64,000 nt of DNA from Andalucia godoyi And28. Its lineage: Eukaryota; Protista; Jakobida. Position 1 is the first letter of the stretch. Each line of letters begins with the position of its first letter. Below are positions 1-64,000 of this stretch, one piece after another. The notes beneath the pieces are model-generated. The model ran no database searches, was not told the DNA's origin, and saw nothing but the letters and a program-made list of their open reading frames with translations. The stretch spans positions 1 to 64,000 of the forward strand of contig VRVR01000046.1 of the NCBI GenBank assembly GCA_009859145.1, given 5' to 3'. The translations under genes and the position numbers were made by a program.

Positions 1-437
1 TCAGGCTCATGAATCGCCCCCCTTTCTGACAAACGAAACGTAGTCAAGCCTTTCACAAACAGTCTTGTCAGCTGTTCGTCCGAAGGAACATGACTACCAC
101 ACAAAGTAACTTCTTCATCAAAATCCATGATAAACTGCAATACCGCATCGATCGACAAGCCGGTTTTGAACTTCATCTTCTCCAGTTTCAAGCGATCAAA
201 TGCATCCACCATCGTCTTTGGAGCAAAAAAAGACGACACGACCTTGAACAATTCCCCTTCTTCCAGCGTCACCACCTTCTCACTGCGCACCTTCAGCACA
301 GCAATCACCCTTGGTGCCATCAAATCCAATGCCTTCCGATTTCCACCACGGGCCTTATAGGCCTGGAATCCTAGGCAAAACGATTTCCAAGAAGCAGCCG
401 ACAATGAATCGAGGAATGGAACTTGTTCTGATGTCAT
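1..437 (-). CDS. Retrotransposon Gag (capsid)-like ORF; runs off the left window edge
   Basis: ATG at 437 opens a stop-free frame to position 1, so it is absent from the ORF track: MTSEQVPFLDSLSAASWKSFCLGFQAYKARGG...FDRLKLEKMKFKTGLSIDAVLQFIMDFDEEVTLCGSHVPSDEQLTRLFVKGL. The L..LK....V..F...F...........L...F+.GL pattern resembles the Ty3/gypsy capsid C-terminal domain. Confidence 0.6.
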   Translation of the reverse strand, partial: MTSEQVPFLDSLSAASWKSFCLGFQAYKARGGNRKALDLMAPRVIAVLKVRSEKVVTLEEGELFKVVSSFFAPKTMVDAFDRLKLEKMKFKTGLSIDAVLQFIMDFDEEVTLCGSHVPSDEQLTRLFVKGLTTFRLSERGAIHEP

Positions 438-449
438 TAGTATTAATAC

Positions 450-592
450 TGTGACGTTCTTACAAATAAGAACACAAAAATTTAACGAAAGCTCAAGTTT
501 ATTAAATAAGCAAAGAAACAAAGAAACAAACCAACACACAAACATACAACATGCGCCTAAGCGCGAAACCTCTATAGTGGTTTCTCACCACA
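450..592 (-). mobile_element. Candidate 143-bp 5' LTR of a gypsy-like retrotransposon
   Basis: The minus strand reads TGTGGTGAG...TTTAATAAAC...AACGTCACA, with TGTG/CACA inverted termini and an internal AATAAA. It ends 12 nt upstream of the Gag-like ATG. The second LTR would lie outside the window. Confidence 0.45.
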
Positions 593-1909
593 GCTCTGGG
601 CTAGCTCTTGCTCTTGGAAACGTCATGTATGGCTTCGCTTTGTGCTTGTTTTATGAAAGTAAAAGAATATTCATGTGAATCGGATTTGGATATTATGAGT
701 GTTTTCGGCAGCGAAGCCAGTGCATCAGATCAGATGAAATGACGGCGAGGGAGAGGGACAAGTAAACCCGACAAGTGTGAAATGCACAACACGAACAAGG
801 GATCACGGGACATCGCTCTTCTGTTTCGCGGTGAATCGAACTTGAGTCGGTAGAGTCTTTTTTTGGCCGCAACGAACGGATAGAAAGTGCCCGTCTCGCC
901 GACATGACTTCCGCACCTGGGTGGCCGTGTCGATTGCTGGATGTGCGCTCTCTGCCAGCTGGCCCCCTGGCTGCAGTGCATGCCTGCGCCACGCATCAAG
1001 CATTCCACGACGCTGCTGAATCGTCCGTGTGTGCTGCGCAATGCATGATTGCGGATGAAGCGTGTGTGTGCTTGTTCTTCAATTGCTGCTTTTTGCCGCG
1101 CTTGTTCGCTTCGCTCTCTCCAGCTCTTTGCCACGACTCGTCTGCTGCGCCATCATCGCTGATGTCGACGATTCCTAGCAGTCGATCAATCGCACTCGGT
1201 TCGCCATCGTCGTGACGTTTCCCAGCGACGATGACGCCCCGCTCACGCTATCTGCTGTTCATTCTCGACCCCGCTTGCGGATCATCATCGTCGAACGACA
1301 GCAGGGTTGCGCAGCGTCTTTGGGGCTGCTGCGTACAAGCGTGGACTGATAGACCGAGGAGGCGCTGTCGAGTTTCGTTTGTGTGTATGATGTGTCGGCG
1401 GTTCTGCATGCGGTCGAAGGTTCGAGAATCAGTCCAGTGGGCGCGTGGGAGTCTTTCATTACCGGTAGAGCTACGGCTGGGGCCGTCGATATCGAACACA
1501 ACGACCACAACGATCACAACGACCACGAGAATACGGTGGTCGGGAAGCAGGAAAGCGTTTGTGCTAATGGGTGTGCATGGAACAGCGAAAGTGATCACGT
1601 CGAAACTCTTTCTCGGAACAGGGTCGGTGCGAGCTCCGCTAAATGCTCGTCCAGTCGGTTGCGATGAACCGAACTGCAAGTGTCGATTACACGAAAAATT
1701 GACGTACGAAAGTTCATGAGAGCCGCTTCTGAATCTTGTCCCTCATTGGAACCGAATAGAGCGGGGATCTAGACAGTAAGTAAGGTCTTTCATCAGGCTG
1801 ACATCGAGGAAGAAGCAAAGAAACGGAAAATACTTCTTGTGAGATTACGCCTCACTTGTCCACATTTCGGGATGTGTGTTGTTGGGATCCAGTAAGAAAA
1901 GATTGTGGA

Positions 1910-2752
1910 CTACGAATCGTCGAACGTCGCAGATGCAGCAGGATCTCGAGGAATGGCATGATTAATGTCGTGTGGATTGCCGTCCGCAGAATGTTGTAAA
2001 CAGTGAGCTTCTGGTCCGTGAACATGTTCCAATGCGTGATTATGGGATCCTTTGAGTACCAAAACAGTACACTCGCCACCATCGACACTAATATTAAACC
2101 GCAGCAATCTGCAGTGACAATCCGCATACGTCGCCAGAGACGTGTTGGGCAGCAATTTGCGGTCTCGTGCTCGACGAAAATACGAGCACCCAAACGTTTC
2201 ACGAAACGCTCCCCTGGTGTGTTCACGCTTCCAATAGTGTCCATAAGTAGCACGGTCCAGATCAAGTAATTTGTCAATGTCTTCAGCAGTACCGACAAAT
2301 GCTCGGCATGCTTTATCTCGGGGAGCTTCCACACTATTCAAATTGATTGATTCATCTTCTGCAGAATTCGGACCAGCAATGCCATTTCGACTGTCGTCAC
2401 CAGACGATTCCATCGACAACTTTGCAATTCCGCGAGCCCGGAGAAGTCTAGCAACGACCGCAGCGATCGGGACTGTAATAAACGCGTGCGGCATGTCCGC
2501 AGGAAATTCGATAGGATCTGTTCCTAGAGCCGAAACAGATGCAAGATTCTTGGCGCAGTGAGCGAAATCACGCTTTCTTTGTGGCATCCACTTGTACCGA
2601 GCATTGTGGGCAATCAATGCCGACTCCAGGGCAGACTCGATTGATTGGGGCTCGTTGGAAGAAGGGGTCGTAGAAGGAGGAGGAGCTGCCGCTGCCGCAG
2701 ATGTAAGTGCAGAAGAGGAATGAAGATCCTGACGACTCACAGCTCCTTTCAT
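1910..2752 (-). CDS. Protein with FAR1/WRKY-GCM1-type (MULE-related) C2H2 zinc DNA-binding domain
   Basis: 280-aa ORF containing ETFGCSYFRR...YADCHCRLLRFNISVDGGECTVLVLKGSHNH, the C...C...HNH layout of FAR1/MULE N-terminal domains. No DDE domain follows in frame. Confidence 0.6.
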   Translation of the reverse strand: MKGAVSRQDLHSSSALTSAAAAAPPPSTTPSSNEPQSIESALESALIAHNARYKWMPQRKRDFAHCAKNLASVSALGTDPIEFPADMPHAFITVPIAAVVARLLRARGIAKLSMESSGDDSRNGIAGPNSAEDESINLNSVEAPRDKACRAFVGTAEDIDKLLDLDRATYGHYWKREHTRGAFRETFGCSYFRRARDRKLLPNTSLATYADCHCRLLRFNISVDGGECTVLVLKGSHNHALEHVHGPEAHCLQHSADGNPHDINHAIPRDPAASATFDDS

Positions 2753-3320
2753 TTCAAATGTCCCTTATTCCATATTGTGTGGTCATGAAGAACATGTGCA
2801 TCTCGGCATAAACAGAACAAAGCACTCTGCACGAGAATACTGTGCGTTTGTACTGCAAGTCTTTGTGAAAGTCATTTTCGAGATTCCGTTGGCAAACGTT
2901 TGGACTTGTCTTATTGTGTTTTATTTCGCTTTCATCGTCTCCGTCCGGTTAGAACTAAATAAAAAAATGAGGTCTCCCTCTGCAGTATCCAGACGATTGA
3001 TTCGTGGGATCGATTGTCATGCAGCAATGCAATAGTATCAATTAGAACCAATTCGTGTTGACGGAGTGCATCGCAGGCGTCTCAAGCTGCTTGATACTGT
3101 ACCCTGCGCCAAACTCGCAACAGAAATAGCGGTTCACTTGAGAGCTGCCGACGTTTGACGCACCGCGCGCAGCCACTGGCTCGCCGTCGCTGCTTCTAGC
3201 GTTCTTCTGGCCAGCTTGCGCTCCCAGTCGTTCCACCACAGATCTTTGGATACTCACTCTCAAACTAAAAAAAAAAGAAAGGGAAATATAAAAAAACAGG
3301 CATTGTGCGTGTCTTTGCGT

Positions 3321-4178
3321 ATGGATCACGTCTCCATTGGTCAAAATTCAATCATGCAAGTGTTAGTAGTTGACGGACAACGCCGGATGGTGAAGCACAC
3401 TCCGCTTGCGGCCATGGAAATTTCGGGTGCGAATGTGGAGCAAATAGTAGCCGATATTCGTCAAGCATACTCCAACGACAGCCCCTATTTGCTGCAGTTG
3501 CTGGACTTGCGCCACGATGGGAGTCAGCTGACAACAATCACAGAGTTCATGGACATGGGCTCCTTGCAGAGAGTTGTCGAGGCTTACGGACGGCCGTTGC
3601 CTGAGAGTGTGGTTGCGGCAATTGCCTTCCAACTTCTCCATGGATTGGACTTCTTGATGGCTCGGAAGACAATTCACAGGTCCATTACACCGTCTCATAT
3701 TCTTCTTTCGAGCGAGGGAGACGTGAAGCTCGCGGGATTTGAATCGTCACGGAGACTTGATCGAACTGGCGATAATGCCGCGACCATGGTAGGCTCCGTG
3801 TCACAGTACATTGCACCGGAGCGCCTGCGGGGCGATGCGCGACACTCGGTGATATCTGACATGTTTTCTTTTGGAATGTGCATTTTATTTGCTGCTCGAG
3901 GGTCCGATTACATCAACGCATCGTTGCCAATGAGCCAAATCTTCATGCGTTTGCAGGAGCCTATCCAGGTGTCTAACGCTCTGCCACAGAGCACCAATGA
4001 GCTCAAGACGTTTGTCGAAGACGCCGTTGCGCCTGAAAACGAGCGACGAACTGCCCAGGAGCTTCTGCAGAGCGATTTCATCCAATTGAACGCCCCTGAC
4101 GAATTCACTGCAAAGTTTGTTCTGTCGGACTGGATGCGCTCCGCAGGCATCCCACCTGCTCTGTGGCATGACCAGTGA
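3321..4178 (+). CDS. STE7/MAP2K-like protein kinase domain, predicted pseudokinase
   Basis: MAP2K-like TEFMDMGSL, IAFQLLHGLDFL, YIAPERL and SDMFSFG are present. The catalytic loop reads HRSITPSH and the DFG position reads GFE. First ATG is at 3321. Confidence 0.85.
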   Translation: MDHVSIGQNSIMQVLVVDGQRRMVKHTPLAAMEISGANVEQIVADIRQAYSNDSPYLLQLLDLRHDGSQLTTITEFMDMGSLQRVVEAYGRPLPESVVAAIAFQLLHGLDFLMARKTIHRSITPSHILLSSEGDVKLAGFESSRRLDRTGDNAATMVGSVSQYIAPERLRGDARHSVISDMFSFGMCILFAARGSDYINASLPMSQIFMRLQEPIQVSNALPQSTNELKTFVEDAVAPENERRTAQELLQSDFIQLNAPDEFTAKFVLSDWMRSAGIPPALWHDQ

Positions 4179-4312
4179 GAGCACGAGACCAAAGGGATAG
4201 GAGGACATCAATGATTGAGAGACAGAAGACAAGGGAGAACGCATCCACCCCTGTTGTATCCTTTTTTTATTTATTTAATCTTTAATATTAATAATCCCCT
4301 TTCCCTCTTTCT

Positions 4313-5052
4313 TCATTTTCCGGCATCAGAAAGCGGTGGAAGAAGTCGGATCAGAGAATCCAGGATTCTGGTTCTGTCTTGATCCACGACATGCAGAATC
4401 TCACTTTCGGACAGCGGAGCTATGGTCCATGGCATTGCTGCATCGAGCAAAGGATCAAACTCAAGATCCGCGAACTCGTCCTCAAACGTTGGGTCAACCT
4501 CGTTCGGTACACTAGATAAATCGGATGATTCTAACTCTGCAATTTTCTCAGGAGACGGAAGTGGAAGCGTATTGGAGTCCCCGTCCACGGTGCTCTGCGA
4601 GGGCTCAAAATTCGGATGCTGCACAAACACTGCACGAGACGGAGTGAATTGGCGTTCTCCTGTAGAAGAATACACAACTTTAAACTTCCAAGGAATCCAG
4701 ACAAGAGCACGATCTCCTGGAGGTTCAGCAAATCGGCGACTCTTCCACTTGGACACGTATTCGTAAAACTGGCGAGACGTCTGGTAGTTGATACCCGCAG
4801 AGACCCAATTGAGAACTGCAAACACTGCGGACAACGCCACTGCGGAAATCGTCCTTTTTGGGGGGCCTAGACGCAGAAGGGCTGCTGATAGCACATCAGA
4901 CATGTATGAACATTCCTCCTCCACAAGGTTGGCCTCGCAAGGAGAAAAACAGAAGACTGTTATTAGTATTATTTTTAAAGTTCGCGACGCCCGGGATGAG
5001 AAAGGGAGTGGGGGGGAAGCGTGCTGGAAACCAGTCGGGAAAGAATCGACAT
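4313..5052 (-). CDS. Hypothetical protein with one hydrophobic segment and an acidic tail; probable 5' intron 4934-5031
   Basis: The open frame 4313-4933 is preceded by ACTAAT, a pyrimidine tract and AG. A putative 21-nt first exon (MSILSRL, 5032-5052) splices in phase. An alternative unspliced start is the ATG at 4903. Confidence 0.55.
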
Positions 5053-5133
5053 TCGTCGTCACGTGCCCAGCTTGTTTCTGCTAATTGGCGGGCTGGTTGA
5101 TTTGCTTAATAAAAAAAAAAACACCCGACCTCA

Positions 5134-5175
5134 AAACCCTAGATGCATTTTTTGCTGTATGTGTTTGTAACCCTA
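5134..5175 (+). promoter_or_regulatory. Two telo-box-like motifs (AAACCCTA, TAACCCTA) upstream of RPS8
   Basis: AAACCCTAG begins at 5134 and TAACCCTAG at 5168, about 140-180 nt upstream of the RPS8 ATG in a divergent promoter. Confidence 0.35.
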
Positions 5176-5313
5176 GGCCTTTCCTTTCGATATCCATTTT
5201 TCTCCTCCAAGCATCATCATTTTCTTTCTCAATTGCAGCAATTTCTTCTTTTTCTTCTTCTTCTTCTTCGGAGTTGCTTCTTTTCTGTGGTCACCGTTCG
5301 AGTCCGTCGCATA

Positions 5314-6056
5314 ATGAGTATGTGTCTTCCCCTAGTGATGCTCCAGCAGCATTGTGTTATGTTGTCTCTGGCTTTTATTTGTTTGGACTATGTTGTCTAA
5401 TCACGTTTTGCTTTTTGTTATTGTTTCCAGGTATCTCCCGTGAACGCCGTCACAAGCGCCGTGCAACCGGTGGAAAGCGCACCAACAACATCAAGAAGCG
5501 CAAGTATGAGCTTGGACGCCCTGCTGCCATGACCAAGCTTGGTCCTAAGCGCATCCACCTTCTCCGTGTCCGTGGTGGAAGCATCAAGAACCGCGCCATG
5601 CGTCTCGACTCTGGCAACTTCTCTTGGGGTTCGGAGGCCCTGACCCGCAAGACCCGTGTCTTGGACGTTGTGTACAATGCCTCGAACAACGAACTTGTCC
5701 GTACGAAGACTCTTGTCAAGAACGCGATTGTTGTTGTTGATGCAGCCCCGTTCCGACAGTTCTATGAGAACCACTACGCCATCATTCTCGGAAAGAAGAA
5801 GGACGGCGAGGAGGTTTTCGAGGAAAAGAAGACTGATCTCTCCAAGACCAAGGCCAAGACTGTTGAGAAGAGAAACAAGGATCGTATCATTGATCCCGCC
5901 GTTTCCGAGCAGTTCAAGTCTGGCCGTCTGTTGGCCGCCATCGCATCCCGACCAGGACAGTCTGGCCGCTGCGACGGATACATCCTCGAAGGACCGGAGC
6001 TCCAGTTCTACCTGAAGAAGCTCCACAAGAAGAAGGGAGCTGCTGCCAAGGCATAA
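5314..6056 (+). CDS. RPS8: 40S ribosomal protein S8 (eS8); intron 5318-5430
   Basis: [16 protein letters not shown]...[14 protein letters not shown]...[15 protein letters not shown]...[16 protein letters not shown]. Exon 1 is ATGA, followed by a GTATGT donor, CTAAT branch point and TTTCCAG acceptor (113 nt). Confidence 0.97.
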
Positions 6057-6159
6057 AAACCCGTCTTTCTTTTTCACCTCCATCAAGAATAAAGCTACAG
6101 TTCAACGAAGACGAAGGCGCAGACATGAATGGGACTGTGCGGATTTCTTTATTGGGTGT

Positions 6160-6729
6160 TTACGCACCGAGTTTCTGTACAATGTTGTGGAACAAGGTCT
6201 CGAACATGGTCTTGACATTGTCCCCGGAGGAAGCACTGGTTTCAAAGTAGGTCAGACCATGGGCTTGTGCCCATTGTTTTCCTTCTTTTTCGGACACGAC
6301 CCGCTTCGAATCCACCTTGTTGGCACACAGAAATGTAACGGCGTCCTTTGCCCCATACTTTTGTGCTTCATCCAGCCATTCGTCCAGAGCATCAAACGAC
6401 TTCCGAGATGCTGCGTCGAAAACGACAATCACGCCTTGAGCATCCTTGTAGAACTCGTTGCGCACCTCGAAAAAATCCGATGCGCCCGCAAAGTCCCAAA
6501 AGTTGATGCGTAAATCCATACCCAATGGCCCCCAATCCGGCATGGATATCCTTTTCACGCCGTAGTCTACGCCAATTGTGGAAATGTACTTGGAAATGAA
6601 CCGTTCCTCGCAATATCGTTTGATGAGGCAGGATTTTCCAACTCCTGAGTCTCCAATGCTTAGGACTTTGATTCTGGTACACGGCGCCTTTGTCGGATGA
6701 TCGGCCTTCGATTTCGGTGGGCGCTCCAT
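6160..6729 (-). CDS. RJL: RJL-family Ras-like small GTPase (DNAJC27/RBJ GTPase domain, no J domain)
   Basis: IKVLSIGDSGVGKSCLIKRYCEERFISKYISTIGVDYGVK and FFEVRNEFYKDAQG are RJL signatures. The G3 box DFAGA lacks the catalytic Gln, and there is no CAAX tail. Confidence 0.88.
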   Translation of the reverse strand: MERPPKSKADHPTKAPCTRIKVLSIGDSGVGKSCLIKRYCEERFISKYISTIGVDYGVKRISMPDWGPLGMDLRINFWDFAGASDFFEVRNEFYKDAQGVIVVFDAASRKSFDALDEWLDEAQKYGAKDAVTFLCANKVDSKRVVSEKEGKQWAQAHGLTYFETSASSGDNVKTMFETLFHNIVQKLGA

Positions 6730-7165
6730 CTTGTCCTGTGTCCGCACACACCTTTTTTTAAATTTTTTTTTAAATTCTAATTATTTTTTTTCCTTTGAAT
6801 TTTTGCTTTACTCCCTGCTTGACTTCTTTGTTGCGCTTGGTGAACTCCCTGTCCTCTTTGCCAATTTACAAATGCAAAGTGTTCTGTTGCCGACTTGCGA
6901 TTCCATGCGGCTTCTCCAGAAACGTCAAGAGGGGAGAGGGGTGGGGAAAAGGAACACTCACCAGTCGTACGGCAGTACGGTAGGCCGCAGTCTCGTCAAA
7001 AGGCAGTTGATGTGCGGGTTGGACAAACGTTGCGTCCGACCTGCTCCCCTCACCTTTTTTTGCGTGTGTTTTTTTCTTCTTCGTTTGCAACCCTGCATTT
7101 TTCAGCCGAAAAGGGGGAGGTCGTCGCGCGTGCACGACTTGTCCTTGTCTTGTAAACTCAAACTC

Positions 7166-8392
7166 ATGAATAGCACTGTGACGCGTCAAGTGGAAGAGCG
7201 ACTGCAGCGGTATTTGTCGCTTCGCATCCACCGCTCCGAGGGTCGGCCTGGTACGAGTCCAACGACCTCATGTCCTGCAAGCAGTCCCCAGAGAATGTCT
7301 TCCTCTCCTCGCACAAAGCTATCGGATCGCTCGGGAAGCCCGCGGAGTCCGAATTCCTTGTCCGTACCTATTCAGCCGGGCACGTCCATCACAAGAACAT
7401 GGCAAGCCGAGTCGTCGGCTGTTGTTGCGACTCCATCGCCAAGGGATGTTACAGAAAAGCTCATGCTGTTTCGCGATGTGCGGTCGCATGTTCTTGAGGA
7501 TGCGCGAAAACGAGAAGAATCGCAGATGAAGGCTGCTGCGGAAGTTCGAGCTTCGGCGCGCTCGGAAAAGATTCTCCGAGATGCGTTTGTCCGTTCGATG
7601 GAAGAGGCCTTTTCTACTCTGCATCCGGATCATATGGGACGTGTGTGGCTGCATAATATTTCTGCAAAACTAAGCGCGTCAGGCCTTGACCATGATAGAC
7701 TCGATTTCATTTCAAAACCTCTGCTGAATATCGCAACAGCGCGGCGCGATGTGACGTGGGAGGAATTTCTGGAACTCATGCAGCTGCGAATGGTCGAGTA
7801 TGGCGGCAAGCCGACTTCGCAGATTATACATCGACCATCGCCAAAGAGAATATCGGAACTCGAGAAATTCAGAAGTCGAGAAGAACAACATCCGTTCCAT
7901 CCGGTCCTGTCTCGCAATTCGCAAAAGTTGTCGAGCAAGGTCCGACGGGAGTCATCGGCGAAGGATCGCCTAGAATTTTTGGTCAACGAGAAAGCTGTTT
8001 GGGACTCCTCTTTAAATAATTTGAAATCGCAGATCGAGCAAGAAAAGTCTGTGGATTGTACATTCACCCCCCGGATATCCGAGTCCTCACGCAGAATTGC
8101 GGAGCAGTACCACTATCAATCCTGTCGGCCGCGCATCCCAACTTCGGAGGAACTGGCGCTGGAGAAGTGTACTTTCCGTCCAAAATGCAACAGCTCGGAT
8201 TCTTATAAGTTGTTCAAAATGGGTGTAACACGCGCAACAAAGGAAAAGGATGAACTGCGATTGTTGTCCACAGTTACTCCACCGCGCCAATACTTGCACG
8301 ATGGACGGCGCTCCGCGAGTCCGTCCATGCGGTCTCCCGGTCGACGCGGCGCTCTAAATAGTTATGCATCGGCATTCGGGACACCAGCTTGA
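7166..8392 (+). CDS. Hypothetical coiled-coil protein with (C/H)xFxP(R/K/V) repeats and an EF-hand-like helix
   Basis: 408-aa frame from MNSTVTRQ, with repeats HPFHPVLS, CTFTPRIS, CTFRPKCN and the helix VTWEEFLELMQ. A TTTTCAG acceptor at about 7104 allows an upstream exon. Confidence 0.65.
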   Translation: MNSTVTRQVEERLQRYLSLRIHRSEGRPGTSPTTSCPASSPQRMSSSPRTKLSDRSGSPRSPNSLSVPIQPGTSITRTWQAESSAVVATPSPRDVTEKLMLFRDVRSHVLEDARKREESQMKAAAEVRASARSEKILRDAFVRSMEEAFSTLHPDHMGRVWLHNISAKLSASGLDHDRLDFISKPLLNIATARRDVTWEEFLELMQLRMVEYGGKPTSQIIHRPSPKRISELEKFRSREEQHPFHPVLSRNSQKLSSKVRRESSAKDRLEFLVNEKAVWDSSLNNLKSQIEQEKSVDCTFTPRISESSRRIAEQYHYQSCRPRIPTSEELALEKCTFRPKCNSSDSYKLFKMGVTRATKEKDELRLLSTVTPPRQYLHDGRRSASPSMRSPGRRGALNSYASAFGTPA

Positions 8393-8491
8393 CGATAAAA
8401 TGCAACAGTAGTTCAAAACATCATCATCAACAACAACAACAACAGCAGCACGATTTACGGCGCTGGCCAATGAGGTGCTTGTATTGACTGT

Positions 8492-9424
8492 TTACCGGAC
8501 ATACGCTTTCGAGGTGGATGACGTGGATCTGAAAAACTTCAAGAATTCGCGACGGTCGTTCATGTCCAACACCAGTGCATGCCCATCCAGCATGTTCCGC
8601 GCCATGTGCTCGCGGGCAAGCTTCAAAAACATCGGGGCAGCCGGACACACAGAAGGTGTTATGTACAGTGCCACGCGATGCTGCACAGTGAAGAGTGTGT
8701 GAATGACGGTTTTGAGGAAGCCCGATTGCACAGTATGTACAGGCCGCCATGTTGCGGCGCGATACTTGACCACAAGTAAGCTGGCAGATGATGTGCCCAA
8801 CAGTATCTTGTCGACAATCGCGTCTTGAAATTTAAGAATTCCAAGATTGTTGGACGTTGTTCCTTCCGCCAGGATGACAATGGGAGATGCAGCCGATGCT
8901 GCGCGAAATTCGATTCCATCCATTGATGCGACTTGCATGGATTCAAAGCAAGCAAGATGTGAAAGGCACTGCCACATCGAGAGCACTCGTACACCCTTTG
9001 CACACGGAACGACAAATGTTGGGGAATACAGAGACTGCAAGATGAGCACATCAAACACGGAAGACCAATTGCAAATATATACGCTCTTGCTGCTGTTGCT
9101 TGGTTCTTTTGTGCTGCCAATAGATGCGAAAGAACGCGAAAGAGGAACAACGTCCTGTGCGCTGCTGGGCAAAGTCCCACACAGCAGTAGGAACACTCTC
9201 AGCAGCGTTCTGTCGAGAATGACAAGCAGAGGTCGAATTGACAGCACATGAAACGGAAACGACGCGACGGCGTACCCCAAGAACACAACGAGTGCGAGTG
9301 GGGCACGGAAGAGTCCCGAGAAAACACCCACAGCTGTCAAGAGTGCCGCAGACTGCGTCACTTTGGGGGGGAGAAAGGGGTTGATTCCAGACGCAGGGTC
9401 CGAGAACCTCTTGTACTTTTCCAT
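8492..9424 (-). CDS. LOA1/Vps66-like lysophospholipid acyltransferase
   Basis: N-terminal MEKYKRFSDPASGINPFLPP, a hydrophobic hairpin, and the acyltransferase motif ILAEGTTSNNLGILKF. Confidence 0.78.
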   Translation of the reverse strand: MEKYKRFSDPASGINPFLPPKVTQSAALLTAVGVFSGLFRAPLALVVFLGYAVASFPFHVLSIRPLLVILDRTLLRVFLLLCGTLPSSAQDVVPLSRSFASIGSTKEPSNSSKSVYICNWSSVFDVLILQSLYSPTFVVPCAKGVRVLSMWQCLSHLACFESMQVASMDGIEFRAASAASPIVILAEGTTSNNLGILKFQDAIVDKILLGTSSASLLVVKYRAATWRPVHTVQSGFLKTVIHTLFTVQHRVALYITPSVCPAAPMFLKLAREHMARNMLDGHALVLDMNDRREFLKFFRSTSSTSKAYVR

Positions 9425-9451
9425 TTCAAAATACGCCAGTCAGCTTGTTCC

Positions 9452-9491
9452 TGCGTGGGTGCGTGGGTGCGTGGGTGCGTGGGTGCGTGGG
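9452..9491 (+). repeat. (TGCGTGGG)x5 perfect tandem repeat, G-quadruplex-forming potential
   Basis: Five exact 8-mers with GGG tracts spaced by 5 nt, in the divergent LOA1/ARL1 intergenic region. Confidence 0.9.
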
Positions 9492-9791
9492 CGCTCGATA
9501 AGTCGTCGTCCATCGCAACGGGCAGATGCAGAAAAGGAGGTGCTGTACGAAGGGAGATTCATGCATAAGCACAGTCAAGTCCGCGACTCACTTGAGCACA
9601 GCAGCGTTTCCACTTTCTTTTTCTGTTTGGGCCGACATCGATTTGAAGCACTGCGGGTTTATTCATCCATCCATCCATTTTATTGATCCATCGATCTACT
9701 GCAAGAAAAACGGCGAAAAACGAATCAGGAAAGGGACAGAAAAGGAAGAAAGAAAAAAATAATAAAAAGGTAGAAGAGCGTCAGGGTTGCG

Positions 9792-10445
9792 ATGGGCGTG
9801 CTGTTCTCTCGTGTGTTTGACTCTCTCTTTGGCTCAAAAGAGCACAGGATACTGATCGTGGGCCTCGATAACGCTGGGAAAACCACCATTCTACGTACGT
9901 GCTCTTCTGAAGTGGGTATATCACTTTTTTTTTCGCTCTGTCCTTTTTCTAATGTTATTTTTTGTGTATATGCTTTCTTCTTTCTTTTTCCGTTTTCTGT
10001 AGACAAACTGCATTCTGGAAATGCCGTGACAACGACTGTCCCGACGATTGGATTCAACGTCGAAAACGTAGAGTTTCAGAACGTCAAACTGAGCGTGTGG
10101 GACCTCGGTGGCCAGTCCTCGATTCGACCATATTGGAGATGCTATTATAACAACACGTCTGGAATTGTCTTTGTAGTCGACAGCTCCGATGCACAGAGAT
10201 TGTCGATTGCAAAGCAGGAGCTCATGATGATGCTTGAAGACGAGGAGCTCAGAGGGGTTCCGCTGCTCGTGTTCGCAAACAAGGCTGATCTTGCAGAATC
10301 GCTGCCGGATGCGCAGATCAGCGTCGCAATGGGCCTGACACATATCCGAGGGCGTCCGTGGACTTTGCAGCGAGCCTCGGCAACCAAGGGTGAGGGAATC
10401 GAAGACGGGTTCTCGTGGCTCACCAGGCACATCCGCAAGAGCTGA
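9792..10445 (+). CDS. ARL1: ADP-ribosylation factor-like GTPase ARL1; intron 9895-10002
   Basis: MG start, GLDNAGKTT, WDLGGQSSIRPYWRCYY (ARL1 signature) and FANKAD. Removing a 108-nt GTACGT...CTAAT...TGTAG intron restores TILHKLH. Confidence 0.95.
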   Translation: MGVLFSRVFDSLFGSKEHRILIVGLDNAGKTTILRTCSSEVGISLFFSLCPFSNVIFCVYAFFFLFPFSVDKLHSGNAVTTTVPTIGFNVENVEFQNVKLSVWDLGGQSSIRPYWRCYYNNTSGIVFVVDSSDAQRLSIAKQELMMMLEDEELRGVPLLVFANKADLAESLPDAQISVAMGLTHIRGRPWTLQRASATKGEGIEDGFSWLTRHIRKS

Positions 10446-10835
10446 GCAGCTGTCTCCAATTCATCCGTACGGTTCCTTCCATCGCAGTGTTTTCGTCCCC
10501 CGCACGCTTTCTGCGCCATCTTTTGCGTTTCCAATACCCTTTGCTTTTTTTCTTCTTTTCCTTTCTCCCGTTCTTATGGTATCTTGTGCCTTCTCGTGCG
10601 ATTCCCTCGTCAGCTTTCTCGATTGACGGACCATCCGGTCGTAGCCCCTCCAAATTTTTATCCTCCATTTCTTTTCTTCTCTGAAATACTATTGTTAATT
10701 TCTTGTTATTATTTTTATTATTGTTATGTTTTCAAGAATGATTACTTTTAGAACACTGTTTGCTTGCTTGCTTGATTGATTGTTTTTGATTCTTTTGGCG
10801 TGTGCGCTACCCAGATTTGGTTCTGCACAGAGACC

Positions 10836-12143
10836 ATGTCTTTTGCGAGATTTGTGTCGTCGTCGGTTCCTCCAAGGCTTGGCGGCGCTGGAGCAGTTGT
10901 GCGACAGACGGTGCGAAATGGTTCTGTCGTGAGCATCCGGCAAGGGAACCCATCGTCGATGAGAATTGAAGCTTCAAAACGAGACTCGTTGGTTCGTCGG
11001 ACGATATCCATGTTTATGCCAGACCGGTATCCACATTCTGTCGATTCTTCCTATGCGCGATTTAGTTTGCTCCAGGGAATACAGCACTTTTCCAACTCAA
11101 TTACAAGCGTCATGTCGACCCAATCGCTGCTGTTGGCGCTCGGTCTCGGCAGCGGCGCCCTTCCGATTGCTGCCACGCTGAACTGGATTCTTAAAGACGG
11201 TCTCGGGCAGCTTGGAGGAATTGTCTTTTCTTCCAGAATGGGAACCATGTTTGATCTGCACACGAAAACTCTGTACATTGCGTCGTCCATTTTCTTTCAA
11301 ATGGCGTGTCTGCTGGAGTATATGTGCCCTTTTGCGGGACCGTATCTGTTTCTCCCGCTTGCGTCTGTTGCAAATGTCGGGAAGAATCTTGCGTGGATTT
11401 CGGCGTCCGCGTCCAAGGTGAAGATGCACCAGTCTCTCTCGACAGATGACAAGGGATCCAATCTCGGAGACTTGACCGCAAAGTCGGGGTCGCAAGCGAC
11501 TGCGTTTTCCATGATTGGCATTGGTTTCAGTGTCATTCTGACCTCATACTTCGGCAATCACCCGGTGACAAACATGACGCTTGGGTTGCTGTTTGCGGCG
11601 TGCTCTGTGGGTGCTGCTGTTGCAGGTGCTGTCACTGTCCCCATGAGAAACGTCACCGAGCCTCGGTTGTTGCATTTATTTGAAATCTTCAGCAAGACAG
11701 GAACAGTCCCAGATCCGTCGTCTCTTCGAAAAGAAGACGTCCTGGTGGAACTGGCATTTATCAAGAAGCGAATCCAGGGCAGGTTTGTCAAGATTAACCC
11801 CGATTTGCGCCGAATCCACGAATTCAACTTGGACGGGCTGTGGAATGTCGCGACAGAAACAAGCAAGAAGACAATTTTTGTGGCAGAAGAAAACGCCTTC
11901 CTTGTCCGAACAGACGCAAGTCCCCACGACGTCTTCCGGGGGTACTGTACAGATGTCTTGCGGCAGTCGGAAGCCGAGTTTGGCCACTTTGTGGAGGCGA
12001 TGACCAAACAAGGATGGGACGTGAAAAACAGCGACCTTGAAGGATCGCGCACCAGTCAGCGATTCGAAGTCGATCCTGCGTCGGCTCAGTCGGAAATTGA
12101 AGAGGACGCCGAGTTCGACTCTACTACGTCAATGAACCGATGA
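10836..12143 (+). CDS. RUS1/RUSF1 (DUF647) family membrane protein
   Basis: FMPDRYPHSVDSSYARF...STQSLLLALGLG...LNWILKDGLGQLGGIVF...NLGDLTAKSGSQ. Confidence 0.88.
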   Translation: MSFARFVSSSVPPRLGGAGAVVRQTVRNGSVVSIRQGNPSSMRIEASKRDSLVRRTISMFMPDRYPHSVDSSYARFSLLQGIQHFSNSITSVMSTQSLLLALGLGSGALPIAATLNWILKDGLGQLGGIVFSSRMGTMFDLHTKTLYIASSIFFQMACLLEYMCPFAGPYLFLPLASVANVGKNLAWISASASKVKMHQSLSTDDKGSNLGDLTAKSGSQATAFSMIGIGFSVILTSYFGNHPVTNMTLGLLFAACSVGAAVAGAVTVPMRNVTEPRLLHLFEIFSKTGTVPDPSSLRKEDVLVELAFIKKRIQGRFVKINPDLRRIHEFNLDGLWNVATETSKKTIFVAEENAFLVRTDASPHDVFRGYCTDVLRQSEAEFGHFVEAMTKQGWDVKNSDLEGSRTSQRFEVDPASAQSEIEEDAEFDSTTSMNR

Positions 12144-12991
12144 AAGTACACCACCACACAAGACACATTGTCTCTGTGCTTTCTCGAAAAGTTTTTGATG
12201 GCAGTACGGCATATCGTCTGTGCGCATTCTGTGGCAGATTTTGATTCCTTTCTGTGCGTCGCAACAATCTGGGCGACTTGGTTATCCGACAGCGCGTTCC
12301 ACACACCATCGGAAGCAATGACCGCGCCAATGTGGTTTCCAGGCTCAATTTTGATGGGCGGCATAACGTATGGTTCTCCGGAAACAAAGTCGCCACAGAT
12401 CCGAGGGTCGCCGTCGCACACCACTTGGTTAAATGGATGCTTCATGTGATGGTCTCCCAGGGATCTCGACAAGTTGATCACTCCTAGGACGCGGTTTCCC
12501 ATGATGATTCCGCCTGCCTTTTCTATTCTCTTCCTTTCGTCTTCGTTCAGCAGATTGTGCTCTGCTGACATGCGGATCGCAGTCCCATCCGACACCACCA
12601 TTACAGCTCGCGAATCTCCCGTGTTCGCTGTGTAGAGCTTATCTCCATAGACCAAGACGATTGTTGCCGTACACCCACCGTCGACCCCACGACCAGTTAT
12701 TTCAAGAAGCGCCTCGTCTTCGAGAAGAAACGCTTGCTGCAGTGCCACCTCCACGTGCTCGGGGGACGAGAATTTCGGATGTCGCAGTATCAAGTCCGGC
12801 ATGTGATCCCGGGCGTGCTCTGCAAACTGGTCTGTTCCGTGACCATCAAAAATGCATGCGAGCGTGACGTTGTATGGCGTGGAGGTCTTGCCAGGATCAA
12901 GAACAAACAAGGTGTCTTCCATGTACGGAAGCCCAGCCGAATCTTTTGAGTGGCCTGTTTCCACTTGCCAAAATGGGCGCGCTGACGACAT
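12086..12991 (-). CDS. Protein phosphatase 2C (PPM family)
   Basis: MEDT, IFDGHG, GCTA, ANTGDSR, SRSLGD, ASDGVW and DNVS motifs; the metal-binding Asp residues are intact. Confidence 0.93.
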   Translation of the reverse strand: MSSARPFWQVETGHSKDSAGLPYMEDTLFVLDPGKTSTPYNVTLACIFDGHGTDQFAEHARDHMPDLILRHPKFSSPEHVEVALQQAFLLEDEALLEITGRGVDGGCTATIVLVYGDKLYTANTGDSRAVMVVSDGTAIRMSAEHNLLNEDERKRIEKAGGIIMGNRVLGVINLSRSLGDHHMKHPFNQVVCDGDPRICGDFVSGEPYVMPPIKIEPGNHIGAVIASDGVWNALSDNQVAQIVATHRKESKSATECAQTICRTAIKNFSRKHRDNVSCVVVYFHRFIDVVESNSASSSISD

Positions 12992-13339
12992 GTATGTGGG
13001 TCGTGGTGAAGATGCTGAAGAGGAGGGAGGAGGGGTGGATAAAGTTATGAATTCTATTTGCACGAACCGCAATTCTAATGCCAATACGAGAAAAGTGGCG
13101 GAGAATGATGAAGAAGAAATAGAAAGGAAAAAAAGGTTGCCATCCCTCTTGCTGCTGTTGCTGTTTACATTCGTGAAATCATGGGGGAGGAGTTGGGGAG
13201 ATAATAAAATAGCCTCATTGGTCCGTGCACTGGTGCCACGCCGCAGCAGATCTGCACGTCAGATACTGTCTGTCAAATTACACGACGCATCGCCAAAAAA
13301 AAAAAAAAAAAAACAGCATTTAATTAAGTGTTTTAAATT

Positions 13340-13374
13340 GAAAACCGAAACCGAAACCGAAACCGAACCGAAAC
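13340..13374 (+). repeat. Short (GAAACC)n tandem repeat
   Basis: gaaaaccgaaaccgaaaccgaaaccgaaccgaaac in the PP2C/GH162 intergenic region. Confidence 0.8.
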
Positions 13375-13554
13375 GACTCATGCGCCGGTTTTTCAGCATG
13401 TATGCATTGATTCCTGATTAGTAAGTTTTGGGGGAAACCCGACAACCAAGGTCCCAAAGTCCCAACGGAGACCAGCTGACCGATCTTTTGGAGCAAGAGA
13501 ATTGAAGGAGGAATAGGGGAGGTCGCCGTTCCGTCAGATTACGAAAAGGAGTGT

Positions 13555-15105
13555 ATGGGGAATTTGAATCTTCTGCTTGTCGCCATTGGACTGGTGTCGA
13601 GTGTCTTGCATGTTATTAATGCAGGATCCTGTCGGTTTGCGCTCAATTACACAGTGCACGATATGTTGACATCGGAATATGCTCGCCAGTCCTTCGTGGC
13701 GCAGTACTTAGCAGGCGAGGCAGAGTTTATACAGCTTGCAGGCCTGGATCATCAGCTGGGAATGACCTTTGATGGTCGCCAACTGGACATTCACACGGGA
13801 CTCCTGTTTGAGGAAGGCCATCGGTTCTCAGCAGCATCGAAGGAGTCGCTGCATTGGGCAATTCTGCTCAAGATTCTGGAGAAGGATCCAAGAGCGGCTC
13901 CGTTTGGCACAATTGACGCGGCATTCGAAGTGCTGGATACCAAGATGTCGACGTATGAGCAATTCAATCGAGAGTTCCCTGGATTTGGTGGCTACCTGCC
14001 GTGGGTTGCCTACGACGAGGCGTCCGATCACATGACTCCCTCTTGGGATTTCCAGAACCGTGTGCCGGCACTTGACAACGGCGAGTTGTTCTGGGCCGCC
14101 TATGCTGTCGCATACCGCCTCGAAAAGTCGTTCCCGGACGCTCCGTTCAACTTGGCTGTCCGTGTCCGTGCTTGGATGGATTTGATGATCAAGTACGCAA
14201 CTGTAGTGTTCTATGATGGAAACGGCCACATTCGAGCGGTCACCCGGATTGGAAACCAGTCTGTAGTTCCCGAGAAGAACACATACAGCAACGACGGCTG
14301 TGTGGCAAACTGTTATTTAGACGACCCGTATGAAGGCGAGTTGTTCACCAACATTATTTACCTGTTTTCGAGTATCTCCGATGCAGAGAAGAAGCAAATT
14401 TGGATCAACAAACGGGCCAAGCTGCAACGCGTTGAATTTGCGGTTCCCGGTAGTTCCAGTTCCATTACTGTGCAGCGCGGATGGTGGATGTCGTCTCACG
14501 AGCAATGGAAGTATTTGTTCATGCCGTACCTGTCGAGTCCGATCCACAAGCGACTCTTCATGAATGCAGAGCGGGCACGATCTTGGAACTCGAATGCGCA
14601 GAAGATTCCTGGGCTCTATGCGTCGGTCAATGCACCTATCTACTCGAACGACGAGCACATGAACTACTTCTCGGACTGCGGTATCCAGCCGATCGCATTC
14701 GAGATGGTGTCGCATCATGACGTCGTTACGCCTTATGGGGCCTATCCAATGCTCCTAATAGCACCCGAATTTGGCCTGTCGTGGCTGTTGAACATGATCC
14801 AGGGCCCTCGTGGACAGAGCATAGTGGGCACGATTGAAGCACTGAACATCACCGGAACGGGGGTTGCTCCGATCGCCACCTGGGACTCAAAAATCACCAA
14901 CGTCGTCGCTCTTCTTGGCGGCACCTGGGAAACCAACTCACTCGCACTGAAAGACCTGGGTCTTCTGGACGATTTCCTTGATGTTGTAACCTCGGAATGG
15001 GAAACTGTCTTTCCGGATCCATTGCTCGGAGAAGACTTGCCCCTGGCGACCCCGTCTGCTCAGATTCCGTACAATTCTGAAATCTCATTTTCAACCTGCC
15101 AATAA
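13555..15105 (+). CDS. Secreted endo-beta-1,2-glucanase, glycoside hydrolase family 162-like
   Basis: Signal peptide, then CRF, GMTFDG, HRFSAASKESL, FNREFPGFGGYLPW, WDFQNRVPALDNGELFWA, LDDPYEGELF, GWWMSSHEQWKY and TWDSKIT, which I recall as the motif series of fungal GH162 (TfSGL-type) enzymes. Confidence 0.82.
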   Translation: MGNLNLLLVAIGLVSSVLHVINAGSCRFALNYTVHDMLTSEYARQSFVAQYLAGEAEFIQLAGLDHQLGMTFDGRQLDIHTGLLFEEGHRFSAASKESLHWAILLKILEKDPRAAPFGTIDAAFEVLDTKMSTYEQFNREFPGFGGYLPWVAYDEASDHMTPSWDFQNRVPALDNGELFWAAYAVAYRLEKSFPDAPFNLAVRVRAWMDLMIKYATVVFYDGNGHIRAVTRIGNQSVVPEKNTYSNDGCVANCYLDDPYEGELFTNIIYLFSSISDAEKKQIWINKRAKLQRVEFAVPGSSSSITVQRGWWMSSHEQWKYLFMPYLSSPIHKRLFMNAERARSWNSNAQKIPGLYASVNAPIYSNDEHMNYFSDCGIQPIAFEMVSHHDVVTPYGAYPMLLIAPEFGLSWLLNMIQGPRGQSIVGTIEALNITGTGVAPIATWDSKITNVVALLGGTWETNSLALKDLGLLDDFLDVVTSEWETVFPDPLLGEDLPLATPSAQIPYNSEISFSTCQ

Positions 15106-15482
15106 AAGACCTTCCTTTGTTCCTTCTTCTCTGCTATTCCATTCTTTCTGTTTTTCATTTTACTTTGTTTTAATGATTTTGATTATGGGGAGCTTTGGTG
15201 TTTGTTCCGTTTTAATTTTTTCATCTTCCTGCTCCTGTTTCATCGTCGTGCATCCCAGCATGCACGGCACTACGCGAGAGAAGACTTTTTCCCCAGGTTC
15301 GTTTTCTTCACAGATTGCACGATAGGAAGTGCAATGGAAGGCACGGGGTGGACAACTACGTCCGCAGAAAAAGTCGACGTGGGTTTGGTTGTTTCCCCCC
15401 CTCCCCTTCCTTTTGCTTTTTTTTTTACGAACTTGGATGAGAATCCCGTTTCGCTCCGGGAAAGCTGGGGGCGGTGTGTGGA

Positions 15483-16550
15483 ATGCAGCCGATGAAGCGT
15501 GATTTAGAGGATAGGTCGGCCGAGTCCGCGTCGAAAAAGGCATTGGTGGACACGACTGTGATATCGGCTCGACTTGCAGCGCTGAAAACGAAGATTGCCA
15601 AGAGCCATACCCTTCCCGCTACAGCTGCCCTAACATCTCGAGAAACCGCGCTTGAATGGTGGGACGTTCCGCTTGTCTCGGGCCCGTTTTACGAGTCGTG
15701 CTGCGTATCAAGTCAGCATGTTCAGGCAGGTGTGTATGCAGATGCTACACGATTGTCGACGTTTACGTTCCGCGACTCTGCAATTTCTGAGCATGTCTTT
15801 CACCCTGTTCCGTTTGCGCATCCGTTTTCAAAATCATTGCCCGATCATTCTGGGAATCCAGTCGTTATGCAAGTGATGCTGACAAAAGAAGAAAAGCGAA
15901 AGCTGAAGAGAGAGAAGGCCCGCGCACGGCAAGAACATGAGCGGGAGATGATTCTTGCGGGGCTCATGGATCCGCCGATGCCGCGACTTACAATGAAGAA
16001 CGTGCTTCGCGTGCTTGGAAGCGAGCATGCGAAGGACCCCACTGCAGTAGAGAAGCTTGTCCGAGATCAGATTGCTGCGCGATTGCGAAAACACGAAGAG
16101 GAAAACGAAGCGCGAAAGTTGGATGCAGAGGGTCGACGGACGAAGCGGTGGGCTCGGATGCAGCGAGATGCTGAGCGCGGCACTGAGTTTCGCGTCTACA
16201 AGATTGCCAATCTGCAGCATCCCAAGCTGCGATTCAAGATCGCGACCAATGCAAAGCAAATGTACATTTCAGGATCGGCGGTTTTAGTCAGAGGCGAGCC
16301 GGGAGGCGTGCTGCTTTGCGAAGGAGGGCCGCGAATGCTCGGCAAGTTTGGTCGACTGCTTTCAAATCGTATCCAGTGGGAAGACATGGACAGCAAATGT
16401 TCTCTGGTGTGGTCCGGACTGGTCGCACAAAGACTCTTTCACGACTTTCTCATCCACGAGTTTGAATCGCAGCACGCTGCCGAGCAGTATCTTTCTGCAC
16501 ACGACGCAGCCGCATTCTACTCCATTGCTCTCAAGTCGCCACAGCAATGA
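15483..16550 (+). CDS. PRPF3: U4/U6 snRNP protein Prp3
   Basis: LTKEEKRKLKRE...ILAGLMDPPMPRLTMKNVLRVLG...DPTAVEKLVRDQIAARLRKHEEENEARKL, plus a C-terminal DUF1115-like domain. The start is ATG 15483 or 15492. Confidence 0.92.
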   Translation: MQPMKRDLEDRSAESASKKALVDTTVISARLAALKTKIAKSHTLPATAALTSRETALEWWDVPLVSGPFYESCCVSSQHVQAGVYADATRLSTFTFRDSAISEHVFHPVPFAHPFSKSLPDHSGNPVVMQVMLTKEEKRKLKREKARARQEHEREMILAGLMDPPMPRLTMKNVLRVLGSEHAKDPTAVEKLVRDQIAARLRKHEEENEARKLDAEGRRTKRWARMQRDAERGTEFRVYKIANLQHPKLRFKIATNAKQMYISGSAVLVRGEPGGVLLCEGGPRMLGKFGRLLSNRIQWEDMDSKCSLVWSGLVAQRLFHDFLIHEFESQHAAEQYLSAHDAAAFYSIALKSPQQ

Positions 16551-17330
16551 CATGGCGAACTCACCAATTTATTTTATGTACATTGTTTTTACTATTTTTT
16601 TACTATTGTTGCTGTCGTTGTTATTTCTCTTCCCCCCCCCCCCAACCCCCCTCCCCGCCCCTGCTGCTTGAATGGATTCTGATCAATGCGCCCGGCGGCA
16701 CTGAAGCCTGCAAGACGTTTCAGAAAATGCAGCTTCCGCTCGCCAAAACATGAATCATTATTGGTCATCATCGGGGTAAGCTGTCACCGAAGACAGATCC
16801 AAGCCATATGCTCTTTTTTTTTTTTTGTTAGTGCTGTTGTTCTTGTTTTTTAATTTGGGGGTGAGCACCAACTCTTCAATGCAGATTGCTCTGCATCAGG
16901 GGGGTCATCGCAACCGACAGACTCCCCAATCGATTCAACATTCAAAAATGAACATTCGAGGAAACAAAATGTGGTCGGCGAACGATGCTTTTACCTTTGC
17001 TCCTTCTTGTTCTCTGACGTGAAAAAGCGCATTTCGAACACAATCGATCACTTCTTTGTGATTTGATGATCATCCGCTTGCTCAGCAAGAGCAGTAAGTA
17101 ATAGAAAGAAGAAGAAAAGTGAAGCACAAAGCTGTCAACCGTACATTTTTTTGCTTTTTGTTTATGTAATTATTGTTATTTTTTGTTTTCATATTTGATT
17201 TAGTGTTGAGAAGATTTGGACTTTTATCAAGTCCTTCATTCTTTTGGTTGTTGGTTGTTGGTTGTTGGCTGTTGGCTGATTCTTAGAGTTTTGTGCTGCT
17301 TCCTTTGTGTTGGCATGGTTGAATTCCGCA

Positions 17331-18422
17331 ATGGAGCTTCTTCCGATGATATTTGACCGAGAACGTGGGTTCCGAGTATTGAATCAGTTGCTGCTTCCAG
17401 GGGTTGTGGAATATGTTTCGGTGCAGACCTGTGAACAAGGCTTTGACGCGATTCGTTCGATGAAGGTTCGTGGTGCGCCTGCGATTGCAATTTCCGCAGC
17501 GCTTTCTCTGGCATCTGAGCTTCTTTTCAAGGATGTGTCGTCCGATTCGTCCACAGACACAGCGAAGTTCATCTTGGACAAACTGCACTACCTGTCCGAG
17601 TCGCGTCCGACTGCTGTGAACTTGTCTAAAGCCGTTGCACAGCTGAGCAGCATGGTTGCGGCGGCACAGTCAGATGGATTGTCTTCTGTGGAAATCAAAG
17701 AATGTTTCATTGCAGCAGCAGAGACAATGCTGGTTACCGATGCTCAGGACAATGAGCATTTGGCCAAGTTTGGCGTCCAATGGTTGGTGGACAGGTATTC
17801 TGATGGCCGCAAGCTGCGTGTGGCTACTCATTGTAATACGGGAGCATTGGCAACCGCGAGATACGGCACGGCACTTGGGATCATTAGGTTTCTTTTCAAA
17901 CAAGGCCGCATTGAACATGTCTACGCAACCGAAACTCGACCCTACAACCAGGGTGCGAGATTGACGATCTTTGAATTGCAGTACGAGGGAATTCCTGCAA
18001 CGTTGATTTGCGACTCTGCTGCTGCATTCCTGATGCAGAAACAATGCATCGATGCTGTGATTGTCGGTGCGGATCGAGTGTGTGCAAATGGAGACACGGC
18101 GAATAAGATAGGGACGTATTCTCTTGCGGTCAATGCGCAGTTCCACAATGTTCCATTCATTGTCGCAGCGCCGTCCACCAGCATAGACTTGAACTTGACC
18201 GACGGTTCTCTGATTCCTATCGAAGAGAGAAGCAGTGCAGAAATTACGCACAACACTTCGGGCCTCCGGGTGGTTGTCGAAGGCGCGCAGGTGTGGAATC
18301 CTTCATTCGATGTCACTCCGTCGCATTTGATTGGAGCCGTTGTTTCGGAGCTAGGAGTCGTCTCTCACCACGAGCTGGATGGTTCGCTGGATGTTTCCAA
18401 AATCGTCCATCGAAAATCCTGA
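17331..18422 (+). CDS. MRI1: Methylthioribose-1-phosphate isomerase
   Basis: LNQLLLP, MKVRGAPAIA, SRPTAVNL, THCNTGALATARYGTALG, ETRPYNQGARLT, GADRVCANGDTANKIGTY. Confidence 0.96.
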   Translation: MELLPMIFDRERGFRVLNQLLLPGVVEYVSVQTCEQGFDAIRSMKVRGAPAIAISAALSLASELLFKDVSSDSSTDTAKFILDKLHYLSESRPTAVNLSKAVAQLSSMVAAAQSDGLSSVEIKECFIAAAETMLVTDAQDNEHLAKFGVQWLVDRYSDGRKLRVATHCNTGALATARYGTALGIIRFLFKQGRIEHVYATETRPYNQGARLTIFELQYEGIPATLICDSAAAFLMQKQCIDAVIVGADRVCANGDTANKIGTYSLAVNAQFHNVPFIVAAPSTSIDLNLTDGSLIPIEERSSAEITHNTSGLRVVVEGAQVWNPSFDVTPSHLIGAVVSELGVVSHHELDGSLDVSKIVHRKS

Positions 18423-18505
18423 TTCTTCACACAACAGACATTTATGTTTGCATTCATTTCATCCAATTACACAGAGAATCATGACGCCATACGCGCGACC
18501 ATTCA

Positions 18506-21190
18506 TTAAAACAAATGTTTTTCCTTCTTCAATCCGTTCTGTCGCCACAACTTGAGCTCTGAAAACTGAGCACGAGACATTCCAAACACGTTCTGAAATT
18601 CCTCGGTACTCAGAAAATCCTGTCTCGCAGCAGGATCCACTTCCTCAGGCAGCGGCATTCCGGAATCGACACGCAGTTGCGAGTACGGGAATATTCGGCC
18701 ACCAGAAGCAGCAGTAGCCACATTCTCCTGTGAAGTCACAGGAACTGGCGATGCACTTGCGGTTGATGGCGCGGTCGTTGGTTTCTCGGCAGTTGGAGGA
18801 TCCACAGGGGATTGCTTCGACGCGACAGGAGTCGCTGCAACAGACGTGATCGAAGTACTGCTGCTGCTGCTGACCGGTGGCTTCGTTGAAGCTGGTGGCG
18901 ACGAGATAAAGGCTGCCGGCTGCGACGCGGATGCAGGAGTCGGAACAGATTGCTCCGACGCGACCACTTCCGTCTGCGTAGGATCTGCGATGCGCCAATC
19001 AGGAAAGAACATCGTAAAGAAGCGGGGTTCAAATCCATCGGCTACCGACGTGATCCCAGTATCCGTGGGCTGGTCTGCAGACCTGGACCTGGCAAGATAC
19101 TCGCGTGCAAGCTTGGAACACTCTTCAATTTCGTTCGGAGAAGAATCTCTTCCAATCCACAGATACAGCGAATGATGCGCATCCAAAAGGTAACAGTCAT
19201 CATGATGAAGATCAGCTTGGGAGAACTGCGTGATCTCTTCTACAAGCAGTTTTCCCACCCAACGACACCAGAAAAGACGAGGAGCGATCTCCTCCTCCTC
19301 CGGATCACACATGGTGTTATAATCCGTGGTGTGTCCACCAGGGAATGCAGACCAAAATTCATCATCTTCGTGGCCCTCGTCCATTTCCACAATAGGTCGC
19401 TGCTTGTCCGCCAGAGAGTTGACAAAGACCGCAACAGTGAGGGCACCATGACGCTCATCGTCATTGGCGTACTTTCCGATCCAGAGAGACAGACGGGAAG
19501 ATGTCTGCAGGAGAAACGCGTTGGCAGAACTCAGATTGGCGCCGTCCAAAGGCATCTGAAATGCACGCACGCCCGTGCGCGGAGATCCGTGAATCATGAT
19601 CAACGCATCCTCTTTTGCGTCGTATTGTTGAACACTGGACCCTGAAGACGCAGCAGTGCCAACGTGATGAAATGCCGAATCCACGCCACCTCGCACGACT
19701 AAAAACTTCCCACCAAATAGAGATGTGAAATGAAAGGGCTCTTTGCCTTCCACTATGCGAACGACGGACGCATTGGAAAACGACGTTCGCGCAATGTCCG
19801 CTGCGAGAATTGCACTTGCGCCCCGCTCATCCACCGAACAATCACGTCCTTGCCAAAAATACACAGTGTGCTCCAAGCGGGAGCGTCCATTGCGACGGAA
19901 CGACACACTGATGATGTACGCGTCGCCAGAGAAGAACAGGCCATACGAGGCCGAATCAATGGGTTCCTTTTCAAAGTCCTTGATGCGGTGCACTGTCATG
20001 CTTTCCACAGTCATATCTACTTCCGCAGTCGCATCCTTATCGGCGGAGAGTCGCTGTTGCTGCATGCGTTTCACTGGATCATCCACCACCTTCGCCTGTG
20101 CTGGCTGCGGTTTGTCTGCCAGCTGCCGGTGGCTCGGAACTTTCCAGGACGGAAACTTGGACTTGAACAACGCGCTCTCGTAGTCTTCGTGAATGCAAGA
20201 AATTCGCGTATGCGAGGGCCGGTTCTCTCGTGCCAGAAAGTCTGCTGGGACATCGTACGCCGCAGCCGCACGCAACTGTTTAGGCGCATTGCGGCCCAGC
20301 CACATGAACAACTCTGACCCGCAATCAAGCAGAAAGCAATGTCCGGAGTCCAGCGCAGCTTGATCCACTCCTTGTGACACTGGCATCAAAGAAACGAGAT
20401 CGTTTGCGATGACGTAGAGCGCAGTGGTCAGCTGGCGAGAGTAGGAAGAATCATCCATCTGCGGAACAGGAATTGGACCAAAACCCCCTGCAACTTGCTT
20501 CCAGAATTCCGAGTCCTTCTCATCCGCAGTCACAACTTCAATGGTGCATTTCCCAACACGTTCTCCCGAGTTCAGCGACTCGGCAAACTTGCGACCGGCA
20601 TGCTTTTCATACATCGACGACGTCTCCCCTTGGAAGATCCAAATCTTCTTCAAGGACGGCGCATCCAAAACAAAGACATCTCCGGATGACAGCTGCGATC
20701 GAGCAACTGGAGTCACCTGTGAAATAAGCGGGATGTGCACTCCCTTCACCATGTACAGCGTATGCGCTTCTTTGAACTGGTTTGTGTCGACGGAGCGGAA
20801 CGCAGAGTCGATTCCACCTTTCAAGAACTGGAGAGAGCGATCACGGAACGATCCGATAAACTGCGGCGATTCATGGCCCTCGACCTCACGATACTGCACT
20901 GCTGCACCCGCAAGGGCGTCGTCCAGCTCGCGTGCCTTGATAGCAAGCGCCCCGCGCTCATCAATCGAACACTCACTTCCAATCCAGTAAAAAATGCAAT
21001 GGTCGAGCTTCTTGTACTTGTCTGTGAGCACAGAGTGAAGAACGAGGTACGCGTCACCTGAAAAGAACTTTCCGATTTGCTCGTCTGCTATCCGAACTGG
21101 TCGAAGTGACTCGATGCGCCACACACGCAGACCAGGCTTCGTAGCAAGCTCGGAATCTTGAAAAATTGGGTCAATCGCTGTCAATGCCAT
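18506..21190 (-). CDS. VIL: Villin (six gelsolin domains, Ser/Pro/Thr linker, headpiece)
   Basis: GLRVWRIE, FFSGDAY, IFYWIG, QYREVEGHES and the second half (FSGDAYII, YFWQGR, EGKEPFHF). The C-terminal headpiece reads LSTEEFQNVFGMSRAQFSELKLWRQNGLKKEKHLF. Confidence 0.95.
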   Translation of the reverse strand: MALTAIDPIFQDSELATKPGLRVWRIESLRPVRIADEQIGKFFSGDAYLVLHSVLTDKYKKLDHCIFYWIGSECSIDERGALAIKARELDDALAGAAVQYREVEGHESPQFIGSFRDRSLQFLKGGIDSAFRSVDTNQFKEAHTLYMVKGVHIPLISQVTPVARSQLSSGDVFVLDAPSLKKIWIFQGETSSMYEKHAGRKFAESLNSGERVGKCTIEVVTADEKDSEFWKQVAGGFGPIPVPQMDDSSYSRQLTTALYVIANDLVSLMPVSQGVDQAALDSGHCFLLDCGSELFMWLGRNAPKQLRAAAAYDVPADFLARENRPSHTRISCIHEDYESALFKSKFPSWKVPSHRQLADKPQPAQAKVVDDPVKRMQQQRLSADKDATAEVDMTVESMTVHRIKDFEKEPIDSASYGLFFSGDAYIISVSFRRNGRSRLEHTVYFWQGRDCSVDERGASAILAADIARTSFSNASVVRIVEGKEPFHFTSLFGGKFLVVRGGVDSAFHHVGTAASSGSSVQQYDAKEDALIMIHGSPRTGVRAFQMPLDGANLSSANAFLLQTSSRLSLWIGKYANDDERHGALTVAVFVNSLADKQRPIVEMDEGHEDDEFWSAFPGGHTTDYNTMCDPEEEEIAPRLFWCRWVGKLLVEEITQFSQADLHHDDCYLLDAHHSLYLWIGRDSSPNEIEECSKLAREYLARSRSADQPTDTGITSVADGFEPRFFTMFFPDWRIADPTQTEVVASEQSVPTPASASQPAAFISSPPASTKPPVSSSSSTSITSVAATPVASKQSPVDPPTAEKPTTAPSTASASPVPVTSQENVATAASGGRIFPYSQLRVDSGMPLPEEVDPAARQDFLSTEEFQNVFGMSRAQFSELKLWRQNGLKKEKHLF

Positions 21191-21282
21191 GCCTACCCTT
21201 GTATTATTTTTCGTGTTTCTTTATTTTCGATTTTCCCCAATGTATTCTGACCAAGTGTAGACCAGAATACTACAAGAAGAAT

Positions 21283-21283
21283 G

Positions 21284-21346
<63 letters not shown>

Positions 21347-21347
21347 G
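21283..21347 (+). repeat. (GAAAAC)n hexanucleotide repeat, about 10 copies
   Basis: Near-perfect array about 100 nt upstream of the villin ATG. Confidence 0.9.
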
Positions 21348-21600
21348 GAAAAAAGAAAAAAAGGAAGGCATTGAAGAACGAGAAAAAGGATCCGGGAAAA
21401 CTTGTGCAGATCTGCAAGTCAAGCGTCGTCTTTCTTCTCGTCTTTCCAGTTCGTGATTGACGTCGGGCAGATTGGAGAAAGAAAAGAAATTTGCAATAAT
21501 TCTAATAAAAACAAAAGTTAACGATTCACACGAATGAAAACAATTTTAATGGAAAAGGAGAGTGTCCAGTCTTTGCATCGAACTTAAATGGAAGCACTCT

Positions 21601-24600
21601 TTACAGAGTCGCGAGCTGATTCCGGAACGTCGCTTCTGGAACTGCGGAAGCGCGGGCCGTGCTGGAGGGGCCTTGTTGGAATGGGAGTGCAATGGGGTCT
21701 GAAGGAGCTTGCTTAGCAACAGGCAGAGTGGTCATCTGCATCGTCGGTGACACAAACTTTGTTGCACGATCAGACTTGCGTTTGCGGTAAATTATGAAGC
21801 CGACAACCGCAACGGCAGAGACGACCACCACTGCTCTGATAACACCCACAATGATTCCTGTAGAGTTGCTTCCGGAGCCACTGGATCCACCGCCTCCTCC
21901 CGAAGGAGGCTTTCCGACAGCAACTGCATACGAACCAAAGCCATTGACTCCAAAGGAGGCCACGCAGGTTGTACTGTCGACGGCAAAACCAGACGGACTA
22001 TACGAGGAAATGGCTCCAGCATCTGTTTTCACTACCTGCAGGGACGAGCCTGAAGGAGGACTGCAAACTCCTCTGCTAGCCAACGAGGAGCTCGCCGGGA
22101 AGTTCAGCTTCAACGTGAGTACCACCGGCTTGGAAAATGCCGTCTGAGAGGCACCAGCTGTGCTGGTTGTGAACGATATTCCGCCAATGGTAGCGGAAAG
22201 ATCCAGAACCTGACCACCAGGAAGAGTGATTGTGGCAGCTACGCTCCGGGTAGGCTGCGAAAGCACGACAACACTCACACTGGAAAACTGTGGCGGCAAG
22301 AAGTTGGACGGCATCTCAACCACGATCCCCGTCTGCTGATTCACTAACGTCGACGGCTGGGAAACATCGATCAAGACGGAGCTGTCGGAGATGCACTGCC
22401 CGCTGATTGCAGATGCCAGGACCGCACCAGTTGCAGAGTCCGAAGAAACAAAGCTAAAGACCGACAAATAGTTTCCGTTGAATGTCAAGCGCACACTGAA
22501 TGACTTTCCAAAATCATCACGGGCGACGGCCATGCAAAAGTTCGGCGTCACAGGATTGGACACATCTGACGAGCAATACTGTATGTTCAAGGACCCCATA
22601 AAAGAGACGGGCTTCAAGTTCATCATACCGGTAATGTTGATACGTTGGCCCGTGCTCACCACAGAAACAGCGCCGTTCTGACCTGCGCAGTACTTTCCAG
22701 ACATTGCGACTGCCAGTTGGATCGAAGTCTGCGGAGCCAGTGGGTTGCAAGAGCCAGATGTCATGAACTGCGTCGCAACGGTTGCGCAAGCAGGATCCGG
22801 ATACACGGTACTGGATTCACAAAACTCGACCACGTTGGTAGAGTTACCCGACAAAGACGAGGATTTGATGACATTGTACGTCGTCGTGATTTCAGTGCTC
22901 ATCCGGAAATACGAAGGACTATCCCAAACAAGAGATCCATCGCTGATCGCAGCTGAGTAATTGGTGACTGGAGGAGTAGCAATGCATGCACTCGAATTGA
23001 AGAAGACAGTCTTTGACGGAGCAATGCACCACGCACCGGACAACTGAACGCACGTTTTGCTCTTCACGGCGCTGGACTGATCTGTGAACGACACGGGAGG
23101 AAATGCTGGTCCCATTGGTTGTAGTAACGTATCCCAGGCAGGATCTGAAAAGGATGCAAACGATCGGGCATAGGCTGCTGAATACGGAACAAAACCTGCT
23201 GCCACCATCGACTGGCGCACGTCATCAATGTACACCACACTGTCGTTGCGCCAATCAAACGTCGTCATAATGAAATCAGGCGAGATGGCGGATAATTCAC
23301 GTGGCGTGAACTGGTTGCCAGCATACATTTCGTTGAAATTGAAACGCATCAGTGCGGTAGAAGGCATAACGTCAATACCGAACATAGATTTAACTGCGGG
23401 ATTAATCGAAAGCACTGTGCTGGCAAACTCGTTCCACTCCAACACATTTCCACCTGCAAACGACGCGGTGTCAACAGTCCCTGTCTGAGGATTTCCTCCT
23501 TTTGACAGGATTAACGCCTTTCCGTTGTATCTCAGTATTGTTGTAAAATGAGCACATGCGGATCCACAGCGGCCATCTGTCAACATTACGATTTTGCTCG
23601 GTGCCCAGGAAACAGAACCAGAAATGATTCCAGGAATGTACTTCCACAGCTGGTTGGACAGCAGATTCGAAAAGCAGGCATCTGGCCAGTATCCTTTGGC
23701 AGAATAAGTAGACGAAACATTCCCACGAGTCCAGTACACCGACGTGTACCAGTTACTGACACTGGTAGGATTGGAAGGATCAAAGCGCGACTCGCTACTG
23801 ATGATATCGGAGGACAAGTAGTCTGTGATTGCACTGCGACGGAGATCAAATACAGGGACGTACTTTGAATAGGTGTTCGGAGAAGATACATCCGTCCCCC
23901 ACGAATCACGCATGATCAAGTTTGCCAGATAAAAGCCCAGACATGTGTATCCTCCGCCGTTATTGCGAACGTCGATCACAAGTTTTGTGATTCCCTGCTG
24001 CACTGCATACTTTCGGCAGTCTTCGACAGTTTGCAAAAAGTTGGTGACGATCACAGTGTCCGAGTAGGAGGTGGAAGAAGGCGCAAATGTGAGGACTGAC
24101 AAGAACAGCGTTGACGGAGCCGCAGGTGACGTGGCGCAGAATACATCCTTAGTCAGCGAAGACTTGTAAACGCTCAAACCGGCCGAAGTCATCAGCGTCT
24201 GATCCACCGCTCGGGTGTCCGAATGCAATGCGAACGACGACAGCAAGTCTTGAAGAGAATTCACTTCGCGTTGAACATCCGCAGGCAGTTGCAAGAACAT
24301 TTTCAGCAGTCTGTCGGGACGCAGCAACTGGGACAGAACACTGCTCTCTGTAGTGCGGCCTCCCAGCTTCCCGGTAGGTGGAGTTGAATTTGGATCGGCG
24401 CTATTCCGAATAGAGGACAAGGCAAAGCGGATTCCTGCAGCGCTCTGCTTAGCATCGTGATCTTGGGCCTCCTTGAGCACCTGCAGCATCCCACCTTGCT
24501 TCTGGGATATGGACATCCCGCTCAGGATACTGCTGAAGAACTGGTACCTGCTCGAGAACGACTGAGTTGCCGAAACCAACCAAGGGATAGCAACACCGGT

Positions 24601-27522
24601 TCCGTCTGTGAATTTGAACTCCACCGTCGGTGAAGCTGGTGCACTCGGACCGGTGAGGAGGGGGAACAACGGGAAATCCTCTGTTAGCGCTTGCGAGAAG
24701 GCGTTCCAACGGATGAAAATATCTCGATAGCTGCCAAACCCAACAAGGATCTTTTCCGCCCAAGCCTCTGGGTTCTTTCCGTCAATGGAGAGCACGGTCT
24801 TGCCCACATACGCAGTTAAACGACCAATTCCCGCATTTGTTCCATAGTAGCCTCCAGCAAAGAAGACTTCGCTTGCAACTGTCCAGGTAACTGGGCCTGC
24901 TAGCAGACTTCCGCTTGACGCAAAACTCATAGAAAACGGAAACACAACTCCAAACGTTCGATACGGTCTTGGTCCCCAGTAATGGGTGTGTGCGTCTCCT
25001 ATGAGATTGAAGACTTTGTTCACATCATTGTGAAAGAAAAAGTCGGCATCGTAAGTCGTCAAAGCAATGCGTTCAGTTTCCATGGGTAGATTGACAGAAA
25101 TGTAGAATGGTGCTCCCGTCTGTCGGTTGATGTCTGTGAACGAATACAACTGAGAAAGGGCTCGTAAGCGAGATACAGTGTCCCGCCGCAACACTGACGA
25201 GGATGGAATCGCCGCAAAGCAGGTTGTCAGTGTCGACAATAACATGGAACCCTGATTCAAAACGCAAGGATCCGTCAAAGGGCAAGATCCAGTGGCACCA
25301 TACGTCATCGTGGTTGGTGTGCAACTGGAGGAGTCCAGGCAAATCTCGAATGCGTTCAGTCCGACTGCCACTGGAAGTGAAAACGTCCCTGTTTTTCCGC
25401 TGGATGGTATCATATACGTTCCGCCGTTAGTCGACGTGAAGGAAAACTGTATGCCGGTATTGGTCTGCAGTACTGGGATAGGTTCAGAACAGCGAGCAGT
25501 GGAAAAGGTGACAGTGGAAGACGTCTGCGTGGCGATGTTTGTCAAGCACCATGAGTTGACGAGCGCCTTGCAATTCAAACTCGCTGCAGTATCCGCTGTC
25601 TTTGTCACCATGATGGTATACTGTTTTTGCGTCAGTTTGTCCGGAGACATGACTTGCACGAGAATCCGGATGACGGAGAGTGTGGGAGGCAAGGGAACAG
25701 CAACAGATGGCGGGCTGCCGGAAACTTGTCCGCCATTCACCGTTACAATGGCACTTCCAGACACGGCCAACGCAAAAACAGTGATGCTTGTCGTTGTCTG
25801 CGACACGAAGACGGCATACTCAGTAACTTCCTGTTCGAAGGAAGGCACTAGCGTGCCCGTTGTCAGAGACAAGACAGAGAGACTCAGATCCACAGCAGGT
25901 CCGGGAGGCTTCGAGCAGGATCCAGCGGAGAGAACTTGGATAGGTGTCGAAGTGCAGGCTGGTGTTGGATACTCACCCCGTAGCAGACAGAATGCAACGT
26001 TCGTTGGCGAGATGGATTTGACAACCCCGTATGACGTAGTTGATCTACTTAACACTCGGAAGTACACGGAGCTGTCCCATATGATCGTATGCGACGAGGA
26101 TGGGCTCGACGTACTCGAAGCATTCGTAGTAGGTGGATTCTGCGAGCACTGTGCTTGATAAGAAATCTGCGCACCAGAATCATCACACCAGATGCCAGAT
26201 AATTGCGTGCAAGTTGTCATCTTTGCAGTTGTTGACTGATCCGCAAAAGAAATGGGAGGGAACCTAGGACCCAGCGCGGCAAACTTTGCACTCCAGTACG
26301 GATCGTTGAGAGTTTGGAAAGACGCCAAATAGGCTCCCGGAAATGGAAAAGCGCCTGCGTTGAGAAGCTGTGCTCTTTGGACAGCGTTATACACAATCGT
26401 ATCATTCTCCCAGTCAAACGTCAGTGTGGTGTAATCTGGAGGAATCGGAGAGAGTTCTCGTGGAATGAGGGTATTTCCAGCGTACATTTCGTTAAAGTTG
26501 TAACGCATGAGCGCGGTTGTCGGCAGTCGTCCGATGCTGAACATGGAAGCCGTTGCAGGGGACGACTGAATGGTGAAATCAGCAAAGGTGTTCCAGGCCA
26601 GAACATTTCCTCCTGTGAAGGAGGCAGTATCAACGGTTCCGTTAACCGGGTTTCCTCCTTTCGATAGCAGCAGTGCTTTTCCGTTGTAGCGCAAAATCGA
26701 TGAGAACTGAGCACACGCCGATCCGCATCGCCCATCTGTAAGCAAAAGAATCTTTGCGGGCGCCCACGAGACTGAATTTGCGATTATTCCGGGAACGTTC
26801 TTCCAGATGACTGAAGCCGAAAAGTCCGAAAAACAACCCGTCGGGAAATATCCTTTCGCAGAATACGAAGACGTGGAACCACCTCGCGTCCAGTCCACCG
26901 ACGAGTACCAGTTCGCACTGCTGAGAGGATCTGACGGACTAAGTCTTGTGTCGGTGTTTGTGAGAACGGAGCCAAGTGAGTCGGTGATGTCACTTCGACG
27001 AAGATCATACGTTGCAGCAAGCTGGGTGAACGTGCTAGGAGATGAGATATCTGTTCCCCATGCGTCTCGCATGATGAGACTCGCCAAATAGAAGTTCAAA
27101 CAGACGTATCCTCCACCGTTGTTGCGAACGTCGACAACAAGGTTCGCCAGATTTTGTTGAGCAGCGTACTTGCGGCAATTCTCCACAGTCTGCAAGAAGT
27201 CTGTAAGGATCTCTAAAGCGGGTGAAACACCATCACTCGGCGAAAACGTCATGACGGATAAGAACAACGTAGACGGGGCGGAAGTCGAAGTGCCGCAAAA
27301 GACATCTTTCGTGATGGAGACCGCGTGCACCTGCAAGTCGTTGGGTGCTGTGATCATCGGCTCACCCTTTTGAGACTCTGTGTATTGTCTGAAGACTGCT
27401 AGCAACTCCTTCAGCGAGTTCACTTTTTCCTGCAGCTCTTTGGGCAGCATGATAAACATCCGGATTAGATCGTCAGGACGCACTTGCTCCGACACTGCAT
27501 TTGCAGACGAAGAAAATGAAGG

Positions 27523-27556
<34 letters not shown>

Positions 27557-29340
27557 ACTGCTGCTGCTACTGTCGATGTTCGCGTCGGGGCTGCTTGCAA
27601 CGACGGCTGGGACGTCTGGTTTTCAGCCATGCGCCCGCTCGTTGGATTCATGTACGGATGGTTTTCCACATCATCTTCGGTCATATGAATACCTGTCAGT
27701 CCAAACAGACTGTCGCCAGGTCCGAGACTGGACATCGCCAAGTGAACATTGGACCGACTCGAAGTCAACAACAGCTGATCCGCGTCATCCATTACTTTCA
27801 AAAGTCCAGCAGGCCGCTCGCCAGCGTCTTCCGCGCCATTTGTGAACCCAATGATGGAGGAGAAAAAGACGAATCGATTCTGCGAAGGAGGTCCCATGTA
27901 AACCAGCCAAGGGATGGTAACGGAGGTGGAATCCTGGAACTGGAACTGGATTACTGGATCGGAACCCGCCATTCGAGGGCCAGTCGTCAGCCCATACCCC
28001 GGGAGTCTGTCGGTCAGACCCTCTGAAAATGCGTTCCACCGAATCCAAAAGTCGCGGTATGTGCCAAACGTCTGAAGAACGCTTGATGCCCACGCTTCCG
28101 GAGTTCGGCCGTTAATCAAAACCACCGTTTTTCCAACGTACGGAGCCAAGCTTCCAATTCCAGCGAGGATGCCGTAAAGATTATCTCCGACAACCACCTC
28201 ACTGACTGTGGACCAGGAAATTGTCGCATCGGCCAATCGTGTGAATTTCATGACAAATGGAAACATGAGGAAACTTGATCGATAGACTGTGGGTCCATAG
28301 TAATGAGTGTGCGCATCTCCAAGCTTATTGAATTGCAGGTTGACATCCAGGTGAAATTCGTAGTCATTAGCGTATTCCTGACGCGCAATTCGTTCAATTT
28401 CCCACGGTATGTTCACCCTGATGTTGAACGGAGGTCCGGTGTTCTTGCTGATGTCCGTGAAGGAGTACAACTTGCTTAGTGAGCGTAACTGGTTGACGGT
28501 CTTGCTTCGGATTACTGAGGACGACGGGATCGCGCTGTAACAGGCTTGAACCGCAGGGATTTGCTTTAATGAAAAGGCTGCCAACGGGGTGCACGGATCC
28601 TGCACCGGGCACGATCCCTTCTTACCGTACGTCAAGCTTCTGATCGTGCTGCAAGTTGTCGAGGACGGAACCTGAGTGGACGATAAACAGACCTCATAGG
28701 ATGATTTTCCAATGTAGTAGAAAGAAAAATAGCCGGTCGATGCCGTCGGATGCTCATATCGTCCCCCACGACCAGTGGTGAAGTACCAAGTGTATCCTGA
28801 GCTGTCCACCATCACCGGAGTTGCTTCTGTACATCGAGTGGTTGTGTACTCCACAGAGATTGAGAACGGGTTCTGTGCGAGCTCATAATTGTCACACCAG
28901 CTACCGCTCAACAGCTGGCACACAGCCTGTGCTGGTGACGCATTGCTTCCCGTGACTGTGATCTGGTACTCTGAGCTCATGGAGCCGTTTGCGGACAGGA
29001 CGAGTATCGTTAAAGTCACGGGCGTCACAAGGTTCAGAGGGACCGCTCGCGTAGGAGCAGCAGGGTTTCCGTTGATGGACACTGCCATTTCATATGCCGT
29101 CGCATAAGCGGTCACATCGATGGATGCCGTGGAAACAGGAACAAACACAGAATAGGAGGTCGTCTGGGGGTCAAAAGCAGGCTGCAACAATCCAACGGAC
29201 AGCGACAACGACGAAAGAGTTACTTCCGGACTGAAGGTTGCTGCCGATACACAAGCACAAAACGCAGTCAAGAGCAAGCATAACTGCAGGATGTGACACA
29301 GCCGCTGTGGAGGGCGGCTGCCAACATCAGGACTGCCCAT
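21601..29340 (-). CDS. Type-I membrane protein with two tandem modules of cadherin-like beta-sandwich, Cys-rich segment and S41/CPAF-like serine peptidase
   Basis: Signal peptide (LCHILQLCLLLTAFCACVSA). Duplicated motifs: LSSLSLS.G.L.P.F....Y.VFV, GDAHTHY, VDVRNNGGGY and LTDGRCGSACA(Q/H)F. A C-terminal TM helix is followed by RKRK. Single exon of 2,579 aa from ATG 29340. Confidence 0.85.
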
Positions 29341-29655
29341 GCTGGACGAACAGAGGAAAAAGCGATAGGAACGTTTCTCGGGAACGATAAGGCAACGAAG
29401 CGGCAATGAAAGATGATTGACGACGACGACGATAATGATAAAGAGGAACATGCGATAAGCAGCCCGTGATGTCCGAGTAGGGTAACGACGAATGAGGACC
29501 AAACCCTTGGCTCCTCAACGTCCAACGCCCGAGTGCGGCGCGTTGATGGTTGTGAAAGGCAGATACAGCAGAGTGCGCGTCATTTTTTTAAATAATTAAA
29601 TTAAATACATCGGCTCAGTAGTTTCACTGTTTGTTATTTGAACTCTGGGATTCTA

Positions 29656-32600
29656 TTAAGAGGAGAGAACATGAATAATCGCCTCAATGAGAAGAGCACC
29701 CTGTCCTTGAATGATGTCCTTCTTGGGATCCGAGATTTTTGAGACAAGACAATCGTTCAGCTTTTCGCGCAGACCTCTGATCGTTTCAGCATCCTTGGCT
29801 TCCATATCCACGTGAATCCAGTCATCAATTTCAACGACACGCATGTGGCTCTTAGGTCGGACGTCGCTCGCAAAGAACAACAACGGAAACGCAGAAACGG
29901 GCGTGACATCACGAATGTACACTTGGCTCGTCATCATCTTCTCATAATAAACAAGAAATCGCTGACTGGGCGGAATTTTAGAACCCGCGAGCACGGAACT
30001 CGGATGCAATTGAATCTTCTCTGCAGCATTCCTGGTCTTGAAAAAACTTCCATTCGCAGCCTCTGCTCGTTTGACATCCTTCTTTTTGCTGGACGTCGCG
30101 ATAGCTGGGACACCAGCGCTCACAATGTTCGGATACAACCCCGCAACGAGAACAGCTTTCACGGCATGGATGTTGCAGCTGTTCTTATTGTAGCGAGCAC
30201 CGCCAACCTCCACATAGAGCTGATTCCCATCAGGCCATCGCATCTCGTTCAAATTAACTTCGCCCATGTCCCTCGCCGTAACGAATCCAATCTCACAAAG
30301 AAGATCAAACAGCTGCTTCTTTGTTTTCTCCATCTCCACAAACACCTTGCGAACAAGAAAATGGCGTCGCAAGTAGTCGTTCTCCTTCTTGTTAACCTGC
30401 GAAAATCGCCACCCTGAATACGCATGAACAAGAATAAGATGGTCTGAATAGTCGCAGATCGACTTCTTCACTCGTTGCAGAGCGTCCCTGGCGTCAAACG
30501 GGGCGGAAAAGGGAGACTTGTCTGACAACCCTGCAGCCATCGTCAATATCGGATCCAGACACTGAAACATGGCCGCATACAAAATCATCTTTCCGATGCG
30601 AACATCGACCGGCAACTGGGCAATCCAGTATCCTAGGGATGTGACATTCTGTTTTTCATCCATGGCTCCAATCGTGCACAGAGTGTCTATTGAAGCTCGA
30701 ATCGCTTTGGGCCGCGGCATGTCAACGGCCTTCTTCAAGAACTCTTCTGGAGCACCAAAGCCCAGTGTTTGTACCTGCAAACACAAGTTTTCAAGGGGAA
30801 CCCGGAGAATTTCAGGAATGCTGTACTCTCGCATTGCCTTTTCAAAAGTGTGCGTCGAGAACATCCGAAAGCAGTATCCCGGACGAACACGCCCGGCTCG
30901 TCCTGTTCTTTGTTTCACACCTGCTCTAGAAGTCCAGCATTCAACAAGACTGGGCAGTTTTGAAGATGCATCATACCGTGTTTCCTTTGTCTTCCCTGTG
31001 TCAATAACAAAGACGATATCATCAATGGTCACAGATGTTTCGGCGATGTTCGTCGACAGCACAATCTTCCTGAGACCCTTCCGTACCGGTTCAAAAACTC
31101 GGCTTTGTTCAGAGAGTGACAACGTCGAATGCAGCGGTAAAATCACGGCTTTCTCGGCTTCCAATTCATCGTACAATGTCGAAATTTCCAGGATACCAGG
31201 AAGGAAAATGAGAATTCCTCCCTCAACATGCGAAAACTTGCTCTGGATGTGTGAAACGGTTCTCTGAATCAATTCATAATTCACCACCGACTCGTCAATG
31301 ATTTGAAGAGTCGTGTTTGCGTATCCCTTTTCCTCTCGATCCCGGACGGGAAGCACATACGGGGATTCCTTGACATCGTCCAGACGATAGTTCGTCATGT
31401 CAACCACGTCTTCTAAAAAGAAGTTTTGCACAGGATGCGTAAACCCCGGAATATGCAAGCACGGACAACCGTGAAAATACTGTGCAAACTGATCCGCATT
31501 CAGCGTCGCACTCATTAAGATAATCTTCAGATCCTTCCTGCGCAGCATCAATTCTCGCAGGATGATCAGCAGGAAATCGCTATCAAGGGAGCGCTCATGA
31601 ATCTCATCCACAATAACATGAGAGACGCCTTGCAATTCCAGGTCTGCATGCATTCGTCGCAAAAGGACGCCGGTAGTGAAGAACAGCAACTGGGAGCGAC
31701 GAGGATCGTATTTTGCATCCAGCCGCACGGAGTATCCGACTTCTTGACCAACTGCGTCCGCTCTTTCCTGCGCAACACGCTCCGCAACAGATACTGCCGC
31801 AATCCTGCGAGGCTGCGTGCATACAATCCGGCATTCGGATCCACGATTCGACGCAAGATAGTCATCGAGAATGAATTGACCGATTTGGGTCGTCTTTCCA
31901 GAACCAGTTTCGCCACTGATAACAGTAACCTGGTTCTCGCGAACCGTCTTTGCAATGATGTCTTTCAACTGGAACGCAGGCAACTTCATTCGCTTTTGAA
32001 GAATGTCTTTGTATGCCTTCTTTTGCAACATTGATTCGTAGTCGCGCTTCAAATCTGCAGAATGCGGAAGCTGTGGGAACCCTACAGGGGCGTCGGATTG
32101 ATTCGATCGTGCACCAGGAGGGCCTTTGGGTCTTTTCTCATTCTTCCTGCGCGATGGCGCCGCAGCGGGTTGTTGAGTTGGTGCCGATTCCTGCTCTACT
32201 TCGTCCTTTAGCAAATTCGACTTTTCTTCCTCCTCCTCATTCTTTAAATCTTCCTTGTTTTCCATCACCCAGCTGATGCTGTCGAAGACCCGCTGTTCGG
32301 AACACAATGATTCCTGCAATTCCGCTTGCAACGCGTAGTTGGTGCGGAGGCAAAGTCCTGGTGATTCGAGATGCGATACTAATACCAGAGGAGGATCACA
32401 CGGATATTCCAGGTACTCGGGATAGTACACAGTCAGGGAAAACTCGTCCAAATTGAGACGACACAGGTTCTGTGTGATGATCACAAACTGCTCGCCGTAC
32501 ACTGCAGACAGAGCACCTTGCTCTTCAACAATCTTTTCAGCGGCTGCACTTGCCGCAGCAGGATCTAGCGTCTCGTCGTCAGCACTCGACTGACCTGCGC

Positions 32601-33305
32601 CACCAACATCTGCAGCATCCGGAGCATCCGGAGCGTCCTCTTGAGGAGGCGTGAACACGATTCCCAAAATTCTATACACATCCAAATCATCCTGCAAGTC
32701 AATCTCCTGGTTGCACACAAGCTTGAACGAATGATCTTCGTTCAATCCAAACTCTTTCAGACGATACTGGAAATCCACCAGCCTCTTGTACACTTCCAAA
32801 CCATTCGGATCCACGTCCTCCATATCTGCCCTGTCCACCAAGCACTGCAGAATATGGAATCTTGAGAAGGCGTCCAGACTTTCTCGCTCCGCACGCTCAA
32901 TATCCGCAAGACGGAACCCCAAGGATCGCAGTTCCTCTGAAATCCGATTCCGCAAATCATCATTCAGTCGCTTATTGCGCAGCACTGTAATCTCTTTTTT
33001 CTTTCGAGGCTTTGCAATGGAACTGACTAGCATCTGCAGACTGGTCGAGTTTTCATCATCCTGCAAGGAATTCAGCAAATGCCGCATGAACTCCTTGTTT
33101 CCTTCTGTCAATCCAATGGACTACTCAACGCAATAAGCAAACGAGGAAGAAGGAAAAGCAACATGCCGCGCATTAAGTGATCATTAGAGGAAATCCACGC
33201 ATGTGACAGTACTAAGTCAGCGAAAAGACATACCTGAGCCCCACGAGACTTGTGTCCTCGTTTTTGCTTCTCAAACCAATTCTTCGTTTTACGACCACCA
33301 CCCAT
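29656..33305 (-). CDS. DHX57: DEAH-box RNA helicase with UBA-like and RWD domains (DHX57/YLR419W-like); intron 33121-33233
   Basis: GETGSGKTTQ, CTQPRRIAA, VDEIHER, MSAT, STNIAETSVTID and QRTGRAGR, with an RWD-like segment (EQGALSAVYGE...YPEYLEYPCDPP). Exon 1 (MGGGRKTK...RGAQ) joins in phase 0 through a GTATGT...CTAAT...TAG intron. Confidence 0.88.
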
Positions 33306-33769
33306 GACGCACGCAGACTGTTCTGATTGATCGATTGACTTATTATTATTTTTTTTAAAAAATATTATTTCAAAAAAGAAATGTATAGCAGAGTTCCAGC
33401 ACAACAAGAAGCAAGGCGCAAAAGCAGTGGAGAAAGCAGCAGCAAATAATCCAAAAGTAGCAATAATTATACGTAATCATCATCTTCGAATGAAACACAA
33501 AGAAACAGGTTTCACAATCCTCGAGGTAACTTGAGGTTGTGTCGCTGTTCCTTGGAAAATTGTCAGCGAGACGGAAGCTTGATTGTGTGTGCTTGATACT
33601 GCATGTTTCTGCTTCGGGTCTGTCATTCCCAGTCAGCGTCTTCATCCTTCCAAAGGCTCGCTTGGATTGGATTATGATTCTCTATATATTTTTTTCTTCC
33701 TTATTTCATATATATTTTTTCTTCTGTTTTCTTTGTTCTTTTAACTTTCATCACATAACATTGTGAAGA

Positions 33770-34276
33770 ATGCTTCGTAGAGTTTTCATTGCATCCAGAC
33801 GCTTTTCGACAGATGCCGAGTCTGCGACGAAGAGCTATGCGGTCGAGAAGGCAGCGTTTGAAAGTGCGATGAAACCGCTTCGAGAGCAGTTCCGCCGCGA
33901 ATCTCAACAACTCTCGTCTGACATATCCACTGCAAAACGCACTCGGACTCTCCAGGTTCAAAAGCTGCGAAATGCATCCTCTGCAAATGCAAACTCGTTG
34001 TTCCTGATGCAAAAGGCAATGGACAAGAAGCTGTTTGAGATGGCTGAGAAGACTCGAATTGAGCAAAAACCGATCATTGCACAGCGAAAACTCCAGTTCA
34101 AGGAAAAAATGATCAGGGATCGCCAGGATCGCCAGGCGCTGCAACTTGCGACTCTGCAAAAACAGAGCGAATCGTGGATTGCTCCAGACCGCGTCAACGA
34201 GGCAATCGACGAGGCGCTTGCAAAGGAGGTGACCTACGACATTGGATTCGATTTTTCGAAGCGAAAGACTGCTTGA
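33770..34276 (+). CDS. MRPS26: Mitochondrial small-subunit ribosomal protein mS26-like
   Basis: Presequence-like MLRRVFIASRRFST, a long coiled coil, and a C-terminal SWIAPDRVNEAIDEALAKEVTYDIGFD that resembles the mS26 motif FIT.E.L...I..AL....YN. Confidence 0.68.
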   Translation: MLRRVFIASRRFSTDAESATKSYAVEKAAFESAMKPLREQFRRESQQLSSDISTAKRTRTLQVQKLRNASSANANSLFLMQKAMDKKLFEMAEKTRIEQKPIIAQRKLQFKEKMIRDRQDRQALQLATLQKQSESWIAPDRVNEAIDEALAKEVTYDIGFDFSKRKTA

Positions 34277-34423
34277 AAAATGATGAGTTTTTGGTCGTCG
34301 TCCAGCTTTTATTTAGATGATGATGTTTTCTTAAATTAAAACAATAATAAAGAAAGAAGAAAAAGAAAAACGGATTATTTGTTTGAATTTCGTTGGCGCT
34401 GTTGATGACGCACGGCGTTTGCA

Positions 34424-34877
34424 TCATCGGGAATTCGACAGCAGGGCAGTGGAGCCGGGACCCGTGATTGCTGGTCGAAACAGCGGAGACCTTTTCCAGG
34501 CCTTGTACTCGTCCATATTGTCTACATACTTGCGACTGGGATCGTACGTCCATTTGGGAGTGTGCGGAATCCGCAGTCTTTTCAGTGCGAAATACAAGAC
34601 CTTTTCACCGAGTCGGCTACATTTGGCACACATACATATATGCATGCATGCATGCAAGCGTGCATATACACAGACTTAGTATGGGACTTTGTGGCGTTTC
34701 GATAAACCTTGCTGGAACAAGAGCGTGCACAAGCATCGGCAATTGGGAAGGAGGCCACAGGAGGGGAAGGAGGAGGAAGAAGAAGACATACAATACAAAC
34801 CATCCTGCAACGGACAGCCGGAACAGCAGACGCGGTAGATCAGAAGGGGATCCAGAAGGCCGCAATGCAGACGACAT
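34424..34877 (-). CDS. Mitochondrial ribosomal protein mS33 (Rsm27)-like; predicted introns 34712-34800 and 34617-34675
   Basis: The three-exon join (77+36+193 nt) gives MSSALRP...LFRLSVAGCKVYRNATKSHTNRLGEKVLYFALK. This has the K(V/I)(Y/F)x9RxGxK(V/I)L spacing I recall for Rsm27/mS33. The donors (GTTTGT, GTCTGT) are weak. Confidence 0.55.
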
Positions 34878-35209
34878 TTGCGTGCGCGATGGGACAACAG
34901 ACTGCTCCAGGTCTGGTTCAATACGCGTTCGGTGCTCGGAAGATGCTCGTTACCAGTTCCGTCCGTCATCCTTTTTGCGAGAAGAGTGAAAGGACGTTCC
35001 CGAGCTTTCCCAACAGCTCAACTCAAGTGTCCTCGTTGACGAAAGGGGTACGATCCGCGTGAATCGGAGCAAAGGAAAAACACAAAAGCGCAAAAAGTGT
35101 CAGACGACGGAGCTTGCTTTTCGTACATGACTTGAAAGGGAGAACTGGACGGATTGCGTACAAACAAGAATTGACAATTGCAAGAAGAAGCGAGAAGCGA
35201 GTAAGAATA

Positions 35210-36154
35210 ATGCTTCGCGGATTGGCGGTTCGTCGTGCATTTGGATATGCGAGGCGCAATTGGAGTCGAATGCCGCCGCCATCCGAAGACCCTACGTCTC
35301 AAATTCCCAAATTATTTCATTCCTCCTCCTCCTCCTCCTCCTCATCATCATCATCATCACCATCATCAGCCTCTTCTTCTTCTTCTTCGTCGTCGTCGTC
35401 GTCGTTTGACACGAATGCTTCGAATGCATTTTCCCAGAATTCGTCGTTCCGCCCGCCTCCAATGACCGATATCCATCTGCTGTCTTCGTCCTCGTTCCGT
35501 GTTGCTCGATGCTACGAGCCGATGCAGGTCATGTTTGGATGGGAGATTTCTAATTATTATAATATTTTTGGCGCAGACGGACAGCTTGTTGGAAGCATTG
35601 TGGAGCAGTCTCAGTTCTTCTCCTTTCTTATGCGAAACCTGATGCGAAACCGACGTCCGTTTACCTGCGCGATTACGTCTCCAACTGGCGAGTTCCTGTT
35701 CAAAGTGAAGCGCAACTTTTACTTTGTCAATTCAACATTGGAAGTCTTTGATGCAAACGATCAGCGGATTGGTGTGGTCGAGCAGGAGTGGCATCTGTTC
35801 CGAAGAAAATACAACTTCTTCATGTTTGACAGCTACATTGGGTCCGTCGACGCCCCGATTCTTTCGTGGGAATTCAATGTGGTGCATCCCGAGGTTGGAT
35901 GGGTAGGAACCGTCGACCGAAACTTTACAAACTTTGCCGTCGAGATCTTCACCGACTCGGGACAGTATGCAGTCCATCTGAACCCGCCCCTGGTCGATGC
36001 CCACGGCCCTGCGTACAGCATGGCATTTCGGGCGCTAATGCTGGGCGCTGCCATCCAGATCGATTTCAACTACTTTTCGCATTCGTCAGGTCGTGGTGGA
36101 CTGTTCACATTCCCGCTTATCGGAGGAATCTTTGGCTCCTCGCACAACGAGTAA
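35210..36154 (+). CDS. Phospholipid scramblase family protein (AIM25-like, probably mitochondrial)
   Basis: Arg-rich presequence MLRGLAVRRAFGYARR and a poly-Ser linker, then EPMQVMFGWEISNYYNI...RRPF...EQEWHLFRRKYNFF...FTDSGQY...RALMLGAAIQIDFNYFS. Confidence 0.85.
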   Translation: MLRGLAVRRAFGYARRNWSRMPPPSEDPTSQIPKLFHSSSSSSSSSSSSSPSSASSSSSSSSSSSFDTNASNAFSQNSSFRPPPMTDIHLLSSSSFRVARCYEPMQVMFGWEISNYYNIFGADGQLVGSIVEQSQFFSFLMRNLMRNRRPFTCAITSPTGEFLFKVKRNFYFVNSTLEVFDANDQRIGVVEQEWHLFRRKYNFFMFDSYIGSVDAPILSWEFNVVHPEVGWVGTVDRNFTNFAVEIFTDSGQYAVHLNPPLVDAHGPAYSMAFRALMLGAAIQIDFNYFSHSSGRGGLFTFPLIGGIFGSSHNE

Positions 36155-36470
36155 AAACCCATTATCCACATCATTGCACAGGTCTCCAGTCTTAGTGGCT
36201 GAAACCGTAAAACGTCTGAAGAAAAATGTTACGACCCAAGTCGATTTTCATGCGAACTCGTGCTTTGAATATGTTGGAAGCTTTGCGCGTGTTCTCCCTC
36301 CTTTTTATCGTTGTAGGTTCTCAATGACAAGTAGTTTTTTGCTCCTTGCGCTGTCGCAGAAGTCCCAGCATGTCGGAATGTCGAGGGAAGGGCGAGATGC
36401 AGCGTGTGCGCAGTCGTTGAGCAAGGAGGATATGTGCAGCACTCATCATTCTCATGATGGCCACCTTCGG

Positions 36471-36938
36471 TCACCCATTCGCGCACGAGTCGCCTTCGTG
36501 GCACAGCGCGGTGCACCGACGGTTGTTCTTGATGCATGGACAGTGTGAGTTGGAGCATTTCTTTTTCGCTCTCCTACAGTTACAGAAGCGCGGTCCATCG
36601 TTTGACAATATCGGCTCGACACCCGTTGAATGCTTCATCCCAGCTTCGGAGACGGATATCGTTTCCACTGTCTCTTGGCTTTGGTATTTTTGGAACATGG
36701 CTCGAAGTTGCGCATCTTGGTTTGTTCCTTTGGGAGCAAGTGCCACGAGAGCAGAAGACTTCATCGCAGGCTCAACTAGCTTTCCTTCAAAGAGGACCTT
36801 GTACGGATCCATTGGCTTTCCTGTTCTTCGGTTGCGCATCCGCTCTGCGACAACTCCAGGCTGTCTCACTGTCTTCGAAAGCAGATCATGATCGCGACAC
36901 GGTACTGTGGATGAGCTTGGTGCACAGCGCTCAGTCAT
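36471..36938 (-). CDS. ORF ending in a CXC/TCR-like Cys9-His zinc cluster; 5' structure uncertain, possibly TE-derived
   Basis: C-terminal CNCRRAKKKCSNSHCPCIKNNRRCTALCHEGDSCANG. The frame stays open upstream to 37058 (includes CDAC), where a TAG could be a splice acceptor or a stop. Confidence 0.5.
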   Translation of the reverse strand: MTERCAPSSSTVPCRDHDLLSKTVRQPGVVAERMRNRRTGKPMDPYKVLFEGKLVEPAMKSSALVALAPKGTNQDAQLRAMFQKYQSQETVETISVSEAGMKHSTGVEPILSNDGPRFCNCRRAKKKCSNSHCPCIKNNRRCTALCHEGDSCANG

Positions 36939-37994
36939 GTTGAGTAGTTGTCGGATCGAAAGCAAGAAGAATTGCAGAGGACCACTTGTTGACTTCTTTT
37001 CGCAAGCATCGCATTCAAAGATGAATGTGATGTTGACAGTAGAAAACCCGGGATCTCCCTAGCCCTGGTCTATCACCGCCGCCATCGAGGATTGCAGCAA
37101 ACACGTCATAGATATCCAAATTCTGTCTACGCAATCTCTGAAAAGACATCAGGAAAGGAGCAGAAGTACAAGAAAACACCAGGTGCAAAACACCACAGCA
37201 GCAAACGGGTCCGCAGGACGATTGACGGGATGTGGAGATGACGGTTTCACTGCACAAGTGCTTCTGGCTGCACAATTCCTCGACATGAGTTGAGCGGGAG
37301 CGGAATTAGTGCTGCTGGACATCAGCGAGCTCGTTTCTGTGCTCTGAGCACAACGGCTGCGCAAAACGGAAGACTTGTGCAGAATCAGCAGGATGCCTGC
37401 CAAACGTGTATCCAATGCACGATCTTGCTTCTGAGAGCAGTCCGTCGATGCGGGCGCATACCGATGCACCAAATACATGAACACCACAGAGAAAAACAGA
37501 AATGAATGATGATTTTATGACCTAATTAATCAAAAAACACAACTCTGCAGGGAGGCAGCCAAAAGCGACGATTTTTGACATACAAAGAGATCTTGTTGTG
37601 GAGGTTACCATTAGCGTGAGCATGTTCTTTTCTCGAGTATTTGCCCTCCAACCCAAAGCCTCTCCAAACATTTGGCTCGCATCATCGATTACAAGGAATC
37701 AGCTCTCAATATTCGATAGTGTCTCATTGGGCCTCGACCTGCACGCTTACGCCGCCGCGACAGCAACCGGTAGCAGCAGTTTGCAAAAGAAAAAGGTCGG
37801 TCTTTATTCAACAGCACTCTCGACAGCTGTAAGACTTAGCTATTCTGTCCGATGATTCATCATAGCCGTCCGCCAGTCGTTTGGGTTGAAAGGCTATAAA
37901 GTCTTTCATTCATTTGTTTCTTACCGTACACATACTGAACAACATGCAGTAAGAACTGCCAATTATTTTAATCTAAAAAAATAATAGATTCTGT

Positions 37995-37995
<1 letters not shown>

Positions 37996-38028
<33 letters not shown>

Positions 38029-38045
38029 GTCTATCTATCTATCTA

Positions 38046-38077
<32 letters not shown>
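37996..38077 (+). repeat. Compound (TATC)n-(TA)n microsatellite
   Basis: Ends about 6 nt before the alpha-mannosidase ATG. Confidence 0.95.
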
Positions 38078-38079
<2 letters not shown>

Positions 38080-38083
38080 CACG

Positions 38084-40771
38084 ATGTTGCGGGCGTTTGG
38101 GCTTGTTGCTGTGGTGGTGTTTGTGGGGAGTCTGCTTTGCGTATGCTTGTCGACGCCGCTCACCGTCCATCTGATTCCGCACAGCCATTGCGATGTTGGT
38201 TACCGTACGACCGCCTCAGCATATGCTGTTCTTGTGGACCAGATCTTGCGATCGGTGACTTCCGATCTGATGGAGAATCCGCTGCACAAGTTCAACTGGG
38301 TTGAGATCTACTACCTCCAGCATTGGTGGCAAACCACAACGGACGAGTTCCGCTCCGATTTTGCATCGCTCGTGAAACAAGGTCGAATTGAGCTGATTTT
38401 GTCAGGTTACGTCATGCAAGACGAAGCAATCACGTACTATGCGGCCGACATTGACCAGATGACGGTGGGCCATCAGTGGGTGCTTCAGACGTTTGGCGTG
38501 ACTCCAAAGTATGGCTGGCAAATTGATCCGTTTGGGGCGTCGTTGTTCACACCGACGCTGTGGTCGAAAGCCGGGTTCAAAGCCATGGTCTTAAACAGAA
38601 TGAACTACTATACAAAGGATGCGCTGAAAGCAAATCAAACCCTGGAGTTCTGGTGGACGCCAGATGCATCGCGCCCGCAGGAAACTGTTTTTGCACATGT
38701 CCTTGATTCCCACTACATCCCACCAGACGGCTTCGACTGGGAATTCAATTTGCCCTTTGAGAATCCTCCTATCACGGATGCGAATGTCGCCAATCGCTCT
38801 GCTGTTTTTGCATCCATCATGTATCAGCGGGCGGCGTGGTTTCGGTCTTCGAATCTGCTTGTGCCCTTTGGCAGTGACTTTCGATTCGTCGATGCTGGCT
38901 GGCAGTTCTTCAACATGGACCACATCATCGAGTACATCAATTCCCATCCGGAATTCAATATGACTCTCCAATACTCCACTCTCAATGACTACTTCTCAGT
39001 TGTGATGGCTGAACCGGCGACCGTGTCATTTCCTAAACGCATTGGCGGAGACTTTCAGCCGTACGTAGAGAGCCCAAAGGGAAAGTACTGGGGCGGGTTT
39101 TATCGCAGCTATCCGAACCTGAAGATTGCTTCTCGGTATGCAGATTCTGTTGCAAGGGCAGCCGATGTACTCTACTCAGGTGCTCATGTCTTGCACAACA
39201 CAACCGGATTGGTTGCGTCCATGGTCTACGCTCGCGAGCAGAACGCTATTTTGCAGCATCATGATGCCATGCCGGGCACATGCATGGCGTATGTCGTCTT
39301 GGACTATCTGAGCCTCCTTTCCGAAGGAAGAGCCTCCTCGGCAAAGGCTGCCTCGGCATCATTGCAGGCACTGTTGGGAACCACTGCCACATTCAGTGTT
39401 GCGGATCCAGAGAATGTCATATCCCAAACGACATACTTTTCACTTGTCAATCCGCTGTCCGTGGCCAGAGACGAAATGATGAAGTTCGTGGTGAGCTCTC
39501 CGAATGTTCGTGTCTACATGGCAGATGCCACCTCCGCTGAACTTTCTTCTGACGTGATGCCCTCGTATACTGCGAAGGGGCAATACGCCGTTTGGTTTTC
39601 TGTTTCGCTTGCTGCGTCTTCTGTCACCAGCATCCGGCTTCAGTTTGATTCGTCCGCCGTGCGGTCTCCGGTCGCATGCTCAAAGCCGGATACGAATTCG
39701 GATTACTCCATTTCAAACGGTCAGCTCACGATTCATTTTAACGGAACCTCCCAGTCCATGTCTTCCATCGTCAGCACGCATCCAAACAACGCTTTTGCGG
39801 TTCGCATGACCTCCAAGTTCGGCATCTACGAAAATACCACGGACGACGATGTTTACGGATTTCGACCAATGCATATGGCAGTGACGGCTCATTCTTGGGT
39901 TGGCTCGGAGGTCTGCACGGGATCGATGGTGTCGGAAGTTCGACAGACGAATGCTTACAGTGGAATCCTGCACACGATTCGCACTTTTTCGAAAGTCGAT
40001 CAGGATTCGTTCGACGTTGCATACACCGTTGGGCCAATTCCTGTGTGGACGAACGTGATCTATCGACTGGATTCTGCAGACATCCTCAACCAAGACGGCA
40101 CTTTTGTTACGGACGACAATGGTTTCTATACGATGCAGCGGAATCCGGCAAATGGAGAAGAACCGGTAAAGAGTATCGGTGGAATGTTCTTGCCCGCGTC
40201 TGCGTACTTCAGGCTGGAAGGTACTGCTGCTTCGAAGGAGCAAGTTTCTGTGTTTGTTGGCGCTCCAACAGGTGTGGCCTCCATGCGTCCTGGGTGGCTG
40301 GAATTTCTGATCCACCGCAGGATGAACATTCCCTCCCGAGGAGATGACACCACAATTGTGAATGATCACGCAAAAATTCTCGTCTCTTCAGGACCGTATC
40401 GGGAGTCCCGAGAGAAATGGATCCAGCAGCGAACAGCATTCCCTGTCATCTCCTTTGCTTCCGATTCGGCACTAGCCCACAATGGCCTGTCGATATTGCA
40501 GGGGGCCGCGAGCTTCCCGAATGTGAACGTCCTTTCGTTGCAGGTCGGCGAGGAAACCAGCTCGAGTCCGTCCGTGTGGATCCGTCTTGAGAATTTAGAC
40601 GAGGTGAACTCGGTGGATGTCGATTTTGAAGCGCTTTTTGGCGCAGTGAAGTTTCTCGCAATCCAAGAGATGTCCATAACGTTCACCCATCCTCTCTCCC
40701 CTGCCTCCTCTAGTTTCAAAACGATTCTTGCTCGTCGCGACATTCGGTCCTTTGCGTTGTATTTGGCATGA
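38084..40771 (+). CDS. Lysosomal-type alpha-mannosidase (GH38)
   Basis: Signal peptide; VHLIPHSHCDVGY (Zn), GWQIDPFG (nucleophile), PFGSDF (acid/base), QHHDAMPGT, FVTDDNG and LEFLIHRR. Confidence 0.95.
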   Translation: MLRAFGLVAVVVFVGSLLCVCLSTPLTVHLIPHSHCDVGYRTTASAYAVLVDQILRSVTSDLMENPLHKFNWVEIYYLQHWWQTTTDEFRSDFASLVKQGRIELILSGYVMQDEAITYYAADIDQMTVGHQWVLQTFGVTPKYGWQIDPFGASLFTPTLWSKAGFKAMVLNRMNYYTKDALKANQTLEFWWTPDASRPQETVFAHVLDSHYIPPDGFDWEFNLPFENPPITDANVANRSAVFASIMYQRAAWFRSSNLLVPFGSDFRFVDAGWQFFNMDHIIEYINSHPEFNMTLQYSTLNDYFSVVMAEPATVSFPKRIGGDFQPYVESPKGKYWGGFYRSYPNLKIASRYADSVARAADVLYSGAHVLHNTTGLVASMVYAREQNAILQHHDAMPGTCMAYVVLDYLSLLSEGRASSAKAASASLQALLGTTATFSVADPENVISQTTYFSLVNPLSVARDEMMKFVVSSPNVRVYMADATSAELSSDVMPSYTAKGQYAVWFSVSLAASSVTSIRLQFDSSAVRSPVACSKPDTNSDYSISNGQLTIHFNGTSQSMSSIVSTHPNNAFAVRMTSKFGIYENTTDDDVYGFRPMHMAVTAHSWVGSEVCTGSMVSEVRQTNAYSGILHTIRTFSKVDQDSFDVAYTVGPIPVWTNVIYRLDSADILNQDGTFVTDDNGFYTMQRNPANGEEPVKSIGGMFLPASAYFRLEGTAASKEQVSVFVGAPTGVASMRPGWLEFLIHRRMNIPSRGDDTTIVNDHAKILVSSGPYRESREKWIQQRTAFPVISFASDSALAHNGLSILQGAASFPNVNVLSLQVGEETSSSPSVWIRLENLDEVNSVDVDFEALFGAVKFLAIQEMSITFTHPLSPASSSFKTILARRDIRSFALYLA

Positions 40772-40879
40772 TGTTTTTTTTGTTTTTTTATTTTTTAAGT
40801 CTTTCTTCTTCCCTTCTTTGTTCGTTGTTTCCGGCGCAAGGGTTAGGGTTTATGTTCGTTCTTTTAGTAGTTCTGATCA

Positions 40880-42733
40880 TCATGTTGTCTTTTTCTGTCT
40901 CAGGTCTTCCTTGACTCTTTGTGCCAATGCAATGCGAACTTCCATCCTTTTTGCAAGTTCCTCTTCATCATTGCGTCCGCTCCGTGGAGGGGATCGCCCA
41001 ATAAAATCATGGCTTTGTGTCGCAGTCGTTTCCGGAGACTTGTTGCTGGGAGACCGGCTGCCAGCTTCGCCAAGTATAGATTCTCGCGGAGTCTTCAGCA
41101 ACACTGCATCACGCTTCTTTGTCCGCTCGGAAATAATCTTGTCCCGCTGAGCACGCAGATATTCCTGCCGACGACGCATGTCCTCTTCCGACATGGGCTC
41201 TGCTAAAACTTCACGAACGGGCGAAGTCGAAGTGGAGTTTGCTGTGGAATTGGAAAGGGCTTGGGGTCCACCAGCACCACCACGACGAGAGTCCCGGACG
41301 GGAGGGAGATCTTTTCCGGGAGGGAATGGTGGTTGAGGACCAACTCGCTGGAGTGACAGTGGGGGTGGTAGCGCTGATGCAACCGATTCTGATGCGGGAA
41401 CAACGGCATTCGACTGCGTCTGCACGGAGTCCTCTTCGGATCCATAGCCCACTTCCTCAGAAAAGGAAGAGTTCTTTGCGCGTGCGTCCGACTCCAATTT
41501 CTTGAGCATCTTGGCGCGCTTTTTCGCCATCAAAATACTTTCTTGTCGAACTCTCTCCAGACTCAGTGTTTCGGCAAGATTGGTTTCCGAAGACCGAAAC
41601 TCATTCAAAATGCGTTTCGTTTCCGCTTCCGAGTCGAGATTCTTGCTGTTCCGGCGATCAGGCGATGCGGCAACCCCAGGAATCGATGCATCCGTGAAAT
41701 CGGGTTCGTCAGTCCCTGAAGACACGCCAACGGGAGACGTTGGTCGATCCACAGATGACGTACCCTCATCCACGAGCTCCTTGCTTGACGCAGCACCTTT
41801 CAGCGGTGGCAGAGATGAACTCGACGCGGAACTCGAAGTCTGCGTGACGGATTCAGCGCGTGCAACATCCCTTGACGACAAGCCAGATGAAGATGAAGAT
41901 GCGGAAGTGGACGTGGACGTGGACGTGGACGATCCTGAGGAAGACGAAGACCCGGATGCGGACCCAGATGCAGAGCATGACACGTGCGCACTGAAAGACG
42001 GCTGCTTACGCAGCGAATCGCCGCGCTGCATAGAGGCAGCAATCACTCTTTCAACTTCCGCTTCCTCCATTGTCTTTTGCTTTGTCTGCACCTCGGCATC
42101 CTGCATGGAATCCGCGATGGCCTTGGCGATGGCCGCTTCCTCATCGCTCTCTGCTTCCTTTTGCTGTTTTCCCGACGCTGATTTCGCCACAACTGCTTCA
42201 TCGCGGATGCTCCTGGATGCTTCTTCGTTCTCTCTCTCAATTTCGTCCATGATTCGCTTGACTTCGTCCTCGTCTCCCTTCTCCAGCGCCGCCGCGAGCT
42301 TTGCATCCCGATCCTCCATGTGCTGTCGATTGATCACATTCTTGAGAACCTTCAGTGCCTCAATTTCCAGTTCCATATTCCGCTTTTCCATAAGCTTCTT
42401 GAACGTCACAAAGTCGTCCATGGCGAGAATGTACTCGAGCACAAGCGACGAGAGCTCGGGATTCGACGAATTTGCGCACGCCGTAATGAAGTCCTCGTTC
42501 GAAATTCCCAGCTCGGAAAGGTATGTTTCCAACAGATTCTCGACAAGTTCTTGAAACTGAGTGTGGATGTCCGTCTGCGCAAACTGACCGGCTTCCATCT
42601 TCCCTCCAATTATGCTCTGTTCCGCGGGGAAACACGTGCAGTTCTCATCCACAAAATTCTGAATCGGAGTCTGCCAGAGAGGAGACCGCAAAAACGACAC
42701 GATCGAATCAAGAACCCAGTCTGACTCGCTCAT
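40880..42733 (-). CDS. CFAP36: CFAP36/CCDC104-like ciliary BART-domain protein with a long low-complexity C-terminus
   Basis: DWVLDSIVSFLRSPLWQTPIQNFVDENC...HTQFQELVENLLETYLSELGIS...LAMDDFVTFKKLMEKRNMELEIEAL, and a late EDMRRRQEYLRAQRDKI helix. Confidence 0.85.
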   Translation of the reverse strand: MSESDWVLDSIVSFLRSPLWQTPIQNFVDENCTCFPAEQSIIGGKMEAGQFAQTDIHTQFQELVENLLETYLSELGISNEDFITACANSSNPELSSLVLEYILAMDDFVTFKKLMEKRNMELEIEALKVLKNVINRQHMEDRDAKLAAALEKGDEDEVKRIMDEIERENEEASRSIRDEAVVAKSASGKQQKEAESDEEAAIAKAIADSMQDAEVQTKQKTMEEAEVERVIAASMQRGDSLRKQPSFSAHVSCSASGSASGSSSSSGSSTSTSTSTSASSSSSGLSSRDVARAESVTQTSSSASSSSLPPLKGAASSKELVDEGTSSVDRPTSPVGVSSGTDEPDFTDASIPGVAASPDRRNSKNLDSEAETKRILNEFRSSETNLAETLSLERVRQESILMAKKRAKMLKKLESDARAKNSSFSEEVGYGSEEDSVQTQSNAVVPASESVASALPPPLSLQRVGPQPPFPPGKDLPPVRDSRRGGAGGPQALSNSTANSTSTSPVREVLAEPMSEEDMRRRQEYLRAQRDKIISERTKKRDAVLLKTPRESILGEAGSRSPSNKSPETTATQSHDFIGRSPPRSGRNDEEELAKRMEVRIALAQRVKEDLRQKKTT

Positions 42734-42798
42734 CCCAGTAGTTTCCACTCAGACTCCACACAAACTTCCACACAATCCAGAAACCGAAACAATCACAA

Positions 42799-42825
42799 AC
42801 ACACACACACACACACACACACACA
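42799..42825 (+). repeat. (CA)n microsatellite
   Basis: About 13 CA units upstream of the CFAP36 ATG. Confidence 0.9.
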
Positions 42826-42865
42826 ACTCTCAGCTGAATCGACGAACAAAAAACTCACAACAGAA

Positions 42866-43623
42866 TGTTATGACACCGTTGAATAATACCTAACACGTCA
42901 TTGTCATGCATACGGGGGAGTATCCATAAACAGAGGCGGTCGACACTGGCCGACACCTGCACGTTTGCTTCACAGGGAACTCGTGCTTACGCACGCTCGG
43001 CCAAAATTCAGCCGGTGACACAGGCTCCGCATTTTCGACGCTCTTTAACGCAGCATCCGTAGCCATCTATTCTATCATTCGTTGGTTCCGCTTTATTAAT
43101 TCAAATATGGGCGTGAGTGCGCTGGGATGACGCATTCGCCTACGCCGCTCGATACAGGGCCTCCTAGGTCCCGCAGACCTATTAAGAGACCGCGTGTCAC
43201 TACGCCTACCGCCTCTTCCTCTCGTGTCTCCAGCTGCATCAATCGCTGCAACTGAGGACACGAAAGCGCCTGCTGCTAGGGCCGTCAGAATCAAAAAATG
43301 CACCCTTCTCAGGAACCACGTGTCATGCTGAGAAAGTGGCTCACCGATTGATCGAGATTGGGAACGGAGCGCGGAACATTTATCTGAAGAGCGCCGTGAG
43401 GCGTGTTGGGGCCGATCCCCTTCCCGGCAACGGGATGCAAGACTGAATATACATCATGTCTATTTGTAGATATGCATGTTCAGTGTATAATGTAGGCGCT
43501 ACGAAACAAATGCTGTACGTTACTGTATTATTAAATAAACAAAACATGCACTTCATTAGAAAAGAAAGGACTGTAACGTAGCACTGGTCTCACTTGACAC
43601 TGGAACGGCCCAACCCCAAGACA
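42866..43623 (+). mobile_element. Possible solo LTR or other insertion (758 bp)
   Basis: Begins TGTTATGAC and ends CAAGACA, with AATAAA at 43534. It is flanked by the direct repeat ACAGAA (42860-42865 and 43624-43629, extendable to ACAACAGAA). No second copy is present in the window. Confidence 0.25.
43377..43512 (+). ncRNA. Candidate structured RNA element of unknown class
   Basis: Three back-to-back hairpins, CGCC-GUGA-GGCG, GGGG-CCGAU-CCCC and UCCCG-GCAA-CGGGA (two with GNRA tetraloops), then a CUGAA/UUCAG stem, closed by CAUUU/AAAUG. Confidence 0.3.
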
Positions 43624-43717
43624 ACAGAACAGAATGATGTCTTTCGTGTCTCCGAGAAAGATTCCAAACGAGAGGCGGGCAAATCACATACAGTTTCGCA
43701 TCCTCGTCGTATTCATC

Positions 43718-43845
43718 TTATTGCTGTTGTTCTTATTCTTCTTATTCTTCTTATTGTTATTGTTGTTATTGTTGTTGTTGTTGTTATTGTTGTTGGAGTT
43801 GTTGTTGTTGTTGTTGTTGTTGTTGTTGGAGTTGTTGGAGTTGGA
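43718..43845 (+). repeat. Imperfect (TTG/TTA/TTC)n trinucleotide repeat
   Basis: About 40 triplets dominated by TTG, about 190 nt upstream of the LRR receptor ATG. Confidence 0.9.
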
Positions 43846-44032
43846 AGGGGACTGTTCATGCTTCAAATCCCTCCTCGGAATCCTGCATAGAGAGAGTCTT
43901 CCATTTCAATTTCGATACTATTGAACAATTATTGTCTTAACTAGCTAATTAATTAATTGTTGGTTTTCTTGCTTGTTTTGTTGGCCTTCATTCAGCTTCG
44001 CGGAGGATACAGTCTTGCTGCTTGAAAACAGC

Positions 44033-47000
44033 ATGAGCCGACAATCCTGTATTGCTGGATGGTTTTGGCTTTTGCTAGTGTTTGCCATTGGTGCGTCGTT
44101 TTCCGTAGGGTGTTTGGCGGACAATCGTCGTCTTGGTAGACGTGGAAGCAGCGTTCATGTAGACGCATTTGGAACCACAGGCTCTGCGGGTCGCTTTCCG
44201 TCGCGGTCGTATCGGTCACTGCGCGAGCCTCGGATCGATCACACGGATGCATCTGCTGCGGATGTGTCGAGGGCGTATAGAACACGAAAAGACAATGGCC
44301 GTTCTGCGTCGGATGTCTTTCAGTTCGCTCCGGGCGCAAGTCGATATGATGCTCGAGCGTCTTCTCCGGCAAAGAAATTGCATAATATACATCCCAGAGA
44401 TCAGGCGCGTGCATTCGCGAATGTCGGACGGCTTGCTCGAGATGCTTCGAGTACGCATCGGGAATACATGCAGAAATTGGAGGAGAAGTCGAGAAGCATG
44501 CGGTCAGAGGTCACCAAGGAGTCGGAAGGCGTGTCTGTCCGTGCTCCAGTTTCAATCCCAGTTCCAGTGGGAGGGACGTTGGTCGATGATTGCGCGGTCA
44601 TTCAAGAGTTCCAGACAACTGCGTTTCGCTCGTTTCAAAACATGAGCTGCGCAGTGGGTACGTCGTGCTGTTCTTGTCCTGAAGTGACGTGCAGAGGTGG
44701 TCGCGTCGTGGGGCTCCATGTGGTCGTACAAAGCGGGGTGCTGCCACCCAGTCTCTGGAATCTTACTGCCCTCGAAGAGATCATTGTGATTGCGAGTCTG
44801 TATCCTCCAAACATTACCGACTCCGAGATTGTTCTGTTCAACATTGTGTATGTTGATATGGAAGTGACGCTCTCGTTGGGCGGAACAGTCCCATGTGGCG
44901 CGATTCCGCCAAATCTCGTACGATTCGTGCTCACCGGATCATTCGTGGATCAGCCTACTTCTTCTTCGCACGTTCTTCCAACTGTCTTTTGTCCAGGGTT
45001 TCTGGATGTCTTGCCAACGCAGTTGGAAACATTTATTCTGGTTTCTCACAGCGAAGGCTCCATCCCGGATCGGGTGTTCGACATGTCATGGTTGCACTAT
45101 TTACAGGTCCTAGGGTTTCATCGCGGATTCGTGGAGTTCGAGAAACTGTCCCAGTTTCACAATTTATTTGCGATGAGCATCGAAGGCGCGTTCGCACAAT
45201 CGATTCCAAAATTCCGCGTTCCACGTACTCTGCGAGTCTTCGATTTGTGGGGATACTTTACAGGCAATGTTGTTCACTATGCAGATTTTCCACGGGAGCT
45301 GTTCGTGTTTTCCATTGGGGGAGAATTTCTTTCGAACACCCCTGCTCCTGCTTCGTTTTGGCCCAATCTGGTGATATTGCAGTTGCAAGGCGACTTTCGG
45401 GGCGAGCTACCCTCCACGTTTGCGAGCACACTGACTTCCAATATGTCGTTTTTGCAGTTGAGTGGGCAGTTCGGCGGAGCGCTGCCTTCTTCTCTTTTGC
45501 AGCTTTCCGGGCTGGTTTCACTGGGCGTGTATGGTATGTTCCAAGATCCCATTCCAGATTTTCCGGTACAGTTTCTCGGTTTGATTTCCCTCAGTCTAAC
45601 GGGAGAGTTTTCTGGATCATTTCCAGTTGGACTGTCCAGCATCTCCTCGCTCACGTCGCTTGCATTGAGTGGTAGATTCTCCTGCGAATTGCCGCGATAT
45701 TTGTCGGCATTTCCGTCCATCACAAGCTTGGAGCTCATTGGCTTCATGGATGGAACTATACCAAACGAATGGGAAGCCATGACGAGTTTGGAGACGCTTG
45801 TTCTCGAGGGTTACATGACAGGGAACCTCAGTATAGACTTTTCAAGGATGAGAAATCTGTCCTATGTGGTTGTGATCGGAAACTTGGTGGGCAATGTGCC
45901 GTCGTTTGAAAATAATTTGCTCTTGAATACGATCATCCTAAAGGGGTTTTTCCCATCCGTTCCTACAAACTTGACCATATTCTCGTCTCTGTCCATCTTC
46001 ATCGTTTTGGGAGAATTTAACGCTTCAAATAGTATCTACATTGATTTCCCCCAGTCGTTGCAAATCTTTGAATTTTGTTGCGATGGCGCTCTCAACATGA
46101 GTTCTTTCCTGTTTTTGCCGAATTTGCAGGTTATCGATGTTTCAAGAATGACGCTAACTGGCGGGCCAATGAGCATAGGATCTTTGACGAATTTAGAGAT
46201 TGCCTTTTTTGATGGCTGCGGCCTCCAAGAACTGTCCATTTCCTCGCCTTTAGAGCGGTTGTCACTGCTTTCTGTTGCCTCGAACAACCTTTCCCGTTTG
46301 GAAAGCGCCTCTCATTTCCCAAATATTGTTGCCCTGGATATTTCAAACAATTCTCTCGCTGGCCCGGTTCCTTATTTCCAGTCATTGTGCTCCCTCAAAG
46401 CCACGGATGTTCTTCAGAATGTGTTCATTCTGGAAATGTCTTTGAATCAGTTTGACATTTTCCCATGGTCGGACACGTGTCAATTCCCAACTTTAATTTT
46501 CCTGAATGTTTCTTCGAACGTCATTTCGGGATCGATCCCGGACACTCTTCCAACGGCTGCACCGCGGTTGAAAACTGTAGACTTGTCTGCAAACCAGCTT
46601 GAAGGTAGCATCCCGTATGCGTTTATTACATTCGATGATTTAGATACCGTCAGCGTGGCGCGCAATACAGGAATGAATTTTGTGGATGACCTGCAAGGGG
46701 CTCCAGGCAGGGATGGTCTTGTCGTCGTTGGTGGTCCTTCCGACGTGCACTTGTCGTCACAAGCATTTGCAACGTGTCCGAATCTGTATTTAGCTATACC
46801 TGGTGCTGTGGCAACACTGTTCAGCGACGATTCGTCTACAGGTTTCTCGGGCTGCGAATGCCTCAATGGCTATTACGGTATTCCACCGAATTGCATGATA
46901 TGCACGGACTTGGATCAGTTCAATGCCCGATGTCCTGGAAACGGTGCCGTGTATGCTGCTGAAGGGTTTTGGGCAACCCCTCCGTTAAACATGGCGCAGG

Positions 47001-48280
47001 GAGTGTTTCCCGAGTACATCCTTCCGTGTCTGGACTCTGGTTCTGCAGTGTCTGTTTGCCACTATGACCCGTACAATGTTGATGTTTGCAAGGCCGGTCA
47101 CACGGGCCGACTGTGCGCCGATTGCGATAGCGGCTACTTTGCGCTGTCGTCGACATCCTGTGCGCAGTGTTCTAACTCGAATGCTTTTGTTGGAATTCTT
47201 GTGTTTCTTACGATTTCTGTTATTATTTTCATGTCTACCTTTGGTTTGTTCCGGTTGATTCGCGTTCGCGGTCCTCCCATCTCGAAAGTATTCTTCGAGT
47301 TTATTCAGATTTTATATTTCGTGTACGTTCCGCTTCCGTCGTCATTGCAGTTTGCAGGATCTGCGGCTGGGATCCTGAATCTTCGCGCTGTTGGTGCGCC
47401 ATGTATCTTCTCTAACTGGTCATATACTGCTTCCTATTTCACAGTGCTGCTCGTTTACCCGGCTTTCCTGGTGATCCTGTTCGTCGGTTACTTGATGTGT
47501 CTGTGTTCAATCCGCGTTTTTCGTTCTCCGGAATTCAAGCAGCGCTTTTACTATCATAGCATATGGTTATTCTTCTTCTGCTACGTTGGAATCGTGGCGA
47601 TCATTTTCGAACCGCTTTCCTGCGAAGAAGACCCTGGCCTGCACGAGAAGTACATCCGATTCTCGCCTGCGGTGCGTTGCCATCTTGGTCTCCAAGCGCT
47701 GTCTGCCGTGCTGCTTCCATTCGTGATTGTTTTCATTCCATTTGGTGTATTCTGGATTGTTCGCAAAGCCCACTTGAACCCCACGTTCTATGCGAGTGGT
47801 TCTTATTACTCCATGGTATACTTCTACTGTACCCAGCACTATAATCCCCCTTACTGGTGGTGGGACATTTGGACTCTTCTGAGACGGTCGTTGATTATTA
47901 TGCTGATTATTGACGTTCCTCCTGAGTCATCGGTTCGTGGCTTTTTCCTTGGACTGATTATGCTGACGTCTCTTGTCGCGCACATCATATACCGTCCGTT
48001 CCGCAGCCGCACTTTGAACAGAACCCAAATTGCTCTGTGGATAGTTCTAATCATGAACTACGTGGTGTCTATTCAGTATCGTGTTGTCGGAACGAATGAC
48101 TTGCCGGTCATATCGTGGATGTTCGTCTTCATCAACAGCAGTATGCTCGCTTTTGCGCTGTACTTGGCGGTCCGAGCATTATGGAGGTGGTTCCGTGGTG
48201 ATGTTGCGCTGTCTGGGGACGCTGTGTATTCTGCTGGCCGAAATCGATCGTTGGAGATGCACCTCTTGGAAAAACATTAA
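44033..48280 (+). CDS. LRR ectodomain, Cys-rich EGF/laminin-like region and ~8-9 TM C-terminal domain (TRP/FLC-like protist receptor family)
   Basis: Signal peptide, basic pro-region, LRRNT-like SCCSCPEVTCRGGRVVGL and about 24 LRRs. Then CECLNGYYG...CPG...CKAGHTGRLCADCDSGYF, KVFFEFIQIL, YWWWDIWTLLRR and IYRPF...N. Confidence 0.88.
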   Translation: MSRQSCIAGWFWLLLVFAIGASFSVGCLADNRRLGRRGSSVHVDAFGTTGSAGRFPSRSYRSLREPRIDHTDASAADVSRAYRTRKDNGRSASDVFQFAPGASRYDARASSPAKKLHNIHPRDQARAFANVGRLARDASSTHREYMQKLEEKSRSMRSEVTKESEGVSVRAPVSIPVPVGGTLVDDCAVIQEFQTTAFRSFQNMSCAVGTSCCSCPEVTCRGGRVVGLHVVVQSGVLPPSLWNLTALEEIIVIASLYPPNITDSEIVLFNIVYVDMEVTLSLGGTVPCGAIPPNLVRFVLTGSFVDQPTSSSHVLPTVFCPGFLDVLPTQLETFILVSHSEGSIPDRVFDMSWLHYLQVLGFHRGFVEFEKLSQFHNLFAMSIEGAFAQSIPKFRVPRTLRVFDLWGYFTGNVVHYADFPRELFVFSIGGEFLSNTPAPASFWPNLVILQLQGDFRGELPSTFASTLTSNMSFLQLSGQFGGALPSSLLQLSGLVSLGVYGMFQDPIPDFPVQFLGLISLSLTGEFSGSFPVGLSSISSLTSLALSGRFSCELPRYLSAFPSITSLELIGFMDGTIPNEWEAMTSLETLVLEGYMTGNLSIDFSRMRNLSYVVVIGNLVGNVPSFENNLLLNTIILKGFFPSVPTNLTIFSSLSIFIVLGEFNASNSIYIDFPQSLQIFEFCCDGALNMSSFLFLPNLQVIDVSRMTLTGGPMSIGSLTNLEIAFFDGCGLQELSISSPLERLSLLSVASNNLSRLESASHFPNIVALDISNNSLAGPVPYFQSLCSLKATDVLQNVFILEMSLNQFDIFPWSDTCQFPTLIFLNVSSNVISGSIPDTLPTAAPRLKTVDLSANQLEGSIPYAFITFDDLDTVSVARNTGMNFVDDLQGAPGRDGLVVVGGPSDVHLSSQAFATCPNLYLAIPGAVATLFSDDSSTGFSGCECLNGYYGIPPNCMICTDLDQFNARCPGNGAVYAAEGFWATPPLNMAQGVFPEYILPCLDSGSAVSVCHYDPYNVDVCKAGHTGRLCADCDSGYFALSSTSCAQCSNSNAFVGILVFLTISVIIFMSTFGLFRLIRVRGPPISKVFFEFIQILYFVYVPLPSSLQFAGSAAGILNLRAVGAPCIFSNWSYTASYFTVLLVYPAFLVILFVGYLMCLCSIRVFRSPEFKQRFYYHSIWLFFFCYVGIVAIIFEPLSCEEDPGLHEKYIRFSPAVRCHLGLQALSAVLLPFVIVFIPFGVFWIVRKAHLNPTFYASGSYYSMVYFYCTQHYNPPYWWWDIWTLLRRSLIIMLIIDVPPESSVRGFFLGLIMLTSLVAHIIYRPFRSRTLNRTQIALWIVLIMNYVVSIQYRVVGTNDLPVISWMFVFINSSMLAFALYLAVRALWRWFRGDVALSGDAVYSAGRNRSLEMHLLEKH

Positions 48281-48473
48281 TACCTGTCCATGACCGTAAT
48301 CCTGCTCACTTTGGTCCTTCGCGACTGTGCTCCTCAACAGTCTTGAAACCGTATCATGAAGTGCAGTCGGCGACGGCGAAGAAGAAGCGCGTTTTCAATC
48401 GTCCTTTTTCTTCTTTTTTTTCCCCCCTCTCTTCTTTTAATTTTAAAATCTTGCGGATAATATGCGTAATGAA

Positions 48474-49202
48474 TCACATTTTCAGGACTTTTTCAAATCG
48501 ATGGGCTTCGAACGAGAACGACGAGAAGATTGGCGTCTTGGGCGACCGAACAAAGTTCAATTTTTCATAGAATCTCTTGGCCGGTTGGGCAGCCGTGATC
48601 AACTGGATCTTGACCTGGTCTGCATTCTTGTCGGCCAGATCCTGGACGATCCTCCGCTCCACTTCGCTCATGAGCAACTTGGCAACACCCAGTCTCCTAG
48701 CCGACGGATGCACGCTCAGCCGCTCAATCTCAAAGACAGGCAGCTGTGCACCTGCCGCCCACGCATCCTTGTGGTACTTGTACTTGTCGCCTTCGCCCGC
48801 CTCGAACCTCTTCGCTCCGACGCATCCAACAACCTTTCCGTGCGCCTCGGCAACCAAAAACACCGCGAACCGCTTCTCGTCCTCCATGCTCACGTTGACA
48901 CCCTCTGCAACCACCTGTCGTATTGCAGCCTCCGCCTTTCGTAGCGTCACGCGGTGCACCGCGGCCAGCCCGACGCTGCAGGCTGCCGCGGTCCACAGCA
49001 GCATCGCCAGCGTCGGATACATCAGCATGACTACAGGCGCGATTATACTCATCCACGACGCTACTTTCCACATCCCTGTTTGCGCACACTGCGGCGCCAT
49101 CTCAAGAAACCCCGCGGTCCACATCGCCATTACCACATCGTAGTCCGCCTTCGTGTACTTTCGAATCAGCACATCCGCCGTAGACTGCCTTCTCAACGAC
49201 AT
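48474..49202 (-). CDS. NAT8/camello-like GNAT N-acetyltransferase with a membrane insert
   Basis: IRKYTKADYDVVMAMW, a hydrophobic hairpin, FLVAEAHGKVVGCVG, EIERLSVHPSARRLGVAKLLM and AKRFYEKLNF. Confidence 0.85.
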   Translation of the reverse strand: MSLRRQSTADVLIRKYTKADYDVVMAMWTAGFLEMAPQCAQTGMWKVASWMSIIAPVVMLMYPTLAMLLWTAAACSVGLAAVHRVTLRKAEAAIRQVVAEGVNVSMEDEKRFAVFLVAEAHGKVVGCVGAKRFEAGEGDKYKYHKDAWAAGAQLPVFEIERLSVHPSARRLGVAKLLMSEVERRIVQDLADKNADQVKIQLITAAQPAKRFYEKLNFVRSPKTPIFSSFSFEAHRFEKVLKM

Positions 49203-49542
49203 TATCGGTCTTTCGTTCTCGGACTCTCACTCACTTGCACGCTTTTCTTTTCCTTCTCTTCTTTCCTTCCCGTTTTGCTCCCTGCAATCGTTTCAATCTC
49301 CTTTTGCTTCTTCCTTGATTTTTCTCGTTACCGGTATCTGGTCCAACGGGTTGGCAGTGCGATCTGCGAACCCAGTTCATTCAGCATTCTCGGACTCGGA
49401 TCGGGGAAATTGCCTCATTAGAGCAAACGTTTTTTCTTTTTGTTTTTTCAGACGACCTACTGTAGTGCACTGTAGTCAATACTACGAACGTTCGGGGGGG
49501 GTCAGTTGTGCCTGCAAGCGTAGGACAAGGAGGGCGAGGAAG

Positions 49543-50706
49543 ATGTCGGATCCTCGGTCGATGCAAATCTCCAAGAGACGGATGACGACGAATGGCGACA
49601 TGATTTCCGTCCCTATACCATCTGCCGAAGCTCCCTCTGCAGCGGCACTGCACTACCGAACCCGGCGGAAACCGGTAATTTCCTATGCATTGCACTCGTT
49701 CATGTCGGACGTGTCTGAGCTTTCCTGCGCGTCGTTTTTTGTGATGGCTGTGTTCTTCACGCTGGGTTCCATGCTTGTGATCATGGGCTCTGCACGACTG
49801 CTTGCGTCGGCGTCGGCGTCCGGTCACGGTACGATAGATCAGTTGTCTCGTGAGGTGTTCTCAGCGATCCGGACGTGGAATGAAACCGCCCTTCACTTGA
49901 TGGACGATGTCTGGATATTTTCAGTGAATGGATCGCAAATGAACAAGATCCGTGGTGTGCAGCATTTTGGAGAGCTGGCGTATCAGTCCGTGGAGTTTCG
50001 AGCGTCGCCGTTTCGCGAGGCGTCAGACTCCTCAGCCGCCGAGGGGCAAGGACAGGCGCAGGGGAATTGGAAGTGGCAGTGGGAGGAGTGGCCGCAAGTG
50101 CTGGAGCCCGCGCGGCTGGAATTCTCGATTGGAGCATGGACGTTCCCACTACTGCGGGTGGACCTCTTTCGGGAGGTTGTGAAGCCGTCGTCCTCTTGGA
50201 AGCAGTGTTTCTTCCAGGAGAGAGGAATGATAAGCACAGACCAGTCTGGGCGTCATGGCTGCAAAACATTTCACGTGCTGAAGCATCTTTCTCTGGCTTT
50301 CACGGAAAACTCCAAGAATCCTCGGGCATCGCCACTGGTGATTTCCAACGTGGAATATGCTCTTGTAGGGGCTCGACGAAACGGACAGCTACCTCCTGCC
50401 GGACCGATCTCTCTTGCCGATGCGTATGTGTCCATCCGACATGCGTTGGACCCGGAACTTGTGATCTCACGGCATGCCAGACTATCCTCTTCTGCCACGC
50501 ACTACTCCTGGCGATCCTCGTGGACCATGATCGGCATTGGGGTTCTGACAATCTCGCCGATTCTTTTCATAGTCATTCGTTCCCTCCTGTTGGCGTCCCC
50601 TTCTCAGATGTCCATTGCCGACCGCATCCGCGAACTTGCTCGGCTGACATTTCACTCCGTCACCCACCCACCAGCTTCTCGCAGATATCTCTCAAGCGAT
50701 ATCTGA
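49543..50706 (+). CDS. Hypothetical two-TM membrane protein
   Basis: 387-aa frame from MSDPRSMQ with TM1 (ASFFVMAVFFTLGSMLVIMG), TM2 (WTMIGIGVLTISPILFIVI) and a lumenal domain containing a Cys pair. Confidence 0.68.
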   Translation: MSDPRSMQISKRRMTTNGDMISVPIPSAEAPSAAALHYRTRRKPVISYALHSFMSDVSELSCASFFVMAVFFTLGSMLVIMGSARLLASASASGHGTIDQLSREVFSAIRTWNETALHLMDDVWIFSVNGSQMNKIRGVQHFGELAYQSVEFRASPFREASDSSAAEGQGQAQGNWKWQWEEWPQVLEPARLEFSIGAWTFPLLRVDLFREVVKPSSSWKQCFFQERGMISTDQSGRHGCKTFHVLKHLSLAFTENSKNPRASPLVISNVEYALVGARRNGQLPPAGPISLADAYVSIRHALDPELVISRHARLSSSATHYSWRSSWTMIGIGVLTISPILFIVIRSLLLASPSQMSIADRIRELARLTFHSVTHPPASRRYLSSDI

Positions 50707-52455
50707 ACGGACTCGCTTGTTTCTTCCCTCCCCCTCTTTATTTCAACTGCCGTCCGTTGGCGTCTGCGCCTTTTTTTTTTCGTTGGTTTGCTTTTCCTCC
50801 CTTAAATTTGGGAGAATCGTAATGTTCATGAGGCCTTGTGTGGTAGTGTTCTGGTCTATTTTTCATGTTTTATTTTTACGGTTTCGCTGTGATGCTCGAG
50901 GTCAAGCATCTTCAAAGTCGGCATAGCGGATGTCTCATCCCGACGCCGAGCACTGTACTGGATCGGTCTGGCAGCTGCGCAGATCAGATGGATCAGCAGC
51001 AGACGATGTACTGGTAAAGAGCAAGAACTCCTCTTCAGCTCTAGTTTCGAACGTTTCGGTGCTTTGGGGACCGCTGGTCTGAGTGCTGTTGCCCAACTGT
51101 CGCGGGTGTGATGAGACGCGGACCTGCTTGTGTAAATAGTCATGGACTGCAGAGGATGTCATATCGCTTCGTTTCCGCAAACAATTGCATTTCGGCGGCG
51201 CGCACACAGCTTTTGCCCTCCTTCGGGCGTACAATGGGTCATGTGATCAGTCACACTTATCGCTTGGCGTGCAGCGCAACTCACAGAACGGTGGACGGCG
51301 ATTCCCATTGCGTTTTTTTTCCTTCTACTTTTACGGATCATCCATCTTTTTGACATTTCATCGGTAAGCCCGATTTCTGGAGCCCTCCTCAGTCGTCAGA
51401 CATGACGTCTGTTCGATTTTCGTTGTTCTTTTGCGTGCGTGGAACACTTTTGAGAATTGGTATCGGCATTCGGTAGCAGGGAAAGAAAAGAAAGACAGGG
51501 CTCGTCACTTTTAGAAAGTTCCGTCGAATGGCAAATGACAAGTCTCATCAGAGCAGTATTTCACGTATGGCATTTCCGCTGCTACTCCTCTGACGCTGAG
51601 CCACCGCAGGGGCGCCTGATTGCGGGTATGTCAGCAGATCAGCAACCTGACGACGGACATGCATCGCAAGCTTGCAAAATGGCTGTGTGAGGAGTGTGAC
51701 TGCATTCGGCTTTCGAAAATTCGACACACGTCCTGTATGGTGCGGAGGGTGCACACATGTCCACAGTGTATGATGTAGGCGCAGAGCAGCGTCGCAGCCA
51801 GACTGGGGGGTGGTTTCCACTCTGTATTTATTATATTCTTTTTTGTGTTGTCATATTCTTTTTTTGCGAGACAACTTATGAAAACAGCGACCAGTCCTTG
51901 AAAAACGAAATGCAGCCAGACACTCTTGAGTGGACACCCAGTTTCGTAAGTGGACACAGCAGCCCGGGATGTGTTTCGCTTGCCGTTCAGATGCCGTCGG
52001 GAAAGACTTGATTTCATGACTGGCTCGAGAATCTTGTATGGTATCAGACTGCCGTGTATTCATTTAGCATGTCATTGTGTGCGCGGCTGTCTGCGTCACT
52101 TTTGTAATGACCTGCAGAAGCACAGTCGTGTTGCTCTGCAGACATCGGTGACGCAGACTGAAGCGTAGCGACCTGTTCTCGACGGTCTGTTGTTCAACAA
52201 GAAGCGAAGCAGACGTTCTTCGTCGCCGGAACATCAGGAATACGGAATTTGACAGCGCCAGATTCTGCCGTTCTCGCTGGGCCGAACGTCTTTTTACGTG
52301 CATGGGGTACCATGTCGGCAGTATCATATTCCAAGAAGCTCCTCATCTGCGCTGTTTTATTAAAGTCATCTGAAACCATAGTTTTTTTCTTCTTCTTCTT
52401 TATCTCTGCTCGCGACCGTCGTCGGAAAAGTGTGCGCGATCATGGATAGTCGTTT

Positions 52456-55245
52456 CTAGGTGTCGTGCAAGCGGTCCAATCGCAGACGGATGGCGTCCAA
52501 TGTTTCCTTGGCCTCTTCCACCTTCTGAGCAATCTTCTGGATCGTCAACCGGAACAAATTCTGCAAATCTGGATCATCAATGGCGTCCATTCGTCGTGCA
52601 GCCTCTGAATTGAGACGCATCGAACGCATCCGAACATTCATTTCATCGATGCATGTCGTGGCATACGGTAGGAACGATTCATGGATATCTTCCAGTTTGG
52701 CAAAATACTCTCGTTCTTCGGCAGTAAGAGGCTCGGACAGCTGCAGAGAAGACTTCGATCGCACAACCTCAATTTTCCGCGAAATCTCCTCCGTTTTTGC
52801 CTTTGACGCGTTCATATTGGCCACGATCTCCTTGTCACGCGCTTCAACCTGTGTTTTGAGGTCCCGTACACGTTGCTTCGTTGCATGCAGCAGTTTCATC
52901 CGCTGCTCGAGGTGCGGCAGCCCCTGAGACTCACAGAACACCTGTAACTGAGTTATTCTCGTCAGAACAGACTCCTCAACAGATTTCCAAAATGTAGAGA
53001 GTGTTTCCGCTGCAGCAGCCGCTGAAATTGGTTTCGATCCGGATGGATCAATATAAATCTTGTCGAGCTTTTTTGTTGCGGCAAGACTCGCTAACGTCTT
53101 ATTCAACATTTCTTGAAGCGGCTCCAACTCTCGAACAGACGACACTTGTCCTGATTTAACGGAACCGATCACGCTGGCAGGCTGCAATGCACCTTTTGCA
53201 GTCAACGCAGTCACAGATGAAGCGGAAGCAACGGCCGCCGTCGACGACGACGAAGACGAAAATGAATCCTGTCGTGGTAGCAGAGCAGCAGCAAATCTTC
53301 CTGATGCACGATCGAGCACAAGCACAAATGGCTTCACAAACGAAACAAGGTGGGCAATAACGACGTCCGAACCCCTTTCCAAGTTTGACAAGGTCTTTCC
53401 GGCCTGGGGAAAGTGCATGACAAGCCGTTCGAGAGTCGGAAACTGATCTGCGGCAGGCGTCGCCACAAGTTCTTCGTATGATCGCAAAAAATGGGCACAA
53501 GATCCGTGCAGAACACCATTCGATCCAACAATCACAAACGAATCCGAAATAATCTCGTGCATCAACATTGTAGAAAGAATCTGACCCGTAGATGATCCGC
53601 TTGAAGACGCTGAAGACGCAACAGAAGTTCCCGTTGCCGTTGCCGTTGCCGGCCTTCCTGCTGCTGTTGATGATGTGAAAGAAGAAGAAGAAGAAGAAGA
53701 AGCGGACGACGACGACGACGACGACTGCTGCGTCGATGTCGGAGGAACTGTCGAAGGAATCATGTAGGAAGACAGGATACCGATCCAGGAAAGATGCGGA
53801 GAGACAAATGGATCCGCCACGTGCTTAAACTTTGGCATCACAAGCCCTGTGGCCATGATTTGATCAATTCTTCCATTTGAATAGTACCGCAGAAAACAAA
53901 GCGGAGCGGATGACGTATCTTGCATGCATCGAATTCCAATGCAGGAAAACGCAACTGAACTCAAACCAAGCTTTTCCACTGCACTCTCGATGCTTTGCGT
54001 ACTCGTTGAGACAACTCGTGGAAGGTGATCTGAAATGTCGCGGACCTGTGGCTCGCAGCCAAACGGAAACTCGCCACGAGAAAGCGGAGCCGTCAGCTTA
54101 TGCTGTGAAGACAGAGATGTGGACGTAAACGTGGACTCCATGAATGATCGGAAAGCCGCTTCATATTCATCCACAACAGCATTCAGAGAGTCGGCTTGGA
54201 ACGATTGTGCTGTCGATGAATTCGTTTCGGAATTGACGTTCGACGAAGACAATGACAGCAGCGCATCCTGAACCTCCTGCTGCAGATCCGACAGGATATC
54301 CTTCAGAAAGAGGCAAGAACGCGGAATAATAGGCGTGATCACGCAGATTTGGCCTGTTGCTGACACGAGCAACACAGAGAGGTGCCACATCGAATGAATA
54401 CCGGGATGGAACACAGCACCCTCCGAACAGCCAAAGCAAAAGTCCACAAACGACGCTGCTAGAGGCACCGACTGCTCTGGAACTGCGGCCGAAATCAAAA
54501 CATTGAAAACAAGGAATGCATTCGGCGTCAACACACAGAGATGCGCGGCCGACAGTGGATGGAATTTGAACACGACGCGAACTGATCGGCCCGAGAGTCC
54601 TGGAGACCCTGCGCTGGTACTTATCGAAGTCTCAGTCGATGTCTTTTGAACCGAATACGGAGACGCATAAGGCGATGATGATGATGAGTAGGGCAGTGAC
54701 ATTGACGGAGGTGGCGGTGAAGACACAACATGTGGCGAGTACAGCTTGGACGCAACCGGCCGCACAGGAACTCTGAGAATAGTGACTCGCGGGGGCGACG
54801 GTGGAAGCGAAACCAGCAAAATTCCAGCATTGGAGGTTTGCACTGCAAGGAAGCACCCATCACGCGAAAACGACAGCCTTGAAACGGAAGACAATGCACG
54901 CTCGGGAATGGAAAAGGGAGAAAGAAGCGGCACTCGCTCAGGTACAACGTTTCGGATGCATGACTGCTGATGTCGTGGTTGATTTTGTTGTTGCTGTTGT
55001 TCTGCAGATTCAGCAAAGAAAGAGATTGGACGAGGTGGAGGCGTGACTGCGTCGTTGAGATCCACGAGAAAAAGCGAAGATTCAAGTGTACCGATTGGAA
55101 TCGAGGATCCAATCGCCAGGAGATGTCCATCGTGGATTGCAAGTGTGCATGATGCCAGGTCGAGGCCATGCACAGCTGAGATGTTCGCTTGAAGCCATGC
55201 GCACACGTCCTGGCCTAGAACCTCAGAAGATGCCGGAGAAGTCAT
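52456..55245 (-). CDS. NUP88: Nucleoporin Nup88/Nup82-like (beta-propeller and C-terminal coiled coil)
   Basis: FKFHPLSAAHLCVLTPNAFLVFNV...PEQ...FVDFCFG...WHLSVLLVSATGQICVITPIIP matches the Nup88 blade pattern. The coiled-coil tail includes LSEPLTAEEREYFAKL. Confidence 0.68.
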   Translation of the reverse strand: MTSPASSEVLGQDVCAWLQANISAVHGLDLASCTLAIHDGHLLAIGSSIPIGTLESSLFLVDLNDAVTPPPRPISFFAESAEQQQQQNQPRHQQSCIRNVVPERVPLLSPFSIPERALSSVSRLSFSRDGCFLAVQTSNAGILLVSLPPSPPRVTILRVPVRPVASKLYSPHVVSSPPPPSMSLPYSSSSSPYASPYSVQKTSTETSISTSAGSPGLSGRSVRVVFKFHPLSAAHLCVLTPNAFLVFNVLISAAVPEQSVPLAASFVDFCFGCSEGAVFHPGIHSMWHLSVLLVSATGQICVITPIIPRSCLFLKDILSDLQQEVQDALLSLSSSNVNSETNSSTAQSFQADSLNAVVDEYEAAFRSFMESTFTSTSLSSQHKLTAPLSRGEFPFGCEPQVRDISDHLPRVVSTSTQSIESAVEKLGLSSVAFSCIGIRCMQDTSSAPLCFLRYYSNGRIDQIMATGLVMPKFKHVADPFVSPHLSWIGILSSYMIPSTVPPTSTQQSSSSSSSASSSSSSSFTSSTAAGRPATATATGTSVASSASSSGSSTGQILSTMLMHEIISDSFVIVGSNGVLHGSCAHFLRSYEELVATPAADQFPTLERLVMHFPQAGKTLSNLERGSDVVIAHLVSFVKPFVLVLDRASGRFAAALLPRQDSFSSSSSSTAAVASASSVTALTAKGALQPASVIGSVKSGQVSSVRELEPLQEMLNKTLASLAATKKLDKIYIDPSGSKPISAAAAAETLSTFWKSVEESVLTRITQLQVFCESQGLPHLEQRMKLLHATKQRVRDLKTQVEARDKEIVANMNASKAKTEEISRKIEVVRSKSSLQLSEPLTAEEREYFAKLEDIHESFLPYATTCIDEMNVRMRSMRLNSEAARRMDAIDDPDLQNLFRLTIQKIAQKVEEAKETLDAIRLRLDRLHDT

Positions 55246-55625
55246 CTTGTCCCACACAAGTTGACGGAATAAAAGAGAAAGACGGAAGTGGGCCTTTTTT
55301 CCTCTTCTTTTTATTATTATTTTATTTAATTGAGAAAAACGTGCCTGCAAAATAGTAAAAGAGTTTGGAGTTTTTCAACTTTGTGAGCAGCGCAGCCTCA
55401 AGAGAAGAAGGACTGACATGCCAATGACAGCGACTCGTGTGCACAATGACAGTGCACCAACGCTCGCACATGTCGCGAGTTCTGTCCCAAGAAAGGCAAA
55501 CTCCCGAAAGATTTTTGTTTCCATGTCCGAACGTACGAAGACGCGCATACGCACAAACGCACAAACGGGCATACTGTATCGGAGTCATTTCACTGCGGGG
55601 GAGGAAGAAAAGAGAAAAAGAAAAG

Positions 55626-56099
55626 ATGAAGAGTGCACTGAATGTGGTGTTTGCAGTATTGCTGCTTGCAACTGCCGTTTCTGCGCAGTCGTGGGTGTCC
55701 ACCACTGCGATGGTCTATGACGTGTGCCACACAAACGAAGCCATCTACTCTCCCGCACCGACTGTTGCAACTTCGAGCTGCTCTGCATTGTTTAATTCAT
55801 TGTCGCAAAGCCGAGGTACTCTGTCCATTGCATGTGCATCGTCGACGTACACCTCGAGTCTGTCGGTGTCGATGGGCTCGACGACTACCATCATGGCAAT
55901 GATTTCGCTCGGAGATACTCCCACTTCCTGCGATCCAGGCGCAAAGGATCTCTTGTGCAGAAACGTCCTCGGATCTGGAAAGGACGCCACTATTCCCGCT
56001 GGACTGTTGAAGCAGCTTGCGACCGCCATCTCCGACAAGAGCTCATCCGAGTTCCAGACTGCTTTCGGTGCGTTCTGCTCCATCGTAACCCCGGCCTGA
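55626..56099 (+). CDS. Small secreted six-cysteine protein of unknown family
   Basis: Clear signal peptide MKSALNVVFAVLLLATAVSA; 157 aa, 6 Cys, Ser/Thr/Ala-rich. Confidence 0.72.
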   Translation: MKSALNVVFAVLLLATAVSAQSWVSTTAMVYDVCHTNEAIYSPAPTVATSSCSALFNSLSQSRGTLSIACASSTYTSSLSVSMGSTTTIMAMISLGDTPTSCDPGAKDLLCRNVLGSGKDATIPAGLLKQLATAISDKSSSEFQTAFGAFCSIVTPA

Positions 56100-56569
56100 C
56101 CACCCCCCGCACTCCCTTTCCAGCCCCACCTTCAGCTCACGGGAAACGGGAAACGGGAAACGGCATTATGAGGTCTACGTAAGTATGATGTTCTTACCAA
56201 AGATCAGGTATTTGATGTATTTTAATGAGTTTTTACGTTATATTTATTTTTATTTATTTACTTATCCATTCTATTTATTTTATTTTATTTTTCGTGTTTC
56301 TGCAATCTTGTCTCTTGCTTTCAACGTCATGAAATAATTTTCTTTTATTAAAAAAAAAAACATTCGCTTCTCCCACTGCTATCGTAGTTTGTCGTCTTCT
56401 TCAGTGCTCTGCTGTGCGTATCCGACAACCTGTAAAATCGAGGGGCATTCTTTTTCCTCGATGCGGTGGTGTTCATCTGTGGAATGTGATTTGTGAGAAG
56501 GCCTATTCTTGGCTAGTAGACACGTCTGAAAAAGAAAAGAAAAGACGGAAGAAAGAAGAAGCAATAAGC

Positions 56570-57688
56570 ATGGCTCTACCGCTGTCTGGAATTCGAGTGC
56601 TATCACTTGAAAAGCTGCTTCCAGCACCGTTCTGCACTCGAATATTGTGCGATCTCGGGGCCTCCATCACGCGCGTGGTCGATCCCCGCTTTCCGGATAT
56701 GGTGAGCACCCTTCCTCCGTTCACAGGTCCAAAGGGACCCTCGTTTTTGCATGCCGGTCTCAACTATGGCAAACGCGATCTCGTTGGTCAGCTGGACGAT
56801 GCATCGTTTCGAGCCTCGTTGCTGTCATCACTCTGTGACTATGATGTACTCGTGATCAATATGAAACCAGGGGCGTTTGAATCTCTCTTCAGCATCACGT
56901 CGCTGGACTCTGTTCGACAGACCTACAACCCGAGGCTGATCGTCTGTTTTCTGACTGCGTACTCGTTGGCAGAGTCTCCATGGCAGGGTCTTCCCGGCCA
57001 CGATCTAAACTGCGTGGCTCGCGCGGGCCTCTTGCGCGTTCCGACTGCAGGACCGGCGATGACTTCCACGTTTATTGCGGACTACTTTTGCGCTTGGAGC
57101 GCAGCAACAAGGGTTCTTGCGGCGCTGTTCCAGCTACGGACGAGCGATCCACAAGCGCATGGAATGGTTCTAGACTGTTCCATGCTGCAGGGAGCAGCGA
57201 CTGCGCTGTTTTTGCACAACTGCGTCAGCTGGAATGTTGGAAAGAACGGCGACCAAGCGCTAGCTGCATTGCATGGTGCGTGGCCAAACTACGAAATTTA
57301 TGAGTGTGCGGACTCGCAGTTTGTGGCCATTGGATGCCTGGAGCCGGAGTTCTGGGCACGGTTCCTGCGCGTCATGATGTTTGACTCGACTCACCTTCCG
57401 AAGTCTCTGCAGTCTTTCGTTGCAGATCCCAAACGTGCATTGGAAGTTCGGAACGAATTGCAGAGACTGTTGAAGACGTGCAGCGCCCAGGAGGTGGAGA
57501 AGAGATGTGCCTCTGCGAAGGTTCCCGTTGATCGGATTCTGAGTCCATCCGAATCGTGGAGCGCCCACAAGCAAGTATACGAGGAGCTTGGCATGGTACG
57601 GCGTGTAAATGTCAACGGAAAGGAACTTGTGTTTCCAGTGGCATGTCCTTTTCCTGTCACCAGTCTGCCGGTGCAGTCCAAGCTGTGA
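56570..57688 (+). CDS. AMACR: Family III CoA-transferase / alpha-methylacyl-CoA racemase-like, peroxisomal (PTS1)
   Basis: PLSGIRVLSL..LLPAPFCTRILCDLGA, LNYGKR, GHDLN, IADY, YEIYECADSQFVAIGCLEPEFW, and C-terminal -SKL. Confidence 0.85.
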   Translation: MALPLSGIRVLSLEKLLPAPFCTRILCDLGASITRVVDPRFPDMVSTLPPFTGPKGPSFLHAGLNYGKRDLVGQLDDASFRASLLSSLCDYDVLVINMKPGAFESLFSITSLDSVRQTYNPRLIVCFLTAYSLAESPWQGLPGHDLNCVARAGLLRVPTAGPAMTSTFIADYFCAWSAATRVLAALFQLRTSDPQAHGMVLDCSMLQGAATALFLHNCVSWNVGKNGDQALAALHGAWPNYEIYECADSQFVAIGCLEPEFWARFLRVMMFDSTHLPKSLQSFVADPKRALEVRNELQRLLKTCSAQEVEKRCASAKVPVDRILSPSESWSAHKQVYEELGMVRRVNVNGKELVFPVACPFPVTSLPVQSKL

Positions 57689-57900
57689 GAACCTTTCCAG
57701 ATGCGTTTTCGGGCTTCTGTGCGCGTATATTACTTTTCTTTGGTGTCAAGTTTATCCTCTTTTTTTTTTTTTAATTTATTTATTTTTTTTTTGCTTTGCG
57801 AAATGCGTCGATTCGGAACAGCCAACGATCAAAGGGGGCAGCTGCGTTAATGGTTTCGTCATTCATCTTCTCTTTTTGCTATTTTCCTCGAAATTCTGTG

Positions 57901-59319
57901 TTAGGAGCTGCCTCTTTCATCCGAAAACGTCTGGAATGGCAATCGATGCTTCCTCTTTCGCTGGTAAACAATGAAGACGGCTGCTCCAATGACGACCGCT
58001 GCAGCTGCCAGCACGCTGATGGCAATAGTCGCTTGGTTGGACAATCCATTACCATCGTCTGTCGAGTCGGTCCGAGGACGTGGCGTCAGCATGATCTCTC
58101 CGAGGTTGGATGCCGTCTGTCCGCTCAGAAATTCTCCTCGAACAATGATGTTGGGCAGCACAACCTGTTCGAATTCCGGCATCTGAATGCGAAGCGTGTA
58201 TACTCCATCCGCGAGCAGCCGATAAAAGTATCCGTGCTGTGTGCAGTGAATTACCTTGTCGATTCCATCAACGGAGATGGCTGCAGTGCGCATGTCAAGG
58301 ACCGAAACATCGCCACTGACAACAACACGACCTCGAATTCCGCGATGCACCTGCTCGAGGAGGGCGATCATCGGATTCCGGTTCTCTGCCCAGAAGCCAG
58401 CGACTTCCTCCACAGGAGCAAGATACTCGTCCGTGAGCTCGAGTGTCACATCAAAATCTTCGGCGTGGACGTAGCTCCAATCCTGCAAGCCCCCATCGAT
58501 TTCCCACCACTTTGCTCCATTGGTGATGCCGCCCGGGAACCGCGAAGAGTTCCACATGGTGGGATGTGCTCTGGCGTACGCAGAAGCATAAGAGCGGTAG
58601 AAGGCGTCATCAGGAGAGGCGACATACACGGTGCCGTTGCCGACATAGACTGGAAATGAATTGTCGTACGGATAGTTCACAACCAGCGCACCCGTGTGGA
58701 GATTGGCGGACGCTTGGAACTTGGACGCTGGGAGGGACCAGTTCATGTACGCGTAGGTCTCCGGCTGGATTTCTGTCGGATCGGCAATGGGGAACCGATT
58801 CGGGAAGTTTCGATTGAGATCAAATCCGTTGGCGTTTCTTCGTTGCCTGAGCTCAAATCCATCTGGGTTCAAGGACGGAAGCACGGAAATGAGCGTGTTT
58901 TGCAACAGCCATGAGATCCGCGGATCGACTCTTGCTGGATCCTTCGTGTTGTAATAGATTGCATCTGCTACGATCTGTATGAAGTGGAGTGTCATCTCAC
59001 GACCCACAATTTCGTTCCCGTGGATGTTCCCCGTGTATCGGAAACTGGGAACCGCGTCGCTCCACACGGGCAACGGGTCCGGTCTGAACTCAATGGCCCA
59101 CAGCTCACGAAGCTGCACGGATTTCCCGATGCTATACACCCGGACACGATCGCCAAGTACGCATTCAATCGAGTGCAAGAAATCAGTCAGCTGCGTGTAG
59201 TTGTGGTACGTAAAGTCCAAGTCAGGGTACGTGCAGACTGTCCGAGCAGAACCGAACACCACACAGTAACGGAAGCCGCAGCTGAAAAACAACCCAAACA
59301 GAATGAAGAAGAATCTCAT
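57901..59319 (-). CDS. M14B metallocarboxypeptidase (CPD/CPM-like) with a transthyretin-like domain and TM anchor
   Basis: Signal peptide; YHNY, GNIHGNE, PSLNPDGFE, RRNANGFDLNRNFP, ANLH, YPYD, GGITNGAKW, GGLQDWSY and TLEL. The TM helix is followed by RKRK. Confidence 0.93.
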   Translation of the reverse strand: MRFFFILFGLFFSCGFRYCVVFGSARTVCTYPDLDFTYHNYTQLTDFLHSIECVLGDRVRVYSIGKSVQLRELWAIEFRPDPLPVWSDAVPSFRYTGNIHGNEIVGREMTLHFIQIVADAIYYNTKDPARVDPRISWLLQNTLISVLPSLNPDGFELRQRRNANGFDLNRNFPNRFPIADPTEIQPETYAYMNWSLPASKFQASANLHTGALVVNYPYDNSFPVYVGNGTVYVASPDDAFYRSYASAYARAHPTMWNSSRFPGGITNGAKWWEIDGGLQDWSYVHAEDFDVTLELTDEYLAPVEEVAGFWAENRNPMIALLEQVHRGIRGRVVVSGDVSVLDMRTAAISVDGIDKVIHCTQHGYFYRLLADGVYTLRIQMPEFEQVVLPNIIVRGEFLSGQTASNLGEIMLTPRPRTDSTDDGNGLSNQATIAISVLAAAAVVIGAAVFIVYQRKRKHRLPFQTFSDERGSS

Positions 59320-59722
59320 CTGTCCTTTTCTTTTCTGTTCTGTTCTGTTCTATTCCTCCCCTTCTTCTCTGTCTCTTCTTTCTTCCTTTCGTTCTTTTAT
59401 TTTATTTTTTAATGCACTGTTTTGTTACTATTTCTTTCTTCTGTCGTTCAATGTTGCGAGGCTTGAATCGCACAGTTTGTTCCACAAAGGCCGCCGATCT
59501 TGGAATCGACTGTAGTCAGTGGAATTTGGTTAGCAGATAACCACACGATCCAAAATAGCCCAAATCGCATTTGAATTCCACTCTTTCTATTTGGTTTGCA
59601 GTGTTTTGTTGGATTTGTTTTGTTGGATTTGTTTTGTTTTGCATGTTTGTGATTTTCCGTTTGTTTGTTTTTGCGTTGTACGTTCCAGTAGAAGAAGCAG
59701 CGGGAGAAGTGGGAGAGAAAAG

Positions 59723-59941
59723 ATGATCGATCTGAACAAGCTTTGGAACAACGAAAACAAGGTTCCGGGTCTCCAGCAGACTTTCAAGCTTGGAGTGTCC
59801 GATGTTCCCATTCATCTGCGAGGCGGGTCTCGTGACAAGGCTGTTTTCCAGCTCGGAATCGGCTTGTTTGCGCTCTGCACATCCGTCGCGACCTTTGGCC
59901 TTGTCAAGAACCTCATCTTCAATACCGGAAAGAAGCAGTAA
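59723..59941 (+). CDS. COX7A: Cytochrome c oxidase subunit VIIa-like
   Basis: 72 aa. ENKVPGLQQTFKLGVSDVPIHLRGGSRDKAVF followed by one TM helix matches the COX7A pattern NKV...Q..F......P+HL+GG..D. Confidence 0.78.
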   Translation: MIDLNKLWNNENKVPGLQQTFKLGVSDVPIHLRGGSRDKAVFQLGIGLFALCTSVATFGLVKNLIFNTGKKQ

Positions 59942-60262
59942 GCAACAACTACCTACAACGATGTCAATAAGGAAAGAACACGCATGGCGCAATAGTTTTT
60001 GTTCTGTCTGTGTGTTTTTTTATATATTAAAAGCTTTAAGTAATAATGATGAGGACGATGGATGGGATCTGGATATCCGCGCACTTTGCAGTTACGCAAA
60101 GGTCGGAGATGACTCGTCTCGTTTTGTTTTGTTTATGTTTTTGGGTTGATGTTTTTGTTTTGTTTTTCCTTCTTCATTCGTTTACATATATACATATATA
60201 TTTTGTGACTTGTGGAGTGCAAGGTATAAAAAGTGCAGGCGGAGGAGGAAGTGGTGGCTGTA

Positions 60263-60829
60263 ATGTCGTCGTTTGGTTCGTTGCTTGCGTCGTGTTCGTC
60301 GTCGGCAACAGTGCACAGCTGCATTCTTGCAATCCTGGATTCGCCGCAGGAGCTTCATTTTTCGTCGGTTATGTTCCACGCGCGCTTTGAGGAGCATGCG
60401 AGTGCAGAAGACCGTCTTTTGCTTGATATATTCAGTCGGGGTTCTGTGCAAGACTATGAGCAGGCTGTTCAGTCCGGCCTGATCTCGACGGTTTTGTCCG
60501 ACGAAGCGCGGCTCAAGCTCGGCTACTTGTCTGTCTTGTCTGCGGCGTTGCAGACATCCTCCGGAAACAAGATTGCCTTCGACGACTTGAAGATGCTGAC
60601 ATGTGTCCAGACGGACGAGCAGGTCGAGCTGCTTGTGCTCGAAGCAATCGAACGAGGCCTGATTGTCGCCACCATCGATCAGAAGGAACGGTGTGTACGC
60701 GTCTCAAAGTGCCTCGATGCGCGCGACGTCATCTCCATCGATCAGATAGCGCATCATGCATCACTGCTCCAACAATGGCTCACGGACTCGGAACTCGCAA
60801 TCGCCAGCATGGAAAAGGCTCTCTCCTAG
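60263..60829 (+). CDS. PCI-domain protein, COP9 signalosome subunit 7-like
   Basis: ILDSPQELHFS, LLDIFSRGSVQDY, KLGYLSVLS, VELLVLEAIERGLIVATIDQ and ARDV. An eIF3m assignment cannot be fully excluded. Confidence 0.72.
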   Translation: MSSFGSLLASCSSSATVHSCILAILDSPQELHFSSVMFHARFEEHASAEDRLLLDIFSRGSVQDYEQAVQSGLISTVLSDEARLKLGYLSVLSAALQTSSGNKIAFDDLKMLTCVQTDEQVELLVLEAIERGLIVATIDQKERCVRVSKCLDARDVISIDQIAHHASLLQQWLTDSELAIASMEKALS

Positions 60830-60998
60830 AACCCGTTCCCTGCCTCCGCGGCCCTCTCAAAGATTGTGTAATGTGTATATAATGTTCTTTATGTTTTAAA
60901 GCGTACGGCATGTGCTGTTGTGAGTGTGGCCTGGTGCGCTGTAGCCACGCAATTGACTTGTGTGTGTATGTGTATATGTGTATGTGTGTATGTGTGTG

Positions 60999-61559
60999 TC
61001 AGCCAAATACGCTCCAGTCGACAACCGAGACGCTGTTTGCAATGTCCGTGAGCAACGATACGCAGGCGGGCAGCGTAACTGCGGCAATCTTGATGGGATC
61101 CGCGTGTTGGGCAACCGAAGATTCAGGGTGCACACTCTCATTTGCATAGAGCGAGACCACAAAGTCCGTCTGGACGTGTGGGAACCGGATGACGGCAATG
61201 ACGACGCGGACGGTATTGGCGGCCGTGAACTGTGCATTCTTGGAGATGCAAGCCCTCCCGACCGCAAGCCCCATTGTCGGAGTCAGCTGGCGGGACTCGA
61301 CATCGCCACCGACGACCTCGCCTTGGGCGCACTCGATGATTTCCATCCAGTGCTGCAGCGCAAACACCCGTGGCTCCACCCAGTCTGGCTGCATCTCGAG
61401 AACATCAAAAAGCAGCGACTGGTCCACATCCGGGTCCACAAACGATTCTTGGAAGTCGGGCACCTCCTGGTGCTCAGACACATCAAGAAACCGACTCGGG
61501 ATCATCGCAGTCATTGCTCCACCATACAACTCGCGACAAGTCACATCCTCGCGGTCCAT
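60999..61559 (-). CDS. MOG1: Ran guanine nucleotide release factor Mog1
   Basis: RELYGGAMTAMIPSRFLDVSEHQEVPDFQESFVDPDVDQSLLFDVLE...IRFPHVQTDFVVSL...SVSVVDWSVFG. Confidence 0.88.
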   Translation of the reverse strand: MDREDVTCRELYGGAMTAMIPSRFLDVSEHQEVPDFQESFVDPDVDQSLLFDVLEMQPDWVEPRVFALQHWMEIIECAQGEVVGGDVESRQLTPTMGLAVGRACISKNAQFTAANTVRVVIAVIRFPHVQTDFVVSLYANESVHPESSVAQHADPIKIAAVTLPACVSLLTDIANSVSVVDWSVFG

Positions 61560-61574
61560 TCCTCTTGCGCTTTT

Positions 61575-61612
61575 CCCACTCCCCACTCCGCACTTCCCAC
61601 TTCCCACTTCCC
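61575..61612 (-). repeat. (GTGGGAA)-type G-tract repeat upstream of MOG1, G-quadruplex potential
   Basis: The plus strand cccactccccactccgcacttcccacttcccacttccc gives five G3-4 tracts on the minus strand. Confidence 0.7.
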
Positions 61613-61888
61613 ACTCCTCACCGATCACTCCGCATTCGACCTCGGGCATCCGTGTGCTGCGCTGCATTGGTTTTTCCTACCCGGCTTCTGGCGGGCGATC
61701 GGTTCGCACAGAGTTGAGACTGATGCTTAGCGGGATTCGGTTGAAATTGAACTCAAAAAGAAAACTGGGTTGCGAGATTTCCTGCACGCAGCACAGTCCG
61801 TACCTCCTCATATCCCCAATGCGCCCGTGTTATGCGTGTTGACTTTTTTGGATCGTCTTCTGTTCTGTTTGATGATTGGGAGAAATAA

Positions 61889-64000
61889 ATGGGCGAGTTG
61901 GTAACAGGTAGAGATGAACAGCTGTTCTTGTTTGCCATCCGTGCAAAACGACCAAGCTGGAATTCTGTTCCCGAGATTGTGGAGACTTCGAATCCTGCGC
62001 TGTTTGCGTCGCTTTCGACATCCGATCAGCAGTCTCTCGTTGATTGGATAGACTGCACGTGGTCTCCGTATGAAGAGCAGTTCAAAAAGCAGCAAGGGTT
62101 TTGCTGGAGACGGGCACTTCCTGCTGCGTCGACACAGTGGGGGAACCGAGGCTCGCGGACCATGTTTGCGTGCTCCGCAGATGCGTTCGTCGTCGTGTTC
62201 CACTCGCTGGTCATCAGAGTGACTCCAGACATCCCAGAGACAATCATATTGCAAGAACGGATGATTGAAGAGTCGTTGCATCAGCTTGTTTTCGACATCC
62301 AATCCGGACCGTCGACCACAACGAGCTTGGAGCAGAACGTCAAGTCTCTCAGCGCCTGGCTGGAGCTGATCATCACGCAAATTCTGGAAGATTATGAACA
62401 GTACAGATTCACTACTGGCTATCCAAGAGACGATATCCCAATGAGACACCGACGGTTCGTTTTGTGCCAAAGGAACATGTCTCCACAGCGACGGTCCCCG
62501 CCGCCTCCACCGCCATTGCCTCCGCTGGAATACTGGATGCAAAAAGGACATCGAATTTCATTGGTTCGTCCGTCCCCGAAATACGAATCTGATGAATTCG
62601 AGTCTTGCAGTAGCGATAGCGACGACGAGATCGACAAGAATGTGGTGTACGACAAAGAAGACCGCGGAACAATGCATGACGATCATGTAGAAATCGAGCC
62701 TCCCAGACCAAAAGCTCGCATCCATCCATCCAAACTCGGCAAGGCCGTGAGCAGGAAAAAGACTGTCGCGCCACCGCGCAGGGATAGCCGTTCTGGGAGT
62801 ACGAAAAGAGATCAGAAGGAGATGACCATCGAGCGACCCACTTCACTTGTGAGCGTTAGTCTTAGTCCGACGGTCGGTGGCACTCTTCCCCATGCATTCT
62901 TAACATCAAGTTCTGCACAGCCTTCTGCAGGTCGAGCATCTGACCTCGGGTTGCTTCTCGATGATGTTGTACCGGGTGGCGGAGGACCGCCGTCGCGGGG
63001 TCCACCACCTCTGGAATCCACCATTCCTCTCCAACTTTCTCTGCAGTCCTCCGGACCTCCGATGCCTCTGACCTCTACATCCTCTTCTTTTGCCCCACCT
63101 CCTTCTTCACAGTCCTGTCCTTCACCCCAACCACCGCCACCGCCGCCGCCGGCATGCGCTGCTCCACAACTAAATCGATCCATGCCCATGCATCCGCCGC
63201 CGCCGCCGCCGCCGCCATTGCAGGTGGTGCCAGCACAACTACAGCAACAGCAGCAGGACCAAGCTCCCCGTCCTGTGGAATGTGTCGAAATCGAATATGA
63301 CCCAAGAATGGAAGATGCATGGCAGCCATGTGACGAAGATCTGTGCGTCGACGAATATGGTGATGAACCGGAAGAATGGACATCAGATGGCATCCAGATG
63401 CCAGAGGAGACAGAGGAGACAGAGGAGCCGAAACAACAAGTGAGACTGGACGAGAAAAAAATCGAAGAACCACGAATCGATGAATTGCAGGATGGGAAGA
63501 AGAAGAAGCCTTCGAAACCACAGGAGGGCCCGTCATGTTGCACGATATGGATGGCAAGTGCTAGGAACACTGTCCGAAAATATGCATCCTTTCATTGGCA
63601 CCCTACTTTCATGCGGATGACGCTACTTGCTCCAAAGACAGTGCTCTATTCTCTTGCGTTTCTTCCCCTTGCCGCCGCACTTGGAGTACTCGTTGTGCCG
63701 ACGCTTGCTATTCTCATTGGCTGCTTCCCCAGCGGTCGATCGGGGATGTTTCAACATGAATCTAAACACGACGTCACAAGTTCGGTGTGGGGCTCGCTCT
63801 GTCTGGTGGGCATAGCCCTCGCCTGGATCTGCAACATCAACGATCTGTTGGCATCGGTTCTTGCCCCTCTTGCCATCATCTACATTTTCGGGTCTCTGAG
63901 CTTGCGCCAAGAATCGTCGATGTTTTTGAACGCTCCGTCCGAGTACCGGCAGCCGAGAGTTCGCTATGAGTTCATTTCAAATTACATTGCGTATTTTTCA
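61889..64000 (+). CDS. Large hypothetical protein with Pro-rich and acidic middle region and C-terminal TM segments; runs off the right edge
   Basis: ATG 61889 follows an in-frame TAA and opens 704 stop-free codons to the window end, so it is absent from the ORF track: MGELVTGRDEQLFLF...SPPPPPPLPP...QPPPPPPP...LAFLPLAAALGVLVVPTLAILIG...LCLVGIALAWIC. Confidence 0.75.
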   Translation, partial: MGELVTGRDEQLFLFAIRAKRPSWNSVPEIVETSNPALFASLSTSDQQSLVDWIDCTWSPYEEQFKKQQGFCWRRALPAASTQWGNRGSRTMFACSADAFVVVFHSLVIRVTPDIPETIILQERMIEESLHQLVFDIQSGPSTTTSLEQNVKSLSAWLELIITQILEDYEQYRFTTGYPRDDIPMRHRRFVLCQRNMSPQRRSPPPPPPLPPLEYWMQKGHRISLVRPSPKYESDEFESCSSDSDDEIDKNVVYDKEDRGTMHDDHVEIEPPRPKARIHPSKLGKAVSRKKTVAPPRRDSRSGSTKRDQKEMTIERPTSLVSVSLSPTVGGTLPHAFLTSSSAQPSAGRASDLGLLLDDVVPGGGGPPSRGPPPLESTIPLQLSLQSSGPPMPLTSTSSSFAPPPSSQSCPSPQPPPPPPPACAAPQLNRSMPMHPPPPPPPPLQVVPAQLQQQQQDQAPRPVECVEIEYDPRMEDAWQPCDEDLCVDEYGDEPEEWTSDGIQMPEETEETEEPKQQVRLDEKKIEEPRIDELQDGKKKKPSKPQEGPSCCTIWMASARNTVRKYASFHWHPTFMRMTLLAPKTVLYSLAFLPLAAALGVLVVPTLAILIGCFPSGRSGMFQHESKHDVTSSVWGSLCLVGIALAWICNINDLLASVLAPLAIIYIFGSLSLRQESSMFLNAPSEYRQPRVRYEFISNYIAYFS

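Follow-up and report, generated by a model that had tools for sequence, protein, structure and literature searches.

A predicted two-headed, CPAF-like S41 ectoprotease encoded by a single gene in Andalucia godoyi

Organization of the gene and internal duplication of its product

We analyzed a 64-kb window of the genome of the jakobid Andalucia godoyi And28 (positions 1 to 64,000 of contig VRVR01000046.1). A single intron-free open reading frame spans positions 21601..29502 of the minus strand and, when read from its first Met at 29340, encodes a protein of 2,579 aa, equal in length to the database protein model (P0001). The start codon is ambiguous, with an alternative in-frame ATG at 29451, 37 codons upstream of that Met. 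The protein consists, in order, of a signal peptide, two units of ~1,050 aa, a stalk, one transmembrane (TM) helix and a 62-aa tail (Table 1). Hydropathy analysis gave a signal-like N-terminal peak at aa 13-33 and one TM helix at aa ~2493-2517, with a maximum of 2.66, so that the type I topology implied by the TM anchor and cytosolic tail of the original prediction holds. Neither hydropathy nor reading of the frame revealed an internal signal peptide or TM helix between the units.

Table 1. Features of the two-headed S41 gene and its product, in protein order.
Feature	Residues (aa)	Position in window	Strand	Basis
Complete CDS with stop codon		21601..29340	-	Type I membrane protein of 2,579 aa carrying both protease units
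Signal-peptide-like segment	1-33	29242..29340	-	Hydropathy; ends ...CACVSA, cleavage predicted from sequence before the next A
Cadherin-like beta-sandwich domain 1	39-135	28936..29226	-	Pfam PF12733, 3.9e-13
Six-Cys domain A1	136-262	28555..28935	-	Pairwise BLAST among four copies
CPAF-like S41 protease module 1	263-1039	26224..28554	-	Pfam PF03572, 27.5 bits; motifs; family conservation
Variable low-complexity insert, module 1	501-619	27484..27840	-	Unit-unit alignment
Conserved helix, module 1	620-652	27385..27483	-	48% identity between units; candidate auto-inhibitory segment
Six-Cys domain B1	1040-1150	25891..26223	-	Pairwise BLAST among four copies
Cadherin-like beta-sandwich domain 2	1151-1251	25588..25890	-	Pfam PF12733, 2.8e-11
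Six-Cys domain A2	1252-1369	25234..25587	-	BLAST A1 vs A2, E 8e-23
CPAF-like S41 protease module 2	1370-2092	23065..25233	-	Pfam PF03572, 33.4 bits; motifs
Variable insert, module 2	1610-1672	24325..24513	-	Unit-unit alignment
Conserved helix, module 2	1673-1705	24226..24324	-	Unit-unit alignment and low-confidence model
Six-Cys domain B2	2093-2205	22726..23064	-	BLAST B1 vs B2, E 3e-25
Unduplicated stalk, ending in a Gly/Ser-rich spacer	2206-2492	21865..22725	-	Without family match
Single transmembrane helix	~2493-2517	21790..21864	-	Hydropathy maximum 2.66
Cytoplasmic tail, starting YRKRK	2518-2579	21604..21789	-	Sequence and hydropathy

When aa 39-1109 were aligned with aa 1151-2160, 45% of the 1,085 columns were identical (902 bits, E = 0), a result far beyond chance that bears out the predicted internal duplication of ~1,050-1,100 aa. 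The S41 core was the best-conserved part, with 65-68% identity between units, while the PDZ-like and N-terminal domains were 52% identical. At the nucleotide level the two units matched over only 929 nt, at 66.5% identity. Synonymous divergence in the core was saturated (pS 0.77) and nonsynonymous divergence was lower (pN 0.27), indicating that the duplication is old and that both copies are under purifying selection. In a neighbor-joining (NJ) tree of family members the two units were each other's closest relatives, with 54.5% identity as compared with ~30% to the next relatives, and no third paralogue of the protease units was found elsewhere within the 64-kb window. Pfam analysis of the whole protein detected two cadherin-like domains (3e-19). 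The Cys-rich segment foreseen in each unit was present, and pairwise BLAST refined it to a six-Cys domain of ~105 aa that occurs in four copies, two per unit, flanking each protease module on both sides. The spacer between the two protease heads consists of three domains and measures ~330 aa. An old duplication within the lineage copied the whole ectodomain cassette, consisting of the cadherin-like, six-Cys, protease and six-Cys domains; everything outside it (signal peptide, stalk, the single TM helix and the tail) is present once.

We considered whether the gene might be an artefact in which a mistake in assembly or sequence reading fused two neighboring paralogous genes. A chytrid protein, P0140, resembles such a merged model: it has two adjacent copies in one gene model, and both a TM helix and a new signal peptide lie mid-protein. 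In the Andalucia gene, however, one continuous frame runs for 7.7 kb with no stop, the two units meet seamlessly at aa 1150/1151, and the stalk and TM helix occur only once. We rejected the fused-gene explanation, which we hold to be extremely improbable, because the frame is continuous and has no internal TM helix or signal peptide.

Assignment of both units to the CPAF type of S41 proteases

Both units had been predicted to be S41 proteases, and each alone passed the gathering score of Pfam Peptidase_S41 (PF03572; cut-off 24 bits), with 27.5 bits for unit 1 and 33.4 bits for unit 2; the whole protein scored 55.9 bits over 2 stretches. When a profile built from 95 family sequences was compared with solved structures, the chlamydial protease CPAF (CT_858; 3dja, 3dor) was the best match at E 7e-9 and also the longest, covering 250 positions (profile positions 163-412), in agreement with the CPAF type originally proposed. 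D1 protease, CtpB, Prc and the retinoid-binding protein IRBP followed in the ranking, and a profile from 34 sequences instead gave CPAF an E value of 1.5e-3. The PDZ domain typical of the group (PDZ_CPAF_rel, PF23658) matched 14 of 34 family members, with a best E of 1.7e-5; on the two-headed protein it reached 20.4 bits in unit 1 only, below its cut-off of 27.

The similarity to CPAF was detectable by profile only. Searches with single sequences were weak and near noise (PDB phmmer, E 0.76; NCBIfam CPAF model, E 0.024), and a homologue search with the whole protein as query returned only bacterial cadherin-like-domain matches. AlphaFold2, given the sister unit alone as alignment, modeled unit 2 (730 aa) with a pLDDT of 32 and the unit-2 core (426 aa) with a pLDDT of 39, values too low for reading active-site geometry or any interface. 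The top 18 Foldseek matches of the low-pLDDT model were all S41 proteins, at a weak best E of 0.0095 and a TM-score of ~0.2. The fold, the candidates for the third residue of the catalytic triad and the putative role of the conserved helix are predictions from sequence.

The reference CPAF, Chlamydia trachomatis CT_858 (MEROPS family S41; PDB 3dor, 3dja, 3dpn), is a secreted, soluble, single-module bacterial protein of ~600 aa. It shares with each unit an identical order of parts: a His-bearing N-terminal region, a PDZ-like domain, which is putative in the Andalucia units, an internal linker and the Ser core. The Andalucia protein, in contrast, combines two modules in one eukaryotic chain, has spacers of cadherin-like and Cys-rich domains, is anchored by a TM helix, and carries an extra insertion of ~95 aa in its core between NGGG and Ser. 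The motif GDAH starts at aa 341 in unit 1 and aa 1448 in unit 2 (His344, codon 28309-28311; His1451, codon 24988-24990), DVRNNGGG at aa 737 and aa 1790, and DGRCGSAC at aa 869 and aa 1922 (Ser874, codon 26719-26721; Ser1927, codon 23560-23562). All three motifs were recovered as described beforehand, and the His and Ser codons lie exactly where they had been placed.

The catalytic motifs (His, D..NGGG and G.CGS.C) were nearly invariant in the 95 family sequences. In the family profile G426 was invariant and D420, N424, G427 and S557 were at least 90% conserved, as was the His of GDAH, which is present in both units. The position of the Ser within the Pfam match suggests that it is the nucleophile. 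The bacterial and plastid Ctp enzymes (C-terminal processing peptidases) use a Ser/Lys dyad in which the Lys precedes an invariant GG. CtpA/D1 protease, CtpB and Prc/Tsp have PF03572, D..NGGG and the Ser core in common with the two-headed protein but differ from it in PDZ placement and size, and in its family the Ctp Lys column is not conserved, with the residue before the GG being variable and the N-terminal His being conserved instead. Glu is conserved in two columns (those of NFNEMY and PRE); both residues are kept in both heads and are candidates for the third triad residue. From this conservation, the catalytic centre is most likely Ser/His (+Glu) and not the Ser/Lys dyad of Ctp/Prc. Since both units carry a Lys before the GG, a Ser/Lys contribution to catalysis is still conceivable.

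We also weighed a non-catalytic role, in which the S41 modules of a surface protein would bind ligands as those of IRBP do and the cadherin-like and Cys-rich domains, both present here, would serve for attachment. Vertebrate IRBP/RBP3 has four S41-like modules in one chain and is inactive (PMC2185538); its short modules, of ~300 aa, are devoid of catalytic residues and serve to bind retinoids (PMC2000878, PMC2185538). It was among the PDB matches of the family profile (9frx, E 3.7e-6; 7jti), and no activity has been reported for any eukaryotic family member. IRBP is a secreted chain that, like the Andalucia protein, carries several S41-like modules in tandem, but it has no TM anchor, and the Andalucia protein keeps the His, NGGG loop and Ser intact in both heads. 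Moreover, the sole paralogue found to lose one motif, Andalucia ANDGO_02937, has lost the His, NGGG and Ser motifs all together, the pattern expected under selection for catalysis. Given the intact catalytic motifs, we rejected an IRBP-like role as the principal interpretation and consider it very unlikely.

The units also differ in the segment between the PDZ-like domain and the core. The insert was 25% identical between units, with 56 gap columns, the helix that follows it was 48% identical, and the 23 aa after the helix were 13% identical; the variable insert and conserved terminal helix noticed in the original prediction are thus both real. The insert is 119 aa long in unit 1 and 63 aa in unit 2, and only that of unit 1 contains poly-Thr, which is encoded by a perfect (ACA)11 microsatellite at 27523-27556. 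A hypervariable linker of 60-190 aa occupies the matching position throughout the family. Conservation of the helix was limited to the unit pair and did not extend across the family, and a helical prediction for the segment came from the unit-2 model only, with low confidence. It occupies the position of the inhibitory helix excised from CPAF (PMC4734761).

These differences raise the question of whether the heads have diverged in function, so that one would be a working protease and the other regulatory or substrate-capturing, or the two would have different substrates. Overall identity between the units is only 45%, the inserts and the PDZ-like and N-terminal domains being the most divergent parts, and the family yields pseudoproteases such as ANDGO_02937. 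Against this, both heads retain the His, NGGG, Ser and both Glu candidates, and their cores are 65-68% identical and under purifying selection. We regard functional divergence of the heads as unlikely.

Family distribution and tandem proteins in other lineages

The family comprises at least 609 clustered representatives from jakobids, metamonads, Amoebozoa, stramenopiles, breviates, choanoflagellates and chytrids. Among full-length members, 48 of 97 had a C-terminal TM helix and 64 of 97 an N-terminal hydrophobic segment. Most members are single-headed. This is also true of AvrStb9 of Zymoseptoria tritici (Panther PTHR37049; compared by description), of fungal "peptidase S41 family proteins" and of Andalucia ANDGO_08529 and ANDGO_06898, all of which lack the cadherin-like and six-Cys domains. 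The fungal avirulence protein AvrStb9 has been described as CPAF-like and is a putative protease (PMC10208482).

The original prediction recognized the architecture in no described protein, but it is not unique. Tandem CPAF-like S41 modules with a TM helix occur in MONOS_16490 and MONOS_13037fu16266 of Monocercomonoides exilis and in P0130 of an uncultured relative, and vertebrate IRBP is a further chain of S41-like modules. Like the Andalucia protein, the Monocercomonoides and P0130 proteins have two full modules with DAH, NGGG and G.CGS.C, Cys-rich segments and a C-terminal TM helix; they differ in their length of ~1,600 aa, their shorter Cys-rich spacer and the absence of a cadherin-like domain, and are uncharacterized hypothetical proteins. 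In the NJ tree their modules formed a separate clade with ~20% identity to the Andalucia units, which indicates an independent duplication. The tandem fusion arose at least twice independently, once in the lineage of the two-headed protein and once in the Monocercomonoides/P0130 clade. A literature search returned no description of tandem CPAF-like proteases.

A proposed membrane-anchored protease and its activation

The reading we favor, with moderate confidence, is that the gene product is a type I membrane-anchored ectoprotease with two predicted catalytically competent heads of the CPAF type. Each head would comprise a His-bearing N-terminal domain, a PDZ-like domain, a hypervariable linker and an alpha/beta core with the NGGG loop and Ser. 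If CPAF is a guide, each head is probably synthesized as a zymogen whose linker and helix would obstruct the cleft until their excision. The ectodomain would face the cell exterior or a phagosomal or endosomal lumen, and its likeliest job in a bacterivorous flagellate may be the degradation or processing of extracellular, prey or surface proteins.

Activation of the CPAF zymogen is by trans-autocleavage and requires dimerization. An inhibitory helix of ~40 aa between the PDZ domain and the core is excised from the zymogen (PMC4734761), and mature CPAF is an autoprocessed homodimer (PMC10208482, PMC4734761). By this precedent the two heads might pair into an intramolecular CPAF-like dimer, so that zymogen activation would be built in and independent of concentration. 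The three-domain spacer is long enough for pairing, and every catalytic motif is kept in both heads. The independent tandem duplications and the island of helix conservation at the position of the CPAF inhibitory helix (PMC4734761) are both compatible with pairing and self-activation but do not prove them. The repeated fusion suggests that joining two heads may have brought a benefit more than once, and the chytrid gene model that combines two neighboring copies points the same way. However, the whole ectodomain cassette was duplicated, as a simple tandem duplication would give with or without a dimer, and most family members have a single head. In other families, multi-headed proteases such as ACE, carboxypeptidase D and polyserase work with their heads unpaired. 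We consider intramolecular pairing possible but doubtful, and give no greater weight to the broader proposal that a single-chain, pre-dimerized S41 zymogen, self-activating at the membrane, evolved independently in jakobids and metamonads.

As far as its function can be read from sequence, we take the protein to be a genuine two-headed ectoprotease specific to its lineage, and a rare form within a eukaryotic family that is widespread yet biochemically unstudied. To our knowledge, the CPAF type of S41 protease is represented by a single bacterial virulence factor that has been studied intensively and by one fungal avirulence protein, a putative enzyme. The family spans most eukaryotic supergroups, often in membrane-anchored form, and no function has been reported in free-living protists. 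In a secondary reading, Chlamydiae may have acquired CPAF from this pan-eukaryotic, often membrane-anchored family. The host organism is harmless and its genome is compact and intron-poor, so the gene can be expressed directly from genomic DNA. It thereby gives access to a eukaryotic CPAF-like enzyme, to its activity and autoprocessing and to the range of its substrates. The two-headed form also offers a natural test of whether activation that depends on dimerization can be built permanently into one polypeptide.

A duplicated cassette in a single reading frame

The protein is encoded by one uninterrupted frame on the minus strand (21601..29502 by ORF scan), and translation from the first Met, at 29340, gives 2,579 aa, identical in sequence and length to the database gene model P0001. 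Another in-frame ATG, 37 codons ahead of the annotated start (window 29449-29451), would prepend a hydrophobic N-terminus, MFLFIIIVVVV..., so the true start codon is uncertain; a secretory N-terminus results from either ATG.

Aligning residues 1-1,110 with the remainder of the protein gave one alignment, in which aa 39-1109 matched aa 1151-2160 with 45% identity over 1,085 columns (902 bits, E = 0). The internal duplication in the original prediction is therefore real, with unit 2 starting directly after unit 1 at the junction aa 1150/1151. GDAH (aa 341 and 1448), DVRNNGGG (aa 737 and 1790) and DGRCGSAC (aa 869 and 1922) each occur twice, as had been predicted for both units, and the His and Ser codons had been placed exactly. 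The duplication is old; at the nucleotide level the match between units was restricted to 929 nt at 66.5% identity. A pS of 0.77 versus a pN of 0.27 between the two S41 cores shows that both copies have been retained under purifying selection.

The duplicated cassette was larger and more regular than first described. In both units a cadherin-like beta-sandwich comes first, then the protease module, flanked on either side by a six-Cys domain of one and the same kind. The six-Cys domain is ~105 aa long (pairwise E among the four copies 3e-25 to 6e-4) and follows the pattern C..L..(S)WC ... C ... C ... C ... GSC; it matched no Pfam family and could represent an extracellular domain not yet described. 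For both cadherin-like domains the closest database matches were large bacterial surface proteins (Mucilaginibacter, Citromicrobium, Paenibacillus; 32-39% identity), and a bacterial origin of this protist domain is possible.

Features of the duplicated cassette
Feature	Residues	Window position	Strand	Basis
Cadherin-like beta-sandwich, unit 1		28936-29226	-	Pfam PF12733, E 4e-13
Six-Cys domain before module 1	136-262	28555-28935	-	comparison among four copies
Six-Cys domain after module 1	1040-1150	25891-26223	-	comparison among four copies
Cadherin-like beta-sandwich, unit 2		25588-25890	-	Pfam PF12733, E 3e-11
Six-Cys domain before module 2	~1252-1372	25234-25587	-	comparison among four copies
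Six-Cys domain after module 2	~2092-2205	22726-23064	-	comparison among four copies
Linker helix, units 1 / 2	620-652 / 1673-1705			identity between units

Only single copies exist of the signal peptide, the TM helix, the tail and a stalk of ~290 aa that matched no family. Hydropathy placed a signal-like segment at aa 13-33, one TM helix at aa ~2493-2517 and a 62-aa tail. Upstream of the TM helix (window 21865-21930, aa ~2470-2492 region) the stalk ends in ...TTCVASFGVNGFGSYAVAV and then a Gly/Ser spacer. Loosely, this end resembles the final strand of a GPS/GAIN-type stalk, but it has no HL|T/S cleavage residues, and there was no Pfam GPS match.

Neighbouring genes are ordinary eukaryotic ones (villin/gelsolin, DEAH helicase, GH38 mannosidase, BART-domain protein), densely packed on both strands with long open frames; the ~20-Mb genome of A. 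godoyi is compact and largely without introns (PMC7050145). The gene's stop codon and the villin/gelsolin start are 410 bp apart, and the spacer between them holds a hexanucleotide microsatellite, (AAACGA)11.5 (window 21284-21352). Two other large ORFs encode a 1,435-aa LRR protein with a weak DUF7630 match (43973-48280, plus strand) and a 964-aa protein with no Pfam match (52456-55350, minus strand).

Family assignment and active site

Each unit alone exceeded the Pfam gathering score of 24 for Peptidase_S41 (27.5 bits for unit 1, 33.4 for unit 2), as the original prediction would have it. Single-sequence searches against solved structures and NCBIfam were near noise. Unit 2 as query in an exhaustive HMMER search retrieved 609 representatives at E ≤ 1e-3, 185 of them at E ≤ 1e-10, whereas a word-indexed homology search found none of the family, the query's own protein included; negatives from indexed searches are unreliable for low-complexity-rich proteins of this type.

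The best solved structure for a profile of 95 full-length family members was the Chlamydia protease CPAF (CT_858; 3dja, 3dor, 3dpn) at E 7e-9, which bears out the proposed CPAF likeness. The match spanned 250 profile positions, from the PDZ-like domain through the linker to the end of the first half of the core; next in rank were the D1 C-terminal processing protease, CtpB, Prc and IRBP/RBP3. A 34-sequence profile gave the identical set of structures, more weakly, and 14 of these 34 members matched the Pfam 'CPAF-like PDZ domain', with the window protein below threshold. Structures predicted from an alignment of the two window units only had pLDDT values of 32 and 39, and a Foldseek search with the first low-confidence model returned S41 proteins in all top 18 places, with E at best ~0.01. 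By the membership features that can be checked in sequence, which were found here, the protease modules belong to family S41.

Family alignments showed the (G)DAH His, D..NGGG and G.CGS.C to be invariant or ≥90% conserved, and every conserved active-site motif is intact in both modules. The column preceding the invariant GG, which corresponds to the catalytic Lys of Ctp/Prc enzymes, varied across the family and is Lys in both window units. The third triad residue could be the Glu of either of two conserved columns, NFNEMY and PRE. The A. godoyi paralogue P0025 (ANDGO_02937, 848 aa) has lost the His and the Ser along with the NGGG loop; it is likely a pseudoprotease, and such joint loss is the pattern expected of a catalytic set.

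Distribution of tandem architectures

The closest named relatives were three A. godoyi proteins, followed by one from another jakobid, Stygiella incarcerata. Beyond jakobids, named members came from metamonads (Monocercomonoides, Anaeramoeba), Amoebozoa (Nolandella, Stenamoeba, Vermistella), the stramenopile Triparma, the breviate Pygsuia, the choanoflagellate Salpingoeca infusionum and the chytrid Phlyctochytrium, all annotated as hypothetical or just as S41 or tail-specific protease. A C-terminal TM helix in 48 of 97 full-length members and an N-terminal hydrophobic segment in 64 make the membrane-anchored ectoprotease layout a habit of the family. A Stygiella incarcerata member, P0164 (1,660 aa), combines one CPAF-like S41 module with fn3, REJ and GPS domains and a TM helix, its stalk being of polycystin/REJ type with its own autoproteolysis motif.

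The majority of members have one module. Two complete modules plus a TM helix, an architecture that the original prediction had not recognised in any described protein, also occur in three Monocercomonoides exilis database sequences (P0038, MONOS_16490; P0166, MONOS_13037fu16266; and P0168, the older model MONOS_16266) and in an uncultured relative, P0130. The chytrid protein P0140 has a TM helix and a new signal peptide in mid-sequence and therefore looks like a merged model of two neighbouring genes. In an NJ tree the window units were sisters (54.5% identity versus ~30% to their nearest paralogues) and the metamonad tandem units formed their own clade, so tandem fusion had at least two independent origins.

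Linker, head pairing and possible function

Identity between units, computed region by region, was 37-41% in the accessory domains, 52% in the His-bearing and PDZ-like parts and 65-68% in the S41 core. The low-complexity insert fell to 25% with 56 gap columns, the helix at its end reached 48% and the next 23 residues 13%, so the helix noticed earlier is an island of conservation. The poly-Thr run in unit 1 is encoded by (ACA)11, a perfect trinucleotide microsatellite (window 27523-27556), probably of recent slippage origin, and its length may vary between strains.

A hypervariable linker of 60-190 aa separates the PDZ-like domain from the core throughout the family, and would lie where CPAF has its ~40-aa inhibitory helix, a segment that blocks the active site until sequential autoproteolysis removes it (PMC4734761). 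The natural candidate for such an active-site plug is the helix that is conserved between the two units. Mature CPAF is a homodimer (PMC10208482), and by analogy the two heads may pair with each other. The ~330-aa three-domain spacer would allow this and the repeated origin of the fusion is suggestive, although tandem duplication of a whole cassette requires no such rationale.

Multi-headed membrane proteases are known from other families. IRBP is an established case of S41-like modules arranged in tandem within one chain, and its modules are non-catalytic (PMC2185538, PMC2000878); the nearest architectural parallels, the Monocercomonoides proteins, are unstudied database entries. The original observation is confirmed; its S41/CPAF and cell-surface interpretation is supported, its claim to uniqueness not supported. 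The novelty lies in the combination of two apparently active heads of CPAF type with a TM anchor and with cadherin-like domains and four six-Cys domains as spacers. As read from its sequence, the protein is a single chain of type I topology with two CPAF-type S41 modules. Each head would be a Ser/His(+Glu) endopeptidase, and the ectodomain would face the medium or the phagosomal/endosomal lumen. In a bacterivorous flagellate, the most economical function would be protein degradation or processing on that side of the membrane.
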